From: Reclinomonas americana ATCC 50394 | Taxonomy: Eukaryota | Reading direction: 5' to 3' | DNA: 64,000 nucleotides | Assembly (NCBI GenBank): GCA_048213135.1 | Contig: PS015010.1 | Coordinates: forward strand, 1,488,001-1,552,000 | In this document: positions 1 to 64,000 of the stretch, one piece after another | Layout of the letters: the number at the start of each line of letters is the position of its first letter | Position numbering within the stretch: the stretch's first letter is position 1 | Program-made: the position numbers and the translations under genes | The notes under the pieces: generated by a model | Told to the model about the DNA's origin: nothing | What the model saw: the letters and a program-made list of their open reading frames with translations, nothing else | Database searches by the model: none

Positions 1-1
1 C

Positions 2-805
2 AGTGTTACCAACCCGCACGCCAAGGCCAATTTCGACGCGTTGAAATATGCCAAAGAAAATAATGTACCGGTAAATGTACGCCTGTCTGAAAGTGCCAGC
101 GACCGTATTGATGTCATTATTCCTTCCACCACTGAACAAAGAGCCGGTTTTAAAGCGGATATGGCAAAAAGAGAAATGGCCACCCCGGTACCGTCTCCCG
201 AAGAAGTGGCCGCCCAGGGAACCAATAACCTGGTAGGCGTAATCCCCAATGTGGCCACACTCAATACCATTTTTAATAAGATAAAAGACCAATGCTGCAA
301 ATCGCCTGGCCCGTATACCTACGGACAATGTGTTCCCTTCCAGTTTGTAGCCGATGGCTGCTATGCACGGGCGCATAAAATGCGGCAAATCATTGAAAAT
401 TTTTACGGCTACACTTCGTACAAAGTATTTAACTACGCCTGCAATGGCAGCGGCACACTTTCCGTAAGCGCTACACTGTGGAACAACAACTGTTGTGTAA
501 ACTGGTGGTACCATGTGGCCTCCTATGTTTATGTACAGGTGGGCAGTTCACAAGTGGCTTACCTGATCGACCCTGCCATGTTCACCGGGCCGGTGAGCAT
601 CAGCTCATGGGTATCGGCACAAAAAAATGCAGGCTGTGGTTATAACGGCTCGGCACAGGGACAGGTATACTATACCAGTAATGCTTACGCCCCGTCCAGC
701 CTGAACACAGGTACCTGCACCCTGGTTCCGTTTGCCGACAATACCTATACAGCGGCCGATGCTACCTGCGCAAGTTATGCACCCAAACAAGGTTGCTTCT
801 TTTAA
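2..805 (+). CDS. protein-glutamine glutaminase (protein-glutaminase), 5' end outside window
   Basis: Frame open from base 2. Mature-domain-like start LVGVIPNVATLNTIFNKIKDQC, catalytic Cys motif DGCYARAHKMRQI, His in WWYHVA and Asp in IDP resemble Chryseobacterium protein-glutaminase. Confidence 0.85.
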   Translation, partial: SVTNPHAKANFDALKYAKENNVPVNVRLSESASDRIDVIIPSTTEQRAGFKADMAKREMATPVPSPEEVAAQGTNNLVGVIPNVATLNTIFNKIKDQCCKSPGPYTYGQCVPFQFVADGCYARAHKMRQIIENFYGYTSYKVFNYACNGSGTLSVSATLWNNNCCVNWWYHVASYVYVQVGSSQVAYLIDPAMFTGPVSISSWVSAQKNAGCGYNGSAQGQVYYTSNAYAPSSLNTGTCTLVPFADNTYTAADATCASYAPKQGCFF

Positions 806-860
806 TTGATTATCTCTGATTGTTCCGGTTACTGCAAAAATCAAACAAGAAATATGGTTG

Positions 861-892
861 AAAGGATGGCTGGAAACAGTCGTCCTTTTTTA
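861..892 (+). terminator. intrinsic terminator
   Basis: Hairpin aaaggatggctg-gaaa-cagtcgtcctttt followed by a T-run, downstream of the 805 stop. Confidence 0.7.
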
Positions 893-928
893 ATGACATC
901 CCCTCCGGTAAGGGTAACGCTATTATTA

Positions 929-964
929 ATAGATTTTAGCTATTGAAATATAGAATTAATCGAT
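929..964 (+). promoter_or_regulatory. OxyR-type (LysR) binding site upstream of katG
   Basis: ATAG-N7-CTAT-N6-ATAG-N7-CGAT, close to the OxyR ATAG-N7-CTAT-N7-ATAG-N7-CTAT consensus, about 90 bp before katG. Confidence 0.75.
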
Positions 965-990
965 TGTGATTATTATCAGCAATGTCATAA

Positions 991-3318
<2,328 letters not shown>

Positions 3319-3348
3319 TTAAAAAATTCATCAGGCAATAACAACAGG

Positions 3349-3379
3349 AAGGCACCTTTTACAGGTGCCTTTTATTTTT
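3349..3379 (+). terminator. intrinsic terminator of katG
   Basis: aaggcacct-tttac-aggtgcctt plus T-rich tail. Confidence 0.8.
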
Positions 3380-3484
3380 CCCCCGTCTTATCGTTTCTCT
3401 CTAAAAACAGGTATTTCCACCTGTAAATTCCTCAAAGCCGGTGGGTACGTTTATACATCCCTACACCCGATAAAATACCCTCAC

Positions 3485-6250
3485 ATGAAACAAGCCCTCT
3501 ACCGTGCCTTTTTATTAATGGTTATTTCCACCTGCACTTTTGCAACAGAAACGGCCGCCCAGGTAAAATCACCGGCACTTACTCCCATTGAGCAGGCCAT
3601 ACGCAAAGAACTCAGCATCCCCGCGAATGCCACACGGGTGGTCATCTTCAGCCACGATGCGCATATGGACTGGGACTGGCTCAATCCATTCCCTTACAAC
3701 CAAAACCAGAGTGGTACATCCTTTACTTATTACTTCAGCGGAACCCGGCAACCAGCCGACAGTATTTTGTCAATGGCCACGCAGAATTTATTATCACAGC
3801 CATCTTACTATTATTCCGTCTGTGAAATGGGATTCCTGCGGGGATTCGCCAACAATAAACCTTCACTTTTCAATTCAATGAAAAGCACGGGCAGGCTGGC
3901 GGTGGTGGGCGGCGGTATTACTTCTCCTGACAACCTGCTTCCCAACGGGGAAACCTTCCTCCGTGATTATCTCGTGGCCAACCAGTGGCTCAAACGGGTG
4001 AATGTACCCTGGTCGCAGCAGGCATGGTTGCCCGATGACTTCGGTCATGATCCGCAATTACCCGTAATGCTGCAGGCCATGGATGCCATGGGTGTGGGCT
4101 TTGCCAGGATACCCGGCGCCTGTAACGGTTTGCCGCAGGCTTATACCGCCGGGCAGCAAACCCTGCTGAACAGAACGACCGGTGGTGTTGATTTCAGGTG
4201 GGCAGCCGCCGACAGCAGCGAAACCGTAGCACATTGGTTACAGTCGCATTACAACCAGGGTGCCGACATCGATGCTGGCGGTAATGATTTTACCAGCCCC
4301 GAAAGTAACCTTGCCTGCAGCAAAACATACAACTCAACGGTGATCTCCCACATACAGGCTTATATCAACACCAACGGACTTGTATCGCCCACCCCTTACA
4401 TTTTTGTTGAGGTGAGCGATGACTTCATGACACCTTACCAGCAACTGGTCAGCAATGTCAATAAATGGAATACCGATCCTGCCGGGTATCCACGTACAGG
4501 TGTGTATGCGGTGGTGGCTACATTCGATCATTATATCCGTTTAATCAACCAGTACCCCGCCCAGTTGAGATTGCGTTCGTATAATGCACTGAGGCCCGGT
4601 ACTTCCTTCCAGCCCTTTCAGCCCAACCCCTATTGGATGGGGTACTATGCCAGCAGACCTGCATTAAAAACATTACATAATGAAGCCACACGAGGTTTAC
4701 TGGCAACAGAGATCTACCAGATCATCGCCAATACACTTATGCCCCCTTCCCTTGCTGAAAAGCAATCGCAAATACAAAACCTGCTCAACGCCTGGGATAC
4801 GCTGGCGCCCAGCACCCATCACGATTATATCACCGGCACTGCCATTGATGGCGTATACCAGTATGAACAACTGCCGCTACTGAACAAAGCGCTTGCTCTT
4901 GGTAACGGAATGAGGTCGCAGTTCATGACCAGTATCGTTTCCAATCTTTCTTCCACGCAGCCCGCCGTCGCGGTTTTTAACCCGCTTGGTTTCAGCAACA
5001 GCGGCGTGATCGAATACCAGCCCAGTCCCGGAAAGAGAATGCTGCTGAATGTGACCGCTCCCTCTCTTGGATACGCCATTAATGATCTTGCCGCAGCGCA
5101 ACGCGGAGACGGAAGCCTGAAAGCAGGCAGGGATGGAAAAGGAAACATCATCTTACAAAATACCGCACTCAGCGTTTATGTAAATATGACCACAGGAAAC
5201 CTGGTTGCTGTGACAGACAGGCTAAGTAACAGGCAGGTGTTGGCCGGTAATGGAAATGGCAATGGCAATGAGATCGTTTTTTACAATGATGGTGGCGATA
5301 TTTACCGGTTTGGTTATGAAGAGGACAACTGCACATTTAACGCGATGCAGGCCAGCTGGTCAGCTCCAACGATAACCCTGGATACCGCTACTGTCCTGGA
5401 AAAATCAGTGACCATAACAAAGACGGCCAAACTGCAGGATGGCAACCAGGGCACCTTTACTATTGTTTACAGCCTCAGGCAGGGAGAACCATTCCTGCGC
5501 ATCAGCACCACGGGTGCGGCACCGGGCAGTTACTCCGTAATGGTAAAATTTCCGCTCAACAGCAGCAGTATTGACAACATACAGGCAGGTACACCCTATC
5601 ACTGGAATTCACTTACACCCCTGAAATACGGTACTTATAACGACTTCAACTCTGCCATGTGGGCTACGCATGATTTCGTGATCCCACGCAACCAGGGACA
5701 AACCTTAGCTGCCATCTATCATGCATCCACACCCGCCTGGACTTCTGCCGGTAATAATCTTTATGGTGTTATCCTGCGCAATACACCTTATGGCTGCAAT
5801 AATTATGGCGCCAATGGGAGTGATAATGGCACACATACACAGGAATATGCACTGCGCATACCTACAGGGCTTCGCGAGCCCGCCAGCGGATTTCCGCTGA
5901 AAGAGGCACGTTACTTCAATACACCTATGGAAGCCCGGGAGGTTACTGCACGGAGCGGTGGAAGATTGCCTGCTGCATTTTCGCTGGCATCTACAAGCGG
6001 CAGCGCCATGATCACAGCGGCCAAATGGAATTACGATAATCCTAATGCTTTGATACTGCGGGTTTACCAGCCGGGCAATACAAGAACGAGCAGCACCATG
6101 AACCTGGCGCCGAATTTCACCAGGAGCAGTGCCGTTTCCGCGTTGGAACTGCCGCTGGTGAATGCGAAAGTGAGGCCAGCCATTACAAAATCAGGCCTAC
6201 AATATATTTTAACCCTTCCCAGGGCTTTATCCACTTTCAAAATTGAATAA
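3485..6250 (+). CDS. secreted glycoside hydrolase family 38 (alpha-mannosidase-like)
   Basis: Signal peptide from ATG 3485; HxD metal motif (AHMDWDW), WLPDDFGH nucleophile motif, HHDYITGT, VFNPL. Confidence 0.8.
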   Translation: MKQALYRAFLLMVISTCTFATETAAQVKSPALTPIEQAIRKELSIPANATRVVIFSHDAHMDWDWLNPFPYNQNQSGTSFTYYFSGTRQPADSILSMATQNLLSQPSYYYSVCEMGFLRGFANNKPSLFNSMKSTGRLAVVGGGITSPDNLLPNGETFLRDYLVANQWLKRVNVPWSQQAWLPDDFGHDPQLPVMLQAMDAMGVGFARIPGACNGLPQAYTAGQQTLLNRTTGGVDFRWAAADSSETVAHWLQSHYNQGADIDAGGNDFTSPESNLACSKTYNSTVISHIQAYINTNGLVSPTPYIFVEVSDDFMTPYQQLVSNVNKWNTDPAGYPRTGVYAVVATFDHYIRLINQYPAQLRLRSYNALRPGTSFQPFQPNPYWMGYYASRPALKTLHNEATRGLLATEIYQIIANTLMPPSLAEKQSQIQNLLNAWDTLAPSTHHDYITGTAIDGVYQYEQLPLLNKALALGNGMRSQFMTSIVSNLSSTQPAVAVFNPLGFSNSGVIEYQPSPGKRMLLNVTAPSLGYAINDLAAAQRGDGSLKAGRDGKGNIILQNTALSVYVNMTTGNLVAVTDRLSNRQVLAGNGNGNGNEIVFYNDGGDIYRFGYEEDNCTFNAMQASWSAPTITLDTATVLEKSVTITKTAKLQDGNQGTFTIVYSLRQGEPFLRISTTGAAPGSYSVMVKFPLNSSSIDNIQAGTPYHWNSLTPLKYGTYNDFNSAMWATHDFVIPRNQGQTLAAIYHASTPAWTSAGNNLYGVILRNTPYGCNNYGANGSDNGTHTQEYALRIPTGLREPASGFPLKEARYFNTPMEAREVTARSGGRLPAAFSLASTSGSAMITAAKWNYDNPNALILRVYQPGNTRTSSTMNLAPNFTRSSAVSALELPLVNAKVRPAITKSGLQYILTLPRALSTFKIE

Positions 6251-6299
6251 ACCCGGGCACAACGTAAGTAAAATTTATCATTCAATAAATAACCACAGT

Positions 6300-7823
6300 A
6301 TGACAAACTCCGATAACAGTAAGATCGAACACGTAATCGTGATCATGTTTGAGAACAGGTCTTTTGATCACATGCTTGGCGCATTCCCCGGCGCGAACGG
6401 TGTATTGCTTCCCGGCGGCGAAGTAAACCCGGATTTTTTCAATACCATGTCACCCACCAGCCCACCCGATCCGCAAACCAATCCAATGACGTTTCCTGCC
6501 CCCATCGACCTGTCCGGGCAAAGCGGGCTAAGCCACGATTTCAACCATGATTTCGGCGATGGCATGATGCCCGATCTTTTTGGTCCGGGTTGCACGGGTT
6601 ATGTGAATGGCATACCGCTCAACGCACCCGTTACTACCTATCCCGCCACCAACAGCGGCTTTCTTTCAACCATTGATTATAATGTAAACGGATATCCGAA
6701 CAACGGACCAAGCGCGATGTATTTTTTTGAGAATGGCGCACTGAAAGTATTTCATAAGCTGGCATCCGAATTTGTGGTATGCGATAACTGGCACTGCGAC
6801 ATGCCCGGTCATACCATGCCCAACAGGGCTTTCATGCATTGTGCCACTACCGGTGATGCCGGGATAATTGACAATGACATTGGCTTCATCACTTCACCCA
6901 CCATCTTCGGCCAGATCGAAAATAACGGGCATGGCTGGAAAATGTACAGCCCCGGCGGACAGGTCGATGCCAGCTGGATACAGGAGATACAATCCAATCC
7001 CAACAGCAATGTTCCTATTGCAGACTTTTGCAATGACCTGCAGAACGGGACACTGCCTTTCTATAGTTTTATCCTGTGCTGGTGCACACCTGGCACTCCC
7101 GATGTCAGTATGCATCCCGCATCTACAGTTCAGGCCGGTGAAAATTATCTTGCCGCGGTTTACAATGCGTTACGCAACAGCCAATATTGGAAGAACACTT
7201 TGCTGGTCGTGAACTTCGATGAGAACGGAGGCATGTATGATCATGTACCGCCACCATCCGCAGTACCTCCTCTTGCGTCAGCGCCAGTATATAATGACTA
7301 TGACAGTGCAAGCGGCACCTCCTGTTCATTCGATTTTTCGTTGCTGGGTGTTCGTATCCCTGTGTTGCTCATATCGCCCTGGCTGAGCAAGGGAATAGAT
7401 TCTTCACCATACCAGAACACTTCCGTTCTCAGGTATATCCAGGATAAGATATCCGAACCCGGGCAGCCGCAACTGTATCTCACCCAACGCGATAAAAACG
7501 CGACCAGCATTGCTGCCGTATTTGAACAATTCGGCCTTGATAAGCCACGGACGGATTGCCCGGAACATATAGAAGGTTATAAGGGTATCAGCGGGGGTGA
7601 CATCTGTAACCCGCAGGCCTTTGTACCTACAGCAGAACAACTGCAGCAGCCACCTTTACCACACCTGGTCGCCATTGCAAAAGAATACCTGGGTGGTTTA
7701 CCGGGCCATCCCGATAGCGGCAAAACCATTACCCGAACCTTTGCTACCAATGCGGAATTGATCGACTACACCAATGAAAGAGCCGCGGCTTCCATTCAGT
7801 ATGCCGCAGCCAATAAAAAATGA
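6300..7823 (+). CDS. phosphoesterase / phospholipase C family protein (copy 1)
   Basis: IEHVIVIMFENRSFDHMLG, VCDNWH, GHTMPNR, FDENGGMYDHVPPP, LGVRIP..LISPW. Confidence 0.9.
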   Translation: MTNSDNSKIEHVIVIMFENRSFDHMLGAFPGANGVLLPGGEVNPDFFNTMSPTSPPDPQTNPMTFPAPIDLSGQSGLSHDFNHDFGDGMMPDLFGPGCTGYVNGIPLNAPVTTYPATNSGFLSTIDYNVNGYPNNGPSAMYFFENGALKVFHKLASEFVVCDNWHCDMPGHTMPNRAFMHCATTGDAGIIDNDIGFITSPTIFGQIENNGHGWKMYSPGGQVDASWIQEIQSNPNSNVPIADFCNDLQNGTLPFYSFILCWCTPGTPDVSMHPASTVQAGENYLAAVYNALRNSQYWKNTLLVVNFDENGGMYDHVPPPSAVPPLASAPVYNDYDSASGTSCSFDFSLLGVRIPVLLISPWLSKGIDSSPYQNTSVLRYIQDKISEPGQPQLYLTQRDKNATSIAAVFEQFGLDKPRTDCPEHIEGYKGISGGDICNPQAFVPTAEQLQQPPLPHLVAIAKEYLGGLPGHPDSGKTITRTFATNAELIDYTNERAAASIQYAAANKK

Positions 7824-7833
7824 AAACAAGATC

Positions 7834-9351
7834 ATGAAAAAACAAATTGATGGAAAGATCAAACATATCGTAGTACTTATGTTTGAGAACAGGTCCTTCG
7901 ACCATATGCTTGGCGCATTCCCCGGCGCGAACGGTGTATTGCTTCCCGGCGGCGAAGTAAACCCGGATTTTTTCAATACCATGTCACCCACTAACCCGCC
8001 CGACCCGGTATCGAATCCTCCTCTTTCTCCAACACCAATCGATCTCTCCGGCCAAAGTGGCCTGGCCCACGATTTCAACCATGATTTTGGCGATGGCATG
8101 ATGCCCGATCTTTTTGGACCAGGTTGCACAGGTTATGTGAAAGGCACACCCGTAAATGCACCCGCAGTCACCTACCCGGCAACGAACAGTGGCTTTCTGT
8201 CAACGATTGCTTATAATGTTGATAACGATCCGCCCAACGGCCCGAGCGTGATGTATTTTTTTGAGAATGATTCATTGAAAGTATTTCACCAGTTGGCGTC
8301 TGAATTTGTAGTCTGCGATAACTGGCATTGCGATCTGCCGGGCCACACCAAACCCAACAGGTGCTTCATGCATTGTGCAACCACCGGCAGTATGGGCATA
8401 GATGATGATAATGCCGGAACGGAAACCACGAAAACGATCTTTAACCAGATCGAACAAATGGGGTACGACTGGAAAATGTATACACCCGGCGGCTGGCTCG
8501 ATTCTACTTTCCTGGAAGACATCATCAACGACCCCAATGGCAATGTTCCTATCTCGCAGTTCTGTACCGATCTTCAAAACGGCCAGCTGCCCTTTTACAG
8601 TTTCCTGATGTGCGGGTTAGGCGCCTCTCCCGATACCAGTATGCATCCCGCCAACAGGGTGGAGCCCGGTGAAAATTTCCTGGCAGCCGTTTACAACGCG
8701 TTGCGCAACAGCTCCTATTGGGAAGACACACTGCTGGTGATCAATTTTGATGAGAATGGTGGCATTTATGATCATGTTATGCCACCTCAAACCGTTGCTC
8801 CCGATCCCGCACAGCCTGTTTATTACGGTACGAACAATAACAGAACCGAGTCCAGTTTTGATTTCTCGCTGCTGGGCATCAGGATACCTGCGATACTTAT
8901 TTCACCCTGGCTTTCCAAAGGCGTGGATTCTTCATTATACCAGAACACGTCCGTACTCCGGTATATACAGGACCTGATTGCTGCACCAACAGATCTTTTC
9001 CTCAGCCTCACGCAACGCGACGCGAAAGCAGCCAGCATCGCCGGGGTTTTTGATTCCTTGGGCACATCCGTCCCGCGTACGGATTGCCCTGTAAACATTG
9101 AAGGATACCCGGGTTTTGGCGGCGGAAATATCTGCGATCCCGGCGCATTTGAACCATCGGAAGAATACCTTCAACAGGCCCCACTAACCTATATGCTTTC
9201 ACTCGCGAAAGAATACATCGGAAGTTTACCGGGGCATGCCGACAGTGGAAAACCTTTCAACAAAACCTTTGCCACCAATGCGGAATTGCAGGCGTATGCA
9301 AATGAAAGGATTGAAGCAGCGAAGCAGTTTGTTTTGAAGAAGAAGAAATAA
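7834..9351 (+). CDS. phosphoesterase / phospholipase C family protein (copy 2)
   Basis: Same motifs (ENRSFDHMLG, GHTKPNR, FDENGGIYDHV); full-length paralogue of the preceding gene. Confidence 0.9.
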   Translation: MKKQIDGKIKHIVVLMFENRSFDHMLGAFPGANGVLLPGGEVNPDFFNTMSPTNPPDPVSNPPLSPTPIDLSGQSGLAHDFNHDFGDGMMPDLFGPGCTGYVKGTPVNAPAVTYPATNSGFLSTIAYNVDNDPPNGPSVMYFFENDSLKVFHQLASEFVVCDNWHCDLPGHTKPNRCFMHCATTGSMGIDDDNAGTETTKTIFNQIEQMGYDWKMYTPGGWLDSTFLEDIINDPNGNVPISQFCTDLQNGQLPFYSFLMCGLGASPDTSMHPANRVEPGENFLAAVYNALRNSSYWEDTLLVINFDENGGIYDHVMPPQTVAPDPAQPVYYGTNNNRTESSFDFSLLGIRIPAILISPWLSKGVDSSLYQNTSVLRYIQDLIAAPTDLFLSLTQRDAKAASIAGVFDSLGTSVPRTDCPVNIEGYPGFGGGNICDPGAFEPSEEYLQQAPLTYMLSLAKEYIGSLPGHADSGKPFNKTFATNAELQAYANERIEAAKQFVLKKKK

Positions 9352-9532
9352 AAAGGAGGATCACACTCTCCTGTTTTAAGCCAGTAACCGGATAACAGTA
9401 TTAAATATCGTCATTCCTCACCCAAAACAATGGGATGGGCGGCATCACACAGGCTGCGCATAAAAATCATGTTTTTTAGTGATTGCTTCACTTTGCCTTC
9501 TCTTCTACTTTTATCGCACTAAATTATTGACA

Positions 9533-10597
9533 ATGAAAAAAACAGGCTTTGCCATAACAGGCATTTGCTTTTTATTGATGATCATGAGTTGCACCGGTAC
9601 TGCCCAGAAACAGACGTTCGATCTTGTCTCCTACACATTGCCCAAAGGCTGGCAGCAACAAAAGCAGGAAGGCGGAATGCAGTTATCCGTTACAGATAAA
9701 AAAACCGGGGCTTATGCCGTAGCGGTGATCACTAAGGCTATTACTTCGACTTCATCGGCCGGCGAAAATTTCAACGCGGACTGGGCAAAACTGGTGAAAG
9801 GCACTGTCAATGCAGACAGCGACCCCACTATGACGGAACCTTCAAAGGATAAAGGCTGGGACATTATTTCCGGCAATGCAAATTATACCGATGGCACCAG
9901 TAAGGGGCTGGTCACTTTAATAACCGCATCCGGTTATGGTCAGACGACCAGCGTTGTACTGATGACGAATTCACAACAATACCAGGATGACCTGCTTGCA
10001 CTGATCAATTCACTGGACATGGCATCCTCGCCCAAAAGTGCAGCCGGTAATACTACCACAACAACTTTGCCGGGCACCAATCCTTCTTCCCTCTCAGGCT
10101 TATGGGTAGATTACAAAGTGGAGAGCAGTGGTTACGTAAGTGGTATGCCAATGGTTACTGCCGGGTATTTCAGGAAAGAATACAATTTATACCCCGACGG
10201 CAGGTACATGTACCGGGCAAAGAACTGGTCCGTTTTGCAAAAGGAAATATTATTCGTTTATGAAACAGGTACCTGGAAAGTGAATGGCAACCAACTTACC
10301 ATTACCCCCAAACAAGGTAAGGGAGAATGGTGGAGTAAATCCGCAAGCGGCAGAACCAGTGAGTGGGGCAGCAGGGCAAAAGCGGCAGACTACCCGCTGG
10401 AAACTGTTACCTATACTTATGATCTACATTATTATTCCGGTTCAAAAGATACTGCTCTTATACTGAAGGGCAACAGCGCTACAGAACGCGATGGCCGCAG
10501 CAACAGCAACAACCAGGCAAACAGCTGGAGTTACAGTCCCCGTGCTGCTGGCAAATCACTAATTGATAATCCGCCTGGGTTTAAGGCTGGCTTTTAG
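9533..10597 (+). CDS. exported hypothetical protein (possible lipoprotein)
   Basis: MKK + hydrophobic stretch ending IMSC; two domains joined by a Thr/Ser linker; followed by a hairpin terminator. Confidence 0.75.
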   Translation: MKKTGFAITGICFLLMIMSCTGTAQKQTFDLVSYTLPKGWQQQKQEGGMQLSVTDKKTGAYAVAVITKAITSTSSAGENFNADWAKLVKGTVNADSDPTMTEPSKDKGWDIISGNANYTDGTSKGLVTLITASGYGQTTSVVLMTNSQQYQDDLLALINSLDMASSPKSAAGNTTTTTLPGTNPSSLSGLWVDYKVESSGYVSGMPMVTAGYFRKEYNLYPDGRYMYRAKNWSVLQKEILFVYETGTWKVNGNQLTITPKQGKGEWWSKSASGRTSEWGSRAKAADYPLETVTYTYDLHYYSGSKDTALILKGNSATERDGRSNSNNQANSWSYSPRAAGKSLIDNPPGFKAGF

Positions 10598-10625
10598 AAA
10601 GTAGATTTCAATTTCCGAAAAAAAT

Positions 10626-10660
10626 AAAAAAGCCTCTGAATATCCAGAGGCTTTTTGTGA
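10626..10660. terminator. bidirectional hairpin; near copy of the hairpin at the tRNA-Lys 3' end (likely left island boundary)
   Basis: aaaaaa-gcctctg-aatatc-cagaggc-ttttt-gtga, versus aaaaac-gcctctg-gaatatt-cagaggc-gttttc-gtga at 17357-17393. Confidence 0.75.
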
Positions 10661-10779
10661 ATCATATGACAGTAACCGGCCATTGGTACAAATGCTGCAA
10701 GTAATAGGGGAAAAATCCCCTTGTCTTACAGGATTATTCCCCCCGCTCTATTTAGTAGTTTTATCCAATATTCCTTTTC

Positions 10780-11370
10780 ATGAGTAACATAAAAATATTC
10801 ATCGCTTCTTCAGCAGAATTGGAGGAAGACCGTAAGGCAAGTGCTTTGCTGATCGATGAGTTAAACAAAACCTATCCCCTATTAAATCTCGAACATGTAA
10901 CATACGAGTTAGATACGCCCTCAGGAAATGCCCCAGCGCATAAAGATTTACAGGATGCCATTAATACTAAACTATACGAATCGGAGGTAGTAATATTCCT
11001 ATTCTATACAAAACTTGGAAAATATACACTACAGGAACTGGACGTAGCATTGGACCGGAAGAAAAAAGTTTTTGTCTACTTCAAAAATGGGTTTACACCC
11101 AGGAACAATGAAGAAGAAGAAAAATATAATGACCTGATAGCCCTTAGAAAGAGATTCAATGAGGAGGGTAAGATAAGATGCCAGGATTATAATGACACAA
11201 AGGAGTACTATGGCAAACTCCTTATGGACCTGCATAAATATATATCTGGAACACATAAAGCCGCGCTGGATATACCCGGAATGAAAATGGCAGTAAAAAA
11301 CGGAGGCGATGGGAATATCACTCTTATCGAGTCCAAAGTCGAAAATATAAATTCACAAATAAGAAAATAA
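10780..11370 (+). CDS. DUF4062 / TIR-like (nucleoside deoxyribosyltransferase-fold) domain protein
   Basis: IKIFIASSAELEEDR ... QDAIN..LYESEVVIFLFYTKLGKYTLQELDVA ... VFVYFK pattern; low-complexity N/G/I C-tail. Confidence 0.7.
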   Translation: MSNIKIFIASSAELEEDRKASALLIDELNKTYPLLNLEHVTYELDTPSGNAPAHKDLQDAINTKLYESEVVIFLFYTKLGKYTLQELDVALDRKKKVFVYFKNGFTPRNNEEEEKYNDLIALRKRFNEEGKIRCQDYNDTKEYYGKLLMDLHKYISGTHKAALDIPGMKMAVKNGGDGNITLIESKVENINSQIRK

Positions 11371-11380
11371 GCCAGGTAAA

Positions 11381-12362
11381 ATGCCGGAGTTAAATTCAAA
11401 TAGCATTGAAGAAAATTATAACCCCGACTTATCGGAGGAAGGTATTCCTGAAAGCAAATCTTCAGAAAAGAATGACGCTCTGGGTGATGACAAAGACGAG
11501 TTGGATAGTGAGGAAATTGAAAATTCTTCCAATGTCCAAAATTACGGAGACGGAAATATTACCGCAATCAAGTCCGAAATTGGCGGGATAATTAATAATC
11601 ATATTACAATAGGACTTGATGAAATTCTACTTAATAGCTTAAGAGCCAGGCCTGGTGACTATCCTAATGTGGATGCGGACTTCAATAGAGAATATAAAAA
11701 TACACTGGCACATATAAAGAATAAGCTGAGGGATAAAGACTTTGATAAAGCGTATGAATATTGCCAAAAGGCTGAAGATCTGGCTCCGGCGGAATCCGCT
11801 ACCTGGGAATATTTTGCCCTGACTGAATTTCTGCGTGAAATCAATAAAAAAGAAAAAAGAAAAAGAAAACCGGTACGGGAGATTGTAAGGGCTGTAAAAA
11901 AATCATCTCGAAAAAGGAAAAGACCACGGTTTAAGTGGAATAAAGTATGAAGAAATAACCAATGATATAGCAAACCAGTTGTTTAAACTTCAAAGAGCAA
12001 GGATTAACTCTATCGGTCCTTCTTCAAGAGATTCTAACGGAATTGAAATATGGGGAGGTGCTGAACTTCGGGCCTGTTTGTTTTTTTTGACTTCCTATGA
12101 ACAATGTTTCATTTTAAACCCGGAAGTAAAATTTCTTGAGGAATATGTTGCTGAACTAAGTAAGCCATATAAATGGATTGTGAGGAATTCGCAGGGAAAT
12201 TTATTAAGCAGACCAGTATTTGGTAATTTTTCCGCAGTTGAAAAAAGGGATAACCTGTTGACAAAACTGAGGTCTTTAAATTCCACTTTTCAGCCAGTTG
12301 AAATTAAAGAAGAGCGAATTACTATTCTACCAGATCTCATAAGGGTAATTTCAATCGAATAA
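11381..12362 (+). pseudogene. helical (TPR-like) protein split by a +1 frameshift in an A7 run (ORFs 11381-11950 and 11979-12362)
   Basis: Removing one A from 11896-11902 gives ...RAVKNHLEKGKDHGLSG...IANQLFKLQR, in frame with the second ORF. One TPR-like unit DFDKAYEYCQKAEDLAPAESATWEYFA. Confidence 0.7.
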
Positions 12363-12380
12363 CAATCTTAATACGACAAA

Positions 12381-13493
12381 ATGAAAGAATTACAGTTTAA
12401 ACTTCCTGGTGGCAAAACCCTGAGGGTTGAGTTAGAAGAAACGGTCTTGGTAAATGCTTTCCTCCTGAAACTGAAAGAGGATCAAATACTTGATTCAACT
12501 AAGCCATTCATACTAAGCTCGTTATCAGGCAGCATTATTTCAGAAAGCACCCCGTTTAGATTCCTGCAGGATGAAATGTACTTAATCACTGAACAAAGCC
12601 CGGATGCGATTATCGTCCAGGAAGAAGAGAGCAAGTTAAAACAACAGTTTAAAAATAAATCACCAATGGATTCAGAAATATCACCTAAATATCCCGGGAA
12701 CGTAATACAAAACACAGAGCCCAGAACCGGAGATAAAATCATAATCCCTCCTGGTAAATTAGCTGCAAAATGTGAAGATCATAATTTTGAGAAAAGACGA
12801 AATGTGGCTTTGGACAATAGTAGTGTTATGAATACCTGGATAAAGATTCCCCGCTGCAAATTTATGTCTGACGATCCTTTAGCGAAAAGAGCAAAGGAAA
12901 TAAAAAAGAAAATACAGGAAGGGAATAGCATTTCAATCAGTAAAACCGGGGAAGTGAATCCCACTCTGACTGACACCAGTAAAACCGGGAAAAATATCCA
13001 GATCCCCCCGGGAAAATTGGCCAATTTTTATTGGTATCAGCGGGATCGTGAGCTTTATGAAGCGGAAATAGAAGCAATGAATCTTTCTTTTCCTGCGTTC
13101 AAACTAAAAAAGCTTGATGATGGAAGATTGTATTGGGAAGGTGATATACAACCAAAAGTATGGGGCAATACAAGTTATCGCTTATTGATTGTATACGATA
13201 ACAATCATCCCAGTACAAGTACTTATGGTGGTTCTGTAAAATGTTACTTAGTTGACCCTTCCATCGAGGAACTGGAAGCCAAACACGGCAGAGTTCTTCC
13301 TCATATTATGAAAGACACTGCGAATAACAGGTATTTATGTACTAATTCCACTGAGATTTTTAAAGATTCTGCAACACATAGTACCTCAGCATCTACATGC
13401 CTGAGATGGGCCGTCAAGTGGCTTCTCGTTTATGAATTGTTCGATGCAAAAGAAATCTCATACACCGAATTTTCTAGTCACGATAAGTTTTAA
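12381..13493 (+). CDS. ubiquitin-like N-domain + repeated IPPGKLA linker + E2 (UBC-like) C-domain
   Basis: N-terminal ~70 aa has a beta-grasp-like pattern (LQFKLPGGKTLRVEL...). C-domain has E2 hallmarks: ELYEAEIEAM..FP, LYWEGDI, IVYDNNHP, PH-x10-LC (Cys320). Confidence 0.7.
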   Translation: MKELQFKLPGGKTLRVELEETVLVNAFLLKLKEDQILDSTKPFILSSLSGSIISESTPFRFLQDEMYLITEQSPDAIIVQEEESKLKQQFKNKSPMDSEISPKYPGNVIQNTEPRTGDKIIIPPGKLAAKCEDHNFEKRRNVALDNSSVMNTWIKIPRCKFMSDDPLAKRAKEIKKKIQEGNSISISKTGEVNPTLTDTSKTGKNIQIPPGKLANFYWYQRDRELYEAEIEAMNLSFPAFKLKKLDDGRLYWEGDIQPKVWGNTSYRLLIVYDNNHPSTSTYGGSVKCYLVDPSIEELEAKHGRVLPHIMKDTANNRYLCTNSTEIFKDSATHSTSASTCLRWAVKWLLVYELFDAKEISYTEFSSHDKF

Positions 13494-13498
13494 TCCAT

Positions 13499-14461
13499 AT
13501 GCATGAAAGCAATAAAATAGTTTTTTCTAACAGAGCCTTTAACTCAATTGTATGTGAGACTTACGATAGAATCGCTACAGAAACAGGCGGAATATTGCTG
13601 GGAAGCACTATTGACGGCATTTGGTACGTAGTGGAAGTAATAGATCCCGGCCCTGGCTCGATCTTCACGATTTCTTATTTTGAATACGATACGGCTTATG
13701 TTAATCATCTTGCAAAAGTAATTTCGAAACAATACGAGATTGAACTCGCAGTTTTAGGTTTATGGCACAGGCATCCAGGATGCATGGATACTTTTTCCCT
13801 GACTGATAATATTACAAATACCGAATTTTCAAAACTGCTCCCAAAAGGGGCATTGTCAGGATTGGTAAATATTGATCCTCTACTACGCCTGACTATGTAC
13901 CATGTTTCTTTTCCGTTAAAATATACAAAACTACCTTTTGAAATTGGAGACCACCTGTTTCCTTCCGGCTTATTGAAATACACTCATTCATTTTCGCAAA
14001 AGAGCAGTTATAGCGGGATGCCCCAACCGGCCTATGAAGCAACATTAATTATTGAGAAACCAAACCCGGTGAGATCCATATTTAATAAATTCGTCTACCC
14101 CATTTTTAGAAAATTCAAAACTACTGGTGTCCGTGACAGCTATTCTCCAAACATTAGCAATGCTCCTGGAATGAAAGAGAAGGACGAAGATCATTTGATT
14201 GACTTATATGCGTATGAAGAATTGCAATTGGAAAGCAACTTTAAAGCAAAGTATGAAAGCGAGGTAAAAGACAATAAGATTATTTATAAGATAAATGAGT
14301 TGGGTGATGGCCTGAACCCTGAATTACCCATTTTCTTCACTGTCAACTTAGACCCTGCTAATCCAATTTTTCAATGTACAGATATAGACTATAAGTTCAG
14401 CCCAGGAATATTTACAAGGTATGTTGACAGTAAAATAGAAAATAAACAATTCAAAGGTTAA
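13499..14461 (+). CDS. prokaryotic JAB/MPN+ metallo-isopeptidase with C-terminal extension
   Basis: ETGGILLG, VIDPGP, GLWHRHP-x5-S-x2-D complete JAMM motif. Confidence 0.9.
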   Translation: MHESNKIVFSNRAFNSIVCETYDRIATETGGILLGSTIDGIWYVVEVIDPGPGSIFTISYFEYDTAYVNHLAKVISKQYEIELAVLGLWHRHPGCMDTFSLTDNITNTEFSKLLPKGALSGLVNIDPLLRLTMYHVSFPLKYTKLPFEIGDHLFPSGLLKYTHSFSQKSSYSGMPQPAYEATLIIEKPNPVRSIFNKFVYPIFRKFKTTGVRDSYSPNISNAPGMKEKDEDHLIDLYAYEELQLESNFKAKYESEVKDNKIIYKINELGDGLNPELPIFFTVNLDPANPIFQCTDIDYKFSPGIFTRYVDSKIENKQFKG

Positions 14462-14471
14462 TTCTGCAAAG

Positions 14472-15707
14472 ATGAATCCACTAAAGCCAGTTAACGAACA
14501 TGCACCCCGCGTTTTTTTTCCGGAATTCCTTTTGGAAAGTGACTACTGTGGTAGCATCTTGGGATACTATCATGCAAACACATCCGTATTTAATATTATT
14601 TGCACAGACGAAGTAATAAATACAGCGCTCGCAGGCGCCAATGCGATAGGGCAAATAATAAACATTGACGAAAATGGAGTTTTTTTTAAACCCACTCGAA
14701 ATATTGAGTATGCCGGCCAAGAGAAAGAAGTAGTGCACTTTGTTGAAAAACCAAGTCTGGGTCAAACGCAAATTCTCGGGATCAGAAAAGGAAAAAATAT
14801 AGACTTTTTCACAAGTAAAGGCGTTAAATGCGAATCTGAACCTTATTCGTTGATTAACGACGTGTTTTCCAGGAATACTAATATACTGGAGACGAGTTTA
14901 ATGTTAGAGAAAACGGTTATCATTTCAGGTTGTGGCTCTGTTGGAAGTTTGGTTGCTTTGGAACTTGCAAGAGCGGGTGTTGGAAAATTCTTGTTAGTAG
15001 ACTATGACCTAGTATCCTATCACAATATTTGTCGTCATCAATGCAGTATTACTGATGTTGGCAAATATAAAATTGATGCGATTGAAGAAAGAATATTACA
15101 AATTAATCCAACTGCGCAAATTGGAAAGTCATACAGCATCATTGAAGAAGTTCCTGAAAAAACATTTCTGGAGTTCTGCAGCAAAAATTCCATTATTATT
15201 GGATGTGCTGACAACAGAGAAGGAGATCTGTATGCGAATTTCATTTCTAAGCTTTACAAGATTCCTTTCTTATCGATCGGTTTTTGGGAAAGGGCGTTTG
15301 CTGGCGAAATATTTTACACGCTTCCAAATGGCATGCCATGCTACAAATGCTTTTATGAAGAAATTGGTGTAGTTATAGAAAGGCCTGCCAATAGGAAATA
15401 CTATACTAATGAAAAACATTTAGAAAAACTGAATTTTGAACCTGGGATTTCGGTTGATATAAATTTTGTAACAACGATTGCTATCAAGCTCGCAATAGAT
15501 ATCCTCAATATTGGCAATGAAAGTTATATTCCAAAAGTGATCGACCACCTTGATCAGTTTACCCTGGTATGCAATACCATTGATGAAAGAATTGGAGGAG
15601 AACAATCTGAATACTTTTCATACCCGCTACAGGTAAGAAAAGGGATTGACATAATCTATTGCTCAAAATGTTTAGAAAAAGAATTTTGCGTTCTGGTAAC
15701 CGAATAA
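14472..15707 (+). CDS. ThiF/E1-family adenylyltransferase
   Basis: GCGSVGS, LARAGVG, VDYDLVSYHNICRH, GKYK, GCADN, zinc pairs CYKC and CSKC. Confidence 0.92.
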   Translation: MNPLKPVNEHAPRVFFPEFLLESDYCGSILGYYHANTSVFNIICTDEVINTALAGANAIGQIINIDENGVFFKPTRNIEYAGQEKEVVHFVEKPSLGQTQILGIRKGKNIDFFTSKGVKCESEPYSLINDVFSRNTNILETSLMLEKTVIISGCGSVGSLVALELARAGVGKFLLVDYDLVSYHNICRHQCSITDVGKYKIDAIEERILQINPTAQIGKSYSIIEEVPEKTFLEFCSKNSIIIGCADNREGDLYANFISKLYKIPFLSIGFWERAFAGEIFYTLPNGMPCYKCFYEEIGVVIERPANRKYYTNEKHLEKLNFEPGISVDINFVTTIAIKLAIDILNIGNESYIPKVIDHLDQFTLVCNTIDERIGGEQSEYFSYPLQVRKGIDIIYCSKCLEKEFCVLVTE

Positions 15708-15718
15708 CTTTTCTAGAA

Positions 15719-17170
15719 ATGTCATTCCGCATAGATATAAATGGTGAAATAATCAGGGATAATCAAAATCAAGCTACTGCCCCTAACCCCGGTCCCGAGG
15801 AACGACATTTCAACTTTTTGTGGATAGCGCTGGTATTAATTGTCGTTTTTATTGGATACAAGGTAATATCAAATTTAATTGGAAAGAATGACTATCGCAA
15901 TTCCCGGCAAACTACTTCAACCCAAAGCCCTGGTAATTCTCCATACTTGCAACCATCAACAAGCAATTCCACTTTTTCATCCTCTGCCGAAAATCAAAAT
16001 GGAGTTGAGGATCATAAAGTAATAATTTTAAATGGCAAATGGGTCCAGATTGAGGAAGCAAACCATGGCACCCGTAACATTGGTTTAGCCATTTTATTCC
16101 AGGAAAATATTGGAACAGTTATTTATGTCCCCAATTCCTCATCCCCTTACCATGCAGGCCAGGTAATATGGAAAGATTTTGACCCTGAAAGGCAGTGGAT
16201 CAAGCAATACATTACCACTTCTGACAATTACCTGAACATTGAAATCAAGTTCAAAGATTCTAACACTATCGATTTATATGGGAATATCTTTCGAAGACAG
16301 CCTTCTCCCGAAAGCGAAACTACGCAAGCTGTTACCCCTTACCCGGATAAGGAAAAAATTGAGGCCGATCTGTTAGGAAAAAAAATGACAAACTGGAATT
16401 TTGACTACCTCCAAGAATTCCAGGACTTTAATATTCTGCACGAAGAAATAAGCGATGGTTACCTGTACCAGACGATAGAACTTAAGTTGGTAGATTTAAA
16501 TACCAGTAACAATTATAATTCTGAAATCGTAGTAACATACTTAAACGCGAATAATGGGTGGGAATTTGTTAGTGTTAAGCAAAATTCATATTCCCAAATT
16601 CCAGCATCAACTCCTCCGGTAGAAAATGGTACAAATCAGGATAATGCCCCTGTTTCGGTAACTCCCTCCGCGCCCGAAAGAAGTAGTTCAAACAAGGATA
16701 AGAGTTCTGTTCCGTCAACTTCTAATAATTTCTCGGGTCACTATTCAGGAATAATATTTAATAAAGGCTATACGAATATTGGCGACTATATTTATTACAG
16801 AACAAATAATTGTAGCGTGGATGACGTGTTTTTTATGGACAGGAATGACAATAAAGTTTCCGGCAATATTGTAAATGAGGGGCAGCCCATATATTTATCA
16901 ATGACCCTGGGTAAATTTACAAAAAGAAGCGAAAAATTCCGTTATTCCATATCCAGCTATATGGAAGATGAGGAGGGTACCGTTTATGCCAAATCAGAAA
17001 ACGTAGTTTCTGAATCTTCTACACCTTATTTGGGTATCGCAATTGGAGGAGGCTTACGCAGGCTACCTGTAAACACAAGAAGTTTGAATATATATATAAG
17101 TTTTAGAATCGATGATAAATTCTCTGATGCTAAATTAGAAGGTTTTTATAAAATAGTTGTGGTGCGTTAA
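15719..17170 (+). CDS. single-pass membrane protein with several extracytoplasmic domains
   Basis: ATG 11 nt after the E1 stop; TM FLWIALVLIVVFIGYKVI; Ser/Thr/Pro linkers separating three beta-rich segments. Confidence 0.75.
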   Translation: MSFRIDINGEIIRDNQNQATAPNPGPEERHFNFLWIALVLIVVFIGYKVISNLIGKNDYRNSRQTTSTQSPGNSPYLQPSTSNSTFSSSAENQNGVEDHKVIILNGKWVQIEEANHGTRNIGLAILFQENIGTVIYVPNSSSPYHAGQVIWKDFDPERQWIKQYITTSDNYLNIEIKFKDSNTIDLYGNIFRRQPSPESETTQAVTPYPDKEKIEADLLGKKMTNWNFDYLQEFQDFNILHEEISDGYLYQTIELKLVDLNTSNNYNSEIVVTYLNANNGWEFVSVKQNSYSQIPASTPPVENGTNQDNAPVSVTPSAPERSSSNKDKSSVPSTSNNFSGHYSGIIFNKGYTNIGDYIYYRTNNCSVDDVFFMDRNDNKVSGNIVNEGQPIYLSMTLGKFTKRSEKFRYSISSYMEDEEGTVYAKSENVVSESSTPYLGIAIGGGLRRLPVNTRSLNIYISFRIDDKFSDAKLEGFYKIVVVR

Positions 17171-17189
17171 AAACGCCCTCTACATTAAC

Positions 17190-17349
17190 ACCATAATCTT
17201 CCTTATATTTTAAAACCCGGGAAGTATCGGCAGAAGTAAATTTGGAATGACCAATATTATGCTCATACAAACGCCGGTCAAGACCAGTACAGGCACCAAC
17301 AATAGTATTTCCCGAGCTTTTCTGAATAAATAATGTAAACAAAGGGCAT
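17190..17349 (-). pseudogene. GIY-YIG nuclease pseudogene
   Basis: MPFVYIIYSEKLGKYY [extra T] VGACTGLDRRLYEHNIGHSKFT...VLKYKEDY; frameshifted and lacking the C-terminal E...K helix. Confidence 0.8.
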
Positions 17350-17390
17350 GAAAATGAAAAACGCCTCTGGAATATTCAGAGGCGTTTTCG

Positions 17391-17463
17391 TGATCCCGCT
17401 GGGACTCGAACCCAGGGCCCATACATTAAAAGTGTATTGCTCTACCAACTGAGCTACGGAATC
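17391..17463 (-). tRNA. tRNA-Lys(TTT)
   Basis: Cloverleaf gattccg/cgggatc, D arm gctc..gagc, anticodon arm ataca-cttttaa-tgtat, T loop ttcgagt. Confidence 0.97.
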
Positions 17464-17489
17464 AGCCGTACCGTTTTTAAACGGGAGTG

Positions 17490-17520
17490 CAAAAATAAGA
17501 CAAAAACACATTGCATCAAA
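17490..17520 (-). promoter_or_regulatory. Bacteroidota sigma-A promoter of tRNA-Lys
   Basis: TTTG (-33), 19-nt spacer, TATTTTTG (-7) on the minus strand. Confidence 0.75.
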
Positions 17521-17615
17521 TTTTTTGGCAAAAGTTTTTTGAAATTTCCCGGAAACAACCGCCTGATTTATATACAACAGCAACAGAACTCACTTATTTT
17601 TGTGCATATTTTTTT

Positions 17616-18425
17616 ATGAGCACATTTTTCAAAGATAAAGTGGTGGTAGTCACCGGCGGAAGCGATGGCATCGGCAAAGCGCTGATCGACCTCCTCCTCC
17701 CCATGGGTGCCCATGTTGCTACCTGCGGGCGCAACCAGGATAAACTGTACGATCTGCAGGTAAAACACTCCGGCCGCAGCCTGCATACCATGGTGGCGGA
17801 CGTGAGTAACCAGCGCGACTGCGAGAATTTTATCAGCTCCACGCTGAAAGTGTTCGGCAGGATTGATATCCTCATCAACAATGCCGGTATTTCTATGCGC
17901 TCACTGCTAAAGGAGGCCGATATCGACGTTTTCCGGAAGGTGATGGAGATCAACTATTTTGGCACGGTTTACTGTACCAAGCTGGCTCTGGACTCCATCC
18001 GCGAAAATAAAGGCAGTATTGTGGCGGTATCCTCCATCGCCGGTTATCGGGGGCTGCCCGGGCGAAGTGGTTACTCTGCCAGCAAATTCGCAGTTAATGG
18101 CTGGATGGAAGCCATCCGCACCGAACTGATGGACGATGGCGTGAATGTACTCTGGGTATGCCCCGGTTTTACCAGTTCCAACATCAGGAACGCGGCACTC
18201 AACAGCCACGGACAGGCGCAGGGAGAAAGCCCGCTGGATGAAGGCTCCCTTATGAGCGCAGAAGAATGCGCCCACCATATCCTTAAAGCCATTGAAAAAA
18301 GAAAAAGGACACTGGTACTCACGTTCACCGGTAAACGAACCGTTTTCATGAACCGGTTCTTCCCGGCGTGGACCGACAAACTGGTAAAGAAATTCTTTTT
18401 CAAAAAAGGACAACTCGTTAAATAA
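17616..18425 (+). CDS. short-chain dehydrogenase/reductase
   Basis: TGGSDGIG, NNAG, YSASK motifs. Confidence 0.95.
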   Translation: MSTFFKDKVVVVTGGSDGIGKALIDLLLPMGAHVATCGRNQDKLYDLQVKHSGRSLHTMVADVSNQRDCENFISSTLKVFGRIDILINNAGISMRSLLKEADIDVFRKVMEINYFGTVYCTKLALDSIRENKGSIVAVSSIAGYRGLPGRSGYSASKFAVNGWMEAIRTELMDDGVNVLWVCPGFTSSNIRNAALNSHGQAQGESPLDEGSLMSAEECAHHILKAIEKRKRTLVLTFTGKRTVFMNRFFPAWTDKLVKKFFFKKGQLVK

Positions 18426-18466
18426 ACAGAACGAAACCGCTTTATATCATATAAGCATCACCGACA

Positions 18467-19294
18467 TTGCCATTACTAACCCTAACATCGGATATTGGTC
18501 AGCAGGACTTCCTGGTGGGCGCCGTTAAGGGTCTGTTGTTACAGGGTATTGATGGCTTTTCGCTGGTAGACATCACCCACCAGCTTTCCCCTTTCAATTA
18601 CCCGCAGGCCGCCTATGTATGCCGCAACGCGATAAGGAATTTCCCCGAAGGAAGCGTACACCTGGTACTGGTGAACCTGTTTGACGAAAGACCGGAACAT
18701 CTTTTGCTCGCCAGGCACAACGGGCAGTATATCGGCTGTGCCGACAACGGGCTCATCACCATGATACTGGAAGAAGTGCCTGAAAAAGTAGTAGCCCTCC
18801 CGCTCGACAAGGCCCAGCAAAAGAATACACTCTACTGCAGCAGTGTCTTCGCCAAAGCCATCGACGGCATCAGTAAAGGCATTCCTATGGAAGAGCTGGG
18901 CGACCCGGGTGTATCCATCAATGTTAAAAACCCGTTGAAACCCATGCTTGGGAGCGACTGGATAGAAGGACAGATCATTTTTATTGATAATTTTGAGAAT
19001 GTTATCGTGAATATCAGCCGCGAAGAATTTGAGGAACAAAGAAAAGGCCGCAGTTTTAAGATCGTTTTTAAGCGAGATGAGGTCATCGATCATATCAGTG
19101 AAACCTATGCCGATGTGAATGAAGGGGAAAAACTGGCTCTCTTCAATTCTGCAGGTTACCTGGAAATAGCGATCAACAAAGGCAATGCTGCCGGCCTGCT
19201 GGGTTTACAGGGCTTTTCGGAAAAACAGGTGCAGCAAAACCAGTATATGAACAACAGGTTATTCTACCAGACTGTGAAGGTTTATTTTGAATAG
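18467..19294 (+). CDS. SAM hydroxide adenosyltransferase (DUF62, chlorinase/fluorinase family)
   Basis: LTLTSDIG, VDITH, ADNG, IDNFENV, LEIAINKGNA; TTG start. Confidence 0.88.
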   Translation: MPLLTLTSDIGQQDFLVGAVKGLLLQGIDGFSLVDITHQLSPFNYPQAAYVCRNAIRNFPEGSVHLVLVNLFDERPEHLLLARHNGQYIGCADNGLITMILEEVPEKVVALPLDKAQQKNTLYCSSVFAKAIDGISKGIPMEELGDPGVSINVKNPLKPMLGSDWIEGQIIFIDNFENVIVNISREEFEEQRKGRSFKIVFKRDEVIDHISETYADVNEGEKLALFNSAGYLEIAINKGNAAGLLGLQGFSEKQVQQNQYMNNRLFYQTVKVYFE

Positions 19295-19349
19295 CAGTGA
19301 GGTACCGGCAATAATTAACTTAAAAATATAAACAGTACAGCCTGGCGAA

Positions 19350-19931
19350 TTGGCTTTTTTAAAGAACATACCGAATAATGACGCGACCGACAAGGACCTG
19401 GTAGCTGCTTTTAAAAAAAGTGGAGATCTTGAACCCTTAAGCGTTCTTTACCAAAGATATATGGATCTTGTATTTGGCGTTTGCCTCAAGTACTTTAAAG
19501 ATCCTGAAAGAAGCCGCGACGGGGTAATGGACATTTTCAATGAACTTACCCATAAACTGAAAGCGCACGAGGTGGACAATTTCAAAGGCTGGTTGCACGT
19601 ATTGGCACGGAATTATTGCCTTATGCAGCTGAGGAGCCCCAGGAACCTGAAAACAACAGAATTTAACCCCTCGGTTATGCAATCCGGGCAAAATGCGCAT
19701 CTGAATGGCGAAGTGCTCGAAAAAGAAGAAAATTTCAGGAAGCTGGAACAATGCCTGGAACAGCTTACCGATGAACAAAGAACGGCTGTGAGGTTATTCT
19801 ACCTCGAAAACAAGTGTTATAACGAGATCGCGGAAATAACTGGTTTTGAATGGAATAAGGTAAGAAGTTATATTCAGAACGGCAAACGCAACCTGAAGAT
19901 CTGTATCGAGCAAAAACAATTAAATATCTGA
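19350..19931 (+). CDS. ECF RNA polymerase sigma-70 factor
   Basis: Region 2 (FKGWLHVLARNYC) and region 4 (YNEIAE...VRSYIQNGKRNL); TTG start. Confidence 0.92.
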   Translation: MAFLKNIPNNDATDKDLVAAFKKSGDLEPLSVLYQRYMDLVFGVCLKYFKDPERSRDGVMDIFNELTHKLKAHEVDNFKGWLHVLARNYCLMQLRSPRNLKTTEFNPSVMQSGQNAHLNGEVLEKEENFRKLEQCLEQLTDEQRTAVRLFYLENKCYNEIAEITGFEWNKVRSYIQNGKRNLKICIEQKQLNI

Positions 19932-19941
19932 CGCACCGGCC

Positions 19942-21333
19942 ATGAAGAGTGATAAGCAATTATATACAGCAGAAGATATCCAGGCCTACCTGGACGGTAA
20001 GTTGTCCCCTTACGAACGGCATGCGCTTGAAAAAGCAGCCCTCGATGACCCTTTTCTTGCGGAAGCTATGGAAGGATACGAAAGCATGCCGGATACCGGG
20101 TGGCAATCTCAACTGCAGGAGCTGAAAAACAATTTCCCGAAAAAGAATGAGCCCGCCAAAGTGGTGGCCATGCACGGTAATGCCCGCAGGAATACGTGGC
20201 GCATTGCGGCCGGATTGCTCATCCTTATCCTTGGCGCCGGGGCCGTTTACCTGGTGAACAGGCAAGCCGGTGGCAGCAAACAGCCTTTGGCTAAAACAGA
20301 GATTCCCGTTGCCGATACAGGCAACGTCAACCCCACTCCTGTAACACTTCCTCCTGTTGCCTCCAACAGCACCGTACCGGAAACGCAAAACCCGCCGGTG
20401 ATTGCTTCGGTAACACCCGGCAAAACCAATACGATTACCGTAGCGCCCAATACCGTTACTGCCGACCTGAAGCAGTCCGCAGCCCGCAAGCAGCATATGG
20501 TAAAAGACAATGCCAGCTTTTTCGATACCGCCTATTATAATGATAAGGTGAAAGCCGATGAAGTTGTTGTGAATGCCCCGGCCAGGAGCGCCACCACATC
20601 CGGCACCCTTAACCCCGCCCCTTCCGTTCACCCGGAAAACGAAGCCGTGGTTTTTGCAAAAAAAGAACAGGACCGCATCAGCAGGGAACGGGCCCAGGCC
20701 AATAATGGTGTTGCCCTCAATGCGCAGCAACTGGCTGTACGTAATTTTTCAGCACAGGTAGTGTCTGCCGACAACTCACCGCTGCCTTTCGCTAATATCA
20801 GCGTAAGAAGCGGCAATTTTGATACCTATGCCGACGCTAAAGGCAATGTGCGCCTCGTTTCACCCGACAGCCTCCTTACGGTGGAAGTCAAATCATTGGG
20901 TTACCAGTCGAGGTACTACACACTCCGCAGTAACCAGCCCCTGACCAGGATAACACTGGTGGAAGATAAAAATGCGCAGAAAGAACTCACCGTTGTAAAA
21001 GCCAAAAGCAGCAATGGCAGGTTTATCTCCCGGAGGGCCATGCTGATGCGTGATTCAGTTATGAACGTAGAGCCCGCGGATGGATGGGATAATTACAATA
21101 CCTATATCGCCAATAATATCGATATCCCCGACGATATCCTCAAGAATAACCTGCACGGCGAAGTGGAAGTTTCTTTTGATGTAAAACCCAACGGCAGCAT
21201 TGCCAATATCAAAGTTGACAAATCCCTTTGCGACAATTGCGACGAAGCGGTAAAACGCATCATTGAACAGGGCCCCCAGTGGAAAGTACGTAAGGGCAAA
21301 ACCCCGTCGGGAAAGGTAAAGGTTAAGTTTTAG
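19942..21333 (+). CDS. anti-sigma-like membrane protein with carboxypeptidase-regulatory-like and TonB C-terminal domains
   Basis: N-terminal YL.G.LS..ERHALEK.ALDDPFL, one TM, PLPFANI, C-terminal GEVEVSFDV..NG...CDEAVKRII..GPQW. Confidence 0.8.
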   Translation: MKSDKQLYTAEDIQAYLDGKLSPYERHALEKAALDDPFLAEAMEGYESMPDTGWQSQLQELKNNFPKKNEPAKVVAMHGNARRNTWRIAAGLLILILGAGAVYLVNRQAGGSKQPLAKTEIPVADTGNVNPTPVTLPPVASNSTVPETQNPPVIASVTPGKTNTITVAPNTVTADLKQSAARKQHMVKDNASFFDTAYYNDKVKADEVVVNAPARSATTSGTLNPAPSVHPENEAVVFAKKEQDRISRERAQANNGVALNAQQLAVRNFSAQVVSADNSPLPFANISVRSGNFDTYADAKGNVRLVSPDSLLTVEVKSLGYQSRYYTLRSNQPLTRITLVEDKNAQKELTVVKAKSSNGRFISRRAMLMRDSVMNVEPADGWDNYNTYIANNIDIPDDILKNNLHGEVEVSFDVKPNGSIANIKVDKSLCDNCDEAVKRIIEQGPQWKVRKGKTPSGKVKVKF

Positions 21334-21452
21334 TGTACACAGGAGATAGCTGATCCCGATCCCTTATCCGGTATCTGGCTTCCGGTATCCTGTATCCCGC
21401 ATCTCACATCTTATATCTTCATTACTACATTGGCACATTCTCACATTAGCGG

Positions 21453-21460
21453 TATCTTTG
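21453..21460 (+). promoter_or_regulatory. Bacteroidota -7 promoter element
   Basis: TATCTTTG 16 nt before ATG 21477. Confidence 0.65.
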
Positions 21461-21476
21461 CGCCAAACTAAACAAT

Positions 21477-22310
21477 ATGAAAAAGATATTTCTTCCGGCT
21501 ATCGCCATTGCCTGCCTGGCTTTCAGCGCACAGGCCCAGGTAAAGATGCCGCAACCGTCCTCTACGCAAACCATTAAACAGGATTTCGGCATGGGTTCTA
21601 TCGAACTTACTTACAGCAGGCCGAATGCAAAAGGACGTAAAGTATTCGGTGACCTTACTCCCTACAACAAACTGTGGCGCACCGGCGCTAACGCCGCTAC
21701 CAAACTCGTATTCACCGACGTGGTGGAAATGGGTGGTAAAAAGATCGACACCGGCGCATATGTACTGTACACGATCCCGGGCGTAGACAGCTGGGAGATC
21801 ATCCTCAACAAAGGGCTGAAGAACTGGGGCATCGACGGGTACAAAGAAAGTGAAGACGTGGTACGTTTCAAAGTTGAACCCATGAAAATGAAACAACCCA
21901 TGGAAACCTTCACCATGCAGTTTGCCAACATCAAACCCGAAACCTGTGAACTGCAGCTGATGTGGGAAAAAACAGCCGTAGCCATTCCTATCGCCACCAA
22001 CATCAAAGACCGCCTTAGGGCACAGATTGAAGCGGCGCTCAAAACCGATAAAAAACCTTACTGGCAGGCAGCGCAATTCTATAACGAATACGACAACAAC
22101 CAGGCTAAAGCACTGGAACATATTACCAAAGCCATTGAAGGTAACGACAAAGCCTTCTGGATGTGGGTTTACAAAGCCAAGATCCAGAAAGAAATGGGCG
22201 ACAAAGCAGGCGCTATGGTCAGCTCCAAACGTTCACTCGAACTGGCGAAAGAAGCCAAAAACGATGACTACGTAAAAATTAACGAAGACCTGCAGAAGCA
22301 GTTGAAATAA
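21477..22310 (+). CDS. DUF2911 domain protein with C-terminal TPR
   Basis: Signal peptide; PQPS, YSRP..KGRKVFG.L.PY.KLWRTGAN. Confidence 0.88.
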   Translation: MKKIFLPAIAIACLAFSAQAQVKMPQPSSTQTIKQDFGMGSIELTYSRPNAKGRKVFGDLTPYNKLWRTGANAATKLVFTDVVEMGGKKIDTGAYVLYTIPGVDSWEIILNKGLKNWGIDGYKESEDVVRFKVEPMKMKQPMETFTMQFANIKPETCELQLMWEKTAVAIPIATNIKDRLRAQIEAALKTDKKPYWQAAQFYNEYDNNQAKALEHITKAIEGNDKAFWMWVYKAKIQKEMGDKAGAMVSSKRSLELAKEAKNDDYVKINEDLQKQLK

Positions 22311-22434
22311 TTTGAAGATCCCGCCTTCGGACGGGACAAGTTGTGATAATCTGCCAATGTGATAATTGGCTGTTAAGATGGGGGAAGATGAACTTACCGG
22401 GCTTGCCGGATTTTCATCTTCCCTTTTTTATTTT

Positions 22435-24063
22435 TTATTCTTTGGCAGTTTTCGGAAAGAATACCTGCAGCAATATACTGAACGCAATGACCAGCAGGGC
22501 GCCGATCACATTCAGCCACAGGAAGGAAACCATATCGAGATTGTAAATAGTGATCACCAGCAGTTCACTGATAATCGCCGCGATGAAGACCGCGTTGCCG
22601 CGTACCCACTTCATCCAGAAAGCCACCAGGAAGATGCCAAGGATGACGCCGTAAAAAAGCGACCCCAGGATATTCACCGCTTCAATAAGACTGTTGCCGA
22701 TATTTTGTGCGAACATGGCAATAACAATGCAGAACAGCCCCCAGCCCAGTGTATACCATTGTGATACTTTGTAATCTTCCAGTGGGGTCTCTTTCTTGAC
22801 AAAGAATTTTTTATGAAAATCAATGACAGAGCAGGCAGCGAGTGAATTGAGCGCCGCCGCGATACTACCCCATGACGCCAGGAAAATGATGGCAATGATA
22901 AGACCGATCAGCCCTTTGGGGAGGTAGTCCATCACAAACCGGAGAAAAATGTAGTTATTGTCATTGGTATCCTGCCCAGGCAGGGCTTTTTTCAGCACGT
23001 CATTATATTGTTTGCGCAAAGTCTGCCTGGCGGCATTGTCCTTCCGCTCCTGTGCCAGGTTGAATTGCTGTTCTATATGGTTCAGCGAATCCCTGTACAC
23101 GGTTTGTTTGGCGGCTGTGATTTTTGTTTCGTCGAAATATACCGGTGCTTTGTTATACTGGTAAAAAGAAAACACCAGTATACCAAGCAGGAGAATAAAA
23201 AATTGCATGGGGACTTTTACCAGTCCGTTCATAAGAAGTCCCCTCCTGCTTTCGCCCATGTCTTTTGCCGTAAGGTAGCGGCCCACCTGGCTGTGATCGG
23301 TACCAAAATAACTCAGGGCAAGGAAGAACCCGCCAATAAGCCCGCTCCAGATATTGTATTTATCCTTCCAGTTGAAACCATTATCGGTGAACCCGGTGGT
23401 AATGATGTTCATCTTCCCTTCATGGCCTGCCGCACGCAGCGCTTCTGAAAAACCAGCGCCTTCGGGCAGCAGCCTCACGGCCAGGTAACCTACGATCAGG
23501 AGTGTAACCAGTACAATGATCATCTGCAGTTTCTGCGTATGCGCCACGGCTTTGGCCCCGCCGCTCATGGTATAGATGATGAGCAGTCCGCCGGTAACCA
23601 GGTTGGTATAATAAATATTCCAGCCCATCAGCGAACTCAGCACGATCGAGGGTGCATAAATACTGATACCGGTACTCAGCCCGCGTGATAAAAGGAATAA
23701 ACCGGATGTAAGTGTTCTTGTCTTGAGGTCGAACCTTTCTTCGAGGAATTCGTAAGCTGTATATACTTTCAGCCTGCTGAATACGGGAACGAAAAAGATG
23801 CAGATGACGATCATGGCCAGCGGCAGCCCGAAGTAATACTGCACAAACCGCATCCCATCGCTGTAGGCTTGCCCGGGACCAGTTAAAAAAGTGATGGCGC
23901 TTGCCTGCGTACCCATAATGCTCAGGAGAACGAGGTACCAGGGGAGGCTGCGGTTGCTCAGGAAATAACCTTCCAGGTTGCGGGTGGTATGGCTTTTATA
24001 GATGCCATAGGCGATGATCGCCGCCAAGGTAAGGATCAGTATGCCCCAGTCGATGCCACTCAT
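22435..24063 (-). CDS. sodium:solute symporter
   Basis: IDW, YFLSNR, TQASAITF, GGAKAV, YFGTDHSQVGRYL; multiple TM helices. Confidence 0.93.
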   Translation of the reverse strand: MSGIDWGILILTLAAIIAYGIYKSHTTRNLEGYFLSNRSLPWYLVLLSIMGTQASAITFLTGPGQAYSDGMRFVQYYFGLPLAMIVICIFFVPVFSRLKVYTAYEFLEERFDLKTRTLTSGLFLLSRGLSTGISIYAPSIVLSSLMGWNIYYTNLVTGGLLIIYTMSGGAKAVAHTQKLQMIIVLVTLLIVGYLAVRLLPEGAGFSEALRAAGHEGKMNIITTGFTDNGFNWKDKYNIWSGLIGGFFLALSYFGTDHSQVGRYLTAKDMGESRRGLLMNGLVKVPMQFFILLLGILVFSFYQYNKAPVYFDETKITAAKQTVYRDSLNHIEQQFNLAQERKDNAARQTLRKQYNDVLKKALPGQDTNDNNYIFLRFVMDYLPKGLIGLIIAIIFLASWGSIAAALNSLAACSVIDFHKKFFVKKETPLEDYKVSQWYTLGWGLFCIVIAMFAQNIGNSLIEAVNILGSLFYGVILGIFLVAFWMKWVRGNAVFIAAIISELLVITIYNLDMVSFLWLNVIGALLVIAFSILLQVFFPKTAKE

Positions 24064-24158
24064 GCGTAATATTTACTGATGCAATAAAATACGATGATCT
24101 GCAGCACCAGGAAGAGCAGCACAGCGAGATACCATTTGTTCCAGTAGTGATTGGTCAT
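24060..24158 (-). CDS. 32-aa single-TM protein (not in ORF track)
   Basis: MTNHYWNKWYLAVLLFLVLQIIVFYCISKYYA; its stop overlaps the symporter start (ATGA). Confidence 0.75.
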   Translation of the reverse strand: MTNHYWNKWYLAVLLFLVLQIIVFYCISKYYA

Positions 24159-24250
24159 GAATTGTTGGTATTAAGTATTGAGTAGTAAGTATCAGGACAA
24201 GCCCCTCCAAAATCTACATTTCCTTCCCGGTACTTTATACTTGCTACATG

Positions 24251-26749
24251 CTACTTTTTATCCCTTTTATTAGCAATAAGATTCGCAAACAACCGGTATG
24301 CCCCGGGAACGCCGGCGGGCAGTTCGCGAAAGAAGACCAGCCCGGTATATACAAAACGGCCTTTACCATAATTGCTGATGATAAGACTTCCATCCTGCTC
24401 ACTTTCCCCGGGATCTTTCATGCTGAGAATGCGCTGGTAGTTGCTGTCCACTTTTTCCGCATTGTAAATACTGCGCTCCTGTATCCATCCTTCAAAATCT
24501 TTTTCGGTGATCTTGTTGGGATAGTTAAGTGCACGATGCGCCGGCAACAGGAAATTCACTTTGGCTTCCTCATCGGTGATACGGTTGCGGCTGATGGTGA
24601 AAGGATAAGGTGAGATACGGGCCTTCACCGGGCCGATGGAGTTATTGGTATTGTACTGCACCAGCAACACCCCGCCTTCCTTCACATATTGCATCAGCGC
24701 GTCGTAAGCGCTGCTCAGCCATTCATTGGTATTGTAGGCCCTTACACCGGTAATTACAGCGTCGAATTGCTTCAGGTAAGACGCCGTAAGGTCTGCTTCT
24801 TTCAGGGTTACCACTTTATAACCCATCTGCTCCAGTGCCTCGGGCACACGGTCTCCGGCGCCGGGGATATAACCGGCGAGTTTGCCTTCTGTTTTCAGGT
24901 CGAGGTTGATGATCTTCACCGGGTCAACATGAACGTAAGTAATATCAGGAATATGATCATAACTGATCCGGTGCTGCGCCATGTATTGTTTGTCCGTCAT
25001 TCCTTTGGCGGAGAAGAAGGCATTCAGGGATTCAACAGCGTTCTGTTTCAGTCCCTGGTTACTGATCGCGACAGGGATGGACCGCTTCTCTCCTTTCTGC
25101 AGTTTCACCGCGGTATCCAGTGCCTTTACTTTCGCGTCGCGATAATTATATTCTACCTCTACCTGGTCATTGATATCTTTATTGGCTTGCACCACTACGT
25201 CAACGGTCTTACGCTGGTTGGGCGTTGCACTGTTGAAAAGTAACAAACCGGGTTTGGTGGTAATGAATACCGGGTTGATCACTTCTACCGGCTGGTAAAG
25301 TTCTCCTTTTACCGGGTCGGTGAATTTATAGCGGATGGGCCGGGTGAATTTGAATTCCCTTCCTTCTATCATCATGCTGAACACCACACTCAGCGGGTCA
25401 TTCTCTGCCTTGCCGATCAGCTGCTGATCACGTACATCAAAACTGCCCTTGTCTTTCTGGTATTCGAGCCAGTAAGGCTGTGTGCTTTTGGCATTCGGGC
25501 GCACCAGCATGGTATAGCTTTTCAGCATGTTGGTATTCTTTTTTACCTGGTCAAATATCACAAAGGTATTGTCGAGGTGAGCATCGGCACTGAGTATATT
25601 GGCGCCCAGCCGGTTGTTTACCACCAGGTTGATCTTGAGGCTATCGCCCTGTACGGCATACTGCGTGGTGGTGGTCGCTTCCATGAACAGGCCTGCGCAA
25701 TAAGCAATCAACTCCCTCACCTCTGCCAGTTTTTGTGTTCTCCAGTAACTGTCACTCAGAAGATCGATCGAATTATACAACCTCACCAGTCCGGGTACCG
25801 ATCTTTCCGGGTGGGCCACAGAAAAGCTATCCATTGCTTTATCGATCAGCAATGGGAACATATCCGCATTTCCCTGCTGCTCCTGATTCAACCTTGCCCA
25901 CGATGTATTGATCCCGCTCATCAGGTCGCCTTCGGGAGCCGTGCCTTTGATGGTTTTGAAATACTCGATCACGCTGCCCCGCTGGGCCGGTACGCCAAAG
26001 CCCTGGCTCTTATGCTGGCTGCGGCTGGTGGCAGCGATCTCTCCATAACTTTTTCCAAGATAGGGATTGTACTCGCCGCAATCGATCTTGAACTGGCTCT
26101 CATTCTGGGTATTGGTACTGCCGAAATTGAAAGTATTCCACAACAGGCGTTTGGCCTGCCATACGCCAACACCCTGTTTCAGTTGTTCAGGAAAACGGTT
26201 GGGGTCTGCCGCGGCGTCAAAGGCTTCTTCGGCAAGTATAGCGGAGGCGGTATGGTGACCGTGACCGCCCTCTCCTGTTGTAGGGAAACGGGTGATGATC
26301 ACATCGGGTCTGAATTTGCGGATCACCCACACCACATCGCTCAGTATTTTATCATGTCCCCAGATGCGCATCGCTTCTTCGGGGCTTTTACTGAAACCGA
26401 AATCAAATGCCCGGCTGAAGAATTGCTCGGCACCGTCAACACGCCTGGCTGCCAGCAGTTCCTGCGTACGGATGAGCCCCAGGTCAACACCCTGGTCATC
26501 TCCGATCAGGTTCTGCCCGCCATCACCACGGGTGAGACTGAGGTACCCGGTACGGTATAATTTTTCATTGGCCAGGTAGGCCAGTAAACGGGTATTCTCA
26601 TCATCAGGATGTGCCGCTATATAAAGGACAGAGCCCAGCACATTCAGTTTCTTCATCTTCAGTAACAACTCCGACGAACTGTAGGAAGGCGGCGTTTGTG
26701 CATGGGCGTTATTCGCCAGTAAAATCAATCCGAGTAAAAACCTGCGCAT
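24251..26749 (-). CDS. PIG-L/LmbE family deacetylase
   Basis: Signal peptide from ATG 26749; AAHPDDE, TRGDGGQN, R..ELLAAR, HGHH. Confidence 0.92.
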   Translation of the reverse strand: MRRFLLGLILLANNAHAQTPPSYSSSELLLKMKKLNVLGSVLYIAAHPDDENTRLLAYLANEKLYRTGYLSLTRGDGGQNLIGDDQGVDLGLIRTQELLAARRVDGAEQFFSRAFDFGFSKSPEEAMRIWGHDKILSDVVWVIRKFRPDVIITRFPTTGEGGHGHHTASAILAEEAFDAAADPNRFPEQLKQGVGVWQAKRLLWNTFNFGSTNTQNESQFKIDCGEYNPYLGKSYGEIAATSRSQHKSQGFGVPAQRGSVIEYFKTIKGTAPEGDLMSGINTSWARLNQEQQGNADMFPLLIDKAMDSFSVAHPERSVPGLVRLYNSIDLLSDSYWRTQKLAEVRELIAYCAGLFMEATTTTQYAVQGDSLKINLVVNNRLGANILSADAHLDNTFVIFDQVKKNTNMLKSYTMLVRPNAKSTQPYWLEYQKDKGSFDVRDQQLIGKAENDPLSVVFSMMIEGREFKFTRPIRYKFTDPVKGELYQPVEVINPVFITTKPGLLLFNSATPNQRKTVDVVVQANKDINDQVEVEYNYRDAKVKALDTAVKLQKGEKRSIPVAISNQGLKQNAVESLNAFFSAKGMTDKQYMAQHRISYDHIPDITYVHVDPVKIINLDLKTEGKLAGYIPGAGDRVPEALEQMGYKVVTLKEADLTASYLKQFDAVITGVRAYNTNEWLSSAYDALMQYVKEGGVLLVQYNTNNSIGPVKARISPYPFTISRNRITDEEAKVNFLLPAHRALNYPNKITEKDFEGWIQERSIYNAEKVDSNYQRILSMKDPGESEQDGSLIISNYGKGRFVYTGLVFFRELPAGVPGAYRLFANLIANKRDKK

Positions 26750-26781
26750 AAAATTATTCTTATATTGATACGTTATTGTTG

Positions 26782-29277
26782 TTATTGGCCCACCAGGAAC
26801 ACGGCATTCCCCAGCAGCATTTTGCCATTCTCCCAAAAGCTCCTGAAGATGGGATCATCGGCGAAGAAAACAATATTGCCTCCACCCATAGGCTGCACAC
26901 CCAGCACGGTGCCATCCTTGATCTTTTCCTTTGTCTTGCTGCCAACAAACCCTGCCACCTGTGTTTCTTTTTTGATCACGCCCACATTCCAGCCGTCTTT
27001 CATGAAATCATAAATATCGGAACCCAGTTTAAGACTGAAGTATGTGTCGCCGTAACCAAAGGCCAGCGGGTGCGAGTTGTCGAGTTCGACTTTATAAATA
27101 GCGCCGGGAATATAATTGGCGATACCATCCCTTTCCCGGTTCTCATACCGTTTGATGTCGGTATAAGGATCTTTCTTATCGTCTTTTTTATCCTCGTCCT
27201 CTTTCTTGAATTTAAATCCCCACTCTGCCCGGGCTACCTGCGCCGTGGCATTATCCATAGTGATGATCTTTCCGCCCTGCTGTACCCAGTTCTTTATTTC
27301 CGTGGCGGCGTCTTTATCTTTCAGGAATTTATAATTGCCATCGGGCATGATGAGTACGTCAACATTTTTGAGACTGCTGCCACTCAGACCTTCCGCGTTG
27401 ATGAGGCTGATGGGATAGTTTAACTGCTGATCGAACAGGTGCCACACTTCACCTGCCGCGTTGGGATTAACACCATTGCCGGTGAGGAGCGCTACCGCAG
27501 GCTTTTTGATCAGGTGTACTTTTTCACTGCCGAAATCATATCCCGATTCCATAAAACCTCCGGCAACTTCGGTAACACCTGCATGATACTGGCTGAAAAG
27601 ACCGGCCAGTTCACCCAGCTTGTCTTCATTTCCTTTTTTAAGAATGATAAGGGTGCCCTTTTTAAACTTCATACCATTATAACCAAAGTCCTTTTCAGCA
27701 AAACGTACCCTTACCCCTGCATTTACAGCCGCGGCCAGGAAGCGCACATCCTCAAATGAATTGTAACGGACAAGATAGCCATAGTTGGCAGCCTTTACCG
27801 TTTCACCGGCTTTATCAGCAGGGTAAGCAGCTGCGTTTACCCGTTCCCGCACGGCATAAGTTTGTACGCCAAAAACATAGGGAAGGCTCCATGCGGTAAT
27901 ATCGTAGGTCACGGAATCGCTGAGTTTGGACTGAGGTTCAAACAATACTTTGATCAGCGTTGATTTGGGTTGAAAAGCACTTACCGCCAAAGCATTTCCG
28001 GCAGTAAAAACTTCCTCCTTACCGGTACTGTAATTATACCCTTTCATGGATGTACCGCTGACCTGTCCGTAACGGATGCCGTTGCGGTTGAAGAACTCAC
28101 GTACAGAACGGAGTTTGCCGGTATTGTTATCGGTGATGATGTAGGTTTTAAATTCACCAACACCTGTGGAAACCGCGTCTTCAAAATATTTTTTAAACCC
28201 TTTTACCAGGTCGGCATTATTTTTTGAAGAGGTTTCAATGGTGCTCATGCTTGTGGTGAAATGGTGAGCGATCCTGTCTTTCAATGTAAGCGTATCACCA
28301 TCGTTCAGGGTAACAGCCAGTCCGCCCGGACTGTGCCCGGCCTGTTCATACGTCATGCCGATGGCACCGTTATATATGGGGTACGTATCGCCATAAGCCG
28401 GGTAAAAAAGATCAAACACCTCTTTGGTGAAGTACAGCCAGCCGTTAGCGTCAAAATAGCGGGCATGGTTCTTTCCTATTGTCGTCTGGAAGCTGCGCTG
28501 CCAGGGCGTAATCACTTCATGAAAAGGTTCCGCCGCCGGGGCAAAGTAATAAGGGTTATTAGGATATTGTTCATGAAAATCACAATGCACCTGCGGCATC
28601 CATTCCGTGTATTTTTTCATGCGGCCCTGGGTTTCTACCTGTGTTTGCCAGGCCCAGTCGCGGTTGAGATCAAAATTGTAGTGGTTCACCCTTCCGCCCG
28701 GCCAGGGTTCATCGTGTTCACGGCTGTTGGGATTAGCGTCAGGATTTTTTCCCACCATTTGTGTAAACCAGTTCACATAACGGTCGCGGCCATCAGGGTT
28801 CAGGCAGGGATCGATGATCACTACCGTATTCTTCAGCCATTCGCGGGTCTGTGTATTGGAAGGGTTCAGCAATTCGTACAGCGTTTTCATGGCTACTTCA
28901 GATGAACTGGGTTCATTGCCATGCACATTATAACTCAGCCATACAATGGAGGGCGCATCGGCGCTGCCCGGTTTATCGGTCAGCTGGCCCGCCAGGCGCA
29001 GGTTATTTTTTCTTATCTCTTCCAGCGAAGCCATGTTGGCGGACGAACTCACGATCGCGATCAGCAGGTCGCGGCCTTCATTCGTCTGGCCGTAACGCTC
29101 CAGCTTCATCGACTGCGGGTTGGCCTTAGCCATGGCATCGAAATAGTTCACGATCTTATAATGCTGTGTATAACGGGAACCGAGTTCATAACCGAGGAAC
29201 TGGTCGGGGGATATGGCCTGTGAAAAACAATTAACAATCGTAAAAGTAAAGAAAGCGGCCAGGGCGAATTTTCTCAT
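26782..29277 (-). CDS. M14 zinc carboxypeptidase
   Basis: HGNE, NPDGRDR, NHYNFDLNRDW, DFHEQ; signal peptide. Confidence 0.92.
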   Translation of the reverse strand: MRKFALAAFFTFTIVNCFSQAISPDQFLGYELGSRYTQHYKIVNYFDAMAKANPQSMKLERYGQTNEGRDLLIAIVSSSANMASLEEIRKNNLRLAGQLTDKPGSADAPSIVWLSYNVHGNEPSSSEVAMKTLYELLNPSNTQTREWLKNTVVIIDPCLNPDGRDRYVNWFTQMVGKNPDANPNSREHDEPWPGGRVNHYNFDLNRDWAWQTQVETQGRMKKYTEWMPQVHCDFHEQYPNNPYYFAPAAEPFHEVITPWQRSFQTTIGKNHARYFDANGWLYFTKEVFDLFYPAYGDTYPIYNGAIGMTYEQAGHSPGGLAVTLNDGDTLTLKDRIAHHFTTSMSTIETSSKNNADLVKGFKKYFEDAVSTGVGEFKTYIITDNNTGKLRSVREFFNRNGIRYGQVSGTSMKGYNYSTGKEEVFTAGNALAVSAFQPKSTLIKVLFEPQSKLSDSVTYDITAWSLPYVFGVQTYAVRERVNAAAYPADKAGETVKAANYGYLVRYNSFEDVRFLAAAVNAGVRVRFAEKDFGYNGMKFKKGTLIILKKGNEDKLGELAGLFSQYHAGVTEVAGGFMESGYDFGSEKVHLIKKPAVALLTGNGVNPNAAGEVWHLFDQQLNYPISLINAEGLSGSSLKNVDVLIMPDGNYKFLKDKDAATEIKNWVQQGGKIITMDNATAQVARAEWGFKFKKEDEDKKDDKKDPYTDIKRYENRERDGIANYIPGAIYKVELDNSHPLAFGYGDTYFSLKLGSDIYDFMKDGWNVGVIKKETQVAGFVGSKTKEKIKDGTVLGVQPMGGGNIVFFADDPIFRSFWENGKMLLGNAVFLVGQ

Positions 29278-29389
29278 ATTGGTTAGAAATATATCTCACG
29301 AAAATAGTCAAAAACGGGCTAACGGTTTGTTAATCATATGCGTCCTGAAACAGAAAATTGTAACTTCATCACCAGATTAAAACTCGCCT

Positions 29390-31099
29390 ATGCGCCACCG
29401 GTTCTGTTCCCGCTTTTTTGCCGGGATTGCCATACTGGCATTTTGCCATTTCATCCAGCCTGCCACAGCACAGATCAGCAGGTATCATTACACCATCGAT
29501 AAAAAAGCTGAGGGCAGCAGCGGCGCTGTGGTATCGGCCCATCCCCTGGCCAGTAAGATCGGCCGCGATATGCTGCAGCAGGGAGGGAACGCCTTTGATG
29601 CCGCCATTGCCACACAACTGGCGCTGGCCGTGGTGTACCCGGGAGCAGGTAATATTGGTGGCGGAGGGTTCCTGGTGGCCCACCTGAAAGACGGGCGCAA
29701 CATCAGCATCGATTACCGCGAAAAAGCACCCGCATCCGCATCAAGGGATATGTACCTGGACGCGGCGGGTAATCCGCAACTGAACCTGTCCCAGGACGGT
29801 CACCTCGCTGCAGGCGTACCCGGCACCGTAGCGGGGCTTTTTGCCAGCCTGAAATATGCGAAACTGCCGATGAATACCCTTATACAACCCGCCATCGACC
29901 TGGCGGAAAAAGGATTCGCCATCACCTCTTCCCAGGCCGCTTCCTTCAACAGTCATAAAAAAGAATTTATAGCCCTCAACAATGCGCCCGTAGCTTTTGT
30001 AAAGGACAAGCCCTGGAAGGCCGGCGACCTGCTGGTACAAAAAGAACTGGCTGCAACACTCAGGCGTATACGTGACGACGGGCAGAAAGGATTTTATGAA
30101 GGCGAAACGGCCCGCCTAATCGTGGCGGAAATGCAGAAAGGCAAAGGCATCATCAGCCCCGAAGACCTGAAACAATACCAGGCGGTGGAAAGACCCGTCC
30201 TTGATTTTTCTTACAAACAATACCGCGTTCTGAGTATGCCCCTCCCCAGCAGTGGTGGCATTATTTTACAGCAGATGCTGAAGATGATTGAAAAGAGAAA
30301 TATCGGTGCTATGCAATTCCAGACGCCCGCCAGTGTGCAACTGATGGTAGAAATAGAAAGAAGAGCCTATGCCGACAGGGCCGAGTTCCTGGGTGATCCT
30401 GATTTTGTAAAAGTACCTGTAAAAAAACTGACCAGCGACGATTACCTCGCCGAAAGAATGAAGGATTATGAACCCGGCAAAGCCGGCAGCAGCCAGGTGA
30501 CCAAAGCGGGGCAGGCCAAAGAAAGCGAGGAAACCACACACCTGAGCGTGATCGACGCGTTGGGCAATGCGGTATCGGTAACCACTACCCTCAACGGTTC
30601 TTATGGCAGTCGTACGGTAGTAGGCGGCGCCGGTTTCCTGCTCAATAATGAAATGGACGACTTCAGCGTAAAACCCGGTGTTCCCAATATGTATGGCGCT
30701 GTAGGTAATGAAAAGAATGCCATTGCCCCGGGCAAACGTATGCTCAGCAGCATGACCCCTACTATCGTACTCAAAAACAACAAACCTTATTTAGTGGTAG
30801 GCACACCCGGCGGCACCACCATACCTACCAGTGTTTTTCAAACCATCGTAAACGTGATCGAGTTTGGTATGACACCGGAGGATGCCGTAAACAAACCGAA
30901 GTTCCATCACCAGTGGCTGCCCGATGAAGTATTCGTGGAGAAAGGATTTGACCCCGCCACACAGGAACAGTTAAAGGCCATGGGATATAAACTGTCGCCC
31001 CGCGAAAGCATCGGCCGTACCGAACTGATACAGGTAGTGAATAAAAAGATTACCGCCATTGCCGATAAACGGGGGGATGATGATGCGAAAGCATATTGA
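29390..31099 (+). CDS. ggt: gamma-glutamyltransferase
   Basis: GGNAFDAA, GNIGGGGF, ETTH (nucleophile Thr), NNEMDDF, RMLSSMTP. Confidence 0.96.
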   Translation: MRHRFCSRFFAGIAILAFCHFIQPATAQISRYHYTIDKKAEGSSGAVVSAHPLASKIGRDMLQQGGNAFDAAIATQLALAVVYPGAGNIGGGGFLVAHLKDGRNISIDYREKAPASASRDMYLDAAGNPQLNLSQDGHLAAGVPGTVAGLFASLKYAKLPMNTLIQPAIDLAEKGFAITSSQAASFNSHKKEFIALNNAPVAFVKDKPWKAGDLLVQKELAATLRRIRDDGQKGFYEGETARLIVAEMQKGKGIISPEDLKQYQAVERPVLDFSYKQYRVLSMPLPSSGGIILQQMLKMIEKRNIGAMQFQTPASVQLMVEIERRAYADRAEFLGDPDFVKVPVKKLTSDDYLAERMKDYEPGKAGSSQVTKAGQAKESEETTHLSVIDALGNAVSVTTTLNGSYGSRTVVGGAGFLLNNEMDDFSVKPGVPNMYGAVGNEKNAIAPGKRMLSSMTPTIVLKNNKPYLVVGTPGGTTIPTSVFQTIVNVIEFGMTPEDAVNKPKFHHQWLPDEVFVEKGFDPATQEQLKAMGYKLSPRESIGRTELIQVVNKKITAIADKRGDDDAKAY

Positions 31100-31104
31100 T
31101 TTGA

Positions 31105-31258
31105 GAATGTGCGGATGAGAAGATTTGAAGATGTGCTAATGGAGAAAGATTCTTCGCTTCGCTGTGAATGGGATCCTTCGCTTCGCTGAAATGTGAATGA
31201 GATCCTTCGCTGTGAATGGGATCCTTCGCTTCGCTCAGGATAAAATTCGTAATTAAAA
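31105..31258 (-). repeat. REP/MITE-like element, copy A (about 4 imperfect AGCGAAGCGAAGGATC units)
   Basis: Reverse complement matches the element at 36748-37010, including the end tttaattacgaattttatcctg. Confidence 0.85.
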
Positions 31259-31259
31259 T

Positions 31260-31766
31260 ATGTCTTTCTCACAAACCTTCCTCGACTCCGTTGTAAAACG
31301 CCTCCTCGGCTATAAGGTACTGGCCGAAAAAACATTCGAACAGTTAAGCGAAGCGGATATGCACTATGCACCCAATGAGACCAGCAACAGCGTGGCCATT
31401 ATCATCCGCCATATGGCCGGGAATATGCTTAGCCGCTGGACCGACTTCCTCACAACCGACGGGGAAAAGGACTGGCGTAACCGCGACTCGGAATTTGAAG
31501 ACCCGCAGCAAACCAAAGCCGAATTGCTGGCCTTTTGGGAAAAAGGATGGCAATGCTGCCTGCAGGCGATACAGGGACTGGAAGAAACCGACCTGGAAAA
31601 GACCATTACCATCCGGCAGGAACCACTTTCCGTTATTGACGCCATTAACCGGCAACTGGCACACTACCCCTATCATGTGGGGCAGATCATATATATTGGT
31701 AAGATCCTTAAAGACCAGGACTGGAAGAACCTGTCCATGCCCAAGAAACAAGCCTCCGGGTCATAA
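31260..31766 (+). CDS. DUF1572 (DinB-like) protein
   Basis: SNSVAIIIRHMAGNMLSRWTDFLTTDGEK.WRNRD.EF, HYPYHVGQI. Confidence 0.9.
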   Translation: MSFSQTFLDSVVKRLLGYKVLAEKTFEQLSEADMHYAPNETSNSVAIIIRHMAGNMLSRWTDFLTTDGEKDWRNRDSEFEDPQQTKAELLAFWEKGWQCCLQAIQGLEETDLEKTITIRQEPLSVIDAINRQLAHYPYHVGQIIYIGKILKDQDWKNLSMPKKQASGS

Positions 31767-31946
31767 AAACAGCCTGGAGAAACAAGGGCATTCATAATTT
31801 ATAATTCGTAATTGTCAATTGATACAGATTCATAATTTATCCCTAAAACTCCCGGAACATATAATTTCCCCGCACCATATGCAAAAGTTTGGTATTGAAT
31901 TTGCCTTTAGCGGCTGAATAGCTATTTTTACATCTAATAAGGAACC

Positions 31947-34900
31947 CTGCGCAGATTCTTCAAAATATTAAAAAGGACACTGCTGGCACTGCTTTTACTG
32001 CTGGTACTGGCATATATTGCCATAAACATACCCTTTGTACAGAACTGGGCGGCGCAAAAAGTAGCGGCACATTTTTCCAAAAAACTGCAGACAAAGGTCT
32101 CCATTAAATATGTAAGTTTCTCCCTGTTCAATAAACTGCGGCTGGAAGGCGTGCTGGTGGAAGACCGCCAGAAAGATACCCTCCTCTATGCCGGCGAGGC
32201 GAAGATCAATATTACCGACTGGTTCTTCCTGAAAGATGAAGCCACCATCAAATATGTGGGACTGTCTGATGCCGTGGTGAACATGAAACGCACCGATTCT
32301 GTATGGAACTACCAGTTCCTGGTAGACTATTTTTCCAGCCCCAAAAAGTCAACATCAAGTTCAGGCACTTCCATCGACTTTGGTTTGAAAGTGCTGGAAC
32401 TGAAAAATATCCGTTTCAACAAGATCGACAAATGGGCCGGGCAGGATATGGTGGTTAGTCTTGGTAAACTCGATCTTGATGCCGACATACTGGATTTTAA
32501 GAACAAGCAGGTAGTTATTTCACGCCTCGATCTTGACAAGCCCTTCTTCTTCCAGTCCAACTATACGGGCCTGAAGCCCCGCGGACCTGAGAACCTCGGA
32601 GAGATCGCTCAAAAGATCCCTGTTATATCGGCATTAAAATGGAACACCGGCGACTGGAAAGTGACGGTAAAAAAACTGCATGTGAACCAGGCCAGTTTTG
32701 CCAATGAACGGGAAACGGAAAGGGTTCCCTATGTGGGCCAGTTCGACGGGCAGCACCTGCTCTTCACCGATATTACCGGCGACCTGAACAATGTACAGTT
32801 TAAAGGCGACACCCTTACTGCCAGCATCAACCTGGCAGCGAGGGAGAAAAGCGGCTTTACGGTAAAAAAGATACAGTCTAACCTGAAGTTCACACCCGAT
32901 ATCATGGAATTCAGCGACCTGTTGCTGGAAACCAATCAGAGCAGGATCACCAACTATTATTCCATGCAATACAAAGACTTCAGTGGTGATCTGAGTAATT
33001 TCCTCCATAATGTTGTATTGGAAGGACGTTTTGATAACAGCGTGATCGCAAGTGACGATATCGCCTTCTTCGCTCCATCACTCAAAACATGGAAACGCAC
33101 TTTCCAGGTGAATGGCACCGCCAAAGGAACCGTAGATAATATTTCCGCGAAAAAACTGGTACTGAAAAGCGGTAATACCTATGTAGACGGCGACATTGCC
33201 CTGAGGGGACTGCCCGATATCAAGACCACGTTCATCGATTTCAGATCGAATGACCTGCAGACGAATTACCAGGATATGACCACCATCATACCCCTGCTGA
33301 AAAAAGTTACCCAACCCAAACTATCGCAACTCGGCAATATCAGGTTTAAAGGCAATTTTACAGGTTTTATTACCGACTTTGTGGCTTTCGGCAATATACA
33401 GACCAGCCTGGGCTCGCTTAATGCCGACCTCAACATGAAACTGCCGGAAAAAGGCGCTCCTGTATATTCCGGTAAAATATCCTCACCAGGCTTTAACCTG
33501 GGCAGGTTCCTCAACAGCAATGACCTGGGTACCGTGGCGCTGGATGGAAAAATAAGCGGCACCGGTTTCAACCGCCGTGACCTGGATATGAACTTCGACG
33601 GTAAAGTACACCGGCTGGATCTGAATGGTTATTCTTACCAGAACATTACCGTAAAAGGCGATTTCAAGAAAAACCTGTTCAGCGGCCTCCTCAGCATCAA
33701 TGACCCCAACCTGAAGATCGACGACCTTACCGGTTCGCTTACCCTCTCCCGTGATGAAACGAAATTCAGTTTTGATGCCCTGCTCAAATATGCCAACCTG
33801 AAAAATCTTAAACTGACCGATGAGAATTTCACACTCAATGGCAACCTCAATGTGGATTTTGAAGGCAATAATATCGACAATTTTTTGGGCGCCGCTCGTG
33901 TGTATAATGCGTCGCTGATGCATGACAGCACCCGGCTTTCGTTTGATTCACTGGTGCTGCGCTCTTCCACCAACAACGTTACCGGGCAAAAAGTACTGAC
34001 CCTGCAATCCAACGAATTTGAAGGCGATGTCACCGGCGATTTCAAGATCATGGAACTGCCCTCCGCGTTCCAGCTCTTCCTCAACCGCTACTACCCCACT
34101 TACATAAAAAAACCAACGCACGCCATCAGCAACCAGGATTTCAGTTTCCTGTTCAAAACACGGCAGGTGGATGAATATGTAAAACTGCTCGATAAGCGGC
34201 TGGGTGGTTTCAATAATTCGACGTTTTCAGGCGACATCAAGATCCCCGGCAACCAGCTCAACTTCAGCGCGGATGTGCCGGAGTTTAGTTACGACGGCAA
34301 ACGTTTTTCAGATGTGGTACTGAAAAGCAAAGGCGACCTGGATTCTTTGTCCACCAGCATTACCATGAGTGATGTATACCTCAGCGACAGCCTGCACCTG
34401 CCCAATACACAACTTACCATTTCTTCGTCCAACGATATTTCCAACGTAACGCTGAAAACAAGTGCCAGTAAAACACTCAGTGATGCCCAACTGAATGCCC
34501 GTGTACAAACACTCAGCGATGGTGTGTCCATTGATTTCTTTAACTCATCCTTTATCATCAATGATAAAAAATGGAACCTCGAAAAAGACGGGCACCTTAC
34601 TATACGTAAATCATCTCTCGAAGCCAGGGATGTCAGGTTCACCAGCGGTAACCAGGAGATCGTGATCTCTACCGAAATGGATGAGCTCACCGATCATACC
34701 AACCTCATTGCCCGGATCAGGAAAGTCAACATCGGCGACTTCACTCCTTTCTTCCTGAAACAACCAAAACTGGAAGGCGTACTAACGGGAACGATTATAC
34801 TGAAAGAACCATTCGGCCGCCAGATCGTAGAGTTTGACGCTGAAGCGGAAGACTTTGCGCTGGATGGCAAACGTATTGGCACCACCAAAATAAAAGGCGA

Positions 34901-36740
34901 CCTCAATCCCACCAGCGGCATCCTCAATATTGATGCTAATGCTGATGATACCGCATATAAATTCAGTGTAAAAGGAAGCATCAATATCAAAGACACAACC
35001 GGCAATGGTATGAACCTCGACTTTGTGGCCGACCGGTTCGATGTCAGCATTCTCGATAATTACCTGGGCAGCGTATTCTCCGGTCTGCAGGGCGATGCCA
35101 AAAGCAACCTCAAGATCAGTTCCGAAAATGGCCGCCGCACCCTCACCGGCAGTGTGACCATCACCGGCGGAGCACTCACGGTAAAGTATACCCAGTGTAA
35201 ATATCTTTTTGATAATGAAACGATCATCTTTAACCCGGATGAGATCGACATAGGTACCCTGCAACTGCGGGACACGCTGGGCAATACCGGCACCGCCAGT
35301 GGTAAGATACAGCACCAGTTCTTCAGCGAGTTCGGGTTTGACAGGCTGCTGTTCAAAACCGATAACGACAGGATGCTGCTGCTGAATACCACGCGACGCG
35401 ACAACGGCCAGTTTTATGGAAAGGTATTCGGGCGGGCTACCCTCACGCTCGACGGACCTGTTACCGATATGCGCATGAATATTGACGGTGCTCCTTCTAC
35501 CGTCGACAGCAGCCACATCTACCTGCTAACGGGAACGAGCAGCCGCGAATCGGGCACCATCGATTATATAGAATTCATACAGTACGGTGCCAAAATGGAA
35601 GACGCCTATATTGGTAAAAAGGAATCCAATATGGTGGTGAATATTGATGTAACTGCCAATCCCGCCTGTAAAGTAGACGTTATACTCGATGAAGAAACAG
35701 GCGATGCCATCAGGGGCAGCGGTGATGGCAAACTTAATATTACTGTGGGCACCCGCGAGCCGCTGAGAATATACGGCGGCTACAATATCACCAACGGACA
35801 GTATACCTTTAACTTTCAGACCCTGCTGAAAAAATTCTTTACGGTAAGACAGGGCTCCATCACCTGGAATGGAGATCCGCTGGAAGCAAGGGTGAATATA
35901 GAAGCCGAATACCTTGCCGAAAAAGTGGATGTAACCAGTCTTAATCCTTCTTACATACAGCGGGAAGACATCACCATTGTGGCACGCATCAGTGGTACGC
36001 TGAAGAAACCGGAGATCAAATTCGATTTCAAATTCGCAGAGAACAGCGCGCTGAGCAAAGACTTCTTCGCACTGAAAAAGATCGATGACATTAAGAACGA
36101 TAATAACGAGATGTTCAAACAGGTGGCCAGCCTGCTGCTGGTGAATTCGTTCATCTCCACCGACCAGAGCTTCCTTACAGGAGGTAATACACTGGCGCTG
36201 GCTACCAATACCATCGGAGGTATTATTTCCGGATGGCTGTCGAACCTGTTCAACAAAGAGCTGGAGAAAGCCACCAACGGTATCCTGTCTACTTACTTCG
36301 ACATCAACTCCAGTCTCGATCTGCAGAGAGCGGCTTTGCTGCAGGCCAATGTGAGTGCAGGTTTCAAGATCGTACTCAGCAGGAGGCTGATCGTACTGAT
36401 CGGTGGTAACCTTGACTATAACAATCCTTACGCGTCGCTGGCCCGCAAGGGGTTACTGACGCCAGATATCAACATTGAATGGCTGCTGAATAAAGATGGT
36501 TCCCTGCGGGTGGTGGGCTTCAACCGCACCAGCGTGGACCTTACATTCGGCCAGCGTAACCGTTCGGGTGTAAAACTCTCCTACCGTAAAGACTTTGACA
36601 AACTCTTCCTGAGCCGCGAGGAAAGAAAGAAAAGACAACTCCGGAAAAAAGAAATGGAGGAAAAAATGAAGAAGGAAAAAGAACTGGAAGAAAAGAAGAA
36701 AAAAGAAGAGGAACTCAGGATTGTTCCGGTTAACTCATAA
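31947..36740 (+). CDS. tamB: translocation/assembly module TamB (DUF490)
   Basis: Long beta-taco-like protein with a C-terminal DUF490-like region. The frame extends upstream of 32151 to CTG 31947, which supplies the N-terminal TM anchor. Confidence 0.85.
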   Translation: MRRFFKILKRTLLALLLLLVLAYIAINIPFVQNWAAQKVAAHFSKKLQTKVSIKYVSFSLFNKLRLEGVLVEDRQKDTLLYAGEAKINITDWFFLKDEATIKYVGLSDAVVNMKRTDSVWNYQFLVDYFSSPKKSTSSSGTSIDFGLKVLELKNIRFNKIDKWAGQDMVVSLGKLDLDADILDFKNKQVVISRLDLDKPFFFQSNYTGLKPRGPENLGEIAQKIPVISALKWNTGDWKVTVKKLHVNQASFANERETERVPYVGQFDGQHLLFTDITGDLNNVQFKGDTLTASINLAAREKSGFTVKKIQSNLKFTPDIMEFSDLLLETNQSRITNYYSMQYKDFSGDLSNFLHNVVLEGRFDNSVIASDDIAFFAPSLKTWKRTFQVNGTAKGTVDNISAKKLVLKSGNTYVDGDIALRGLPDIKTTFIDFRSNDLQTNYQDMTTIIPLLKKVTQPKLSQLGNIRFKGNFTGFITDFVAFGNIQTSLGSLNADLNMKLPEKGAPVYSGKISSPGFNLGRFLNSNDLGTVALDGKISGTGFNRRDLDMNFDGKVHRLDLNGYSYQNITVKGDFKKNLFSGLLSINDPNLKIDDLTGSLTLSRDETKFSFDALLKYANLKNLKLTDENFTLNGNLNVDFEGNNIDNFLGAARVYNASLMHDSTRLSFDSLVLRSSTNNVTGQKVLTLQSNEFEGDVTGDFKIMELPSAFQLFLNRYYPTYIKKPTHAISNQDFSFLFKTRQVDEYVKLLDKRLGGFNNSTFSGDIKIPGNQLNFSADVPEFSYDGKRFSDVVLKSKGDLDSLSTSITMSDVYLSDSLHLPNTQLTISSSNDISNVTLKTSASKTLSDAQLNARVQTLSDGVSIDFFNSSFIINDKKWNLEKDGHLTIRKSSLEARDVRFTSGNQEIVISTEMDELTDHTNLIARIRKVNIGDFTPFFLKQPKLEGVLTGTIILKEPFGRQIVEFDAEAEDFALDGKRIGTTKIKGDLNPTSGILNIDANADDTAYKFSVKGSINIKDTTGNGMNLDFVADRFDVSILDNYLGSVFSGLQGDAKSNLKISSENGRRTLTGSVTITGGALTVKYTQCKYLFDNETIIFNPDEIDIGTLQLRDTLGNTGTASGKIQHQFFSEFGFDRLLFKTDNDRMLLLNTTRRDNGQFYGKVFGRATLTLDGPVTDMRMNIDGAPSTVDSSHIYLLTGTSSRESGTIDYIEFIQYGAKMEDAYIGKKESNMVVNIDVTANPACKVDVILDEETGDAIRGSGDGKLNITVGTREPLRIYGGYNITNGQYTFNFQTLLKKFFTVRQGSITWNGDPLEARVNIEAEYLAEKVDVTSLNPSYIQREDITIVARISGTLKKPEIKFDFKFAENSALSKDFFALKKIDDIKNDNNEMFKQVASLLLVNSFISTDQSFLTGGNTLALATNTIGGIISGWLSNLFNKELEKATNGILSTYFDINSSLDLQRAALLQANVSAGFKIVLSRRLIVLIGGNLDYNNPYASLARKGLLTPDINIEWLLNKDGSLRVVGFNRTSVDLTFGQRNRSGVKLSYRKDFDKLFLSREERKKRQLRKKEMEEKMKKEKELEEKKKKEEELRIVPVNS

Positions 36741-36747
36741 CTGATAA

Positions 36748-37010
36748 TTTAATTACGAATTTTATCCTGAGCGAAGCGAAGGATCTCATTCACAGCGAAG
36801 CGAAGGATCTCGTTCACAGCGAAGCGAAGGATCTCGTTCACAGGGAAGCGAAGGATCTCATTCACAGCGAAGCGAAGGATCTCGTTCACAGCGAAGCGAA
36901 GGATCTCGTTCACAGCGAAGCGAAGGATCTTTCTTCATCGGCACAACTTGTCCCGCAGAAGGCGGGATATTCGAATCAGCACATTTTCAAATCAACTCAT
37001 CCGCATATTC
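36748..37010 (+). repeat. REP/MITE-like element, copy B: 7 x 17-bp core, 24-bp period
   Basis: AGCGAAGCGAAGGATCT at 36770, 36794, 36818, 36842 (1 mismatch), 36866, 36890 and 36914, separated by c(a/g)ttcac. Confidence 0.92.
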
Positions 37011-37035
37011 ACCCATCCGCATATTTGCATATTCT

Positions 37036-38241
37036 CTAAATCCCGTTCAATATCTCGTGTCCTAATTTATCCCTTTTTGTTTTGAGGTATTTTTCGTTGT
37101 GCGGGTTGGAAGCGATCTCGATGGGCAGTGTTTCCACGATCTCGAGACCATAGCCCAGCAGGCCGGCTCTTTTGCGGGGATTATTGCTCATGAGGCGCAT
37201 TTTGCTGATGCCCATATGACGGAGTATCTGGGCGCCTACACCATAGTCGCGGTCATCCATTCCAAAACCCAGCTCCAGGTTGGCTTCCACGGTATCGCGG
37301 CCTTCTTCCTGCAGTTTGTAGGCTTTTAATTTGTTGAGCAGTCCAATGCCCCTGCCCTCCTGGTTCATGTACAGGATCAGTCCTTTTCCCGCTTTTTCCA
37401 CCATCTTCATAGCATGATGGAGTTGTTCGCCGCAATCGCAGCGGAGCGAGCCCAGTATGTCGCCGGTCATGCAACTGCTGTGTACACGTACCAGTACCGG
37501 TTCGTCTTTTTCCCAGTCGCCTTTTTTCAGCGCCATGTGCATTTCGCCGGTATTGAGTTGTTCGAATGCCACCAGTTCAAAATCGCCGTAGCGTGTAGGC
37601 AGCGACACCCTTACCTCTTCGCGAATGAGCGTTTCCTGTTTCAGGCGGTATTCGATAAGGTCTTTTATAGATATCAGTTTGAGGTCGAATTTTTTGGCGA
37701 TCTCCTGCAGTTGCGGCAGGCGGGCCATAGAGCCATCTTCATTCATGATCTCAACCAATACCCCGGCGGGCGGAAAACCGGCCAGGCGGGCAAGGTCGAT
37801 CGTGGCTTCGGTATGACCGGAGCGGCGCAATACCCCTCCTTTTTTAGCTTTCAGCGGGAAAATATGCCCCGGGCGGCCCAGGTGTTCGGGTAAAGTACCA
37901 GGATTAACCAGCGCCTGCACTGTTTTGGACCTGTCGTGGGCAGATATTCCGGTCGTACAGCCATTGCCCAGCAGGTCGACACTAACCGTAAAAGCGGTTT
38001 CGTGAAGCGAGGTATTATCACTTACCATAGGTTGCAGCAGCAACTCCTGGCAACGCTCCTCGGTAATGGGGGCGCAGATGAGGCCACGTCCATGTATACT
38101 CATGAAATTGATGATCTCGGGGGTAACATTACTAGCCGCGGTAATGAAATCTCCTTCATTTTCACGGTCTTCATCATCTACCACGATCACCAGTTTGCCA
38201 TTTTTAATGTCTTCGATAGCACTTTCAATACTGTCCAGCAT
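37036..38241 (-). CDS. ribBA: bifunctional DHBP synthase / GTP cyclohydrolase II
   Basis: [44 protein letters not shown]. Confidence 0.97.
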
Positions 38242-38703
38242 AATTTTTCAATTGTTGCGCAAAGTTAACAAGGTTTGGGCTTGCAGGATTTTCGGTTTTG
38301 GTAATTCTTTACATTTTAACCAATCGGGAAAAACGGAGCCGGGGCAGCCTGTGTAATGCATAAGAAAATATAAGCATATGAAAAATGCAGCGCCAAATCC
38401 CGTAGAAAATCAGCCAATTTACTCATTATCAATAACTTAATTTTTACTTTATTCATCTCAACCCTTGCCCAGCGGGAAAAAGGGATTTCCGGCGGAAACA
38501 GGCATTTTTCCGCATAAACAGGAGACTTTGCGGGGTGTAAAAAATGTGCTGAAAAAAAGGGCAAAAATGAAAGGATGAAAACGGCTCTTTTCTTTTATGG
38601 ATGCAACTATTAAGAACAAACGATTGCCTAACATTTTGTTAATAAAAGATGGCTGTATTTCGCCAATTATTCGCTTTCTTTGCCAACGTAAAACAAAACT
38701 AAT

Positions 38704-41700
38704 ATGAGCTTTAAGAAAATTTTACCCTTACTTGTCACTCTTATGTCTGTAGGTCTCCTCGCGGGGGCGCAGGTTACGACCAGTAGTATTTCTGGTGTGG
38801 TAAAGAATAAGAGCGGCAACCCGCTTTCGGGCGCCTCTATTACAGCGACCCACGTACCCACAGGAACCGTTTATACGGCCGGAGCCCGCAGCGGTGGCCG
38901 GTTCGATATCAACAACATGAATCCTGGCGGGCCTTACACCATTACCGCAAGTTTTGTGGGTTATGAAACAGATAAAAAAGAAGAAGTATACCTGGTACTG
39001 GGCGATGTTCAGCGTATCGATTTCCAGCTGAACGACAAATCCACCCAGCTGGAAGCTGTTGTAGTATCAGGCACAGCCCGTGCAGGCGGTGTTAAAACCG
39101 GTAATGAGACCCAGATCGGAAGGGACAAATTAGCTGTTTTACCTACCATCGGCCGTAACCTGAACGACTTCGTTCGTTTTACGCCACAAGCCAAGATCAC
39201 TTCAACAGGCGGTATGTCCATCGCCGGTCAAAATAACCGTTACAACGGCTTCCTTATCGACGGTGCCGTTAACAACGACGTATTTGGTCTGAGCGACCAG
39301 GGTACCAACGGTGGTCGTGCCGGTACACCTCCTATCAGCATCGACGCGGTTGACCAGATTGTTGTTCAACTGTCGCCTTATGATGCTGCCCTGGGTAACT
39401 TCACCGGTGGCGCTATCAATGCCATCACCAAATCAGGTACCAACCAGTTCCATGGTTCTGCTTACTATATTTTCCGTAACCAGGACATGGCCGGTAAAAC
39501 ACCAGGCCCTCTGCCTGACAGCGCCCGTGTGAAGCTGGCTGATTTCAAAAACCAGACTTATGGTTTTACCATCGGCGGTCCCATCATCAAAAACAAGGCT
39601 TTCTTCTTTATCAACGCGGAAATGCAGAAAGACAGCAGGCCTCAGCCTTTCAGCCCGGTTAATCCTGCTACTTATAACATCAAGGACAGTATCACCAAAC
39701 TGGTTAACTTCCTGAAAACAAAATACAACTACGATCCGGGTGATTACCTGAATAACCCCGATGATATTGACCGTGTGAATGTGAACAGCCGTTTTGATTT
39801 CAACATCAACAGCAAAAACAAACTCACACTCAGCTACCGTTATACCAAAACAGAAAGGATCAACCCTTCACGCAGTACGAATACAACCATCAACTTCGTG
39901 AACAGCGCAGAATACTTCCCTTCTACCACACACTCAGGTAACGCGGAACTGAATACCAAATTCAGCAACAAAGCCAATAACAAGCTGAGGGTTTCCTTTA
40001 CCAATGTAGTTGACGATCGTGGTCCTACAGGCGATCCTTTCCCTGCAGTTACCCTGCAGTCTTTCAATGGCGGTCCTACTATCAACTTCGGTACAGAAGC
40101 CGCTTCTTCAGCTAACCTGCTGAAACAAACCATTATCAACTTCTACGATGCCTTCAAATGGTACAGGGGTAAACACGCCTTCACCATTGGTGCCGACGTT
40201 GACTTCAACAAATCTTACAACCTCTTTATCAACAGGGCCTACAGCCTGTACGCTTACAACAACCTGGGTTCAGGTGCTACCACTATCGGTTCTTTACAGG
40301 CCTTTATGGAAGACCGCGGTGCCCAGCGTATCAGGAGGGGTTACTCCCTTGTGGATGACAACAGCAAAGGTGGCGACCTGGCTACCAATTCTGCTGCCAA
40401 CTTCAAATCCATCCGTTTAGGTTTCTTTGTGAACGATGATATCAAGATCAACGATAAATTCACGCTGACCCTGGGTCTGCGTGCCGACAGGACCATGTTC
40501 ACCACTGCCGCTCCTGAAGATAAATTCTTCAACGATACGGCCAGGCCGGTTATCGCCGCGGTATACAACCTGGAAGGTGCACGTTCCGGTGGTAAATTCA
40601 AACCAGAATGGCAGTTCTCTCCCCGTATCGGTTTCAAATACGTACTGGATGAAGAAGGTCTTACCGTTCGCGGTGGTGTAGGCGTATTCGGCGGAAGGAC
40701 TCCGCTGGTATGGCCAGGCGGTGTTTACCAGAACAATGGTGTTACCATTGGCGCGCTGGATACCTCCCGCTCCGTTACCGCTGCCGGTACACAATACGGC
40801 CTGATGCTCAATGGCAGTCCCGTACCATTCAGGCCTGATGTGAACAATCAATATTCTCAGTCAGACTTCGGACTGGCTGCCAGCATCATCAAACCACAGG
40901 GTGATATGAACATCGTTGCCAAAAAATTCCACCTGCCTGCAGTGATCAGGGGATCACTGGGTGCGGATAAGAAACTGGGCAGCGGCTGGACAGCTACTTT
41001 CGACATGACCTATACCAAGAATATTTATGAAGTGGATTGGGTGAACGTGAACTTCGCTCCTCCTGCCACTACCACCACCGGCCCAGACGCCCGCCTGGTT
41101 TATTCTACCTCCGGCAGCCCTACAAGGCTCGTGTACAGGCCGACTGCTGCAACCGTTGCAGCCCGTAACCCGTATGGTAACGTTATCCTGATCAGGAATT
41201 CAACAGGTCAGAAAGGATTCTCTTATAACTTTACCGTAGGTATTGATAAGCAAACCAAAAAAGGATTGCAGTTCAACGCCAACTACACTTACGGAAACTC
41301 TCAGGTACACAATGAAGGTACCAGCTCCGTAAACACTTCCAACTGGCAGAATATGGAAGCCGTTAGCTCAAGGAATTACCTGGGGCTCACTACTTCCGAT
41401 TTCGATATGGGCCACAGGATCTTCGCCCTGGTATCTAAGAAATTCACTTATATGAAAGGCCGTATGGCAACTACCATCACTTTCACTTATAACGGACAAT
41501 CAGGAAGCGCTTACAGCTATACCATGAGTGGTAACAGCTTCATTGGTGATGGTGTTACTTTCAATGATCTCATGTATATTCCTGCCAGCAGGGCGGAAAT
41601 GGACCAGATGTCCTTCCCTACCAATGGCGCTCTTACCGAGACTATTCAGAAAGATCAGTTTGAAGAATTCATCCAGTCTGATAAATACCTGCGTACACAT

Positions 41701-42048
41701 CGCGGACAGTTTGCAGAACGTAACGGTGCAAGGGCTCCTTTCACCAATATCGTTGATGCCAACATCCAGCAGGATTTCTCTGTGAACACCGGTAAAACAA
41801 AACATACACTTTCTGTACGTTTTGATATCTTCAACCTGACCAACCTGATCGATAAGAATGCCGGCCGCCAGTACTTCTTCAACTTCGACCAGGCTCAGGT
41901 TGTACAGCTGGTTAGCTTCACCGGAACCAAACCTAACTACAGGTTCAACAAACCAGCCAACAACAAAGTAGGTGCTATCAGCGATGGTGTATCTCCTTTC
42001 AACAGCAGCCGCTGGACCGGTCAGCTGACCATCAGGTATTCTTTCTAA
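38704..42048 (+). CDS. TonB-dependent receptor (Oar-like)
   Basis: Signal peptide, carboxypeptidase-regulatory-like N-domain, plug motif GNFTGGAINAITKSGTN, C-terminal RYSF. Confidence 0.93.
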   Translation: MSFKKILPLLVTLMSVGLLAGAQVTTSSISGVVKNKSGNPLSGASITATHVPTGTVYTAGARSGGRFDINNMNPGGPYTITASFVGYETDKKEEVYLVLGDVQRIDFQLNDKSTQLEAVVVSGTARAGGVKTGNETQIGRDKLAVLPTIGRNLNDFVRFTPQAKITSTGGMSIAGQNNRYNGFLIDGAVNNDVFGLSDQGTNGGRAGTPPISIDAVDQIVVQLSPYDAALGNFTGGAINAITKSGTNQFHGSAYYIFRNQDMAGKTPGPLPDSARVKLADFKNQTYGFTIGGPIIKNKAFFFINAEMQKDSRPQPFSPVNPATYNIKDSITKLVNFLKTKYNYDPGDYLNNPDDIDRVNVNSRFDFNINSKNKLTLSYRYTKTERINPSRSTNTTINFVNSAEYFPSTTHSGNAELNTKFSNKANNKLRVSFTNVVDDRGPTGDPFPAVTLQSFNGGPTINFGTEAASSANLLKQTIINFYDAFKWYRGKHAFTIGADVDFNKSYNLFINRAYSLYAYNNLGSGATTIGSLQAFMEDRGAQRIRRGYSLVDDNSKGGDLATNSAANFKSIRLGFFVNDDIKINDKFTLTLGLRADRTMFTTAAPEDKFFNDTARPVIAAVYNLEGARSGGKFKPEWQFSPRIGFKYVLDEEGLTVRGGVGVFGGRTPLVWPGGVYQNNGVTIGALDTSRSVTAAGTQYGLMLNGSPVPFRPDVNNQYSQSDFGLAASIIKPQGDMNIVAKKFHLPAVIRGSLGADKKLGSGWTATFDMTYTKNIYEVDWVNVNFAPPATTTTGPDARLVYSTSGSPTRLVYRPTAATVAARNPYGNVILIRNSTGQKGFSYNFTVGIDKQTKKGLQFNANYTYGNSQVHNEGTSSVNTSNWQNMEAVSSRNYLGLTTSDFDMGHRIFALVSKKFTYMKGRMATTITFTYNGQSGSAYSYTMSGNSFIGDGVTFNDLMYIPASRAEMDQMSFPTNGALTETIQKDQFEEFIQSDKYLRTHRGQFAERNGARAPFTNIVDANIQQDFSVNTGKTKHTLSVRFDIFNLTNLIDKNAGRQYFFNFDQAQVVQLVSFTGTKPNYRFNKPANNKVGAISDGVSPFNSSRWTGQLTIRYSF

Positions 42049-42146
42049 GTATATTCAGAACATCTGTATAAAAAAACAGCCTCCATTCGTAGTGTTGTTT
42101 AGTTTTAGTTTAGTTAGTAGTTAGTTAACGTTTAACGTTTTACGTT

Positions 42147-42166
42147 NNNNNNNNNNNNNNNNNNNN
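42147..42166. other. assembly gap (20 N)
   Basis: Run of n inside what looks like a terminator hairpin (aaaaaaacagcct ... aggctgttttttt). Confidence 0.99.
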
Positions 42167-42318
42167 AGGCTGTTTTTTTATGTATAGATAACGTCTTTTA
42201 TTAAGTGATGGAAGATGAATGTACGGTATTGTTGTTTTGATGAATGGCTGCGGGATGGGAGCGGCACCGCAGCGAAGCGGAGGTACAGCGGACAGCCGGA
42301 ACTGAAGATGGAAAAAGA

Positions 42319-43146
42319 TCAGCGGCTGACAGCCCCAACGCCCCATCCCCATTTTAAAAAGTCAGGGAAAGCCTCTGCCCAGGTGGGCACATCGTGCTTA
42401 CCATCGGGTAATTGCACAAAGCGGATGTCTTTATCCCTGTCGTAACCTTTATCTTCCAGTTCGTCGATCAGGGCCATGGTATCGTCAATAGAATCGATAA
42501 CACCATTATTATTACGGTCGGCGATCTCGTCAAGGGTACCTACTTCAAAAAAGAAGCTCAGCCAGGGCGCATATTCGCCTTCCCTTACCTGGCGGTGCAT
42601 GATGCGGTCGGTATTTTCATTGAAATCGGCATCGTCCTGATCTTTGTCACGCCACCACAATGACCCGCTGAAAACCCCCGCTTTGGAAAATTCGATGGCA
42701 TGGTTCCAAACGATATCCAGTGCGCAAAGCCCGCCCAGTGAAAAGCCGGCGAAAGCCTTTTCGCGGAAAGAGATCACATTGTAAGACTTTCGGATGAAAG
42801 GCAGCAGTTCCTCAAAAACAAAACGATTATATAACGCGGCCTTGGCACCCCGGCCTTTATAATCCAGTATCTTGGCTGTGCCGTATTCGTTTTTACGATC
42901 TGTAGAACAGTGAATGCCCACGCAGAACAGCGGGCGGATAGCATTGGTTTCGTAAAGTTCATTGAGAATGCTGTCGAATGACATGGTCACCAGGTCCTGC
43001 CCGTCGTTAATGAGCAGCAGGGATACCTCCGATGGCGACACCGGCCGGTCGGGCAGGTAACAGTCCACTTTTACTTCTCTCTGCAGGTATTCCGATTCAA
43101 TAATATGGTTGTCGACCATCACCCCCGTAGTTCTCTCCTTAGACAT
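42319..43146 (-). CDS. putative esterase (alpha/beta hydrolase)
   Basis: LLINDGQD, GFSLGG nucleophile elbow, GKHD. Confidence 0.88.
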   Translation of the reverse strand: MSKERTTGVMVDNHIIESEYLQREVKVDCYLPDRPVSPSEVSLLLINDGQDLVTMSFDSILNELYETNAIRPLFCVGIHCSTDRKNEYGTAKILDYKGRGAKAALYNRFVFEELLPFIRKSYNVISFREKAFAGFSLGGLCALDIVWNHAIEFSKAGVFSGSLWWRDKDQDDADFNENTDRIMHRQVREGEYAPWLSFFFEVGTLDEIADRNNNGVIDSIDDTMALIDELEDKGYDRDKDIRFVQLPDGKHDVPTWAEAFPDFLKWGWGVGAVSR

Positions 43147-43306
43147 ATTCCAAAAATAAGGAAAGAACCGATATAAAACGGGGCTCAAAAGCGCATTTGT
43201 TCATTTAGCTGTTCAAGGAAAATAGAATTTGTTTTATTGAACGCGAAAAAATATATTTGGATAGATTTGAATACCTCACTTACGTATAAACTATAAACAC
43301 ATCATT

Positions 43307-44260
43307 ATGAAGAAAATTGGCGTATTATTCGGTAAAGAAAGAAGCTTCCCGGAGGCTTTCATTGAAAGGGTTAACAGTAAAAATGTGGCTGGTATTGTTG
43401 CAGAGCCGGTACGCATCGACAAAGTGATGCAGGGCGAGCCGAGTGGTTATGCCGTGATATTTGACCGTATCTCGCAGGATGTGCCTTTCTACCGTGCTTT
43501 CCTGAAGAACGCGGCGCTGTGTGGCACTACAGTTATCAATAACCCTTTCTGGTGGAGCGCCGATGAAAAATTCTTCAACAACTGCCTCGCCACCAAAATA
43601 GGTGTTCCTGTTCCCAAAACCGTGATCCTTCCTTCGCACCAGTTACCCGACGATACCAGCGCTGAATCTTTTTCCAACCTGGCTTACCCGCTCGACTGGG
43701 AAGGTATTTTCAGCTATATCGGTTTTCCGGCCTACATGAAACCCTTTGCCGGCGGTGGCTGGAAAAGCGTTTACCAGCTTAACAGCCTGGAAGAGTTCTT
43801 TGAAAAACATGCAGAGACCGAGCAACTGGTGATGATGCTGCAGGAAGAGATCAAATTTGAAGAATACTATCGTTGTTATTGCATTGGCGGTAAATACGTA
43901 CGCATCATGCCTTACGAACCCCGCAACCCGCATCACCTGAGGTATGTGGCCGATTTTCAGCCCAGCCCCGAACGTTACAAATTAATGGAAGACATTGTAC
44001 TCCGCATCTGCCATTACCTGGGTTATGATTTCAATACCGTTGAGCTGGCTGTACGCGATGGTGTTCCTTACGCGATCGACTTCTGCAACCCCGCTCCCGA
44101 TGCCGACGTAAACAGTGTTGGACAGGAGAACTTTGACTGGGTGGTAGAGACCGCCGCTACCTATGCTATTGAAAAAGCGATGGAGCATAAAGACGGGCAG
44201 GATAACCTTACCTGGGGTAAGTATATTTCCCGCAGCGCGGCTAAGGAGAAACTTTACTAA
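43307..44260 (+). CDS. RimK-like ATP-grasp protein
   Basis: VINNPFWWSADEKF, FPAYMKPFAGGGWK, LQEEI, IDFCNPAPD. Confidence 0.85.
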   Translation: MKKIGVLFGKERSFPEAFIERVNSKNVAGIVAEPVRIDKVMQGEPSGYAVIFDRISQDVPFYRAFLKNAALCGTTVINNPFWWSADEKFFNNCLATKIGVPVPKTVILPSHQLPDDTSAESFSNLAYPLDWEGIFSYIGFPAYMKPFAGGGWKSVYQLNSLEEFFEKHAETEQLVMMLQEEIKFEEYYRCYCIGGKYVRIMPYEPRNPHHLRYVADFQPSPERYKLMEDIVLRICHYLGYDFNTVELAVRDGVPYAIDFCNPAPDADVNSVGQENFDWVVETAATYAIEKAMEHKDGQDNLTWGKYISRSAAKEKLY

Positions 44261-44346
44261 TATCTCGGGAAACCATCCCGGAAACTATTTGCCAAAACAA
44301 GCCGGGGCTGTAATTGCGCAGCCCCGATCATTAAACCGATAAGCGT

Positions 44347-45459
44347 ATGGGGAATTTATCTTACAAACATTTCACGCTGGGCGTGGAAGAAGAATACATG
44401 GTGATTGACCCGGAAACCCGGGAGTTGAAGAGTCACGAACAGAAGATCGTACACGAAGGGCATAAAGTGATCAAGGATAAAGTAAAAGCGGAAATGCATC
44501 AGGCCGTGGTAGAGGTAGGTACCGATATCTGCCAGGATATTGATGAAGCCTTTGCCGATGTGGCCACGCTCCGCAAAACCATCAGCACCATTGCCGGAGA
44601 CCTGGGTCTTTGGATAGGTGCTTCGGGCACCCATCCTTTCAGCCACTGGGAAAGCCAGCTCATTACCGATCATGCCCGTTACAGCGAAATTGTGAATGAA
44701 CTGCAGGAAGCAGCCCGCAGCAATCTTATCTTCGGTCTGCACGTACATGTAGGCATGGAAAACCGCGAAATGGCCATTCATATCGCCAACAGCGCCCGTT
44801 ATTTCCTGCCGCATATTTATGCCCTCAGTACCAATTCCCCTTTCTGGGAAGGCCGCAAAACCGGGTATAAATCGTTCCGCACCAAGGTTTTTGACAAATT
44901 CCCCCGTACCGGTATACCCGACTTTTTCGAAAGCATCGAGGCACACGATAATTATGTGAAGCTGCTCGTAAAGACCAACTGTATCGATAATGCCAAAAAG
45001 ATATGGTGGGATCTGCGTGTACATCCTTTCTTCAATACCGTGGAATTCAGGATCTGCGATATTCCGATGACCGTTGAGGAAACGATCACCATTGCGGCTC
45101 TTTTCCAGGCCATTTGCGCCAAACTATATAAACTGCGCAGCCAGAACCTCAATTTCATGATGTATTCCAGGGCTTTGCTGAACGAAAATAAATGGAGGGC
45201 CAGCCGGTATGGCATTGATGGTAACCTGATCGATTTTGGCAAGGAGTCTGAAGTGAATACCCGGGTACTCATTTATGAACTGCTCGATTTTATTGATGAT
45301 GTGGTGCCTTTACTGGGCAGCCGTCATATGATCAGCAATGTGCATAAAATGCTGGAACAGGGCACTGGTGCGGACAGGCAATTGAAAGTGTATGAAGAAA
45401 CCGGCAGTTTACCAGCCGTAGTAGACTATATTCATAACAGTTTTTTAGCCGGTCTTTAA
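44347..45459 (+). CDS. ybdK: carboxylate-amine ligase (GCS2 family)
   Basis: FTLGVEEEY, SGTHPF, FGLHVHVG, LSTNSPFW, WWDLR.HP.F.TVEFRICD. Confidence 0.92.
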   Translation: MGNLSYKHFTLGVEEEYMVIDPETRELKSHEQKIVHEGHKVIKDKVKAEMHQAVVEVGTDICQDIDEAFADVATLRKTISTIAGDLGLWIGASGTHPFSHWESQLITDHARYSEIVNELQEAARSNLIFGLHVHVGMENREMAIHIANSARYFLPHIYALSTNSPFWEGRKTGYKSFRTKVFDKFPRTGIPDFFESIEAHDNYVKLLVKTNCIDNAKKIWWDLRVHPFFNTVEFRICDIPMTVEETITIAALFQAICAKLYKLRSQNLNFMMYSRALLNENKWRASRYGIDGNLIDFGKESEVNTRVLIYELLDFIDDVVPLLGSRHMISNVHKMLEQGTGADRQLKVYEETGSLPAVVDYIHNSFLAGL

Positions 45460-45479
45460 TTTTTCAGGCAAAAATTCCT

Positions 45480-45487
45480 TATCTTTG
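45480..45487 (+). promoter_or_regulatory. Bacteroidota -7 promoter element for the tRNA-Arg locus
   Basis: TATCTTTG 19 nt before the first tRNA-like copy. Confidence 0.7.
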
Positions 45488-45506
45488 CCGTCCTGTAAAA
45501 CGGAAT

Positions 45507-45688
45507 GGCTGCGTAGCTCAACTGAATAGAGCACCCCGACACAGATGTCGGGGAGGTTTCAGGTAAAAATCCTGACGCGGGCAACTTTGAAAATAATGGC
45601 TGCGTAGCTCAACTGAATAGAGCACCCCGACACAGATGTCGGGGAGGTTTCAGGTAAAAATCCTGACGCGGGCAACTTTGAAAATAAT
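45507..45688 (+). repeat. two identical 91-bp tandem tRNA-Arg-derived units (tRNA mimics)
   Basis: Units start at 45507 and 45598; the real tRNA starts at 45689 in the same period. Anticodon arm replaced by ccccgac-acagat-gtcgggg. Confidence 0.92.
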
Positions 45689-46119
<431 letters not shown>

Positions 46120-46160
46120 ATGTTTATTTATACATCTCCTTACCAGATCAGGCAGTGGTA

Positions 46161-47582
46161 TCACGTATCAATCCCAAGCTGCCTGAATATCTCCCTCAGA
46201 TCAGGCCGGTTGCCAATACGCTGGCTCGCAGGCCGTCCTGGCGTACTTTGTTGCTGGCCGCCTGTATTGCGAAACAATTGCACAGCTTTTGCCGGTGTAA
46301 GCAGGGGCATCCCTTTTGCTTTTAAACGTCCCTGGATACATCCCAGAACACCTACAATGATTGGAGAAGCACTGGATGTTCCTGAAAAAGTATCCGTATA
46401 CCAGCAATCCTCAGTATCCCCGCCCTGGAGATTTCCATATCCGCATGTTGTCACCTCTCTCCCCCATCCCTGTATATCTACCCTTGATCCCCAGTTTGAA
46501 AAATCAAGCCGGCTGCGGTCCGTTCCATGATTACTTCCATGCGTACCGGGCGGCGGGGCTCCCGCACCAACGAGAATGGCACCACTTTGCGGATTGGCCA
46601 TATTAAATGGATTTGTCCATGATTGAGGAAAACCGGTAGCCGGGCTGTTGTATAATGGGCTGTCGAGATCTTCCGCGCCATTCCCTGCTGCCTCTACCAC
46701 AAGTATGCCGCGTGAAACAGCATATTTTATCGCCGCGAAATTATCAGGCCACCATTCAACCGGGATATAGCCTCTCTGATCATTACGGTTTTTGAATCCA
46801 AACCTGGGACCCGGGTAATGCAGTTCTATAAGAATGATATCTCCCGCATTCAGGGCATTCGCAGCCTTCCTTATCGCTTCTCCGGTATCCGACTTAGTTG
46901 CAGAAGTGAAAATAGAAATGGCCCTGGTATTGGCATCCGGGCAAATGCCGGTTATGCCAAAGCCGTTATCGTCACCTCCAAAAACACCAGCTACCGCAGT
47001 TCCATGGTTGCGCCATTCCAATGCACGGCTTTGAATGCCGCTTATCAGACCTCCCTGGTTCCTGATCAGGTCTTCATGTGTAAAATTCCATGCGCCTTCA
47101 ATATCGATGATGTTGATGTCCTTACCTTTTCCACCGGGTAGTTTCCAGGCAAATAAGGCATCAACTCCCCCGGGAGCGGGTAACAGGTATAACTGGCGGC
47201 TGGTAAAATCTGCTGTAACCGGCGGAGCAGGATCCGGTAAAGGTTCAAAATCATTAACCGCAGCAAAAGCCGGTTCCGGGGCGGGCTTGATATAGGCTGC
47301 CGCTAGTGCATTGGTTGCGAGTAACCGGTCGCGGAGATCTTCAAGATTTTCCTTTGTAACGATCTTATAAAAACTATCCAACGGGGAAACCGCTGCAGGC
47401 AGTGCTTCCAGTTGCGGACTACGCAAGGAAGCTGCCCGCTCACCAAACAACTTTTCTACGACAAGGCTTTCCGATGATAATATCTGCCGGAGCAAACCCA
47501 TGGCGCTATCGCCGGCGAGCGGCACTCCTACTGCTTCTGTCTCGGCCCGCATTACATTATTTTCATCACCTGGATGGAACAT
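46161..47582 (-). CDS. S8 (subtilisin-like) serine peptidase; start uncertain
   Basis: Triad motifs IIDIEGAW, NHGTAVAG, FSGTSSASP; VVEAAGNG; no signal peptide. Confidence 0.9.
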   Translation of the reverse strand: MFHPGDENNVMRAETEAVGVPLAGDSAMGLLRQILSSESLVVEKLFGERAASLRSPQLEALPAAVSPLDSFYKIVTKENLEDLRDRLLATNALAAAYIKPAPEPAFAAVNDFEPLPDPAPPVTADFTSRQLYLLPAPGGVDALFAWKLPGGKGKDINIIDIEGAWNFTHEDLIRNQGGLISGIQSRALEWRNHGTAVAGVFGGDDNGFGITGICPDANTRAISIFTSATKSDTGEAIRKAANALNAGDIILIELHYPGPRFGFKNRNDQRGYIPVEWWPDNFAAIKYAVSRGILVVEAAGNGAEDLDSPLYNSPATGFPQSWTNPFNMANPQSGAILVGAGAPPPGTHGSNHGTDRSRLDFSNWGSRVDIQGWGREVTTCGYGNLQGGDTEDCWYTDTFSGTSSASPIIVGVLGCIQGRLKAKGMPLLTPAKAVQLFRNTGGQQQSTPGRPASQRIGNRPDLREIFRQLGIDT

Positions 47583-47661
47583 AATGACCAGTTCTCTCCC
47601 GGCCTTTTGCTTTTTTTGTTTGTATTTTTTGCCATGGTGTGGGATTTTATATAGTGTACAG

Positions 47662-47958
47662 TTACCCGGGCAGCGCTTCCGGTGGTTTCCTGTAAAACCC
47701 TTCAAATAAAGAGTCCGATTGCAGCGCTTCAAGATCACCTGCTTCCAACTCTCCCGCTATCTGAACAGTGAAAAACCTTTTCATTAGCGGGTCTTTTATC
47801 CCGGGGAAAAGCGGCTCCAGTTTAATGTTGCCTTCCTTTATATATTTCATTAATACCTGCGATGCGGGTAATTGCTCCGCGGGTATGGACGAGATGTCAT
47901 CATTATGCCGGCCCATCAGTTCACTGAACTCGTCTGTAATAAGCGCATGATAATTCAT
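47662..47958 (-). CDS. 98-aa protein resembling a stand-alone S8 pro-domain
   Basis: LEPLFPG...RFFTV...LEALQSDSLFEGFYRKPPEALP parallels VEKLFGE...SFYKI...LLATNALAAAYIKPAPEP in the adjacent protease. Confidence 0.6.
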   Translation of the reverse strand: MNYHALITDEFSELMGRHNDDISSIPAEQLPASQVLMKYIKEGNIKLEPLFPGIKDPLMKRFFTVQIAGELEAGDLEALQSDSLFEGFYRKPPEALPG

Positions 47959-47974
47959 ACTGGTAAAGTATCTG

Positions 47975-48631
47975 TTATTGAGCCTGTATAACCGGTCTTG
48001 ATACACCATACAGCAGTATATCCTGCTCCTTTCTCCCGGTAAGTGTAATGCTGTTGACAACTACTTTAACGAGAAAATAGTACTTACCCGGCGGCGACTG
48101 GTAGTAAGTATAAATACCTCTTGCGTCTGTAAGGAACGAATCTATAGCACCGGCGGTATAACTGTTGTCGAAATAGGTCTTATTAATGAACCGGTAAATT
48201 TTCACATTATTGAATGGTGAATTGAACTGATCGGTGACCCGGGCCACGGTAATGTTGATCTTTGTGCTGTCTGGCGCAATCACAAGTTTATTGTCTTTTT
48301 CTTTTTCCGTGTTCAATACTACATAACCGGCAAAGGGTACCAAGGAAATAACACTTTCGTGAAATATCTCGTAATCGGTTTTTTCCTTAAGATTACTGAA
48401 AGCGAATCTTCCATCATCATCTGTTGTTGTGGAATAAAGGAAGGAATTAGCGTTCCCTTTCACACGGATCTTAACAGTGGCAGCTTTCAGCGGAACAGAA
48501 TCCCCGCTTTGAGAAAAAGGGTCTGTTTTCAATGCCACACCTTCCAGTTTTTTATTCTCTCCAAGATCGCCGAAGTCTTTCGAACATGCCGCGATAAGCA
48601 GCACAAGGGTAAAGAAGATTAAATGCTTCAT
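47975..48631 (-). CDS. lipoprotein with carboxypeptidase-regulatory-like (Ig-like) domains
   Basis: Lipobox LIAAC; TTTDDDGRFAFSNL and TDARGIY motifs. Confidence 0.8.
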   Translation of the reverse strand: MKHLIFFTLVLLIAACSKDFGDLGENKKLEGVALKTDPFSQSGDSVPLKAATVKIRVKGNANSFLYSTTTDDDGRFAFSNLKEKTDYEIFHESVISLVPFAGYVVLNTEKEKDNKLVIAPDSTKINITVARVTDQFNSPFNNVKIYRFINKTYFDNSYTAGAIDSFLTDARGIYTYYQSPPGKYYFLVKVVVNSITLTGRKEQDILLYGVSRPVIQAQ

Positions 48632-48641
48632 ACTGTATATT

Positions 48642-50948
48642 TTATTTCCCGATGAACAATAATATTTTAACCAGCACTTCAGGATCCACATTAAAGGATA
48701 TGAATGGAAAGGCGGCCCTGTAATTGGTGCTGGATTTCTCCACCCGGTTGTTGACGATGGTATATTTTTTTGAATTATAAAAATGCACCCCGCTTGAAAT
48801 ATTGAAACCGGGAACCAGGTCTACACCGGCGCCTGCATAAACATTATTCAGTGGATTTTTATCCAGTTGAAAGCCTGTATAAATGCTCAGGCGTTGGGTA
48901 ATGTTGCCATATTTGGGTTTTGTAAAAAATCTTTTATCACTCAACCAGAGGCCTTTCCGGAAAGGATAGAAATGCATTCCGAATACATACTGCTGTCTTT
49001 TCTCGTTATTGCTGATACCTGATACAACACCGTTCTGCTCCGTCACCGTTGTCTGCCAAACATTATTGGCAGTATAAGCTATGCCTGCGGAAATAACCAC
49101 ATGCCTTCTTTTCCCGACATTAAATGTGGTAACATCTACTGTATCGGATTTTGATGTTTCGCATAATTTGTTCTTTTTAGAATCAACAACTGTAATGGCA
49201 TAGGTATATTCAACCGGTGCCGACTTCTTTTCCATATCCAGCAGTTCTGACCGGTAACGGGGTTCTGCATCCAGCCGTTCCGTGAGCATCAATGGAGGAA
49301 CAAGCCCGCCAAATATGGTCCTGTTCCTGTTGTACAGGTATATCTGTGCATACAATTCAGCTACTTCACTGGAATTGAATGGTATCATTGAATCCCTTTC
49401 GTTTTGCGGGCAACAATCGCTGTTATCCCCTATCGTATGCATCATATGGCTTACCTCCCCGGATGGAACACCAGGACCTCCCCCCGCAGGTATAGTGGTT
49501 ACTGGTATATTAAGAAGACTGCTGAAAAGATTCCTTACAGATATAAGCCCATCAATAAGCGGAGATATGGTACTGTTGAAAAATGATTTCTCATTAAAAG
49601 GCTTGGTACTCACTTTTACTTTTACCTGGATATTGGACGGTATATTATGTCCCGCCAACCGTATCTGATAATCATCAGGATATACCGATTCAAAATCCTT
49701 TTTACTGATCATTGGCTGCGCAGCGAAATTGTAATTCCTGATCTCTCCGTCACCCGGCGCTATACGATTCTGCAAAAATGACCGTGTGATCACATTTCTC
49801 ACCGTTACCAGCTCATTATACCTGATCATATTCTGAGCACGGCTTTCCCCGTCAATTCTGAGTAAAGGGAATTCCGGGTAAAAGTCATCTTCTGTAAATG
49901 AGAACATATTGAAAAAATAGTCCCCGCTATTCACCCAGAAAATATCATGCAACCACTGTTTGGCCGGGTCATTGTTTTTAAAGAAAGAAAAAAGCAGGCA
50001 ATTGATATTCCGAAGAAGGCAGGTGAGTGTTTTCACACGGCAGTAGTTCAGTTCCATACAGCAATACCGGTCTATGTTACAGTTTTTTGCCATAGGATAG
50101 TATAACTGCACTTCATTTATTAACTCTCCGGCATCGCTGGATTTTATCTTATCCTCAAAGTCCACGAGCAGGGGTTGGTATTTCTGAATGGCTGCCCTTA
50201 TCCTTCCTGAGACATCTTTGTATTTGTCCTGTATATAATTGTGATAACGAAGCAGGAAATCTTTCATAACATCCCGCTTGATCACCCGGAAATGGATATC
50301 CTTGCTAAAATCGAGGGGCAATATTTTTTTATTTTTCGAAGCTGTATCCAAACCATTGCCCCAGTCAAAATCGCTCCAGTCACCCCCTTTCTTATACTGA
50401 AGCGTATACATACTTTTCCCGATGACATCCTGAAACAGGTCATAAATTTCAGAAGCCCTATTCTTCCGCTCAGGCATTTTTTTATTTTTCTTCAAATACT
50501 GTAAAATACCGAGTATAGATTCCAGGCTGTTGCCTACATTATCATCCAGGGAGGCAAAGGGCAGTACATCGGCGCTGGTTTTTGCATACTCCTTTATCTC
50601 TTTCCAATCATTCTGCTCTGCCTTATATTTCACTTGTGCCGCCTGTGTCTTTTCTATGAGAATCTGCAACACTTCCATCAGGTAGGCTGTATCATTTTCC
50701 ACCATTACATGAATTTTCTCGTCTCCGGTTTTTAATACAAAGTCCGGGTTCAGAATGATCCCTTTCTCTGATATTCTTATTATTATGGTTTTGGAATCAC
50801 TGGAAGCCGTCGCGTCCGTCTTTTTATCGATGTTGAACGGGACCTCCTTTAAGAATATATTATCTGTTTGGGCATTTGTACGGCCGGGAATGAAGAGATA
50901 AAGTCCGCATGCGAAAAGTAGTTTCGATATCAGGGCGCTGGTTCTCAT
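48642..50948 (-). CDS. large exported hypothetical protein, C-terminal amphipathic beta region
   Basis: Signal peptide ending TNA-Q; helical N-half with Cys clusters; alternating beta pattern at the C-terminus. Confidence 0.75.
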   Translation of the reverse strand: MRTSALISKLLFACGLYLFIPGRTNAQTDNIFLKEVPFNIDKKTDATASSDSKTIIIRISEKGIILNPDFVLKTGDEKIHVMVENDTAYLMEVLQILIEKTQAAQVKYKAEQNDWKEIKEYAKTSADVLPFASLDDNVGNSLESILGILQYLKKNKKMPERKNRASEIYDLFQDVIGKSMYTLQYKKGGDWSDFDWGNGLDTASKNKKILPLDFSKDIHFRVIKRDVMKDFLLRYHNYIQDKYKDVSGRIRAAIQKYQPLLVDFEDKIKSSDAGELINEVQLYYPMAKNCNIDRYCCMELNYCRVKTLTCLLRNINCLLFSFFKNNDPAKQWLHDIFWVNSGDYFFNMFSFTEDDFYPEFPLLRIDGESRAQNMIRYNELVTVRNVITRSFLQNRIAPGDGEIRNYNFAAQPMISKKDFESVYPDDYQIRLAGHNIPSNIQVKVKVSTKPFNEKSFFNSTISPLIDGLISVRNLFSSLLNIPVTTIPAGGGPGVPSGEVSHMMHTIGDNSDCCPQNERDSMIPFNSSEVAELYAQIYLYNRNRTIFGGLVPPLMLTERLDAEPRYRSELLDMEKKSAPVEYTYAITVVDSKKNKLCETSKSDTVDVTTFNVGKRRHVVISAGIAYTANNVWQTTVTEQNGVVSGISNNEKRQQYVFGMHFYPFRKGLWLSDKRFFTKPKYGNITQRLSIYTGFQLDKNPLNNVYAGAGVDLVPGFNISSGVHFYNSKKYTIVNNRVEKSSTNYRAAFPFISFNVDPEVLVKILLFIGK

Positions 50949-51197
50949 AAAAGGGCTGTTTTGAATGATGGAAGGATAACCGGGTGTGAAAGTAAAAATG
51001 GTAATTTTCAGGCGGCAGGGTGTTTACACGGTATTTCACATCCGCATATAACCAGCGCACTTATCCTATGATCTTATCACGATTAAAGAAGCATTCTTTA
51101 CAATGCTTTACCGGAACACTTCTGCAACTCTGACACTGCTACAAAGATGCCAGCCAGCACACAAGGCGAACAAGGCAAGAGAGGTCATCTATGCCAT

Positions 51198-51232
51198 AAA
51201 AAATGGCCTGGTCACATTATGACCAGGCCATT
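51198..51232 (-). terminator. intrinsic terminator of the minus-strand operon
   Basis: 13-bp stem aatggcctggtca/tgaccaggccatt with a T-run on the minus strand. Confidence 0.85.
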
Positions 51233-51250
51233 CCTGTTTCTGAATTATAA

Positions 51251-53599
51251 TTATGCAACTTTTACGCCAACGCGTAACGCTTTCAATCCCGACACACCCT
51301 GCAGTTCTTCCAGTTCCAGTCTTTCCAGGTCGTTTTCCAGGATGTTCTCGCCCTGCAGGTAACGGATGTAAGAAATGTATTCATCCGCTTCCTTCTGGCT
51401 GAAGTAGACCAGCGCAATTTTGTTGGGCTGCGTAAGCCGCTCCTGTGTGTTGCGGATACGCACTTTATCGATACGCTTCTTAATGATGTGGTACCGGATA
51501 TTATAAGCGCCTTCCACATCAAAACGTTTTTCATCTTTCCTGAAACGGATATCGATGGGTTGTGAGTGGATAAAGATCAGTTGTGTAGTTTCTACCTTCT
51601 TGGGCAACTCCGCCAGCAACGAATGGGTATACCTGGAGATCGCCGCCATTGACGTCAATTGCAGCAGGCGCAGGTTCTTCAGGTAGATGTCGCTGTAAGG
51701 TATGGCCGGTGTTATGGACTGGCCGATATAGATATCATACTCCACCCCGTCGGTCCGGAATTTTTCGAAATAGGAAGGATACGCTTTCTGTATCTCGTCT
51801 TTCAGCATTTCGAAATAATTATTTACAGCAGAGATCACCGTGCTCATGGACTTTTCCAGCTGGTGGCGGTTTTCCTGGGCTTCTCCGCCTTTTTCATCGA
51901 TAGCGCTGAAGTAAGCTTTCGTGATCTCTCCCAGTTCGCGGCGGCTTTCCGATAATTGTATCAGGAAAGGTGTAATATCATTTTCCAGGTAATCATTCAG
52001 CCTGATCTCATCGGCAAAAGGCGATGTAGTTCGTATGATAGACAACCATTTCTCGGCCTGGAATATTTTTTCATCCAGTAATCCAAAGCCGGACTCCGCT
52101 TTCAGTTTTTTCAGCACATCGATCAGCACGGTGAACTGCACCTGCAGATCGGCCACCATGGCCTCATTGCGCTCTATCGTGGAGTTTCGTATATCAACTG
52201 CTCCATAAAGCGGGTACACATTATCGAATATGATTTCTTCCGTTTCATTCGTACCGGGATGCCCGTTCTTCTGCTGCAGGTAATTGAGCGCTACTTCATT
52301 GAATTTCCATTGAACAGAAGGCTGCAGGGCGGTAAACTTTTCTTTAATGACTTTATCAATTTCTTTATTGAAATCGTCGATCGTATTTTTTAACAGCTGC
52401 GCCAGCAGGGGCATGGAGGGGTCCAGTTTGAGCAACACATCTTTTGTGAGCACACCCGCTACGCGGCTGTATACTTCCAGTATACCTACAAGTGACTGAT
52501 TGAAAAAGACGGGTACCAGTCCGCAGGTAGCGATGCCCCTCTCCCGCAGCATTTTCAGGTAGGGTGAACCCTGGTCATCATCAGGCGACAGGGGAACATC
52601 CATTAAACGGGGTTCTTTGAAATAACCGTCCATCAGCCGCTCATACACGAGATCGACTTTACCTTCTTCCTGTGCGATTTTGACAAGAATACTATTATGA
52701 CAGGCATTATCCCTGAACACTACTTTATTGTTGACCAGCAGCACGGGCAGCAGACCAAATTCCAATTGGTGACTTCCGCCCAATATTTTCAGTGAGTTGT
52801 AAAAGCGGGAATAATCATTATCAGCTTCAAGTGAAGTATGATTCACCAGCATATTCTTGATCTGTTCCAGTGCGTACTCCGGGGTTACTTCTTCCACGCT
52901 GGTGATACCGATACCTTCAAAGCGGAAACTGCTGAGCGGCAGCTTCTCCTGGAGCATTTCCAGTACTTTTTCACTGTTATCGTATCCCGGTCTGAACATC
53001 ACCATTTCCAGTTCGGGTAAGGGACCGTTATGATGTATGCGGATAAAGCGGTTGTCATTCTTCTGCCTGAAGTAACGGTGCATGCCGGTCGTTCCATCTT
53101 CCAGCGTATGCACCATATCATGCCCGAAATTATAATGAATACCATAACAACGCTCAAGAATGAAGGCGTAGCTGTACATTAGTTTGTTCCGCTTCATCTC
53201 CGGTTGATCTTTAGGGATAACATCATTCGTAATACTGCGGGATATCATACCTGATATCAAATCAAACAAGGCATTGGTGCTGAAAAATATAACCGGACGG
53301 ATAGGCATGCAAAGCGACCACAACTGCGTGGATTCATCTTCGGCCAGCGAAGACAAGGTGGTATAAATGAGTTGCAGCTGGTCGGTATACTTTACCGCTT
53401 CGGTTAAAGCAATAGGCTGAAGCAATTCAGGATGCGCCTCAAACTGCTCTATCACGTAGTTAAAGAAATAAGATCTGTGGCAATCTGCCGCATCCCTTCT
53501 TTCACGGAGGTATTGGATGAATGGTTCGAATGATAACACCGAATCTGCAACGGGCCCCTGGAATTCGTAGGGCACCATATCCAGTATCTGTACTTTCAT
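51251..53599 (-). CDS. GAF domain-containing protein (Bacteroidota conserved)
   Basis: GAF-like segment (GLVPVFFNQSLVGILEVYS); C-terminal YPLYGAVDIRNS, FEKFRTDGVEY, FDVEGAYNIRY.IIKKRIDK. Confidence 0.8.
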   Translation of the reverse strand: MKVQILDMVPYEFQGPVADSVLSFEPFIQYLRERRDAADCHRSYFFNYVIEQFEAHPELLQPIALTEAVKYTDQLQLIYTTLSSLAEDESTQLWSLCMPIRPVIFFSTNALFDLISGMISRSITNDVIPKDQPEMKRNKLMYSYAFILERCYGIHYNFGHDMVHTLEDGTTGMHRYFRQKNDNRFIRIHHNGPLPELEMVMFRPGYDNSEKVLEMLQEKLPLSSFRFEGIGITSVEEVTPEYALEQIKNMLVNHTSLEADNDYSRFYNSLKILGGSHQLEFGLLPVLLVNNKVVFRDNACHNSILVKIAQEEGKVDLVYERLMDGYFKEPRLMDVPLSPDDDQGSPYLKMLRERGIATCGLVPVFFNQSLVGILEVYSRVAGVLTKDVLLKLDPSMPLLAQLLKNTIDDFNKEIDKVIKEKFTALQPSVQWKFNEVALNYLQQKNGHPGTNETEEIIFDNVYPLYGAVDIRNSTIERNEAMVADLQVQFTVLIDVLKKLKAESGFGLLDEKIFQAEKWLSIIRTTSPFADEIRLNDYLENDITPFLIQLSESRRELGEITKAYFSAIDEKGGEAQENRHQLEKSMSTVISAVNNYFEMLKDEIQKAYPSYFEKFRTDGVEYDIYIGQSITPAIPYSDIYLKNLRLLQLTSMAAISRYTHSLLAELPKKVETTQLIFIHSQPIDIRFRKDEKRFDVEGAYNIRYHIIKKRIDKVRIRNTQERLTQPNKIALVYFSQKEADEYISYIRYLQGENILENDLERLELEELQGVSGLKALRVGVKVA

Positions 53600-53603
53600 A
53601 AAA

Positions 53604-56600
53604 TTAAAATCGTAAACCCATGGTAAAATAAGGATACCATCCTTCGGAGGAATATCCCATTACAAAATTTAAAGAGATCAGCGAGGCAGGTGCAAAATAG
53701 ATACCAGCTCCTGTTCCGTTGTGCCATTTACCGGAATTGTCATGATTTGTCCAGACACGTCCGATATCCCAAAAACCATTAATGCCAATCTGTCCGGGCA
53801 GGATATAATTCGCCAGGTCGGCCAGTTTCACCCGCAGTTCGAGGTTATTGTAGAAACTGTGCTGCCCCGAAAAACGGTATTGCCGGTAGCCCAGCAGGTT
53901 TTCGTGCCCGCCGATGGTGGCCAGCTGATAAAAAGCGGGGTGGCCAATACTTACGGTACCGCCAAAACGTTCTGCCAGTATCACGTTGCGCCGGGCATCG
54001 AGGCTCCTGTACAAGGCTATTTCAGGTATTATCTGCGCATAGGATCGGGCGTATTGTCCCAGCCCCTGGTAAGCCTGCAGGCGTATGCTCACATAGCTTC
54101 CCCACTGCGGCAGTATGGCACTGCTGCGTTTATCGTTCAGGTAACGCAGTACAACACCCACATGCCATTTCTGTTCTGTAAACGTTGTGCTGTCATATGT
54201 TCCAATGAGACCGGGGTTCGATGTAATGAACCGGCCTGCATTTTCGTCTTTGTCAAATGAATAAAAAGATACCGCCGGCCCAATGCTGATGTTTCCTTTT
54301 TTAGCATTCCTCCAGCGCAGGGCAGTTTCCCATTCCACGTTATTGAAACGGGTGCGGTAATACCGTTTATGGTCGCCGGTTTTATTAAAAACGGTCTCAT
54401 TACCGAGGCCGAAGAAGTTGGCGGTATTATCGGGTCCTTTCGCCAGCAACGTGGTAGTCAGGTCCGCGTTACCCACCACCTTTATCCATTCGCCTCCATA
54501 ACGTATACGGTAGGCTCCTGTCGAAAAAGAATAACCCACATTCACCTGGTGGCGGGAGGCGTAGGGGAACCGGCGGAATCCTTCCTGGCGTGTATAACGG
54601 AAACCCGCGCCAAGTATAAGCCCGTCATCTATATTAATGCCAATGGCTACAAGCGGCTGTAGTATATGATAGAGGTTCACTTCACTGTAAGCCGTGTTCA
54701 TACTGTCGTTGGACAGGTGTTTGCTGAACAGCCGGTCGTTGCCGGAAAAATGTGAACCATTGATACGGTCATACAATTTCACTTTCTTCCGTGAAGCGAT
54801 CATATTATACGACTTCTGATCTTTACCCCCGATGATGCGAAGACAAATATTAGATGTGGTATTGTTCACCACCACGCTGTCGTTGCCATTACCTACATAC
54901 AGGCGCACTTCTTTGGTAAGCGCCGGGTCGTAGGTTTTGTTCATCAGTTCGTCTTTCAACTCCCCGTTCTTATTGATCTTTCTTATCACCAGGTTCAATC
55001 CACCGCCGGGCATGCCTGTTACCTGTACGAATTCGCTTTTATCACTGGTACGTACATCCACCCTTTTTTGAATGAACCGGTAATAGTAGCGCATGGCTTC
55101 AGGCAAACGGTCGCGGCGTGCTTTCATTTTTGCGAGCAGCACATCGTGACGCAGGTCATAAGCCGAACGGGGCAGGCGTTGTAAAGATGCTTCCAGTAAA
55201 GAATCGGTGAGTGCCGACTGGAACTGCAATGCCTGCTTCATCCATTCCTCTTCAGAGAACTGCATTTCAGGATAAGCGTTTACAAAACGGGTTTTGTACA
55301 GTAACCATTTTGTATGTGTAAAGCCGGCGCCGAAATTTCGCAGCGTGGGCAGGATATAATCCCTGGAGGCGATCTTTGGTAATAAGCCCTGTGTAAGGTG
55401 AAACACCTGGTCGCGGTCGCGGGGAACGGCAAGGTAATGTCTTTCTTTTCCTTTCTCATCATCGTACCAGCGCCACTGGTCTTCGTGGCGGTCCCAGTCG
55501 CCCAGGAACATATCGAGCATACGTGCCCGCAAAGTTTCTTTCGCGTGCAGCCGGTTGTCATTATCTTCCTGGACCTTCTTCTTCATTTTGGCTGAGTTGT
55601 CCGATTCACCCAGCGGTTCCCGTTCCTCAAGCAATACCACCAGGTTGGCAAACTTCTTACTGTACATACCCAGTTTAGGATCGGGCGATAAAACACCGAT
55701 CACCGGGTTGGCATGCGGTACTTTAACGGCCTCAGCAATAGGTGGTACTACCAGGGCGGAGAAAGGATGCTGGGCGCTGGTTACATCATCCAGCCAGTCG
55801 CGGGCAAAACTTTCTCGGAGCGTGGATGGCAGCAACGCATCGGGACTCTTTTCTACGCTTCGTATCACCCATTCTTTACCATTCTTGTCGGTCAGCCGCA
55901 GTGATTTCGACTGCATACCACCCCCTAACTCGGTTGGCGTAAGTCCGCCATGTATTTTCGATAGATGGATAACGGGCAAAGTGGTTGGCGCTGCCCACTC
56001 CTTACGGTAATTCTCACCGAATAACCAGCGGTGAAAACGGCCGGGTTTATTATACGATGGGTGTACCTGCACCGTCAGTGAGTCCGCTTCGATGGGTTTA
56101 TAAATGGGATTGGTACGGTCGCTTACTTTCGTGTATGCCTTAACGTAAGTAAAAGGCGTATCGATGACGCCGTTCCTGTAAACGTAATAAGTAAACCGCA
56201 GGCTGTTATCGGTCATCAGGTCGGCCACCACATAACCCTGCCTGGCTTCGCGAAACAGGGTGCCTTTACCTTTTGCGGCATTGGTTGATTTGGAACCGGC
56301 TCCGCTTACTACCTGGGTAAATTTTCCTTCAATGAACTGCAGACCATGTTCATGGCCCGCAGCATATACCAGGTTGGGAAAGCTGTCGAATACGGTGTTT
56401 ATCTTTTTGATCATATCCCGGTACAGCGGGTGCCCCAGGTCTTCGGGATTGGTAAATGTTTTACGCAGAACCGGGTACAGCGATCCAATTACCGGCAGCG
56501 GGATGTACAGGTTGGGATTGAGGTTGGTTAAAGGAAAAAGATGATCGTTGAATGTAAAATGTCCGCCATGTACGCCGTAACTCCGGAACGGGTGATGCGA

Positions 56601-57212
56601 GGCCAGTATAATGATCCTGTTGCGGTACTGGTAATACAGCTCTTCGAGTTTTGCCACTACGTCCGCTTTTGATTTACAGTCGCAGTCCGTTTCACTGTTA
56701 AATTTAGAGAAAGGGTACAGCCACCATTCACTATCGTAAGCGATGATGACCATTTTATCGTTTATGGGAATAGCTACCGGATCGGGGCAGCCATTGGCCG
56801 GAACCAGGCTGAGGCCGGGATCTCCCTGCCCGTTGATGAAATCACTTTGCGCCTGAATTTTCGCCAGCCCGGCGGGGCCCGATTTATCCCAGTCGTGGTT
56901 ACCCGGAACAAAATAGACTACCGCCCCCGCATTCCGCAGCGGTCCGTATTGTGACTGTAAAATGGCCCTGGCGCTGTCGATGGCCTTCTCTCCTTTCAAC
57001 GGCATGCCTTTAGGGTATATATTATCACCGAGATAGAGAACTGTTGTTTTACCATTTTTCACCTGCGCAACGGCATGTTGTAAAGCCACCTGCTGCCCCC
57101 GGTCTATTTCCCCGGCATCGCCGATGAGGATGATCCGCTGCCGGATACTATCCTGTGCTGAAACGGCTGTTACAACCAGCAATAAAAGAAGTAAAGTAGA
57201 GATTTGCTTCAT
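53604..57212 (-). CDS. metallophosphoesterase fused to Omp85/BamA-like beta-barrel
   Basis: GDAG, LGDNIY, PGNHD, SHHP, AGHEH; middle GDWDRHEDQW; C-terminal LLGYRQYRF and terminal Phe. Confidence 0.85.
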   Translation of the reverse strand: MKQISTLLLLLLVVTAVSAQDSIRQRIILIGDAGEIDRGQQVALQHAVAQVKNGKTTVLYLGDNIYPKGMPLKGEKAIDSARAILQSQYGPLRNAGAVVYFVPGNHDWDKSGPAGLAKIQAQSDFINGQGDPGLSLVPANGCPDPVAIPINDKMVIIAYDSEWWLYPFSKFNSETDCDCKSKADVVAKLEELYYQYRNRIIILASHHPFRSYGVHGGHFTFNDHLFPLTNLNPNLYIPLPVIGSLYPVLRKTFTNPEDLGHPLYRDMIKKINTVFDSFPNLVYAAGHEHGLQFIEGKFTQVVSGAGSKSTNAAKGKGTLFREARQGYVVADLMTDNSLRFTYYVYRNGVIDTPFTYVKAYTKVSDRTNPIYKPIEADSLTVQVHPSYNKPGRFHRWLFGENYRKEWAAPTTLPVIHLSKIHGGLTPTELGGGMQSKSLRLTDKNGKEWVIRSVEKSPDALLPSTLRESFARDWLDDVTSAQHPFSALVVPPIAEAVKVPHANPVIGVLSPDPKLGMYSKKFANLVVLLEEREPLGESDNSAKMKKKVQEDNDNRLHAKETLRARMLDMFLGDWDRHEDQWRWYDDEKGKERHYLAVPRDRDQVFHLTQGLLPKIASRDYILPTLRNFGAGFTHTKWLLYKTRFVNAYPEMQFSEEEWMKQALQFQSALTDSLLEASLQRLPRSAYDLRHDVLLAKMKARRDRLPEAMRYYYRFIQKRVDVRTSDKSEFVQVTGMPGGGLNLVIRKINKNGELKDELMNKTYDPALTKEVRLYVGNGNDSVVVNNTTSNICLRIIGGKDQKSYNMIASRKKVKLYDRINGSHFSGNDRLFSKHLSNDSMNTAYSEVNLYHILQPLVAIGINIDDGLILGAGFRYTRQEGFRRFPYASRHQVNVGYSFSTGAYRIRYGGEWIKVVGNADLTTTLLAKGPDNTANFFGLGNETVFNKTGDHKRYYRTRFNNVEWETALRWRNAKKGNISIGPAVSFYSFDKDENAGRFITSNPGLIGTYDSTTFTEQKWHVGVVLRYLNDKRSSAILPQWGSYVSIRLQAYQGLGQYARSYAQIIPEIALYRSLDARRNVILAERFGGTVSIGHPAFYQLATIGGHENLLGYRQYRFSGQHSFYNNLELRVKLADLANYILPGQIGINGFWDIGRVWTNHDNSGKWHNGTGAGIYFAPASLISLNFVMGYSSEGWYPYFTMGLRF

Positions 57213-57232
57213 GCGTATACGCGTTACTGTTA

Positions 57233-58120
57233 TTATTTCCGTTTCCTGAACCTGAGAATATTGCCATCTGAAATATCATCGCCTTCATTCGATATATAAA
57301 GGTTGCCCTGGTTGTCAAAAGCGATCCCTTCCGGCTGGTTGAATATGTTGCCGCTCAGCGGGCAGGTGGCTTTGATGGTCCAGTTGCTGTCGGCAGATAT
57401 CATCAGTTTGTTGACTGCCGAGATGATGACCCAGTTACCGGTGGCCGGGTTACGTGCCATAGCGGAGGGGCGGAATCCCCGTTTGACCTTACCGGTAAAC
57501 GCCTTGATCTGTTCCACATCAATACTGAAAGTACCTTTCACCGCTACGCTGTCGCCTGCGGAAATGATGTAACCTGATACTTTTTCTGAAGGATCATCTC
57601 CTTCACACTTTTTACATATCGCGTACAGGTCGCCACTGGCGGGATCGCCATACAGGCTTTCATATTCACCGACAGGCAATACCGCTTTCCATTCTTTTAC
57701 ACTGTCTATTTCCTCGTATACCGCATCAGCAAATGGGAAGCTGTACAATGAACCATTGCTTTTGAGCACATACACTTTTTCATTCAGGATGGCCAGGTCC
57801 TCGTAATCGCCTTTTTTGGCAAATTTCGCATGCTGTTGCTTGCTCCCCTTCCAGGGCAGGCGGAAGAGTTTACCCTCTTCATCCTGTATAGCATAAATGG
57901 TATCGGGAAGGCCCTTATAAAAACTGATTCCTGATATTTCAAGAAGGCTTCCCGGCATATTAAACTTTTCAGGATCCCCCATATCATACCCTTCAAAAAG
58001 CAATTCCTTTTTATTACTGTTAAAACAGCTCACCAGTATAAATGCCGGCAGGAGTAATAATAACATCCCTTTTATCAGCCTGCCGCTAACAGTAAAATAT
58101 GTAATCTCCTGTTTCAACAC
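57233..58120 (-). CDS. SdiA-regulated family (beta-propeller) lipoprotein
   Basis: LVSC lipobox; LLEISGI, IQDEEG, GDYEDL, FNQPEGIAFD..GNLYISNEG. Confidence 0.8.
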   Translation of the reverse strand: MLKQEITYFTVSGRLIKGMLLLLLPAFILVSCFNSNKKELLFEGYDMGDPEKFNMPGSLLEISGISFYKGLPDTIYAIQDEEGKLFRLPWKGSKQQHAKFAKKGDYEDLAILNEKVYVLKSNGSLYSFPFADAVYEEIDSVKEWKAVLPVGEYESLYGDPASGDLYAICKKCEGDDPSEKVSGYIISAGDSVAVKGTFSIDVEQIKAFTGKVKRGFRPSAMARNPATGNWVIISAVNKLMISADSNWTIKATCPLSGNIFNQPEGIAFDNQGNLYISNEGDDISDGNILRFRKRK

Positions 58121-58149
58121 ATTCGTAATTTGTAATTAGTAATTCGTAA

Positions 58150-60171
58150 TTAACTCTTCTCAGACAAATACCTGTAAATCGCTTCCTGCGACCTCACCGC
58201 CTCTCCTTCCTGCTGCACTGGTATGTTGTCGAGCTGATCGCTGATCCAGGTGGCCTGTACATTATCACGCCACTGCAGCTCGAGCAGGTGCATCAATTCC
58301 GACCTGATCTCCGCGTCATCAACCGGGAAGCAGACCTCAATCCTGCGGTAGATATTCCGGTTCATCCAGTCTGCCGAACCCAGGAACAATTCCGGTTCGC
58401 CCGCATTGTGGAACAGGAAGAGCCGCCCGTGTTCAAGATAACGATCGACGATCCGTTTTATGCTAATATTTTCGCTTTGTCCGGGCACACCGGGTACGAG
58501 CCGGCAAATACCCCTCACCAGCAATTGTATCTTCACCCCCGCAGCGGATGCGGCGTATAATTTATTGATAAGAACGGCTTCTTCCAGGTTGTTCAGTTTA
58601 ATAGTGATGGTTCCGCCCCTGCCGTTGGCGGCATGTTCCATTTCCCGGTCAATATAACTGATGAACCGCTGCTGCAGGTTGAACTGTGCCACCAGCAGGT
58701 GATCAAAGCCAAGCTGATCAGAAGTATCGGGCTTTTTCCGCCTGGCCAGGAACCCGAACAGCGATTCCATTTCCTCCAGCATGGGTTGGCGGGCCGTAAG
58801 TAAAATATGATCTGTATAAAAACGGGCGGTGCTTTCGTTGAAGTTGCCTGTAGCCAGCAATCCCAGCAAAGGTTTATCCGCTGTCTGCCTTTTTACCAGG
58901 GCGATCTTGGCATGCACTTTCAGCGCATTGTTACTGTACACGATGCGTACGCCCGCCGATTTCATTTTTTTGGCCCAGCGGATATTATTGGCCTCATCGA
59001 AGCGGGCCTTCAACTCCACCAGCACCGTCACTTTTTTACCATTGCGTGCCGCGCTGATGAGGGCGTGGGCTATCCGGGAATCACTGGCAACACGGTACAT
59101 CGTGGTATATACTTCCGTTACGTCTTCATGAATGGCGGCTTCATTGAAAAAACGGATCACCGTTTCATAGGACTGGTAAGGTGTATGAACGATGATGTCT
59201 TTTTGCATTACGTGATCAAACAAACTGCGGCCATATGCAGCAGGTGAAACCGGGGGCCAGGCCGGGTAATTGATATCGTTTCCTTCCAGCGGCAGTGATG
59301 CCAGGTCTTTCAGGTTGTGGTGCCGCCCTCCTTCCACCACCGATGCACTGTGCAGCCGGAAGGTATCAAGTATGCCCTGCAGGTGGCGCAAAGGAATACC
59401 CGGTTCATATAAAAAGCGGGTGGCAAAACCCAGGTCGCGTTTGGTCAGTTGTTTTTCGATCTTATCGGCCAGGTCCTCGCTGTAATCATCCTGCAATTCC
59501 AGTTCCGCGTCGCGGGTGATCTTAATATTCCAGGCACCGTTAACGGATGCCCCGGGAAACAAGCCCGGCAGATTTTGACGGATGACATCTTCCAGGAAAA
59601 TGAGGTATTGCATACCGCCGGATTCCATCTTCAGGAAACGCGGCAGGTTGTCGCAGGGGATATTGACCAGGCATAACTTTTCCCCTGTCTCTCCTTTATA
59701 CTGCAGGGCTACAGCCATGTACAACTGGTTATTCCCGGGGAAGAAATCGGTTTCGCCGGAAAGCCATGCCGGTTGCAGGAAGCCCGCCACACGACTGAAG
59801 AAATGGTCCTGCAGCCGGTCGGCCAATTCCGCAGGCACCGGATCGTTGTACAGCAGGTGATGGTTCTTTTCCCGCAAAGCCGGCACGATCTGCTGTGCCA
59901 GTATCTCTCCATAACGGCGTTGCTGGCGGTTGACGATTGCCGTTACCTGCTGGTAAGTATTGTCTCTTTGTTCGGAATAGATGATCCGGTTCAGCGCCAT
60001 AAGAGCGGGTATACGTACCCGGTAGAACTCGTCGAGATTGGAAGAATAGATAGATAAAAAACGGATTCGTTCCATCAGTGGCACATGCAGGGCCGCGGCC
60101 TCTTCGAGCACCCGCCCGTTAAAAGCCAGCCAGCTGGCATCCCTGTCAAAAAAGTAAGGTTGATCGTTCAC
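58150..60171 (-). CDS. ppk1: polyphosphate kinase 1
   Basis: RDASWLAFNGRVL, SSNLDEFY.VR, VELKARFDEANN, KVHAK, RYLEHGR, SADWM.RN; GTG start 60171. Confidence 0.96.
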   Translation of the reverse strand: MNDQPYFFDRDASWLAFNGRVLEEAAALHVPLMERIRFLSIYSSNLDEFYRVRIPALMALNRIIYSEQRDNTYQQVTAIVNRQQRRYGEILAQQIVPALREKNHHLLYNDPVPAELADRLQDHFFSRVAGFLQPAWLSGETDFFPGNNQLYMAVALQYKGETGEKLCLVNIPCDNLPRFLKMESGGMQYLIFLEDVIRQNLPGLFPGASVNGAWNIKITRDAELELQDDYSEDLADKIEKQLTKRDLGFATRFLYEPGIPLRHLQGILDTFRLHSASVVEGGRHHNLKDLASLPLEGNDINYPAWPPVSPAAYGRSLFDHVMQKDIIVHTPYQSYETVIRFFNEAAIHEDVTEVYTTMYRVASDSRIAHALISAARNGKKVTVLVELKARFDEANNIRWAKKMKSAGVRIVYSNNALKVHAKIALVKRQTADKPLLGLLATGNFNESTARFYTDHILLTARQPMLEEMESLFGFLARRKKPDTSDQLGFDHLLVAQFNLQQRFISYIDREMEHAANGRGGTITIKLNNLEEAVLINKLYAASAAGVKIQLLVRGICRLVPGVPGQSENISIKRIVDRYLEHGRLFLFHNAGEPELFLGSADWMNRNIYRRIEVCFPVDDAEIRSELMHLLELQWRDNVQATWISDQLDNIPVQQEGEAVRSQEAIYRYLSEKS

Positions 60172-60178
60172 TTGATTG

Positions 60179-61411
60179 TTAGTTTCCGAATACAACAACG
60201 GCAAGGGTGAAAGCCAGTACCGATACAATGATGCCGAACATGAACACATTGTAGCCGGCCCTCAGCAGGCGGTACTTCCTGCCCAGCACAATACCCTGCG
60301 AGTATACGTCGCGGGTGAGGCTGCCATAAAGGAACTCCCGGTCATTCATCATCGTCCGCATGCCTTTGTCATAATCTTCAAAATTCATTTTATAAAAATT
60401 ACCGAAGAAGAGCAGGTTCACTTTTTTCCGGTCAATATCGTCCTGTGTAAATGTGCCGCCCGGTATGGCCGGTCTTGTTGCCAGTATGCAGAACACCATC
60501 GTTACCACACATATCGTCAGTAATAAGATAGTAGGAATAATAAGATGCGGGTTATCCTCCAGTTTGCGCAGCAGTACGCTTAATAATACCGATAAAATGA
60601 TCGACGTGGTGGTGATCATGATGTGGGCTTTGTTATCGGCCATATCGCTCAGCCGCTGGTGGTTGTTGGAACTGATGCGGAACATGGTCTCAATACCGCG
60701 GTCGGGCCTGTCGGATTTGACTTTTTTCGTTTCTTCAACAGGCTTAACAGGAATTTCGGGATCAGCCACTACAGCGGCGGGTGCAACTGTTTCGCTGGCA
60801 GCTTCATCCTGTGTTTCCTGCCACTTCAGTTTCATTTTGTCCAGGTGTTGCAGCTTGGTATGATCCAGTTGTGTTTTCGCGAAATCGGTGTGGTAGTGAT
60901 GGGACTGGAGCAGTTGTATCGTATTTTCCCGCCAGTGCTGTTTGTCGATCTTATGCCCTGCCCGGCCTTCCATTTCTTTCCGCATTTTTTTATTCTGCTC
61001 GGGAAATTGATCGGTACCGAGATGGTACAGGTCGGCATCGCATACGATCTGCTCCAGCAGTCCTTCGGGCGCCTGGGGCATCCGGGTAGCCATGATGCAG
61101 CGGCTTACCTGGGCAATGTCCTCCTCCCCGGCCCGGCGGCTGCGGAGAAAAGCGGAAGCCATTTCCACACCTGCCGCTTCATGGCCCTGCATGCCACTGA
61201 TGTAGTAGCCCGCATCGTGGAACCAGGCCGCGGTGGCGACAATGAAGAAGTCGCGGTCACTGAGCTGGTAGTGCCTGGCCAGCCGGCCTGCATTGGCCAC
61301 TACCGCCCGGGTATGATCAAGGTTGTGGTAAGGAAGAACATCGGTATCGTGGGTATGATAAAAACGGGTCACTTCCTGTTTGACCTCTTCCAGTAACTGG
61401 ACATAATTCAT
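60179..61411 (-). CDS. HD-domain phosphohydrolase fused to DUF5706 (Pycsar-effector-like TM domain)
   Basis: YHNLDHT, AWFHDAG, CDADL.HLG; C-terminal MADNKAHI, TM helices, NLLFFGNF, LGRKYRLL. Confidence 0.88.
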   Translation of the reverse strand: MNYVQLLEEVKQEVTRFYHTHDTDVLPYHNLDHTRAVVANAGRLARHYQLSDRDFFIVATAAWFHDAGYYISGMQGHEAAGVEMASAFLRSRRAGEEDIAQVSRCIMATRMPQAPEGLLEQIVCDADLYHLGTDQFPEQNKKMRKEMEGRAGHKIDKQHWRENTIQLLQSHHYHTDFAKTQLDHTKLQHLDKMKLKWQETQDEAASETVAPAAVVADPEIPVKPVEETKKVKSDRPDRGIETMFRISSNNHQRLSDMADNKAHIMITTTSIILSVLLSVLLRKLEDNPHLIIPTILLLTICVVTMVFCILATRPAIPGGTFTQDDIDRKKVNLLFFGNFYKMNFEDYDKGMRTMMNDREFLYGSLTRDVYSQGIVLGRKYRLLRAGYNVFMFGIIVSVLAFTLAVVVFGN

Positions 61412-61529
61412 AAAGGTGTATTAAGTGTTATTACAACACTCTAATTTAATTATGAATTACGAAAAATGAATTACGAAATACGGATTTTTACAGGCCGCGG
61501 ATACCCCGAAGAGGTTACCGCTGGCTGAT

Positions 61530-61700
61530 CTAATCGGTTTCCCTTCTTCTTTCATGGTCGCCGTGCGCTTCCGTTACGCTGTCCTGCGCATCGGGGTTGA
61601 GCGACTTCCGGTCTTTATTATTGCGGATATTGACCAGGACAATTACAGCCACCACCACGAGGGCGACTATAGATACGATCACGACCTGTGTATTTTCCAT
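61530..61700 (-). CDS. small single-TM hypothetical protein
   Basis: MENTQVVIVSIVALVVVAVIVLVNIRNNKDRK.LNP. Confidence 0.65.
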   Translation of the reverse strand: MENTQVVIVSIVALVVVAVIVLVNIRNNKDRKSLNPDAQDSVTEAHGDHERRRETD

Positions 61701-61840
61701 AACGGCGGGTTGTAGGTTTAAAAGCAGGTTTACAAAGTATGGTACCAAAGCTAAGCGGAATAAACGAGGCCAGTGTTAAGCAATTATGAAATCACGATAC
61801 GAAAAGCGTTCGTCGTGCGATAACAGGTTGTAACCACCTA

Positions 61841-62200
61841 TTAAAAAGCCTTCGCAAGGTCAATACCCATTGATACTGCCGCGATTATAACAGCGATATC
61901 CATAAGGATACTGAAAACAAAAACCGGGATGGTGACACGGGCAGGCATAGCAGCCAGGTTGACCACCAGGTTAATGAAGATCGTAACTACTGTCAACGCC
62001 AGCAGGACAACAGATACGCCGCTTAACATCACAGCCACCAGGGCAAGTGGTGTAAAAAGACAGGCCTGCGTGGTGAGGCTGATGCCCGTCCACATGATCC
62101 TGTTCTTTTCCTGGGCATCGCACCATTTAAAAAAACCAGCGAATAGGTTTACAGAAGGTTTATAACCTGTATGTGCTGAAATAACTGTTGAGGTTGCCAT
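61841..62200 (-). CDS. small membrane hypothetical protein
   Basis: WCDAQEKNRIMW followed by about three hydrophobic helices. Confidence 0.75.
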   Translation of the reverse strand: MATSTVISAHTGYKPSVNLFAGFFKWCDAQEKNRIMWTGISLTTQACLFTPLALVAVMLSGVSVVLLALTVVTIFINLVVNLAAMPARVTIPVFVFSILMDIAVIIAAVSMGIDLAKAF

Positions 62201-62307
62201 ATTGTTTGTTTTTAATACAGCAAAATTCGGCAGTCCGGCAGGTATTCGGAATGACCGGCAGCAGTCCGGACAATGATCCTGATCAGGCATCAGTCTTACC
62301 AGCGGCA

Positions 62308-63783
62308 TTATATCAGCGCCAGTGACGAGGTGTATTCATTCCCAAACCTGTCGGTGGCCTTTATGGTTACTTCCTTTGCCCCGGCTGCAGGCACAGCAGC
62401 AAACAGGTGTTCAGTAAGATTGGGTTCCACCCATTTATGCTTTAAAGGGATAGCCGGGCCTTTGTATAATTGTACGGCGGTAGTATCGTAATCGAGTATC
62501 TGTTCCATTTTTCCTTTGGCTACGCCATCTTCCAGCCATTCGATCTTCCATTTACCATCCCAGTTCCATACGTTCGCAACAACCGCGTCGGGCCGGTTCT
62601 CCAGGCTGCCTTTTTTGTAAACTACCAGTTGGTGATTTTTATCAAACCCGACAGATTTGTAATACCACTTGATGTTATCTCCATCTACCTCGTACACACC
62701 ATACCCGTTGGGTGTGCCATCACCACAAACAGGTCCGCTCCACCAGGCGCCGCAAACCGTACCATGATTATGTTCCATGATATTGTCCTTTTCCCAGTTC
62801 TCGTTAAAATGGGTATGTCCGCTCATGATGTGCACTTTGTAATTTTTCAGCAAAGCATATAAGGCACCCCTGTTGCTGGTTACCCCCCCCAGTTCCTCTT
62901 CTTTCGCTTTCTTCCTGCGCTTTTCACCATTGTCGGTAGGAATATGCAGCGATACAACTACCGTACTTCCTGCCGGTACATACTGCAGGTCTTTTTCCAG
63001 CCAGCTCAGCTGGGTTTCGGTGAGGTAACCGATATAACGGTGGCCTGCACCGATGAAAAACACGTTATCCAGTACCACGTAATGGACTTTCCCCCTGTTA
63101 AAGGAATACCAGGTAGGACCGAAATGTGTTTTGTAGGTTGCCTGTGAACCTTCATCCGTTCTTGCCGTGTAATCCATATCGTGGTTACCGATCACCTGGA
63201 AGAAAGGAACGCCTGTTGTATTTACCGCTTCTTTGTAATCAGCGAATAATTCGAAATGATCGAATACCAGGTCACCGCAACCGATACCATGTACCGGCAC
63301 ATTACCCAGTGACGCAGCCAGGGCTTTTGTATCAGGCGCTGAGATAGTTTTGAGCAACTCAGCATCTTCCTTACTTTGTATCTGCGTATCGCCCCATACA
63401 ATGAAAGCATGTTTATCGTCTCCACCTTCCAGTTTGTTCAATGCAAAATCGATCTTCTGGCCTTTCGCATCTTTATCGATCTTTGTATAAAACCCGGCGA
63501 TGCCCTTATCATTGGGAATAGCGTATCCCGCAGGCAAAGAAACAAAGACGAATTCCGCATTGTAATGAGCGGCAAAACTATAGTTCCCTTTCCCGTCTGT
63601 TCTTACCACATTGTAACCGTCGCTTACCACAACGTTACTTAGTGCTTTACCATCACCTGTTACCTTGCCCTGTATAGCGACAGCATCAAAACCCCGGCTG
63701 TTACCCGCGAAAATATCAGAAGCGGGAACGGCTACAGCAGCGGAGAAAAGACCGATGCTTTTTAAAAAATTTCTTCTTTGCAT
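62308..63783 (-). CDS. Tat-exported calcineurin-like metallophosphoesterase
   Basis: RRNFLK Tat motif; VVSDG, GDTQ, GDLVFD, GNHD, SGHTH, CGAWWSG. Confidence 0.9.
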   Translation of the reverse strand: MQRRNFLKSIGLFSAAVAVPASDIFAGNSRGFDAVAIQGKVTGDGKALSNVVVSDGYNVVRTDGKGNYSFAAHYNAEFVFVSLPAGYAIPNDKGIAGFYTKIDKDAKGQKIDFALNKLEGGDDKHAFIVWGDTQIQSKEDAELLKTISAPDTKALAASLGNVPVHGIGCGDLVFDHFELFADYKEAVNTTGVPFFQVIGNHDMDYTARTDEGSQATYKTHFGPTWYSFNRGKVHYVVLDNVFFIGAGHRYIGYLTETQLSWLEKDLQYVPAGSTVVVSLHIPTDNGEKRRKKAKEEELGGVTSNRGALYALLKNYKVHIMSGHTHFNENWEKDNIMEHNHGTVCGAWWSGPVCGDGTPNGYGVYEVDGDNIKWYYKSVGFDKNHQLVVYKKGSLENRPDAVVANVWNWDGKWKIEWLEDGVAKGKMEQILDYDTTAVQLYKGPAIPLKHKWVEPNLTEHLFAAVPAAGAKEVTIKATDRFGNEYTSSLALI

Positions 63784-63895
63784 ATGATTGATGATTGGTT
63801 GACCTGCCTGCCCGGCATTAAACGTGAAGCTAATACAGGCAGGGCTTTTTTATTATTTTCCGGTATTATTTTTTTGTGTCTTCATTGAAATGAGA

Positions 63896-64000
63896 TCAAC
63901 GCTCCCACCACACTTTGGCATTGATATCATCGTTTCCGCCCATCCAGCCCACCGCCTCCTGGTAATGCACCGGGTTATTGGTACGTACAGGTAAAGGATA
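63896..64000 (-). CDS. 3' end of a SusD/RagB-like lipoprotein (partial)
   Basis: YPLPVRTNNPVHYQEAVGWMGGNDDINAKVWWER* resembles SusD-family C-termini. Confidence 0.7.
   Translation of the reverse strand, partial: YPLPVRTNNPVHYQEAVGWMGGNDDINAKVWWER

Follow-up and report, generated by a model that had tools for sequence, protein, structure and literature searches.

Type II CBASS, as described in PMC10097602, uses Cap2 to conjugate cGAS, which is not a beta-grasp protein, via a C-terminal Gly or Ala. In type I Bub, the JAB domain of BubCD cuts the Ubl-E2 pre-protein BubAB (reported in PMC11601596), and in type II Bil, BilC trims the residues beyond the conserved Gly of BilA (reported in 10.1101/2023.09.26.559546). 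The T7SS also has an essential ubiquitin-like component, for which PMC11217815 gives the role as unexplained.

The window (the whole 64 kb stretch of DNA analyzed here) carries seven plus-strand ORFs between positions 10780 and 17170. Judging from sequence comparisons, we lean towards reading this locus as a tagging module that pairs a CBASS-type E2, a JAB peptidase and a ThiF-type E1 with a small modifier of its own; its core (12381-17170) would, on balance, belong to a family of protein-tagging modules that is widespread among bacteria and as yet unnamed. Tested against type II CBASS, Bil, Bub, PRTRC and 6A-MBL, the window module fell outside each, and the E1/E2/JAB module as a system is present neither in any curated model nor in the literature searched. 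The features of the locus are as follows.

10627-10656, strand not given: left hairpin, terminator-like, at the GC drop
10780-11370, plus: ORF1, 196 aa, DUF4062/TIR-like, locus-specific accessory gene
11293-11349, plus: C-terminal 19-residue motif of ORF1 (residues 172-190), common to ORF2
11381-11950, plus: ORF2, 189 aa; acidic N-terminus, 19-residue motif, then a helical part
11896-11902, plus: A7 run; ORF2 to ORF3 frame change (+1 shift) at or near the run
11898-12362, plus: ORF3 frame, 154 open codons; first start TTG at 11979, giving 127 aa
12381-13493, plus: putative tag-E2 pre-protein, 370 aa
12381-12692, plus: orphan N-terminal ~104 residues of the E2 protein, the ‘Ubl’ of the preliminary description
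12693-12764, plus: partial tag unit, residues 105-128, ending IIIPPGKLA; 15.8 bits with the unit HMM
12837-13022, plus: full tag unit, residues 153-214; helix 166-179, hairpin at ~G190, tail IQIPPGKLA
13023-13490, plus: E2 (UBC-fold) domain; catalytic Cys320 at 13338-13340
13499-14461, plus: JAB/JAMM peptidase, 320 aa; JAB domain at ~residues 1-140
14472-15707, plus: ThiF-type E1, 411 aa; ~125-residue N-terminal domain and adenylation domain
15719-17170, plus: membrane protein, 483 aa; frame 15659-17170, ATG at 15719 the most likely start
17357-17389, strand not given: right hairpin, adjoining the tRNA-Lys 3' end
17390-17463, minus: tRNA-Lys (ttt), adjoining the islet

The E2-JAB-E1 module and its relatives

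The C-terminal domain of the 12381-13493 product, previously called E2-like, has a UBC fold. PADLOC E2 models match residues 227-357 (down to E 9.4e-16), and the AF2 model of residues 217-365 (pLDDT 80-94) has the CBASS E2 chain 8yjy_B as its best structural match (Foldseek probability 1.00; VIA Z 9.7, rmsd 3.6 over 133 residues), with all 50 matches listed by VIA being E2 or UEV folds. The domain PF26395, named E2-CBASS in the Atlas, occurs in 24 of the 25 proteins closest to the E2. Apart from two chance Myc matches, the E2 profile matched no PDB sequence at E ≤ 1. The JAB protein scores just above the Pfam Prok-JAB cut-off (26 bits against 25; E 9e-6) and varies among homologues in its C-terminal 180 residues, while the E1 matches Pfam ThiF at E 7.1e-28 and is ~68-70% identical to its nearest relative. 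Cys320 and His308 of the E2 are invariant in 18 sequences, as are E28, H90, H92, S100 and D103 of the JAB protein in 39 homologues and GCGSVGS, R134, D177, R188, K200 and D247 of the E1 in 42 sequences. Since the E2, JAB and E1 nucleotide-site residues are invariant and all present in the window, the enzymes look active at the sequence level. The three motifs on which the preliminary description had relied are thus confirmed by Pfam and PADLOC matches as well as by invariant residues.

We sampled 52 related loci from GTDB species genomes, spanning about ten phyla (by record titles and tree labels), and detected their genes by phmmer. JAB was found in 49 and E1 in 47; all 47 of the latter hold the complete triad, bearing out the expected co-occurrence of homologues. 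The order is E2-JAB-E1 on one strand in 46 of them, and in the remaining one (L003) JAB is fused to E1. A contig end interrupts four of the five loci without the full triad. No further gene is conserved with the triad across the 52 loci. The neighbors that recur are not known defence effectors but membrane proteins, WXG100/FtsK genes and PrsW proteases, and an addition often met in related loci is FtsK/WXG100 or a PrsW fused to an inactive E2; in 15 of 52 loci the module adjoins an FtsK/SpoIIIE ATPase (~1000-1340 aa) and WXG100 proteins, homologues of which were not found in the window, and no transporter family recurs in the flanks.

The module resembles type II CBASS in that its E2 is of the same Pfam family, with a CBASS E2 as best structural match, and its E1 and JAB proteins match the PADLOC CBASS E1-E2 and JAB models. 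The conjugated C-terminus is Gly or Ala in CBASS (as given in PMC10097602), and the window tag has a conserved C-terminal Ala. However, Cap2 is an E2-E1 fusion, whereas the window E2 and E1 are separate with JAB between them, and the CBASS substrate is a CD-NTase, whereas the presumed substrate here is an E2-fused peptide of ~55 residues. The window has neither a CD-NTase nor a nucleotide-activated effector. As previously noted, Pfam and PADLOC models for CD-NTase, separate Ubl and sulfur-cofactor families match none of the seven window proteins. In the related loci, cyclase models at E ≤ 1e-5 matched none of 94 upstream ORFs (18 of 18 families listed) and, among the matches listed (25 of 27 families), none of 116 downstream ORFs.

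Type I Bub shares with the window a modifier fused N-terminally to the E2, and its JAB-E1 fusion BubCD has a counterpart in L003. Contrary to what had been supposed, a Ubl-E2 fusion therefore has a precedent in BubAB, as described in PMC11601596. According to the same source, neither the E2 nor the E1 of Bub has a catalytic cysteine and both use an oxyester route, whereas Cys320 is invariant in the window family; Bub modifiers comprise 1-3 beta-grasp domains, whereas the window tag is a helix-hairpin unit. Bub also has BubE/DUF6527, for which the window has no match, and the window E1 matches BubCD only at E 5e-4. Bil (types I and II) has the same gene order, modifier-E2-JAB-E1, but its modifier, BilA, is a beta-grasp protein that stands alone; against the window E2, BilB (8tz0_C) comes only 28th in Foldseek (probability 0.18), and the 36 PDB sequences matching the window E1 at E ≤ 1e-3 do not include BilD. 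The FtsK/SpoIIIE and WXG100 genes beside the module in related loci recall the T7SS, with its ubiquitin-fold EsaB/YukD, but T7SS variants have been described without E1, E2 or JAB, and ‘ThiF’ and ‘JAMM’ occur 0 times in PMC11217815.

The tag unit and the membrane partner

The element conserved before the E2 domain is a helix-hairpin unit of ~55 residues with a terminal PxGKLA: an acidic stretch leads into a basic helix, followed by a hairpin with a Gly turn and finally the tail hxhPxGKLA. The window copy, at residues 153-214 (secondary structure from the AF2 model), scores 69.8 bits against the unit HMM, whose alignment includes the window row itself, and is the only full unit in the E2 protein. 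In an independent alignment (A1), G190, L213 and A214 do not vary and G211 hardly does; tandem units also show in an alignment built blind to the motif. That P, G, L and A are invariant in another alignment (A4) is partly a product of how it was made, because its units were chosen by regex. The unit lies upstream of the E2 domain in 52/52 loci, in 1-3 copies, and is fused to the E2 in 40/52 (regex), where 24 frames carry one unit, 15 carry two and one carries three.

In eight loci the unit is a separate small gene directly 5' of the E2 gene. These free-standing ORFs terminate precisely at GKLA in five loci (L015, L019, L020, L038, L039) and 1-2 residues past it in three (L010, L027, L030), and the E2 gene starts at its FYWY helix in L019, L038 and L039. 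Among 1.84 billion proteins the unit profile matched 237 cluster representatives (E ≤ 1e-3); 72 of the 148 matches listed are ≤100 aa, and in these the motif is the exact C-terminus in 24 and is followed by 1-4 further residues in 16. Positions past the tail Ala show no conservation. A conserved K-L-A beyond the Gly is not what a Ubl tail usually shows. In a moderately confident AF2 model the free-standing tag is a helix with a short hairpin, not a beta-grasp (pLDDT 62, pTM 0.30); going by this model, the unit may fold only upon binding, or may serve as a docking peptide and not as a modifier. The actinobacterial tag Pup, ~60 residues long, is likewise largely unstructured alone and is attached through a conserved C-terminal tail, but its ligase is the glutamine-synthetase-like PafA and not an E1/E2 pair, whereas the window enzymes are of ubiquitin type.

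A Ubl-like domain fused to the E2 had been placed at the N-terminus of the protein. A modifier-like fusion is upheld, but its location is the 153-214 unit. The first ~80 residues were rejected as a fused Ubl, having no homologue, PDB match or confident fold: residues 1-120 returned no homologue and no PDB match, the unit profile does not match the N-terminal ~104 residues, and AF2 pLDDT is ~67 over residues 1-40 and mostly <50 over residues 45-162.

The gene after E1 encodes a protein with a hydrophobic segment at ~residues 31-55 (15809-15883, judged by eye from the translation), in agreement with its earlier designation as single-pass, and a large, Ser/Thr/Asn-rich C-terminal part. It has no family match in Pfam, PADLOC and other profile searches. 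By sequence, it belongs to a recurrent class of proteins with a conserved N-terminal hairpin motif, here IDINGEIIR (15731-15757). Across the family, E1 is usually followed by a gene for a membrane protein of this class. A strict motif regex, written after instances including the window's had been viewed, matched 16/46 genes at position +1 and 5/45 at +2 after E1, and 0 of 40-46 genes at each of positions -5 to 0, with 29 matches in total against 1.5 in shuffles. A motif HMM gave 29 matches of ≥10 bits, most of them in the first 10 residues, whereas shuffled proteins gave 0; the window protein scores 6.7 bits, under the level that shuffles never reached. In six frames over the 64 kb, the window's sole regex match is at residue 5 of the gene 3' of E1. 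The closest locus (L001) retains the motif and a similar hydrophobic segment, followed by a different C-terminal domain.

Accessory genes upstream of the module

ORF1 matches the PADLOC candidate PDC-S60 at its N-terminus (E 3.7e-11) and DUF4062-named Atlas clusters (0.93), but reaches only 15.8 bits with Pfam TIR_2 (cut-off 28), so that the ‘TIR-like’ label keeps weak support; two homologues were found among 5.8 billion proteins. The label ‘TPR-like’ for ORF2 corresponds to Pfam TPR matches of 12-13 bits, below the cut-off of 27.8. The 19-residue motif common to both (ORF2 residues 52-70, 11534-11590) is identical at 11/19 positions (BLASTP pair E 4e-4). ORF2 is probably the front half of a gene split by the frame change, and ORF3 has no match in Pfam and other family profile searches. 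At E ≤ 1e-3, phmmer matched none of the three in any of the 52 related loci, which makes them add-ons of the window locus, outside the conserved system; the view that a TIR-like gene and its helical partner are parts of that system is not borne out. ORF1 and the frameshifted ORF2/3 may be a locus-specific output or an independent cassette. What stands of the proposed undescribed conjugation system is the E1/E2/JAB module, without the six-gene membership, the position given to the Ubl and the supposed novelty of the fusion.

Candidate pathway and alternative readings

In the pathway that we propose, the JAB peptidase would cleave the tag-E2 pre-protein at the GKLA tail, past Ala214 or Gly211, setting free the tag and the E2 domain. 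The E1 would then adenylate the C-terminal carboxylate of the tag and hand it to Cys320 of the E2 as a thioester, and the E2 would join it to a target, most plausibly the neighboring membrane protein at its cytoplasmic N-terminal region; proteins that this one recruits are alternative targets. Removal of the tag from its target may likewise fall to the JAB peptidase. The partner membrane proteins vary in their outer domains, which points to a role of the module in reporting on, or controlling, an event at the envelope.

The PxGKLA units could instead be docking, scaffolding or autoinhibitory elements for the E2, with the C-terminus of another protein or a non-protein target being conjugated. 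The tag model's want of a confident globular fold is consistent with this, as is the likeness of the unit hairpin to the one at the N-terminus of the partner membrane proteins, with which it might share a docking site; in type II CBASS, moreover, the substrate is an enzyme and not a Ubl (as reported in PMC10097602). We consider this unlikely given that 8 loci and at least 24 small cluster representatives have the unit as a separate product ending at the tail, that conservation ends exactly there, that the other window proteins have the C-termini ...IRK, ...SIE and ...VVR instead of Gly or Ala, and that the triad has no other conserved companion. It is far less probable that the GKLA peptide is a RiPP-like precursor, with an MccB/PaaA-like E1 acting on its C-terminus, JAB as leader peptidase and the membrane protein in export or immunity. 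The PDB matches of the E1 include MccB (E 1.2e-9) and PaaA (E 3e-7), and the candidate substrate is short with a conserved C-terminus, but MoeB, UBA5 and ThiF outscore MccB, every locus has an E2 with the invariant catalytic Cys, the peptide is usually fused to that E2, and the flanks offer no recurrent transporter.

The preliminary description had favored a single anti-phage system of six genes, in which conjugation controls a TIR-like nucleotide-cleaving effector. The tight co-orientation of the genes in an AT-rich islet next to a tRNA, the defence candidate matched by ORF1 and the motif suggesting that ORF1 and ORF2 are paired would fit, as would scattered flank matches to HEC-07, NsnC, AbiEi, mads, pVip, IetA and AriA. 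We find this improbable: ORF1-3 are missing from the related loci, no defence family has matches in more than 1-2 of the 94 or 116 flanking ORFs, the recurrent neighbors are of other kinds, the partner gene carries a frameshift, the TIR score lies below the Pfam cut-off, and the E2 has no match in a phage collection, a plasmid collection or viral contigs. A frameshifted gene in the operon means that decay of the locus could also be conceived, and a non-functional remnant of a horizontally gained island might show, as here, an E2 protein whose extra units are degenerate and whose N-terminus is an orphan, with few or no relatives for ORF1 and that N-terminus. This too is very doubtful, as the E2, JAB, E1 and membrane ORFs are full length with every invariant residue kept, the E1 remains close to its nearest relative, and a frame change at a homopolymer may be an assembly error.

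Returning to the tagging module that we favor, its setting is as first described: co-oriented genes (gaps of 10, 18, 5, 10 and 11 nt) in an islet of 36-39% GC beside tRNA-Lys, with GC of 0.35-0.40 over 10500-17500 against 0.46-0.51 on either flank. It looks like a small, foreign gene island, and ~40 nt of the left hairpin resemble the right hairpin, marking a possible island boundary.

Organization of the locus and its boundaries

The locus at 10780-17170 consists of co-oriented ORFs of 196, 189, 127, 370, 320, 411 and 503 amino acids with intergenic gaps of 5-18 nt, and GC content is 0.35-0.40 over 10500-17500 vs. 0.46-0.51 on either flank. A tight, co-oriented operon in an AT-rich islet beside tRNA-Lys was the basis of the preliminary description, and ORFs, gaps, base composition and tRNA were all recovered. 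The features of the islet are:

10627-10656, left terminator-like hairpin
10780-11370, plus strand, ORF1
11381-11950, plus strand, ORF2
11898-12362, plus strand, open frame ORF3
12381-13493, plus strand, E2 gene with its tag unit
13499-14461, plus strand, JAB gene
14472-15707, plus strand, E1 gene
15719-17170, plus strand, membrane-protein gene
17130-17342, minus strand, ORF of 70 aa
17357-17389, right terminator-like hairpin, abutting the 3' end of tRNA-Lys
17390-17463, minus strand, tRNA-Lys(ttt)

The membrane-protein gene most likely starts at ATG 15719, 11 nt past the E1 stop, giving a product of 483 aa; this start sets a conserved N-terminal motif at residue 5, the same place as in relatives. 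The two hairpins have ~40 nt in common (core roughly 85% alike), flank the 6.7-kb low-GC block and may represent insertion boundaries. No integrase gene was found inside the block, and a direct-repeat search for att sites gave nothing convincing, with only the two similar hairpins standing out. The 70-aa ORF, situated between the membrane-protein gene and the tRNA, shares ~40 nt with the end of the former and resembles, as judged by eye, a small GIY-YIG-type protein.

Contigs from the public sequencing run X1 partially cover 12870-17182 with 0 differences from the window; this cover does not extend to the A7 run discussed below. Short pieces of contigs from two other runs, X2 (labelled as a wastewater metagenome) and X3 (organism B), are identical to the window (0 differing letters) at 14202-14559, 15082-15359 and 16479-16627, which are parts of the JAB, E1 and membrane-protein genes. 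The same or a near-identical element is therefore present in other samples.

ORF2 and ORF3 appear to be parts of a single gene that a +1 frameshift has split in or close to an A7 run (11896-11902), downstream of which the ORF3 frame is open from 11898. For ORF1, residues 4-165 match the PADLOC candidate PDC-S60 (E 3.7e-11) and the Atlas neighbours are DUF4062-named clusters (0.93), while TIR_2 scores 15.8 bits against a Pfam gathering cut-off of 28 and DUF4062 is absent at E ≤ 1. The DUF4062/TIR-like designation previously given to ORF1 is backed by PADLOC and the Atlas but falls below the Pfam threshold, and its apparent likeness to DUF4062/TIR-type N-terminal domains is taken as a lead only. 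Two homologues of ORF1 were detectable. BLASTP revealed a 19-residue motif shared by the C-terminus of ORF1 (11293-11349, VKNGGDGNITLIESKVENI) and the N-terminal region of ORF2 (11534-11590, VQNYGDGNITAIKSEIGGI), with 11/19 identical residues (E 4e-4) and the core GDGNITxIxS; such layouts, with neighbouring effector and partner genes that have a short signalling motif in common, are known. phmmer matched ORF1-3 in none of the 52 related loci described below, and their tie to the tagging module is limited to adjacency and co-orientation. We consider it improbable that all six window genes constitute one defence system, as the preliminary description proposed.

The E2, JAB and E1 enzymes and their relatives

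Complete E1 (ThiF), JAB and E2 motifs had been reported for the three core genes, and this holds for each of them. The E1 matches Pfam ThiF (E 7.1e-28), its nearest solved relatives by PDB sequence are MoeB, UBA5, ThiF, MccB and Cap2, and the GCGSVGS loop, R134, D177, R188, K200 and D247 are invariant among family members (n=42). The JAB protein scores just over the Prok-JAB cut-off and matches PADLOC JAB models (down to 2.9e-9), with E28, H90, H92, S100 and D103 invariant (n=39); the ~180 residues beyond its JAB domain vary widely among members. Residues 227-357 of the E2 protein match PADLOC E2 models (to E 9.4e-16), and the AF2 model reaches pLDDT 80-94 over residues 217-365. The best structural match of this model is the CBASS E2 chain 8yjy_B (Foldseek probability 1.00, TM 0.60 on target; VIA Z 9.7, rmsd 3.6 over 133 residues), followed by UFC1, Tsg101-UEV and Cap2, and all of the 50 VIA matches listed are E2 or UEV folds, in agreement with the UBC fold expected for the C-terminal domain. 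A search of PDB sequences with the E2 profile gave two chance Myc matches only (E ~0.8). In A1, an independent alignment of E2 homologues, H276, P277, H308 and C320 are invariant (C320, n=18 sequences), and the earlier designation of Cys320 is therefore right. As judged from the alignments, the catalytic residues of all three enzymes are retained.

The best 25 E2 relatives among 5.8 billion proteins share 29-63% identity over the C-terminal 50-76% of the query; PF26395 (named E2-CBASS in the Atlas) is carried by 24/25 of the closest homologues and by the Atlas neighbours. No E2 relatives were found in 50,697 phage and 72,556 plasmid records (tblastn) or in IMG/VR viral contigs. When one genome was scanned for each GTDB species, 52 related loci emerged (designated by L numbers), in which phmmer with the window proteins detected JAB in 49 and E1 in 47. 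As anticipated, the homologues co-occur: all three genes are present in 47/52 loci, 46 of them as E2-JAB-E1 on one strand and one (L003) with a JAB-E1 fusion. Four of the remaining five loci end at a contig edge, and in L027 neither JAB nor E1 was detected within 8 kb. Based on record titles and tree labels, the loci belong to the Bacteroidota, Ignavibacteriota, Bacillota, Actinomycetota, Acidobacteriota, Cyanobacteriota, Melainabacteria, Pseudomonadota, Planctomycetota and Campylobacterota. A quick E1 tree joins the window to the Chitinophagaceae MAG locus L001 (70% identity, SH-aLRT 100), and the pair sits inside a mostly Bacteroidota group. The E2-JAB-E1 family is very probably real and distinct. 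L001 also contains a second, truncated E2-like ORF of 95 aa (L001:3984-4271), which has a PKGKLA junction of its own and overlaps the full tag-E2 gene at its end; a leftover of gene duplication and an artefact of assembly are both possible origins.

Two kinds of neighbouring genes recur. A co-oriented FtsK/SpoIIIE ATPase gene (~1000-1340 aa; Pfam E 1.4e-23; a 211-aa piece in L006) is present in 15/52 loci, and the same loci encode WXG100 proteins of small size (E 9e-8 and 3e-9) along with helical proteins related to them, so that a T7SS-like set of genes stands next to ubiquitin-type enzymes. These loci (L005, L006, L008, L009, L010, L013, L015, L019, L020, L021, L037, L038, L039, L042 and L044; example coordinates, L042:5470-8925 and L010:3980-4258) are spread over the Acidobacteriota, Actinomycetota, Bacillota and Bacteroidota branches of the E1 tree. 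In six Bacteroidota loci (L013:9979-11124, L014, L017, L021, L023:10471-11673 and L050), a PrsW-family intramembrane metalloprotease (Pfam E 4e-39) is encoded between JAB and E1. Its C-terminus is fused to an E2-like domain (BLASTP to the window E2, E 2e-5 to 8e-4), which is UEV-like because it has no Cys at the catalytic position, and the fusion suggests tag-directed intramembrane proteolysis. The window has none of these FtsK, WXG100 and PrsW features (for FtsK/WXG100, phmmer at E ≤ 1e-3 over six-frame ORFs of the whole window), and in this it differs from a type VII secretion locus with its EssC/EccC-type FtsK ATPase and WXG100 proteins. Across the related loci, the two kinds of neighbours fit membrane proteolysis or secretion better than nucleotide signalling. 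A survey of type VII secretion systems describes a ubiquitin-fold protein in most variants and no E1, E2 or JAB (PMC11217815).

The putative tag unit and the partner membrane protein

The E2-homologue alignment contains a ~55-residue unit in front of the E2 domain. The unit consists of hxhPxGKLA, an acidic patch, a basic helix (..LKxKRxELKxKLLxG), a Gly-turn hairpin and hxhPxGKLA again, with the tail of the last unit leading directly into the first E2 helix (FYWY...). Two copies occur in the window E2 protein:

Residues 153-214, full unit, with helix 166-179, hairpin at G190 and tail IQIPPGKLA
Residues 105-128, partial unit, ending IIIPPGKLA

A profile of the unit finds at least one copy in 52/52 loci; E2-bearing frames have one unit (24 frames), two (15) or three (1), and proteins from metagenomes show higher copy numbers. 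Eight loci encode the unit as a small gene of its own right before the E2 gene, and its product ends exactly at ...GKLA in five (L015, L019, L020, L038 and L039) and 1-2 residues past GKLA in three (L010, L027 and L030); in L019, L038 and L039 the E2 that follows the free tag starts at the FYWY helix. Among 1.84 billion proteins, the profile matches 237 cluster representatives at E ≤ 1e-3 (82 at E ≤ 1e-10). Protein ends were inspected in 148 of the 150 representatives listed (from the total of 237); 72 of these are ≤100 aa, of which 24 stop at the tail itself and another 16 run 1-4 residues past it, although some of the small proteins may be fragments. Residues beyond the tail Ala are not conserved. 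Tag and E2 thus appear at the sequence level as one gene or as adjacent genes, with conservation of the tag stopping at its C-terminal Ala. Column invariance in A4, the alignment of collected units, is partly built in because the units were picked by the regular expression P.G..[LFM][AGN]; in the independent alignment A1, L213 and A214 are invariant and G211 nearly so.

The tag proteins belong to no family among the Pfam and NCBIfam models. An AF2 model of a 66-aa free tag (47 aligned units; pLDDT 62, pTM 0.30) predicts a helix and a short hairpin, which does not amount to a confident β-grasp. Residues 1-104 of the window E2 protein have no unit-profile match, and for its N-terminus no homologue (length range 203-648 aa) and no PDB sequence match at E ≤ 10 were found; the AF2 model has a strand-strand-helix over residues 1-44 at pLDDT ~67 and is mostly below 50 beyond. 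The Ubl-like element previously placed at the front of this protein is retained as a modifier-like unit fused to the E2 at 153-214, but not for the N-terminal ~80 residues, for which these searches gave neither homologue nor PDB match. On balance, the evidence slightly favors the tag unit being a conjugated modifier.

Several proteins carry the unit in other contexts. A CxxCxGxG zinc-finger segment follows right after the tag GKLA at L042:1832-2260; a unit lies at the N-terminus of an internally repeated 281-aa protein encoded between JAB and E1 (L041:10005-10847); and a 238-aa protein with two units has no E2 domain (L004:4081-4797). Two representatives of tag-profile clusters, P0165 (3844 aa, six matched stretches) and P0169 (1364 aa, eight), show partial matches to profile positions 16-56, the helix-hairpin part, and may be giant poly-tag proteins or else carry helix-hairpin repeats of unrelated origin.

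The gene 3' of E1 encodes a membrane protein in most loci, with varied architecture, for example DUF4234, CD225 and DUF2085 types, and single-pass proteins with PD40/DUF5050, SH3_3 or BACON domains. These partners share an N-terminal motif (e.g., INEYGEIIR, IDDSGQIHR, GPDGRIIRR) that is seen by eye in ~31/46 loci. A strict regular expression for the motif matches 16/46 genes at position +1 and 5/45 at +2, with no match at any position between -5 and 0 (40-46 genes each), and in total 29 matches were observed vs. 1.5 in shuffles. An HMM of 20 motif instances gives 29 matches of at least 10 bits in 20 loci, against none in shuffled proteins; 19 lie at +1 and 6 at +2, and most start within the first 10 residues. 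The window protein opens with MSFRIDINGEIIRD; its motif is the sole match of the regular expression in six frames of 64 kb, yet scores 6.7 bits with the HMM. The L001 counterpart has the same motif, a similar hydrophobic segment and another outer domain. With a cytoplasmic handle that is conserved and outer domains that vary, the partner would suit the role of a sensor or anchor cooperating with the tagging enzymes, and we infer that it may be the target of tagging. Together, the membrane partners, the FtsK/WXG100 genes and the PrsW-E2-like proteins point to an envelope role.

Relation to known conjugation systems and a proposed pathway

Conjugation by an E1/E2 pair has been demonstrated for three bacterial families (type II CBASS, Bil and Bub), each of which altered the view of the origin of ubiquitination. 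The E2-JAB-E1 module departs from every one of them in defining features. In the sequence and structure of its enzymes it comes closest to type II CBASS (Cap2/Cap3), in which Cap2 is a single E2-E1 fusion, whereas in the window and in 46/47 complete loci E2 and E1 are separate genes with JAB between them; the NCBIfam Cap3 model scores 18.1 bits against a cut-off of 200, although the JAB homology itself is clear. As previously stated, the operon has no CD-NTase: the seven window proteins have no cyclase match in Pfam, PADLOC or NCBIfam. Near the relatives, no CD-NTase was found at PADLOC E ≤ 1e-5 in 94 upstream ORFs (18/18 families listed) and 116 downstream ORFs (25/27 listed), or among the best 25 Pfam families of each flanking ORF set. 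With no CD-NTase, no Cap2 fusion and Cap3 far under the cut-off, a CBASS remnant was dropped as an explanation.

By pre-protein logic the closest system is type I Bub, which also has a modifier-E2 pre-protein, the window tag unit (153-214) lying directly before the E2 domain. The Bub E2, however, has no catalytic Cys (it uses a Ser oxyester), whereas Cys320 is invariant here, and BubE is a DUF6527 serine protease, a family with no Pfam match in the seven window proteins at E ≤ 1. The Bub modifier is made of β-grasp domains; the models here give a helix and short hairpin for the free tag (pLDDT 62) and a strand-strand-helix for residues 1-44 of the E2 protein (pLDDT ~67). Bil is closest by gene order, but Bil I/II have a free-standing β-grasp BilA before the E2, and the window ORF at this position (11898-12362) is not such a gene: it has no family match (Pfam, NCBIfam), no unit-profile match and no C-terminal Gly, which bears out the reported lack of a separate Gly-terminated Ubl gene. 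The BilB chain 8tz0_C stands at Foldseek rank 28 (probability 0.18), and no BilD is among the PDB sequence matches of the E1. Models of two other cassettes score below their cut-offs: the ThiF-family model TIGR03736 of PRTRC scores 23.9 bits (cut-off 144.75), and the cap2_3 model NF058523 of 6A-MBL scores 47.6 bits with JAB and 62 bits with E1 (cut-off 320), with no MBL match among the window proteins. A sulfur-carrier pathway was dropped, as no ThiS/MoaD or cofactor family is matched by the window proteins in Pfam or NCBIfam, consistent with the earlier statement that sulfur-cofactor genes are lacking. In searches of the open literature, supplementary operon tables aside, we found no account of the PxGKLA tag or of a PrsW association, no E2-JAB-E1 module without a CD-NTase, and no E1/E2/JAB genes beside WXG100/FtsK.

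The module is best read as an E1/E2/JAB conjugation system with a minimal, probably non-β-grasp modifier. Primary reports indicate that the JAB domain of BubCD cleaves the Ubl-E2 pre-protein BubAB past a conserved Gly (PMC11601596), that BilC trims BilA (bioRxiv 2023.09.26.559546), and that Cap2 acts on cGAS, a protein without the Ubl fold, at its C-terminal Gly or Ala (PMC10097602). By analogy with BubCD and BilC, JAB would cleave the tag-E2 pre-protein at the GKLA tail; as in Cap2, E1 would adenylate the freed tag carboxylate and the tag would pass to Cys320 of E2, which would then hand it to a target. The reactive end would be either Ala214 or, once KLA is removed, Gly211. A complex prediction for E1, tag unit 160-211, ATP and Mg, made without alignments, returned a score of 0.00 ('no answer') and weighs neither way.

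A broader reading that we regard as tentative, and rather unlikely as a whole, is that at least ten phyla have an unrecognised Ubl-like system whose modifier is the ~55-residue, non-β-grasp PxGKLA peptide, made as a poly-tag-E2 pre-protein or from a small gene, released by JAB and activated by a ThiF-type E1. The tag would mark the cytoplasmic N-terminal hairpin of diverse transmembrane receptors and so control PrsW intramembrane proteolysis (through the inactive, tag-binding E2 domain) and FtsK/WXG100-type secretion, the window copy having recruited a TIR-like output instead. If true, this would provide an enzymatic basis for the long-puzzling link between Ubl proteins and type VII secretion. 

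On the main reading, the E2-JAB-E1 module would be a fourth family, with enzymes nearest CBASS Cap2/Cap3, a minimal non-β-grasp peptide as modifier, and a breadth of 237 tag clusters and 52 species genomes; it touches on the question of whether an E1/E2 pair must recognise a fold or just a C-terminal tail. For annotation, proteins of such loci that are automatically named 'Type II CBASS E2 domain-containing' do not belong to CBASS.

Follow-up and report, generated by a model that had tools for sequence, protein, structure and literature searches.

A short motif shared by a TIR/deoxyribosyltransferase-like effector and its neighbour ahead of a ubiquitin-like conjugation operon: a proposed coupling tag of the amyloid-signalling type

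Why do two adjacent genes ahead of a ubiquitin-like (Ubl) conjugation operon carry similar short sequences, one at the very end of its product and the other near the start? In fungi, amyloid-type signalling from immune sensors to effectors is well established, and a preliminary description of the window (the whole stretch of 64,000 nucleotides analysed here) had proposed a comparable arrangement, in which a motif common to both proteins stacks and thereby activates a TIR-like enzyme. The effector gene (10780..11370, forward strand) encodes 196 aa, with a TIR/deoxyribosyltransferase-like domain in residues 1-160 and a flexible tail in residues 161-196. It is followed, after an intergenic gap of 10 nt (11371..11380), by the partner gene (11381..12362, forward strand). 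Copy A of the motif (11293..11367, forward strand) comprises the last 25 effector residues, VKNGGDGNITLIESKVENINSQIRK, and copy B (11534..11614, forward strand) comprises partner residues 52-78, VQNYGDGNITAIKSEIGGIINNHITIG. The span first given for the pair, 11293 to 11614, is exact and runs from the first base of effector V172 to the last base of G78 in the ORF 11381-11950. Taken as a whole, the initial interpretation is partly supported.

The C-terminal end of the effector reads VKNGGDGNITLIESKVENI and partner residues 52-70 read VQNYGDGNITAIKSEIGGI; these segments form the best local alignment of the two proteins (BLOSUM62 score 55). Ten of 16 residues are identical, as originally counted, and 11 of 20 when the alignment is extended to 20 positions. 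At the DNA level the copies share 4 of 20 codons and 36 of 60 bases, and six of the other seven identical residues are encoded by different synonymous codons. The copies are no DNA repeat, and therefore their likeness has been kept at the protein level. Could it nevertheless be a chance match, or a relic of a gene split or duplication without present function? The low complexity of the partner speaks for this, since 13 of 2,000 shuffles of its sequence reach the score of 55. However, when the tails and heads of 40 window ORFs were compared in all 1,560 combinations (mean score 20.7, sd 4.0), this score was reached by the effector/partner pair only, and the runner-up among the 30 adjacent same-strand ORF pairs scored 28. 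A six-frame search of the window with two motif patterns gave matches at copies A and B only. The likeness rests on differing codons, the motif recurs in relatives (see below), and against the partner relative P0003 the motif region (residues 51-84) is 85% identical (29/34), compared with 50% for the neighbouring acidic stretch and 80% for the helical domain. The motif is thus shared, conserved and similar beyond chance; a chance or relic origin is close to refuted and has next to no probability. One detail of the preliminary description did not hold up: the reciprocal charge swap between the copies is no conserved feature, as INSEI takes the place of the window's IKSEI in P0003.

Motifs of the bacterial amyloid signalling sequences (BASS) are described as rich in Q, N, G, V and I and poor in K, P and L (Dyrka et al., 2020, bioRxiv 10.1101/2020.01.06.895854). 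In ten motif copies (273 residues), N reaches 17%, I 20% and G 10%; relative to background frequencies, N is enriched 4.2-fold, I 3.3-fold, G 1.4-fold and Q 1.3-fold, while L and P stand at 0.23-fold and K at 0.5-fold. This is a BASS-type composition except for V, which at 0.96-fold is without enrichment. A Pfam search with either motif peptide gave no amyloid-motif family at E<=10. A regular expression for the motif found a single, unrelated match among 153 proteins, and tblastn with the motif peptides against phage and plasmid records gave no meaningful match. In viral contigs, a degenerate DNA pattern for GDGNIT.I.S found 12 stretches, none of them related (seven in open frames of unrelated proteins, five with nearby stop codons). 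A complex prediction in which each motif segment was entered three times, run without controls, returned a score of 0.02, which argues neither for nor against binding. The motifs of the window and of the sister loci were compared with BASS by description, and they may belong to an already-named BASS family.

What kind of protein carries the C-terminal copy? The designation as TIR-like may hold at the level of the fold but falls short in sequence. Pfam TIR_2 matches the effector with E 0.02 and 15.8 bits against a cut-off of 28, below the TIR threshold, whereas PADLOC matches it to the N-terminus of PDC-S60 (3.7e-11). The AF2 model has pLDDT >90 over residues 1-160, and VIA-align places it close to TIR domains (SPARTA TIR Z 12.5, rmsd 3.1, 128 aligned; RRS1 12.4; AbTir 12.0) and to nucleoside-processing folds (DNPH1 Z 14.3, rmsd 2.8, 135 aligned; MilB 12.7), with DNPH1 slightly above the TIR domains. 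Foldseek returned TIR and azoreductase matches mixed. On the basis of this model, a TIR fold and a DNPH1/deoxyribosyltransferase fold cannot be told apart. A profile of 31 effector relatives matched by sequence no TIR protein or other relative among solved structures, and one family member (L027) touches DUF4062 below the cut-off of that family. E86 and T83 are invariant in all 31 aligned relatives; from the alignment, E86 is a candidate catalytic glutamate only. The representative library holds 815 effector relatives, mostly N-terminal on longer STAND/TPR proteins. In genome G001, a contig end preserves residues 1-18 of a close effector homolog (L032); the queries used here recovered no more of an effector or partner in this genome.

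The partner is more complicated than first described. The ORF beginning at 11381 is present, but it is not a complete gene and represents the front part of a longer, frameshifted one: the ORFs 11381-11950 and 11979-12362 (the latter frame open from about 11898) jointly match P0003, a single 326-aa protein, and the reading frame shifts relative to P0003 at a run of seven A residues (11896..11902, forward strand). One sequencing run contains a small share of the stretch, and its sole contig here covers 12096-12319, apart from the A7 run; no RNA run is among those listed. The frameshift may leave the system of the window inactive. The protein opens with an acidic low-complexity stretch (residues 1-50; 11381..11530, forward strand; 50% identity to P0003), followed by the motif, a helical TPR-like domain and a C-terminal domain. 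The motif was said to lie in a low-complexity N-region; it does lie in the N-region of the partner, but behind the acidic stretch and not within it. That it starts at residue 52, away from the extreme N-terminus, is a point against a coupling tag. The claim that the partner is no NTPase is supported: at E<=0.01, Pfam assigns P0003 to no family, and the signals from the partner itself are weak and TPR-like (fold matches are likewise weak and TPR/IFIT-like). Neither the window ORFs nor P0003 match an NTPase family, and an NLR-like partner is accordingly lacking at this locus.

If the motif couples the two proteins, related loci should show the same pairing, and its absence from homologous pairs had been named as a result that would count against the proposal. 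Among 33 sister-branch metagenome loci, 14 (12 non-redundant) encode a separate TIR-like protein and a neighbour that shares its motif, in motif classes other than that of the window, so that the sharing extends to homologous pairs at the level of the family. The motif class changes in step on the effector and the neighbour side. In an 11 x 11 matrix of sister pairs, cognate scores are 54-90 and scores between motif classes 18-45; within a class, the cognate partner tops its row for 3 of 11 pairs only. In one class (L044, L048 and L057) the partners are NACHT + FGE-sulfatase proteins, which is the canonical NLR layout, and the fused sister relatives L038 and L056 carry two motif copies per chain. 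The paired-motif design is therefore repeated in the sister loci, including those with NACHT partners. For a motif to be accepted as BASS, recurrence in at least five non-redundant pairs was required by Dyrka et al. (2020, bioRxiv 10.1101/2020.01.06.895854). Two-gene pairs of the window's exact motif class that are visible from both sides number one, the window's own, and clear partner-side copies of this class beyond the window number three (P0003, P0157 and P0160).

Relatives of the partner connect the two proteins in another way. The family has eight members found so far, and in four of them (P0156, P0158, P0159 and L067:7713-9257 of genome G003) Pfam TIR_2 is fused ahead of the partner domain. 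In three of these four the linker behind TIR_2 resembles the effector tail (P0156, score 49, reached by 1 of 1,000 shuffles; P0158, 14 of 1,000; P0159, 15 of 1,000), and for the G003 linker the likeness falls short of significance. The stand-alone proteins P0157 and P0160 carry the motif behind an acidic stretch; the window partner motif matches them at 0 and 18 of 1,000 shuffles, respectively, and the window effector tail at 1 and 0 of 1,000. An acidic opening stretch comparable to that of the window partner is found in P0154, P0155, P0157 and P0160, but the motif is absent from P0154, and P0155 has a weak likeness below significance. When fused P0156 was modelled with AF2, the partner domain reached pLDDT 78-94; over the stretch with the motif (about residues 166-194) the block means are 26-54, and residues 183-227 lie below 50. 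The partner family is rare in taxonomic samples of 401 genomes each: two genomes carry it at the family level, of which one (G139, with no TIR and no motif) has a distant member, and one at both the order and the phylum level, where the sole match was G003 itself both times. Contig scans (genome, metagenome and viral contigs) gave no partner relatives. The fusion of both domains in relatives, and the likeness of most of their linkers to the motif, speak for a functional link between effector and partner.

Does the motif then act as an open-ended, templated stack or as a finite docking tag, that is, a compact, self-limited contact through a common beta-sheet or a short helical zipper that keeps the two parts of a split protein joined in fixed stoichiometry, without open-ended stacking or templating? 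Several observations suit docking. P0156, P0158, P0159 and the G003 protein carry both domains in one polypeptide and retain the motif, though in G003 below significance; AF2 draws a helix over tail residues 179-195, albeit in a motif of low confidence (pLDDT 50-73); and the 3-4-3-4 hydrophobic spacing in ITLIESKVENINSQI, read from the sequence, is heptad-like and also compatible with a helix. In related Ubl-E2/JAB/E1 systems, homotypic adaptor domains (EADs) are described to couple effectors (PMC7159879). However, the high content of N, I and G and the central GG of the partner copy are unfavourable to helices, and the same effector family pairs its motifs with NACHT partners in the sister loci, as in amyloid signalling. 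We therefore regard finite docking as somewhat unlikely. The fused relatives keep the motif though a tag is no longer needed in a single chain, and therefore an assembly element fits better than a simple relay from receptor to effector.

The two motif-bearing genes stand directly ahead of E2, JAB and E1 genes, so that the proposed setting in a ubiquitin-like operon is borne out. The E2-like protein (370 aa; 12381..13493, forward strand) is recognized by PADLOC (E2, 9.4e-16, residues 227-357), and at its N-terminus a domain of some 60 aa (residues 3-60) matches a vWA protein of G003 (L067:9269-10174, E 7e-07). It is followed by a JAB/JAMM peptidase (320 aa; 13499..14461, forward strand; Pfam Prok-JAB 9e-06, 26 bits against a cut-off of 25; PADLOC JAB 2.9e-09) with an HxH...S..D pattern in its translation, and by an E1-like ThiF-family adenylyltransferase (411 aa; 14472..15707, forward strand; Pfam ThiF 7.1e-28; PADLOC E1-E2 9.3e-26). 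By Pfam, PADLOC and NCBIfam, the E1, E2 and JAB genes of an Ubl conjugation operon stand together here. A separate small Ubl ORF ending in glycine was not seen among the window ORFs, and the window contains no vWA-MoxR, FtsH or RING genes.

In type II CBASS, the tails of CD-NTases are processed and conjugated. The effector tail might likewise be a handle for the Ubl enzymes, processed by JAB and conjugated by E1/E2, or both motifs might be JAB recognition sites; the E2, JAB and E1 genes directly downstream and the flexible tail with its GG pair would suit such a role. Against it, the last residue of the tail is not glycine, the GG is unconserved in the motif family and absent from P0157 and P0160, and a second copy in the neighbour would be superfluous for conjugation. 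Moreover, G003 appears to keep the motif though its fused gene is followed by vWA, PP2C and kinase genes in place of E1/E2/JAB, and no E1/E2/JAB were noticed among the ORFs of the paired-motif sister loci, whose neighbours were annotated unsystematically (Pfam on seven). A handle for the Ubl enzymes is thus very improbable.

Considering all this, the motif copies are probably a coupling tag of the amyloid-signalling (BASS-like) type that is under selection, pairs like with like and connects a TIR/deoxyribosyltransferase-like enzyme effector to a sensor or scaffold. For the partner, with its acidic stretch, motif, TPR-like helical domain and C-terminal domain, a role as sensor or scaffold is probable as part of this whole reading. 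We propose that assembly of the partner would allow its motif to adopt a beta-strand-turn-strand form of amyloid type, onto which the effector tail would stack. The signal would then run from partner to effector: stacking would cluster the enzyme domains and switch them on, and the clustered effector may act as an N-glycosidase on NAD+ or a nucleotide. The downstream E2, JAB and E1 would presumably exert control by acting on the partner, a function that the vWA/PP2C/kinase set may take over in the relative.

Ubiquitin is known to control RHIM-based necroptosis signalling. It is tempting to speculate on a bolder version, in which the motif founds a new amyloid-signalling family and Ubl chemistry gates prion-like templating. 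The acidic stretch would silence the partner motif until E2, JAB and E1 modify or trim the partner and so release it; in the relatives, phosphorylation by the vWA/PP2C/kinase set would free it instead. The freed motif would nucleate the stack, and the TIR/deoxyribosyltransferase-like N-glycosidase would be clustered and fired. If true, this would be a bacterial parallel to ubiquitin control of RHIM necroptosis signalling; we consider it quite unlikely.

Returning to the coupling tag of the amyloid-signalling type, how does it compare with known systems? Published amyloid-signalling gene pairs are described as mostly collinear with a gap of at most 10 bp, and the layout first proposed for the window agrees: effector C-terminus and partner N-region, collinear and 10 nt apart. 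As in the BASS pairs described by Dyrka et al. (2020, bioRxiv 10.1101/2020.01.06.895854), a motif of about 25 aa, N/G/I-rich and L/P/K-poor, lies at the effector C-terminus and in the N-region of the adjacent collinear partner across a very short gap, 'all-in-one' fused relatives exist, and TIR2 is reported as an alternative effector. Unlike in BASS pairs, the window partner lacks NB-ARC/NACHT and its motif begins at residue 52, behind the acidic stretch; the fused relatives retain the motif; and the system resides in a Bacteroidota-type genome, whereas BASS pairs are described from Actinobacteria and Cyanobacteria. A partner without NLR-type NTPase is also described for the anti-phage E. coli Bab/Agp system (BASS11), which likewise consists of two genes with a shared motif, has a TPR-GreA/B-C-PIN partner and is associated with TIR (Ibarlosa et al., 2024, bioRxiv 10.1101/2024.11.07.622273). 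BASS11 is known to us by description; as described, its effector is a small membrane-targeting helical domain, whereas the window effector is enzyme-like, and its partner, unlike that of the window, has PIN and GreA/B-C domains and is accompanied by no Ubl genes. By analogy with these systems, the paired-tag design is probably of the known amyloid-signalling kind, here placed ahead of an Ubl conjugation operon, and amyloid formation is proposed.

The Ubl side has its own counterparts. The gene order E2, JAB, E1 is one that we take to match Bil operons. These are described with separate E2, JAB-type peptidase and E1 genes, as in the window, and act on the phage tail fibre, a target without counterpart here (bioRxiv 10.1101/2023.09.04.556158; 10.1101/2023.09.26.559546); unlike them, the window has two extra upstream genes and no separate glycine-ending small Ubl was found. 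The EAD systems share with the window an N-terminal domain-E2 protein, separate JAB and E1, and an effector coupled via a module found on two proteins (Kaur et al., 2020, eLife, PMC7159879). EADs are described there as folded adaptor domains, whereas the proteins of the window share a strand-prone tag of some 25 aa, and the vWA-MoxR, FtsH and RING genes of those systems have no equivalent in the window. Thoeris operons with Cap2/Cap3 also place a tailed TIR-type protein beside E1/E2/JAB-type genes, but their tail is described as a conjugation handle (bioRxiv 10.64898/2025.12.03.692087), whereas the window tail is duplicated in the neighbour and lacks the terminal glycine.

The bacterial amyloid-signalling literature, as far as it is represented here, deals mostly with Bell-domain effectors and NLR partners, plus one E. 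coli system. To this the locus would add amyloid-signalling logic on an enzyme effector from a large, poorly described family (815 relatives, mostly fronting STAND NTPases), a partner without NTPase, and a direct genomic link to Ubl conjugation enzymes, in place of which one relative has a vWA/phosphatase/kinase set. The fused and split forms, in which the motif marks the seam, offer natural controls to distinguish a glue of two halves from a switch.

Beyond E1, a 503-aa protein with one hydrophobic helix (15659..17170, forward strand) is without Pfam, PADLOC or NCBIfam match and is a candidate operon member at most. It is the last gene of a low-GC block, at the edge of which lies a tRNA-Lys gene (17390..17463, reverse strand); GC is 0.36-0.38 over 11-17 kb, compared with 0.47-0.50 on either side.

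The effector, a TIR-like protein of 196 aa (10780-11370, forward strand), ends in VKNGGDGNITLIESKVENINSQIRK, and its partner, encoded by the next gene, carries VQNYGDGNITAIKSEIGGIINNHITIG at residues 52-78, preceded by an acidic stretch of 50 residues. The preliminary description had placed this shared motif at 11293-11614 with 10 of 16 identical residues, and both coordinates and count were exact on re-reading. At the DNA level, the copies have 4 of 20 codons and 36 of 60 bases in common; therefore the motif pair is a likeness at the protein level and no DNA repeat. The score of the pair (BLOSUM62 local alignment of effector tail against partner head) was reached by 13 of 2,000 shuffles of the low-complexity partner. 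As a stricter control than shuffling, tails and heads of the window's own proteins were compared: among 1,560 tail-by-head combinations (mean 20.7, sd 4.0) the effector-partner pair alone scored 55, and the runner-up among the 30 adjacent same-strand protein pairs scored 28. Relative to background frequencies, the window copies and their relatives are rich in N (4.2-fold) and I (3.3-fold) and poor in L and P (0.23-fold) and K (0.5-fold). We consider it very likely that the two motifs have been selected for coupling the effector to its partner.

Both genes belong to a same-strand gene run (10780-17170, forward strand). After a gap of 10 nt, the effector gene is followed by ORFs of 189 aa (11381-11950) and 127 aa (11979-12362), the front and rear parts of the partner. 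Both are spanned by P0003, a protein of 326 aa (71% identical) and the only one in the large protein collection that is closely related. Compared with P0003, the frame of the window gene changes at an A7 run (11896-11902), and therefore two ORFs are present in place of one gene. The cause may be sequencing error, slippage or a genuine break in the gene; the single public sequencing run found has coverage limited to 12096-12319, outside the A7 run. Identity to P0003 amounts to 85% in the motif region (29/34), 50% in the acidic stretch (25/50) and 80% in the helical domain (70/88), for which structure matches were weak and TPR/IFIT-like. A reciprocal charge swap between the copies (IESKV and IKSEI) had been proposed to favour hetero-stacking, which was reasonable because layers of the HET-s fold have complementary charges; P0003 reads INSEI instead of IKSEI, and therefore the swap is no conserved feature. 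Downstream follow genes for an E2-like protein (12381-13493; PADLOC E2, 9.4e-16), a JAB peptidase (13499-14461; Pfam Prok-JAB, 9e-06), an E1-like ThiF protein (14472-15707; Pfam, 7.1e-28) and, as last gene, a 503-aa protein (15659-17170) that matches no known family. The initial reading of a partner without a recognised NTPase family, next to ubiquitin-like genes, is supported.

Residues 1-160 of the effector form a confidently predicted fold (pLDDT above 90), and the tail is of uncertain structure (pLDDT 50-73), with a helix modelled over residues 179-195. PADLOC matched the protein to the N-terminus of candidate system PDC-S60 (3.7e-11). In structural comparisons DNPH1 scored highest (Z 14.3), followed by MilB (12.7), the SPARTA TIR (12.5), the RRS1 TIR (12.4) and AbTir (12.0), Foldseek returned TIR domains intermixed with azoreductases, and Pfam TIR_2 reached 15.8 bits, below its threshold of 28 bits. 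Therefore, the term TIR-like is fair as a fold label, but the effector might equally well be a deoxyribosyltransferase-like nucleotide N-glycosidase. T83 and E86 are invariant in all 31 relatives compared (31/31). The family comprises 815 matches at E<=0.001; among the 150 matches listed, most have several hundred to more than 1,000 residues with the domain near the N-terminus. The 18 long members read have the domain ahead of P-loop, coiled-coil/TPR-like or FGE-sulfatase-like regions, where effectors normally sit.

Eight proteins were retrieved when the partner's domain was used as query. Four further stand-alone partners (P0154, P0155, P0157, P0160) start with an acidic stretch, which in P0157 and P0160 is followed by a window-like motif: the window partner motif was matched in 0 and 18, and the window effector tail in 1 and 0, of 1,000 shuffles, respectively. 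The likeness of P0155 to the window motif was not significant in the shuffle test, and P0154 lacks the motif. In P0156, P0158, P0159 and a 514-aa protein of genome G003 (45% identity, E 8e-58), a bona fide Pfam TIR_2 domain is fused ahead of the partner domain. The P0156 linker directly after TIR_2 scored 49 against the window effector tail (1/1,000 shuffles), and the corresponding linkers of P0158 and P0159 gave 14/1,000 and 15/1,000; that of the G003 protein was not significant (129/1,000). Thus, in the fused relatives with a linker motif, effector and partner are one chain, in the window they are two, and the motif lies at the seam. In the AlphaFold2 model of P0156, the partner domain has pLDDT 78-94, the motif-bearing stretch (about residues 166-194) block means of 26-54, and residues 183-227 lie below 50. 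The G003 fusion resides in an island (L067, G003:C148, 6323-14130) between upstream genes for a caspase and a ThsB-type TIR and downstream genes for a vWA protein, a PP2C phosphatase, a protein kinase and a DUF4407 protein. The N-terminal ~60 residues of the vWA protein match the N-terminus of the window E2 protein (E 7e-07). The partner domain is therefore associated with two different downstream enzyme sets, E2/JAB/E1 in the window and vWA/PP2C/kinase in G003. A distant partner-domain relative in genome G139 (L070, G139:C4, 7427-8311; 294 aa) carries a zinc ribbon at its N-terminus and a membrane helix at its C-terminus; it lacks TIR and motif, and its neighbourhood is unrelated.

A sister branch within the effector family, searched from P0002 (41% identical), yielded 33 metagenome loci, and 14 of them (12 non-redundant) encode a separate TIR-like protein and a motif-sharing neighbour. 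On the TIR-like side, the motif follows the domain. One class has an AE.Q.AEKI.NIG-type motif (L035, L036, L037, L043, L049), the other a glycine-rich one (L044, L045 = L046, L048, L051, close to L052, L054, L057, L059). Seven loci encode long fused forms with internal motifs (L033 = L034, L038, L039, L040, L041, L056), with two copies in one chain in L038 (557-2218, AEKI.NIG... twice) and L056 (2214-3680, KIYNI..I..A.F twice); relatives with split genes, L049 among them, have one copy per protein. Four of the 33 loci have long forms without a motif linker (L042, L047, L050, L061), and L055 lacks the motif; the others of the 33 are L058 (ambiguous), L053 and L060 (running off contigs) and L062-L065 (fragmentary or lacking a usable ORF). 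In an 11 x 11 matrix of the window and ten sister pairs (duplicates L046 and L052 left out, L054 and L057 examined separately), cognate pairs scored 54-90 and comparisons between classes 18-45, but the cognate partner topped its row within its class in 3 of 11 pairs. Therefore the co-variation asked for initially is clear from one class to another but weak inside a class. Glycine-rich-class partners scanned (L044, L048, L057) are NACHT + FGE-sulfatase proteins, the canonical NLR layout, and the TIR-like proteins of seven loci of this class (L044, L045, L048, L051, L054, L057, L059; 229-442 aa) have the motif GSGAIAQG... TGTQI in common with the neighbour, followed by an additional C-terminal segment in which small residues abound. 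The L037 partner matches no described family, and an nSTAND1 NTPase gene comes after it.

Bacterial amyloid signalling sequences (BASS) span ~25 aa, are rich in Q, N, G, V and I and poor in K, P and L, are sometimes pseudorepeated, include TIR2 among their alternative effectors and mostly occur in collinear gene pairs with gaps of 10 bp or less (Dyrka et al., bioRxiv 10.1101/2020.01.06.895854). Amyloid signalling was demonstrated for an E. coli anti-phage gene pair whose partner is described as TPR-GreA/B-C-PIN, without mention of an NLR domain, and whose motif, BASS11, is also found with TIR (Ibarlosa et al., bioRxiv 10.1101/2024.11.07.622273). On layout, composition and family context, amyloid-signalling-type stacking is the best supported mechanism for the window pair and, as far as sequences indicate, probably the one that would couple it. 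The main rival, a closed docking interface between the two motifs, appears possible rather than probable. In contrast to a textbook amyloid-signalling pair, the window partner has its motif internally, behind an acidic stretch, and lacks an NTPase, fused relatives retain the motif, and ubiquitin-like genes (window) or vWA/phosphatase/kinase genes (relative) follow downstream. Operons of a Ubl-E2 fusion, JAB and E1, with effectors coupled via shared adaptor domains, were described by Kaur et al. (PMC7159879), and a 2025 preprint reports TIR proteins with conjugation tails beside Cap2/Cap3 (bioRxiv 10.64898/2025.12.03.692087), on which the idea of the motif as a handle for ubiquitin-like enzymes is based. 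However, this is improbable, because the motif is duplicated in the neighbouring protein, has no terminal glycine and is kept in relatives without these enzymes.

The six-gene block (about 10700-17200) has a G+C content of 36-38%, versus 47-50% in both flanks, and ends beside a tRNA-Lys gene (17390-17463, reverse strand), which suggests an acquired island. Just upstream lie tandem, closely similar genes (6243-7823, 526 aa; 7774-9351, 525 aa) that, by sequence, appear phosphoesterase-like. Within the island, the linker between the N-terminal domain and the E2 core of the E2-like protein contains a short motif twice, GDKIIIPPGKLAAK and GKNIQIPPGKLANF (about 12729-12770 and 12987-13028).

Follow-up and report, generated by a model that had tools for sequence, protein, structure and literature searches.

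The pre-protein gene described here apparently encodes a ubiquitin-style conjugating enzyme that carries copies of its own small tag, each with a Leu-Ala end, a kind of bacterial tag that was previously undescribed. The gene lies in the window, by which we mean the whole 64,000-nucleotide stretch of DNA that was analysed, and it is followed by genes for a JAB peptidase and an E1 enzyme (Table 1). Comparison with its relatives suggests that small modifiers are fused head-to-tail ahead of their own E2, from which they would be released by the JAB peptidase and then conjugated by the E1 and E2, a reading that we consider likely. What is directly seen is the motif with its family-wide conservation and variable copy number, free forms that stop at the Ala, and JAB and E1 genes as constant neighbours.

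Table 1. Features of the operon and its surroundings (window positions)
Feature	Position	Strand	Basis
Low-GC island, ending at a tRNA-Lys gene	10700..17300		GC 0.37 versus ~0.49 in the flanks
Three upstream genes: TIR-like (196 aa) and two others (189 and 127 aa)	10780..12362	+	TIR_2, PADLOC
Pre-protein gene, 370 aa	12381..13493	+	ORF listing and translation
N-terminal domain, aa 1-70	12381..12590	+	AF2 model, beta-grasp-like element order
Degenerate unit 1, aa ~72-128	12594..12764	+	Alignment to P0035 units, AF2 helix, motif
Spacer, aa 129-152, predicted disordered	12765..12836	+	pLDDT <50 over aa 92-162
Complete unit 2, aa 153-214	12837..13022	+	Unit alignment A2, unit HMM statistics, helix in AF2 models
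E2 (UBC-fold) domain, aa 215-370	13023..13490	+	PADLOC E2, alignment A1, AF2
JAB/JAMM peptidase, 320 aa	13499..14461	+	Prok-JAB, PADLOC JAB, motif
E1 adenylating enzyme, 411 aa	14472..15707	+	ThiF, PADLOC
Membrane-anchored protein, 503-aa ORF	15719..17170	+	TM scan, cluster c17

The pre-protein and its operon

The 370-aa product is composed, in order, of an N-terminal domain, a degenerate unit 1, a spacer, a unit 2 and the E2 domain. The initial annotation had reported two GKLA motifs, ending at aa 128 and aa 214, the second of them directly before the E2 domain, and a divergence of five of the six codons across PPGKLA. The coordinates are exact on the translation of the ORF (TGDKIIIPPGKLA at aa 116-128, nt 12726-12764; TGKNIQIPPGKLA at aa 202-214, nt 12984-13022), the position of the second motif is borne out by the PADLOC E2 models (best 9.4e-16, at aa 227-357), and the codons read CCT CCT GGT AAA TTA GCT in one motif and CCC CCG GGA AAA TTG GCC in the other. 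A DNA-level repeat was discarded on this codon divergence and on finding no DNA repeat that covers both motifs, the sole DNA repeat near them being a 16-nt pair within unit 2. The longest exact repeated peptide in the protein is the 7-mer IPPGKLA. Chance repetition of the motif was likewise discarded: 0 of 2000 protein shuffles reached a repeat length of 7 (the maximum was 6, in five shuffles), and the repetition is considered far beyond chance because the motif is conserved across its family.

Unit 2 consists of the N-motif WIKIPRCKFM (aa 153-162), a helix (aa 166-180), a short hairpin and the tail, and the bond between A214 and N215 is its proposed scissile bond. The N-motif is not a decayed tail: although degenerate, it is conserved, and every first unit of the family begins with it. 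The model proposed below offers no explanation for this motif, which counts against it. Of the two tails, the first closes another unit, a degenerate one, in which it follows a helix at aa 76-90; aa 72-135 align to the units of family member P0035 (39% over 66 aa, E 9e-5), and the proposed scissile bond of this unit lies between A128 and A129. In the N-terminal domain, the AF2 model places the elements E2-7, E13-18, H23-33, E43-46, E57-62 and E65-68 (pLDDT 38-72 over aa 1-80), and an ESM Atlas search with aa 1-115 gave weak leads to ubiquitin families (scores 0.87-0.90). The same segment had 0 matches in 401 genomes from the family to which G001 belongs (G001 carries the closest related locus, L001), and aa 1-70 had no match among 175 family proteins. 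The label 'Ubl' for the N-terminal piece is weakly supported, by this low-confidence AF2 model and by the weak Atlas leads.

In the E2 domain, Cys320 (nt 13338-13340) is invariant in alignment A1, aa 275-277 form an NHP motif, and AF2 modelled most of the domain with pLDDT >90. When Foldseek was run on the PDB with the full model, the weak top matches were all E2s, led by the CBASS E2 8yjy_B (E 5.5e-3) and then UFC1; none reached E<=0.001, and the N-terminal domain was without a match. The E2 profile had no match among PDB sequences. The precomputed Pfam label PF26395 is carried by 24 of 25 homologues; it was not matched by the window protein in our Pfam scan, in which the model was perhaps absent from the scanned set. 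The JAB protein contains Glu28 and the catalytic motif H-x-H-x7-S-x2-D at aa 90-103 (nt 13766-13807), and it is matched by Pfam Prok-JAB (9e-6), by PADLOC JAB (2.9e-9) and, both below cut-off, by the NCBIfam models 6A-MBL cap2_3 (9e-13) and Cap3 (2.5e-3); only its N-terminal part is assigned, with ~190 C-terminal aa beyond. The E1 comprises an N-terminal domain of ~130 aa and a ThiF-type domain with the sequence GCGSVGS (ThiF 7.1e-28; PADLOC Cap2-type E1-E2 9.3e-26), and its relatives in the PDB are UBA5 (4.9e-17), MccB (4.5e-16), Cap2 (8.6e-12) and PaaA (1.2e-10). Across the aligned E1s, neither the Gly-rich loop nor the Arg/Asp columns vary; the catalytic cysteine was not pinpointed, which counts against the model. 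All three enzymes are present in 21 of 23 related loci, in the order E2-JAB-E1 in 20. By their sequence and Foldseek matches, the E2, JAB and E1 appear to be of the Cap2/Cap3 lineage, and their predicted catalytic equipment is intact.

The operon is held within the low-GC island, next to which the tRNA-Lys gene lies at 17390-17463 on the minus strand; a search for direct repeats around the island returned only short pairs at chance level and no attachment-site repeat. Downstream of the E1 lies the gene for the 503-aa protein, which has one TM segment near aa 50 and no Pfam, PADLOC or NCBIfam match; its cluster, c17, is shared with L001, the closest related locus, where it also follows the E1. 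Of the three upstream genes, one encodes the TIR-like protein (TIR_2, E 0.02; PADLOC PDC-S60, 3.7e-11); by BLAST, the three are conserved in none of the 23 loci, and their membership in the system is uncertain. Among the relatives, FtsK/SpoIIIE ATPase genes are found in 18 of 23 loci and WXG100 genes in 16 of 23, and most of the FtsK-type proteins checked are without a TM segment. Neither gene type lies near the operon in L001 or the window, and a tblastn search of the whole window with the FtsK, WXG100 and accessory proteins of the relatives gave no match. Only two loci of the family are on viral contigs.

Conservation of the unit and its natural split forms

A profile search (E<=1e-3) gave a pre-protein family of 573 representative clusters at 50% identity. 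Motif conservation and copy number in homologues, named in the initial annotation as points to check, proved to be family-wide and variable, respectively. A unit precedes the E2 in all 25 of the first homologues, and after HMM iteration units were found in 110 of 175 family proteins (one unit in 64, two in 34, three in 8 and four in 4), the copy number over the family being 1 to at least 5, with recent identical duplications in two loci (L002 and L020). The units are ~45-65 aa long and mostly spaced 44-56 aa apart. Each starts with a short strand motif, (I/V)-P-x-G-x-(F/L)-x, continues through a single basic helix and a small hairpin, and closes with the tail (I/V)-P-x-G-K-L-A. Among 130 complete unit ends, Ala is last in 121, Gly in 4 and Ser in 3; Leu (122) or Phe (8) stands at position -1, Gly at position -3 in 118, and Pro at position -5 in 103. 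Leu-Ala is invariant in all 22 sequences of unit alignment A2, and it ends 45 of 50 internal tails versus 69 of 80 last tails. The end of the last unit falls within -2 to +3 residues of the start of the E2 model in 75 of 82 proteins. In more distant members of the family, KLA gives way to other tails, among them VVSA and FAA; 33 of the 175 proteins have <20 aa ahead of the E2, and no modifier was seen for these. Other N-terminal domains in the E2 family are TIR, kinase and DnaJ, and the kinase (P0173) and DnaJ (P0119) fusions show no evident tail at the junction. The deviating tails, the short N-termini and the tail-less fusions all count against the model proposed below.

The unit alone was modelled by AF2 as a helix only and with low confidence, at a mean pLDDT of 57.8 and a pTM of 0.23. 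A profile of the unit found nothing significant in Pfam or among PDB sequences, and an ESM Atlas search with the free-standing tag P0178 gave no usable match. With no confident fold and no Pfam or PDB match, the unit is called 'ubiquitin-like' for its context rather than its fold, a point against the model proposed below.

The unit is a separate ORF in 6 of the 23 related loci. Five of these (L006, L007, L008, L013 and L014) encode a unit of 63-77 aa with a stop codon directly behind KLA, together with a 154-aa E2 that opens M/V-x-G-F-Y-W-Y, its start lying 1-3 residues ahead of (F)YWY; in the sixth (L018), the ORF runs past KLA into a Cys-rich extension. Free-standing homologues number 119, among them a 65-residue protein: 94 end in GKLA, 18 continue beyond GKLA by 1-37 non-conserved residues, and 7 are seemingly frameshifted or truncated. 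All 119 fall within one clade, 55-98% identical to the query, and the split between unit and E2 may therefore reflect few evolutionary events. One cluster of free-standing tags was seen on 573 contigs, with gut bacteria accounting for much of it. The claim of the initial annotation that GKLA ends a released, activatable piece, such that substrate and enzyme would be encoded in one gene, is supported by this comparison with natural split forms. Variable copies, Leu-Ala ends and free forms together make up the signature of a ubiquitin-like modifier that is produced either in mature form or as a precursor, by which the reading that the units would be cleaved and conjugated is well supported.

Proposed mechanism and alternative readings

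From these observations, we infer a pathway of cleavage, adenylation, thioester transfer to the E2 and attachment to a target, with a biological role. The adjacent JAB metallopeptidase would cut behind the tail Ala, with certainty at A214 within the model and probably also at A128. The cuts would leave the E2 starting at its native N-terminus and would yield, as one or two tagged pieces with Leu-Ala ends, aa 129-214 and aa 1-128. The E1 would adenylate the Ala carboxylate of a released piece, which would then move to Cys320 of the E2, possibly via an E1 thioester, and be joined to an amine on a target; the JAB enzyme could also undo the conjugation. In type II CBASS, Cap2 and Cap3 carry out these steps on the C-terminal tail of the CD-NTase, in whose place a dedicated mini-modifier would stand here. 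The role of the pathway is probably in conflict or defence, linked in most relatives to the FtsK ATPase and WXG100 proteins.

The natural split forms also bear on a different reading, in which the repeats are a permanent, flexible docking or autoinhibitory arm of the E2 whose tails sit in a pocket of the E1 or JAB or on targets, another protein being the substrate. Such an arm would suit a region whose predicted structure is mostly disorder, with a single helix in each unit, the degenerate motif copy at the N terminus of every first unit, which cannot be a C-terminus, and the unrelated N-terminal domains (TIR, kinase and DnaJ) on other members of the E2 family. However, the unit is its own gene product in the six loci described above, five of which end it at KLA, and GKLA is terminal in most free-standing homologues (94 of 119); moreover, copy numbers from 1 to at least 5 and the identical duplications in L002 and L020 fit a stoichiometric product better than an arm. 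We regard the arm as unlikely.

The relatives of the E1 suggest another possibility, that the unit is the precursor of a ribosomal peptide whose C-terminus is activated for a small-molecule-type modification, as in microcin C7 by MccB, and that is exported, in most relatives via the FtsK ATPase and WXG100 proteins. MccB and PaaA are among the nearest solved relatives of the E1, peptide precursors are multi-copy, and most of the loci contain the FtsK and WXG100 genes. However, an E2 with an invariant Cys and a JAB isopeptidase are constant partners of the unit and have no role in MccB-type chemistry. MccB acts on a C-terminal Asn, whereas the C-terminal residue of the unit is Ala. In addition, FtsK and WXG100 genes are absent near the operons of the window and L001, and most of the FtsK-type proteins checked lack a TM segment, so that we hold a peptide precursor to be quite improbable.

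Least probable, and very doubtful in our view, is that the reactive end is the conserved Gly and that the JAB enzyme trims Lys-Leu-Ala from PPGKLA as BilC trims BilA: the Gly at -3 is common (118 of 130 units) and Bil modifiers are reported to carry as many as nine residues behind a conserved Gly, but those residues are reported not to be conserved, whereas Lys (96 of 130), Leu (122 of 130) and Ala (121 of 130) are conserved here alongside the Gly, natural stops and variable extensions begin behind the Ala and not the Gly, and -3 is Asp or Ala in some members.

Relation to known conjugation systems

The proposed release and conjugation of Leu-Ala-ended units resembles type II CBASS in that the E2, E1 and JAB appear to be of the Cap2/Cap3 lineage, with a CBASS E2 as the best structural neighbour of the window E2, and in that the recognised substrate would be a short non-beta-grasp C-terminal tail with a small last residue. 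Cap2 is reported to adenylate the C-terminal tail of the CD-NTase, and a Phe-Ala remnant is reported on a target in E. cloacae (bioRxiv 10.1101/2022.03.31.486616). By contrast, the window operon has no CD-NTase (CD-NTase models in Pfam, PADLOC and NCBIfam had no match among the seven island proteins) and no cyclic-nucleotide effector. Cap2 is an E2-E1 fusion, whereas the E2 and E1 are here encoded separately (12381-13493 and 14472-15707) with the JAB gene between them, and the substrate would be a dedicated 45-65-aa unit, often in tandem, fused to the E2. The window JAB has the JAMM motif and scores 18.1 bits against NCBIfam Cap3, for which the cut-off is 200 bits. Both the JAB (9e-13) and the E1 (3.9e-17) also partly match the NCBIfam Cap2_3 model of 6A-MBL anti-phage systems, at 47.6 and 62 bits, far under its 320-bit cut-off; Cap2_3 is a triple E2-E1-JAB fusion with an MBL-fold partner, whereas the genes are separate here, and no MBL gene was matched in the window island.

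A modifier-E2 pre-protein is also found in type I Bub. There, a cut directly behind the last modifier residue was shown experimentally, the JAB domain of BubCD cutting the BubAB Ubl-E2 fusion behind Gly229, and each modifier has 1-3 beta-grasp domains and a Gly end (PMC11601596). The natural split forms of the present family mark the same boundary between modifier and E2 as the proposed cut. Bub is described with E1 and E2 oxyesters on Tyr and Ser and no catalytic cysteines, a DUF6527 protease (BubE) and a JAB-E1 fusion (BubCD), whereas the window E2 has the invariant Cys320 and the JAB and E1 are separate ORFs; DUF6527 had no Pfam match among the window operon proteins. BilABCD has in common with the window the order modifier-E2-JAB-E1, the lack of an E3 and, as proposed for the window, pre-processing of the modifier by a JAB enzyme; BilC is reported to trim the residue behind Gly97 of BilA to expose the reactive end (bioRxiv 10.1101/2023.09.26.559546). 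Bil is described with a multidomain IAD-AAD-CYS E1, in which an inactive and an active adenylation domain are combined, and with beta-grasp modifiers that end in Gly. The present units differ in ending in Leu-Ala and in not being predicted as beta-grasp in the low-confidence AF2 model; in the 411-aa E1, ThiF matched once and PF14459, the N-terminal region of the Bil E1, not at all, and Bil-type Pfam families had no match among the window operon proteins.

With eukaryotic polyubiquitin and ubiquitin-fusion precursors, the family has in common head-to-tail modifier arrays, a fast-changing copy number and proposed processing at the C-terminus of each unit. The Pup of actinobacteria is a small, largely disordered, helix-forming modifier that uses PafA and Dop rather than E1, E2 and JAB, and the unit resembles it in being small and predicted as largely disordered and helix-forming. 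The unit has no sequence relation or demonstrated fold relation to either. In the literature searched, the unit, tandem tag-E2 precursors and the link of E1, E2 and JAB to WXG100 and FtsK are all undescribed, although the supplementary operon tables of Bil, Bub and CBASS studies may list such loci. Cleavage of a modifier-E2 pre-protein by a JAB enzyme thus has a precedent in BubAB, whereas the modifier, the tandem arrays and their use of Cap2/Cap3-type enzymes had none in that literature.

Known bacterial pathways, to our knowledge, attach a beta-grasp Ubl (Bil and Bub), the tail of an enzyme itself (the CBASS CD-NTase) or Pup. The family would add a fourth way, in which a dedicated mini-tag is recognised through nothing but its short tail and is encoded in polyubiquitin-like arrays on the E2. 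With 573 clusters at 50% identity, the family is overall not rare. It could tentatively be regarded, with somewhat less than an even chance, as a new prokaryotic modifier class: a non-beta-grasp Leu-Ala tag of 45-65 residues, either free or cut by JAB from a poly-tag-E2, served by an E1 and E2 of the Cap2 lineage, mostly wired to FtsK and WXG100, and with a portable tail. If this is true, the tail would also serve to conjugate further N-terminal cargo, for instance the beta-grasp-like domain of the window protein and, elsewhere, a membrane protein or TIR domain; modified lysines would keep a Leu-Ala remnant after digestion with trypsin, a clean experimental handle. The wiring to FtsK and WXG100 in Bacteroidota, Firmicutes, Actinobacteria and Acidobacteriota would then connect covalent tagging with an apparatus for type-VII-like export or for conflict, and it may be asked whether such tagging governs that export or a response to phages.

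Anatomy of the proposed tag–E2 pre-protein

Translation of the putative 370-aa pre-protein confirmed the positions and description of the two tail motifs reported in the initial annotation, TGDKIIIPPGKLA and TGKNIQIPPGKLA. These tails share IPPGKLA, an exact 7-residue repeat that was reached in 0 of 2,000 shuffles of the protein, and their PPGKLA codons differ at five of six positions, as had been stated; no DNA repeat covers both of them. WIKIPRCKFM, which had been read as a degenerate tail between them, is instead the N-terminal motif of a complete unit spanning aa 153–214. Residues 72–135 align with the units of a homologous protein, P0035 (39% over 66 aa, E 9e-5), which makes the first tail part of a degenerate unit. 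Cuts after A128 and A214 would give aa 1–128, aa 129–214 (86 aa) and the E2, the same pieces as originally proposed. The N-terminal piece had also been labelled a Ubl. The predicted order of its elements agrees with that label, although the model has low pLDDT; no relatives of aa 1–70 were found among the 175 family proteins, aa 1–115 gave no matches across 401 genomes from the same family as G001 (which carries L001, the closest relative of the window operon) and the Atlas leads, to ubiquitin families, are weak. The label is therefore plausible but weak.

Features of the window operon and related loci
Feature	Position	Strand	Basis or detail
Low-GC island, seven genes (10780 to 17170)	window 10700–17300		GC 0.37 vs ~0.49 in flanks
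GDGNIT-x-I, TIR-like protein C-terminus	window 11290–11367		GGDGNITLIESK
GDGNIT-x-I, middle of next protein	window 11534–11617		YGDGNITAIKSE
Putative tag–E2 pre-protein	12381..13493	+	ORF, translation
β-β-α-β-β-β order, typical of β-grasp	aa 1–68		AF2 model, pLDDT only 38–72
Helix	aa 76–90		AF2 model
Predicted disordered stretch	aa 92–162		AF2 model
First tail	aa 116–128, nt 12726–12764	+	translation
WIKIPRCKFM	aa 153–162	+	translation
Helix	aa 166–180		AF2 model
Second tail	aa 202–214, nt 12984–13022	+	translation
E2 domain	aa ~215–370		PADLOC, AF2
JAB/JAMM peptidase	13499–14461		Glu28; H-x-H-x7-S-x2-D at aa 90–103
E1	14472–15707		ThiF domain 7.1e-28; loop GCGSVGS
tRNA-Lys, island end	17390–17463	−	
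h-x-h-x-x-(D/N)-G-x-h	window 15719–15760; L001:6763-; L020:7340-; L015:3118-; P0020 N-terminus		FRIDINGEII, VEIDSVGGI, FTVNDDGSVT, YIINPDGSI
Extra genes upstream of E2	L003:4099–4797; L003:3519–4001		
Separate unit ORF	L018:1847–2260		
Second E2-like gene	L020:7980–8423; L015:3513–3893		
Partial second E2	L001:3984–4271 (G001:C162:6034–6333)		
FtsK-type/WXG100 neighbours	L004, L006–L014, L016–L023 (example L020:1654–5475)		includes Bacteroidales MAGs

The AF2 model of the E2 domain has a pLDDT of >90 across most of its length, and the E2 models of PADLOC match aa 227–357 (best 9.4e-16). Its top Foldseek neighbour is 8yjy_B, the E2 of a CBASS CdnG–E2 complex (E 5.5e-3), followed by UFC1, all matches being weaker than the 0.001 mark. 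All 26 aligned sequences have the cysteine that corresponds to Cys320. In PADLOC, the JAB and E1 fall with CBASS Cap2/Cap3 models; NCBIfam gave sub-threshold matches to a 6A-MBL Cap2_3 protein and to Cap3, and the closest solved structures by E1 profile are UBA5, MccB, MoeB, ThiF and Cap2. Searches of the seven island genes with Pfam, PADLOC and NCBIfam found no CD-NTase, MBL, DUF6527 or Bil-type families.

The unit across the E2 family

At least one unit precedes the E2 domain in all 25 of the first homologues, 24 of which bear the Pfam label PF26395. At its N-terminus the unit has the motif (I/V)-P-x-G-x-(F/L)-x; a basic helix of the type (D/E)DxxAKKRxELxxxL and a small hairpin, V-x-V-x-x-x-G-x-V, follow, and after ~10 variable residues comes the tail, (I/V)-P-x-G-K-L-A. 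Among 1.84 billion representatives, a profile search matched 573 clusters at E ≤ 1e-3; 347 of these pass ≤ 1e-10 and 125 pass ≤ 1e-30, and the best 150 were listed. An iterated unit HMM detected 172 units in 110 of 175 proteins, with one unit in 64, two in 34, three in 8 and four in 4; the tail motif first noted in the window protein is conserved across the family. Among the other 65, 33 have <20 aa before the E2, 8 are N-terminally truncated fragments and the remainder carry divergent repeats with tails such as VVSA, FAA and FAG, or other domains. Some arrays (L002 and L020) contain recent exact duplications.

In the 130 units with a fully matched C-terminal end, the last residue is Ala in 121 (Gly in 4, Ser in 3), preceded by Leu (122) or Phe (8) at −1, Lys (96) at −2, Gly (118) at −3 and Pro (103) at −5. 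The Leu-Ala ending is equally conserved in internal (45 of 50) and terminal (69 of 80) tails, and the E2 model starts −2 to +3 residues from the end of the last unit in 75 of 82 proteins. The N-terminal motif copy, though conserved, is too degenerate at its last two positions to serve as a second site of cleavage or activation, and may form a strand paired with the tail. The unit profile matched no Pfam family or PDB sequence. AF2 of the unit alone gave no confident fold (pLDDT 57.8), which may reflect folding only upon binding or too shallow an alignment.

Both extra genes in L003 start with a unit, or with the N-terminal motif and helix, and are followed by helical regions unrelated to it. 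Proteins other than the E2 can thus open with a tail-bearing unit as well. Within the same E2 family, P0078, P0173, P0119, P0144, P0170 and P0020/P0021 carry other fusions. The N-terminal ones are a TIR domain, a Ser/Thr kinase, a DnaJ domain, or a membrane protein with units behind it; the C-terminal one is a JAB domain.

Split loci, free-standing units and a proposed mechanism

The 23 related loci come from MAGs assigned to Bacteroidota, Firmicutes, Actinobacteria and Acidobacteriota. E2, JAB and E1 occur together in 21 of them, in that order in 20. The genes are ordered differently in L022, a contig end truncates L021, and in L015, which contains Ns, JAB and a partial E2 were all that was detected. 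Fusion of the units to the E2 is seen in 17 loci. In five others (L006, L007, L008, L013 and L014), the unit is its own ORF of 63–77 aa with a stop right after ...APEGKLA, and the E2, of 154 aa, starts with M/V-x-G-F-Y-W-Y, a few codons on in the same frame in three loci and in a different frame in two. The C-terminus of the putative modifier and the N-terminus of the E2 would thus both fall at the bond at which cleavage had been proposed. With the 65-aa L007 protein as query, 119 free-standing relatives were found (clusters at 90% identity), one of which occurs on 573 contigs. Exact GKLA ends are present in 94, GKLA plus 1–37 non-conserved residues in 18, and 7 appear frameshifted or truncated. 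These natural ends, together with the stops in the five split loci, support the tail Ala as the end of the proposed released piece. Because the free-standing forms are 55–98% identical to the query, they form one clade and may stem from few independent splits. In L018, the separate unit ORF has a Cys-rich extension of 52 aa beyond KLA; P0223, P0228 and the L018 ORF are free-standing tags with Cys-rich (CxxC-type) extensions of ~35–50 aa past GKLA, and the Ala would become accessible only once these were cut off.

Ubiquitin-like modifiers are known as directly encoded mature ends, forms with short variable extensions, and fusion precursors, and the mix of ends in this family follows that pattern. 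The best-supported reading of the analysis is a tag-conjugation mechanism in four steps. JAB would cut after the tail Ala to give free E2 and tag(s), the E1 would adenylate the Ala carboxylate, the tag would be transferred to Cys320 of the E2, and it would then be joined to a target, a conjugation that JAB could undo. An alternative suggested by the relationship of the E1 to MccB and PaaA and by export-like neighbour genes in relatives is that the units are a peptide-natural-product precursor; this leaves no role for the JAB or for an E2 with an invariant Cys. It is unlikely that the reactive end is the conserved Gly after trimming of Lys-Leu-Ala, because these residues are as conserved as the Gly and natural ends come after Ala. 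A permanent docking or autoinhibitory arm of the E2 is hard to square with free-standing units.

For the conjugation mechanism, each step has a parallel in published work. The parallels are a BubAB Ubl–E2 fusion cut after Gly229 by the JAB domain of BubCD (PMC11601596), BilA trimmed by BilC (bioRxiv 10.1101/2023.09.26.559546), a disordered CD-NTase C-terminal tail adenylated by Cap2, with a Phe-Ala remnant on a target (bioRxiv 10.1101/2022.03.31.486616), and the prediction by Kaur et al. 2020 that JAB releases the Ubl from a Ubl–E2 polypeptide (PMC7159879). A modifier–E2 pre-protein opened by a JAB peptidase (Bub) is already published as a principle, as is recognition through the tail alone (CBASS).

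Genomic setting and spread

Horizontal acquisition seems likely for the seven-gene island, although no direct repeat flanking it was found. Two neighbouring proteins in it share GDGNIT-x-I, which may be a pairing element. A ~1,100-aa protein that combines a GYF_2 domain at its N-terminus with an ATPase domain of the FtsK/SpoIIIE family (Pfam 3.4e-24) is present in 18 of the 23 loci, and one to four WXG100 (EsxA-like) proteins in 16, alongside several small membrane proteins. Of the WXG100 members, 21 of 27 match PF06013, and their profile matches EsxA/EsxB structures at ~1e-7 to 1e-5. Since three of four FtsK-type proteins checked have no TM segment (that of L004 has one), the module is type-VII-like rather than a demonstrated secretion system. 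No FtsK, WXG100 or accessory genes were found near the window operon or L001, whose one shared accessory gene, downstream of the E1, encodes a membrane protein with a single TM segment (protein cluster c17). The accessory membrane proteins beside the operon all start with a short hairpin-like motif, h-x-h-x-x-(D/N)-G-x-h, similar to the hairpin in the middle of the unit; its information content is low and the likeness may be coincidence.

The second E2-like gene of L020 and L015, just upstream of the tag–E2, has YLELLF in place of YLCT and no catalytic Cys context, and may encode an inactive UEV-like paralogue. The partial second E2 of L001, directly after the tag–E2 gene, matches query aa 200–300 with one in-frame TAG and is probably a decayed duplicate.

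Within the literature searched, no description was found of the unit itself, of its fusion to a Cap2-type E2 in tandem arrays reminiscent of polyubiquitin together with its free-standing forms, or of a link to WXG100/FtsK modules. There is a real chance that the unit represents a new class of modifier. Of the 401 genomes in the family that includes G001, 2 have the E2 family, as do only two viral contigs, and this sporadic spread, together with the tRNA-flanked low-GC island, fits a putative mobile conflict or defence system.
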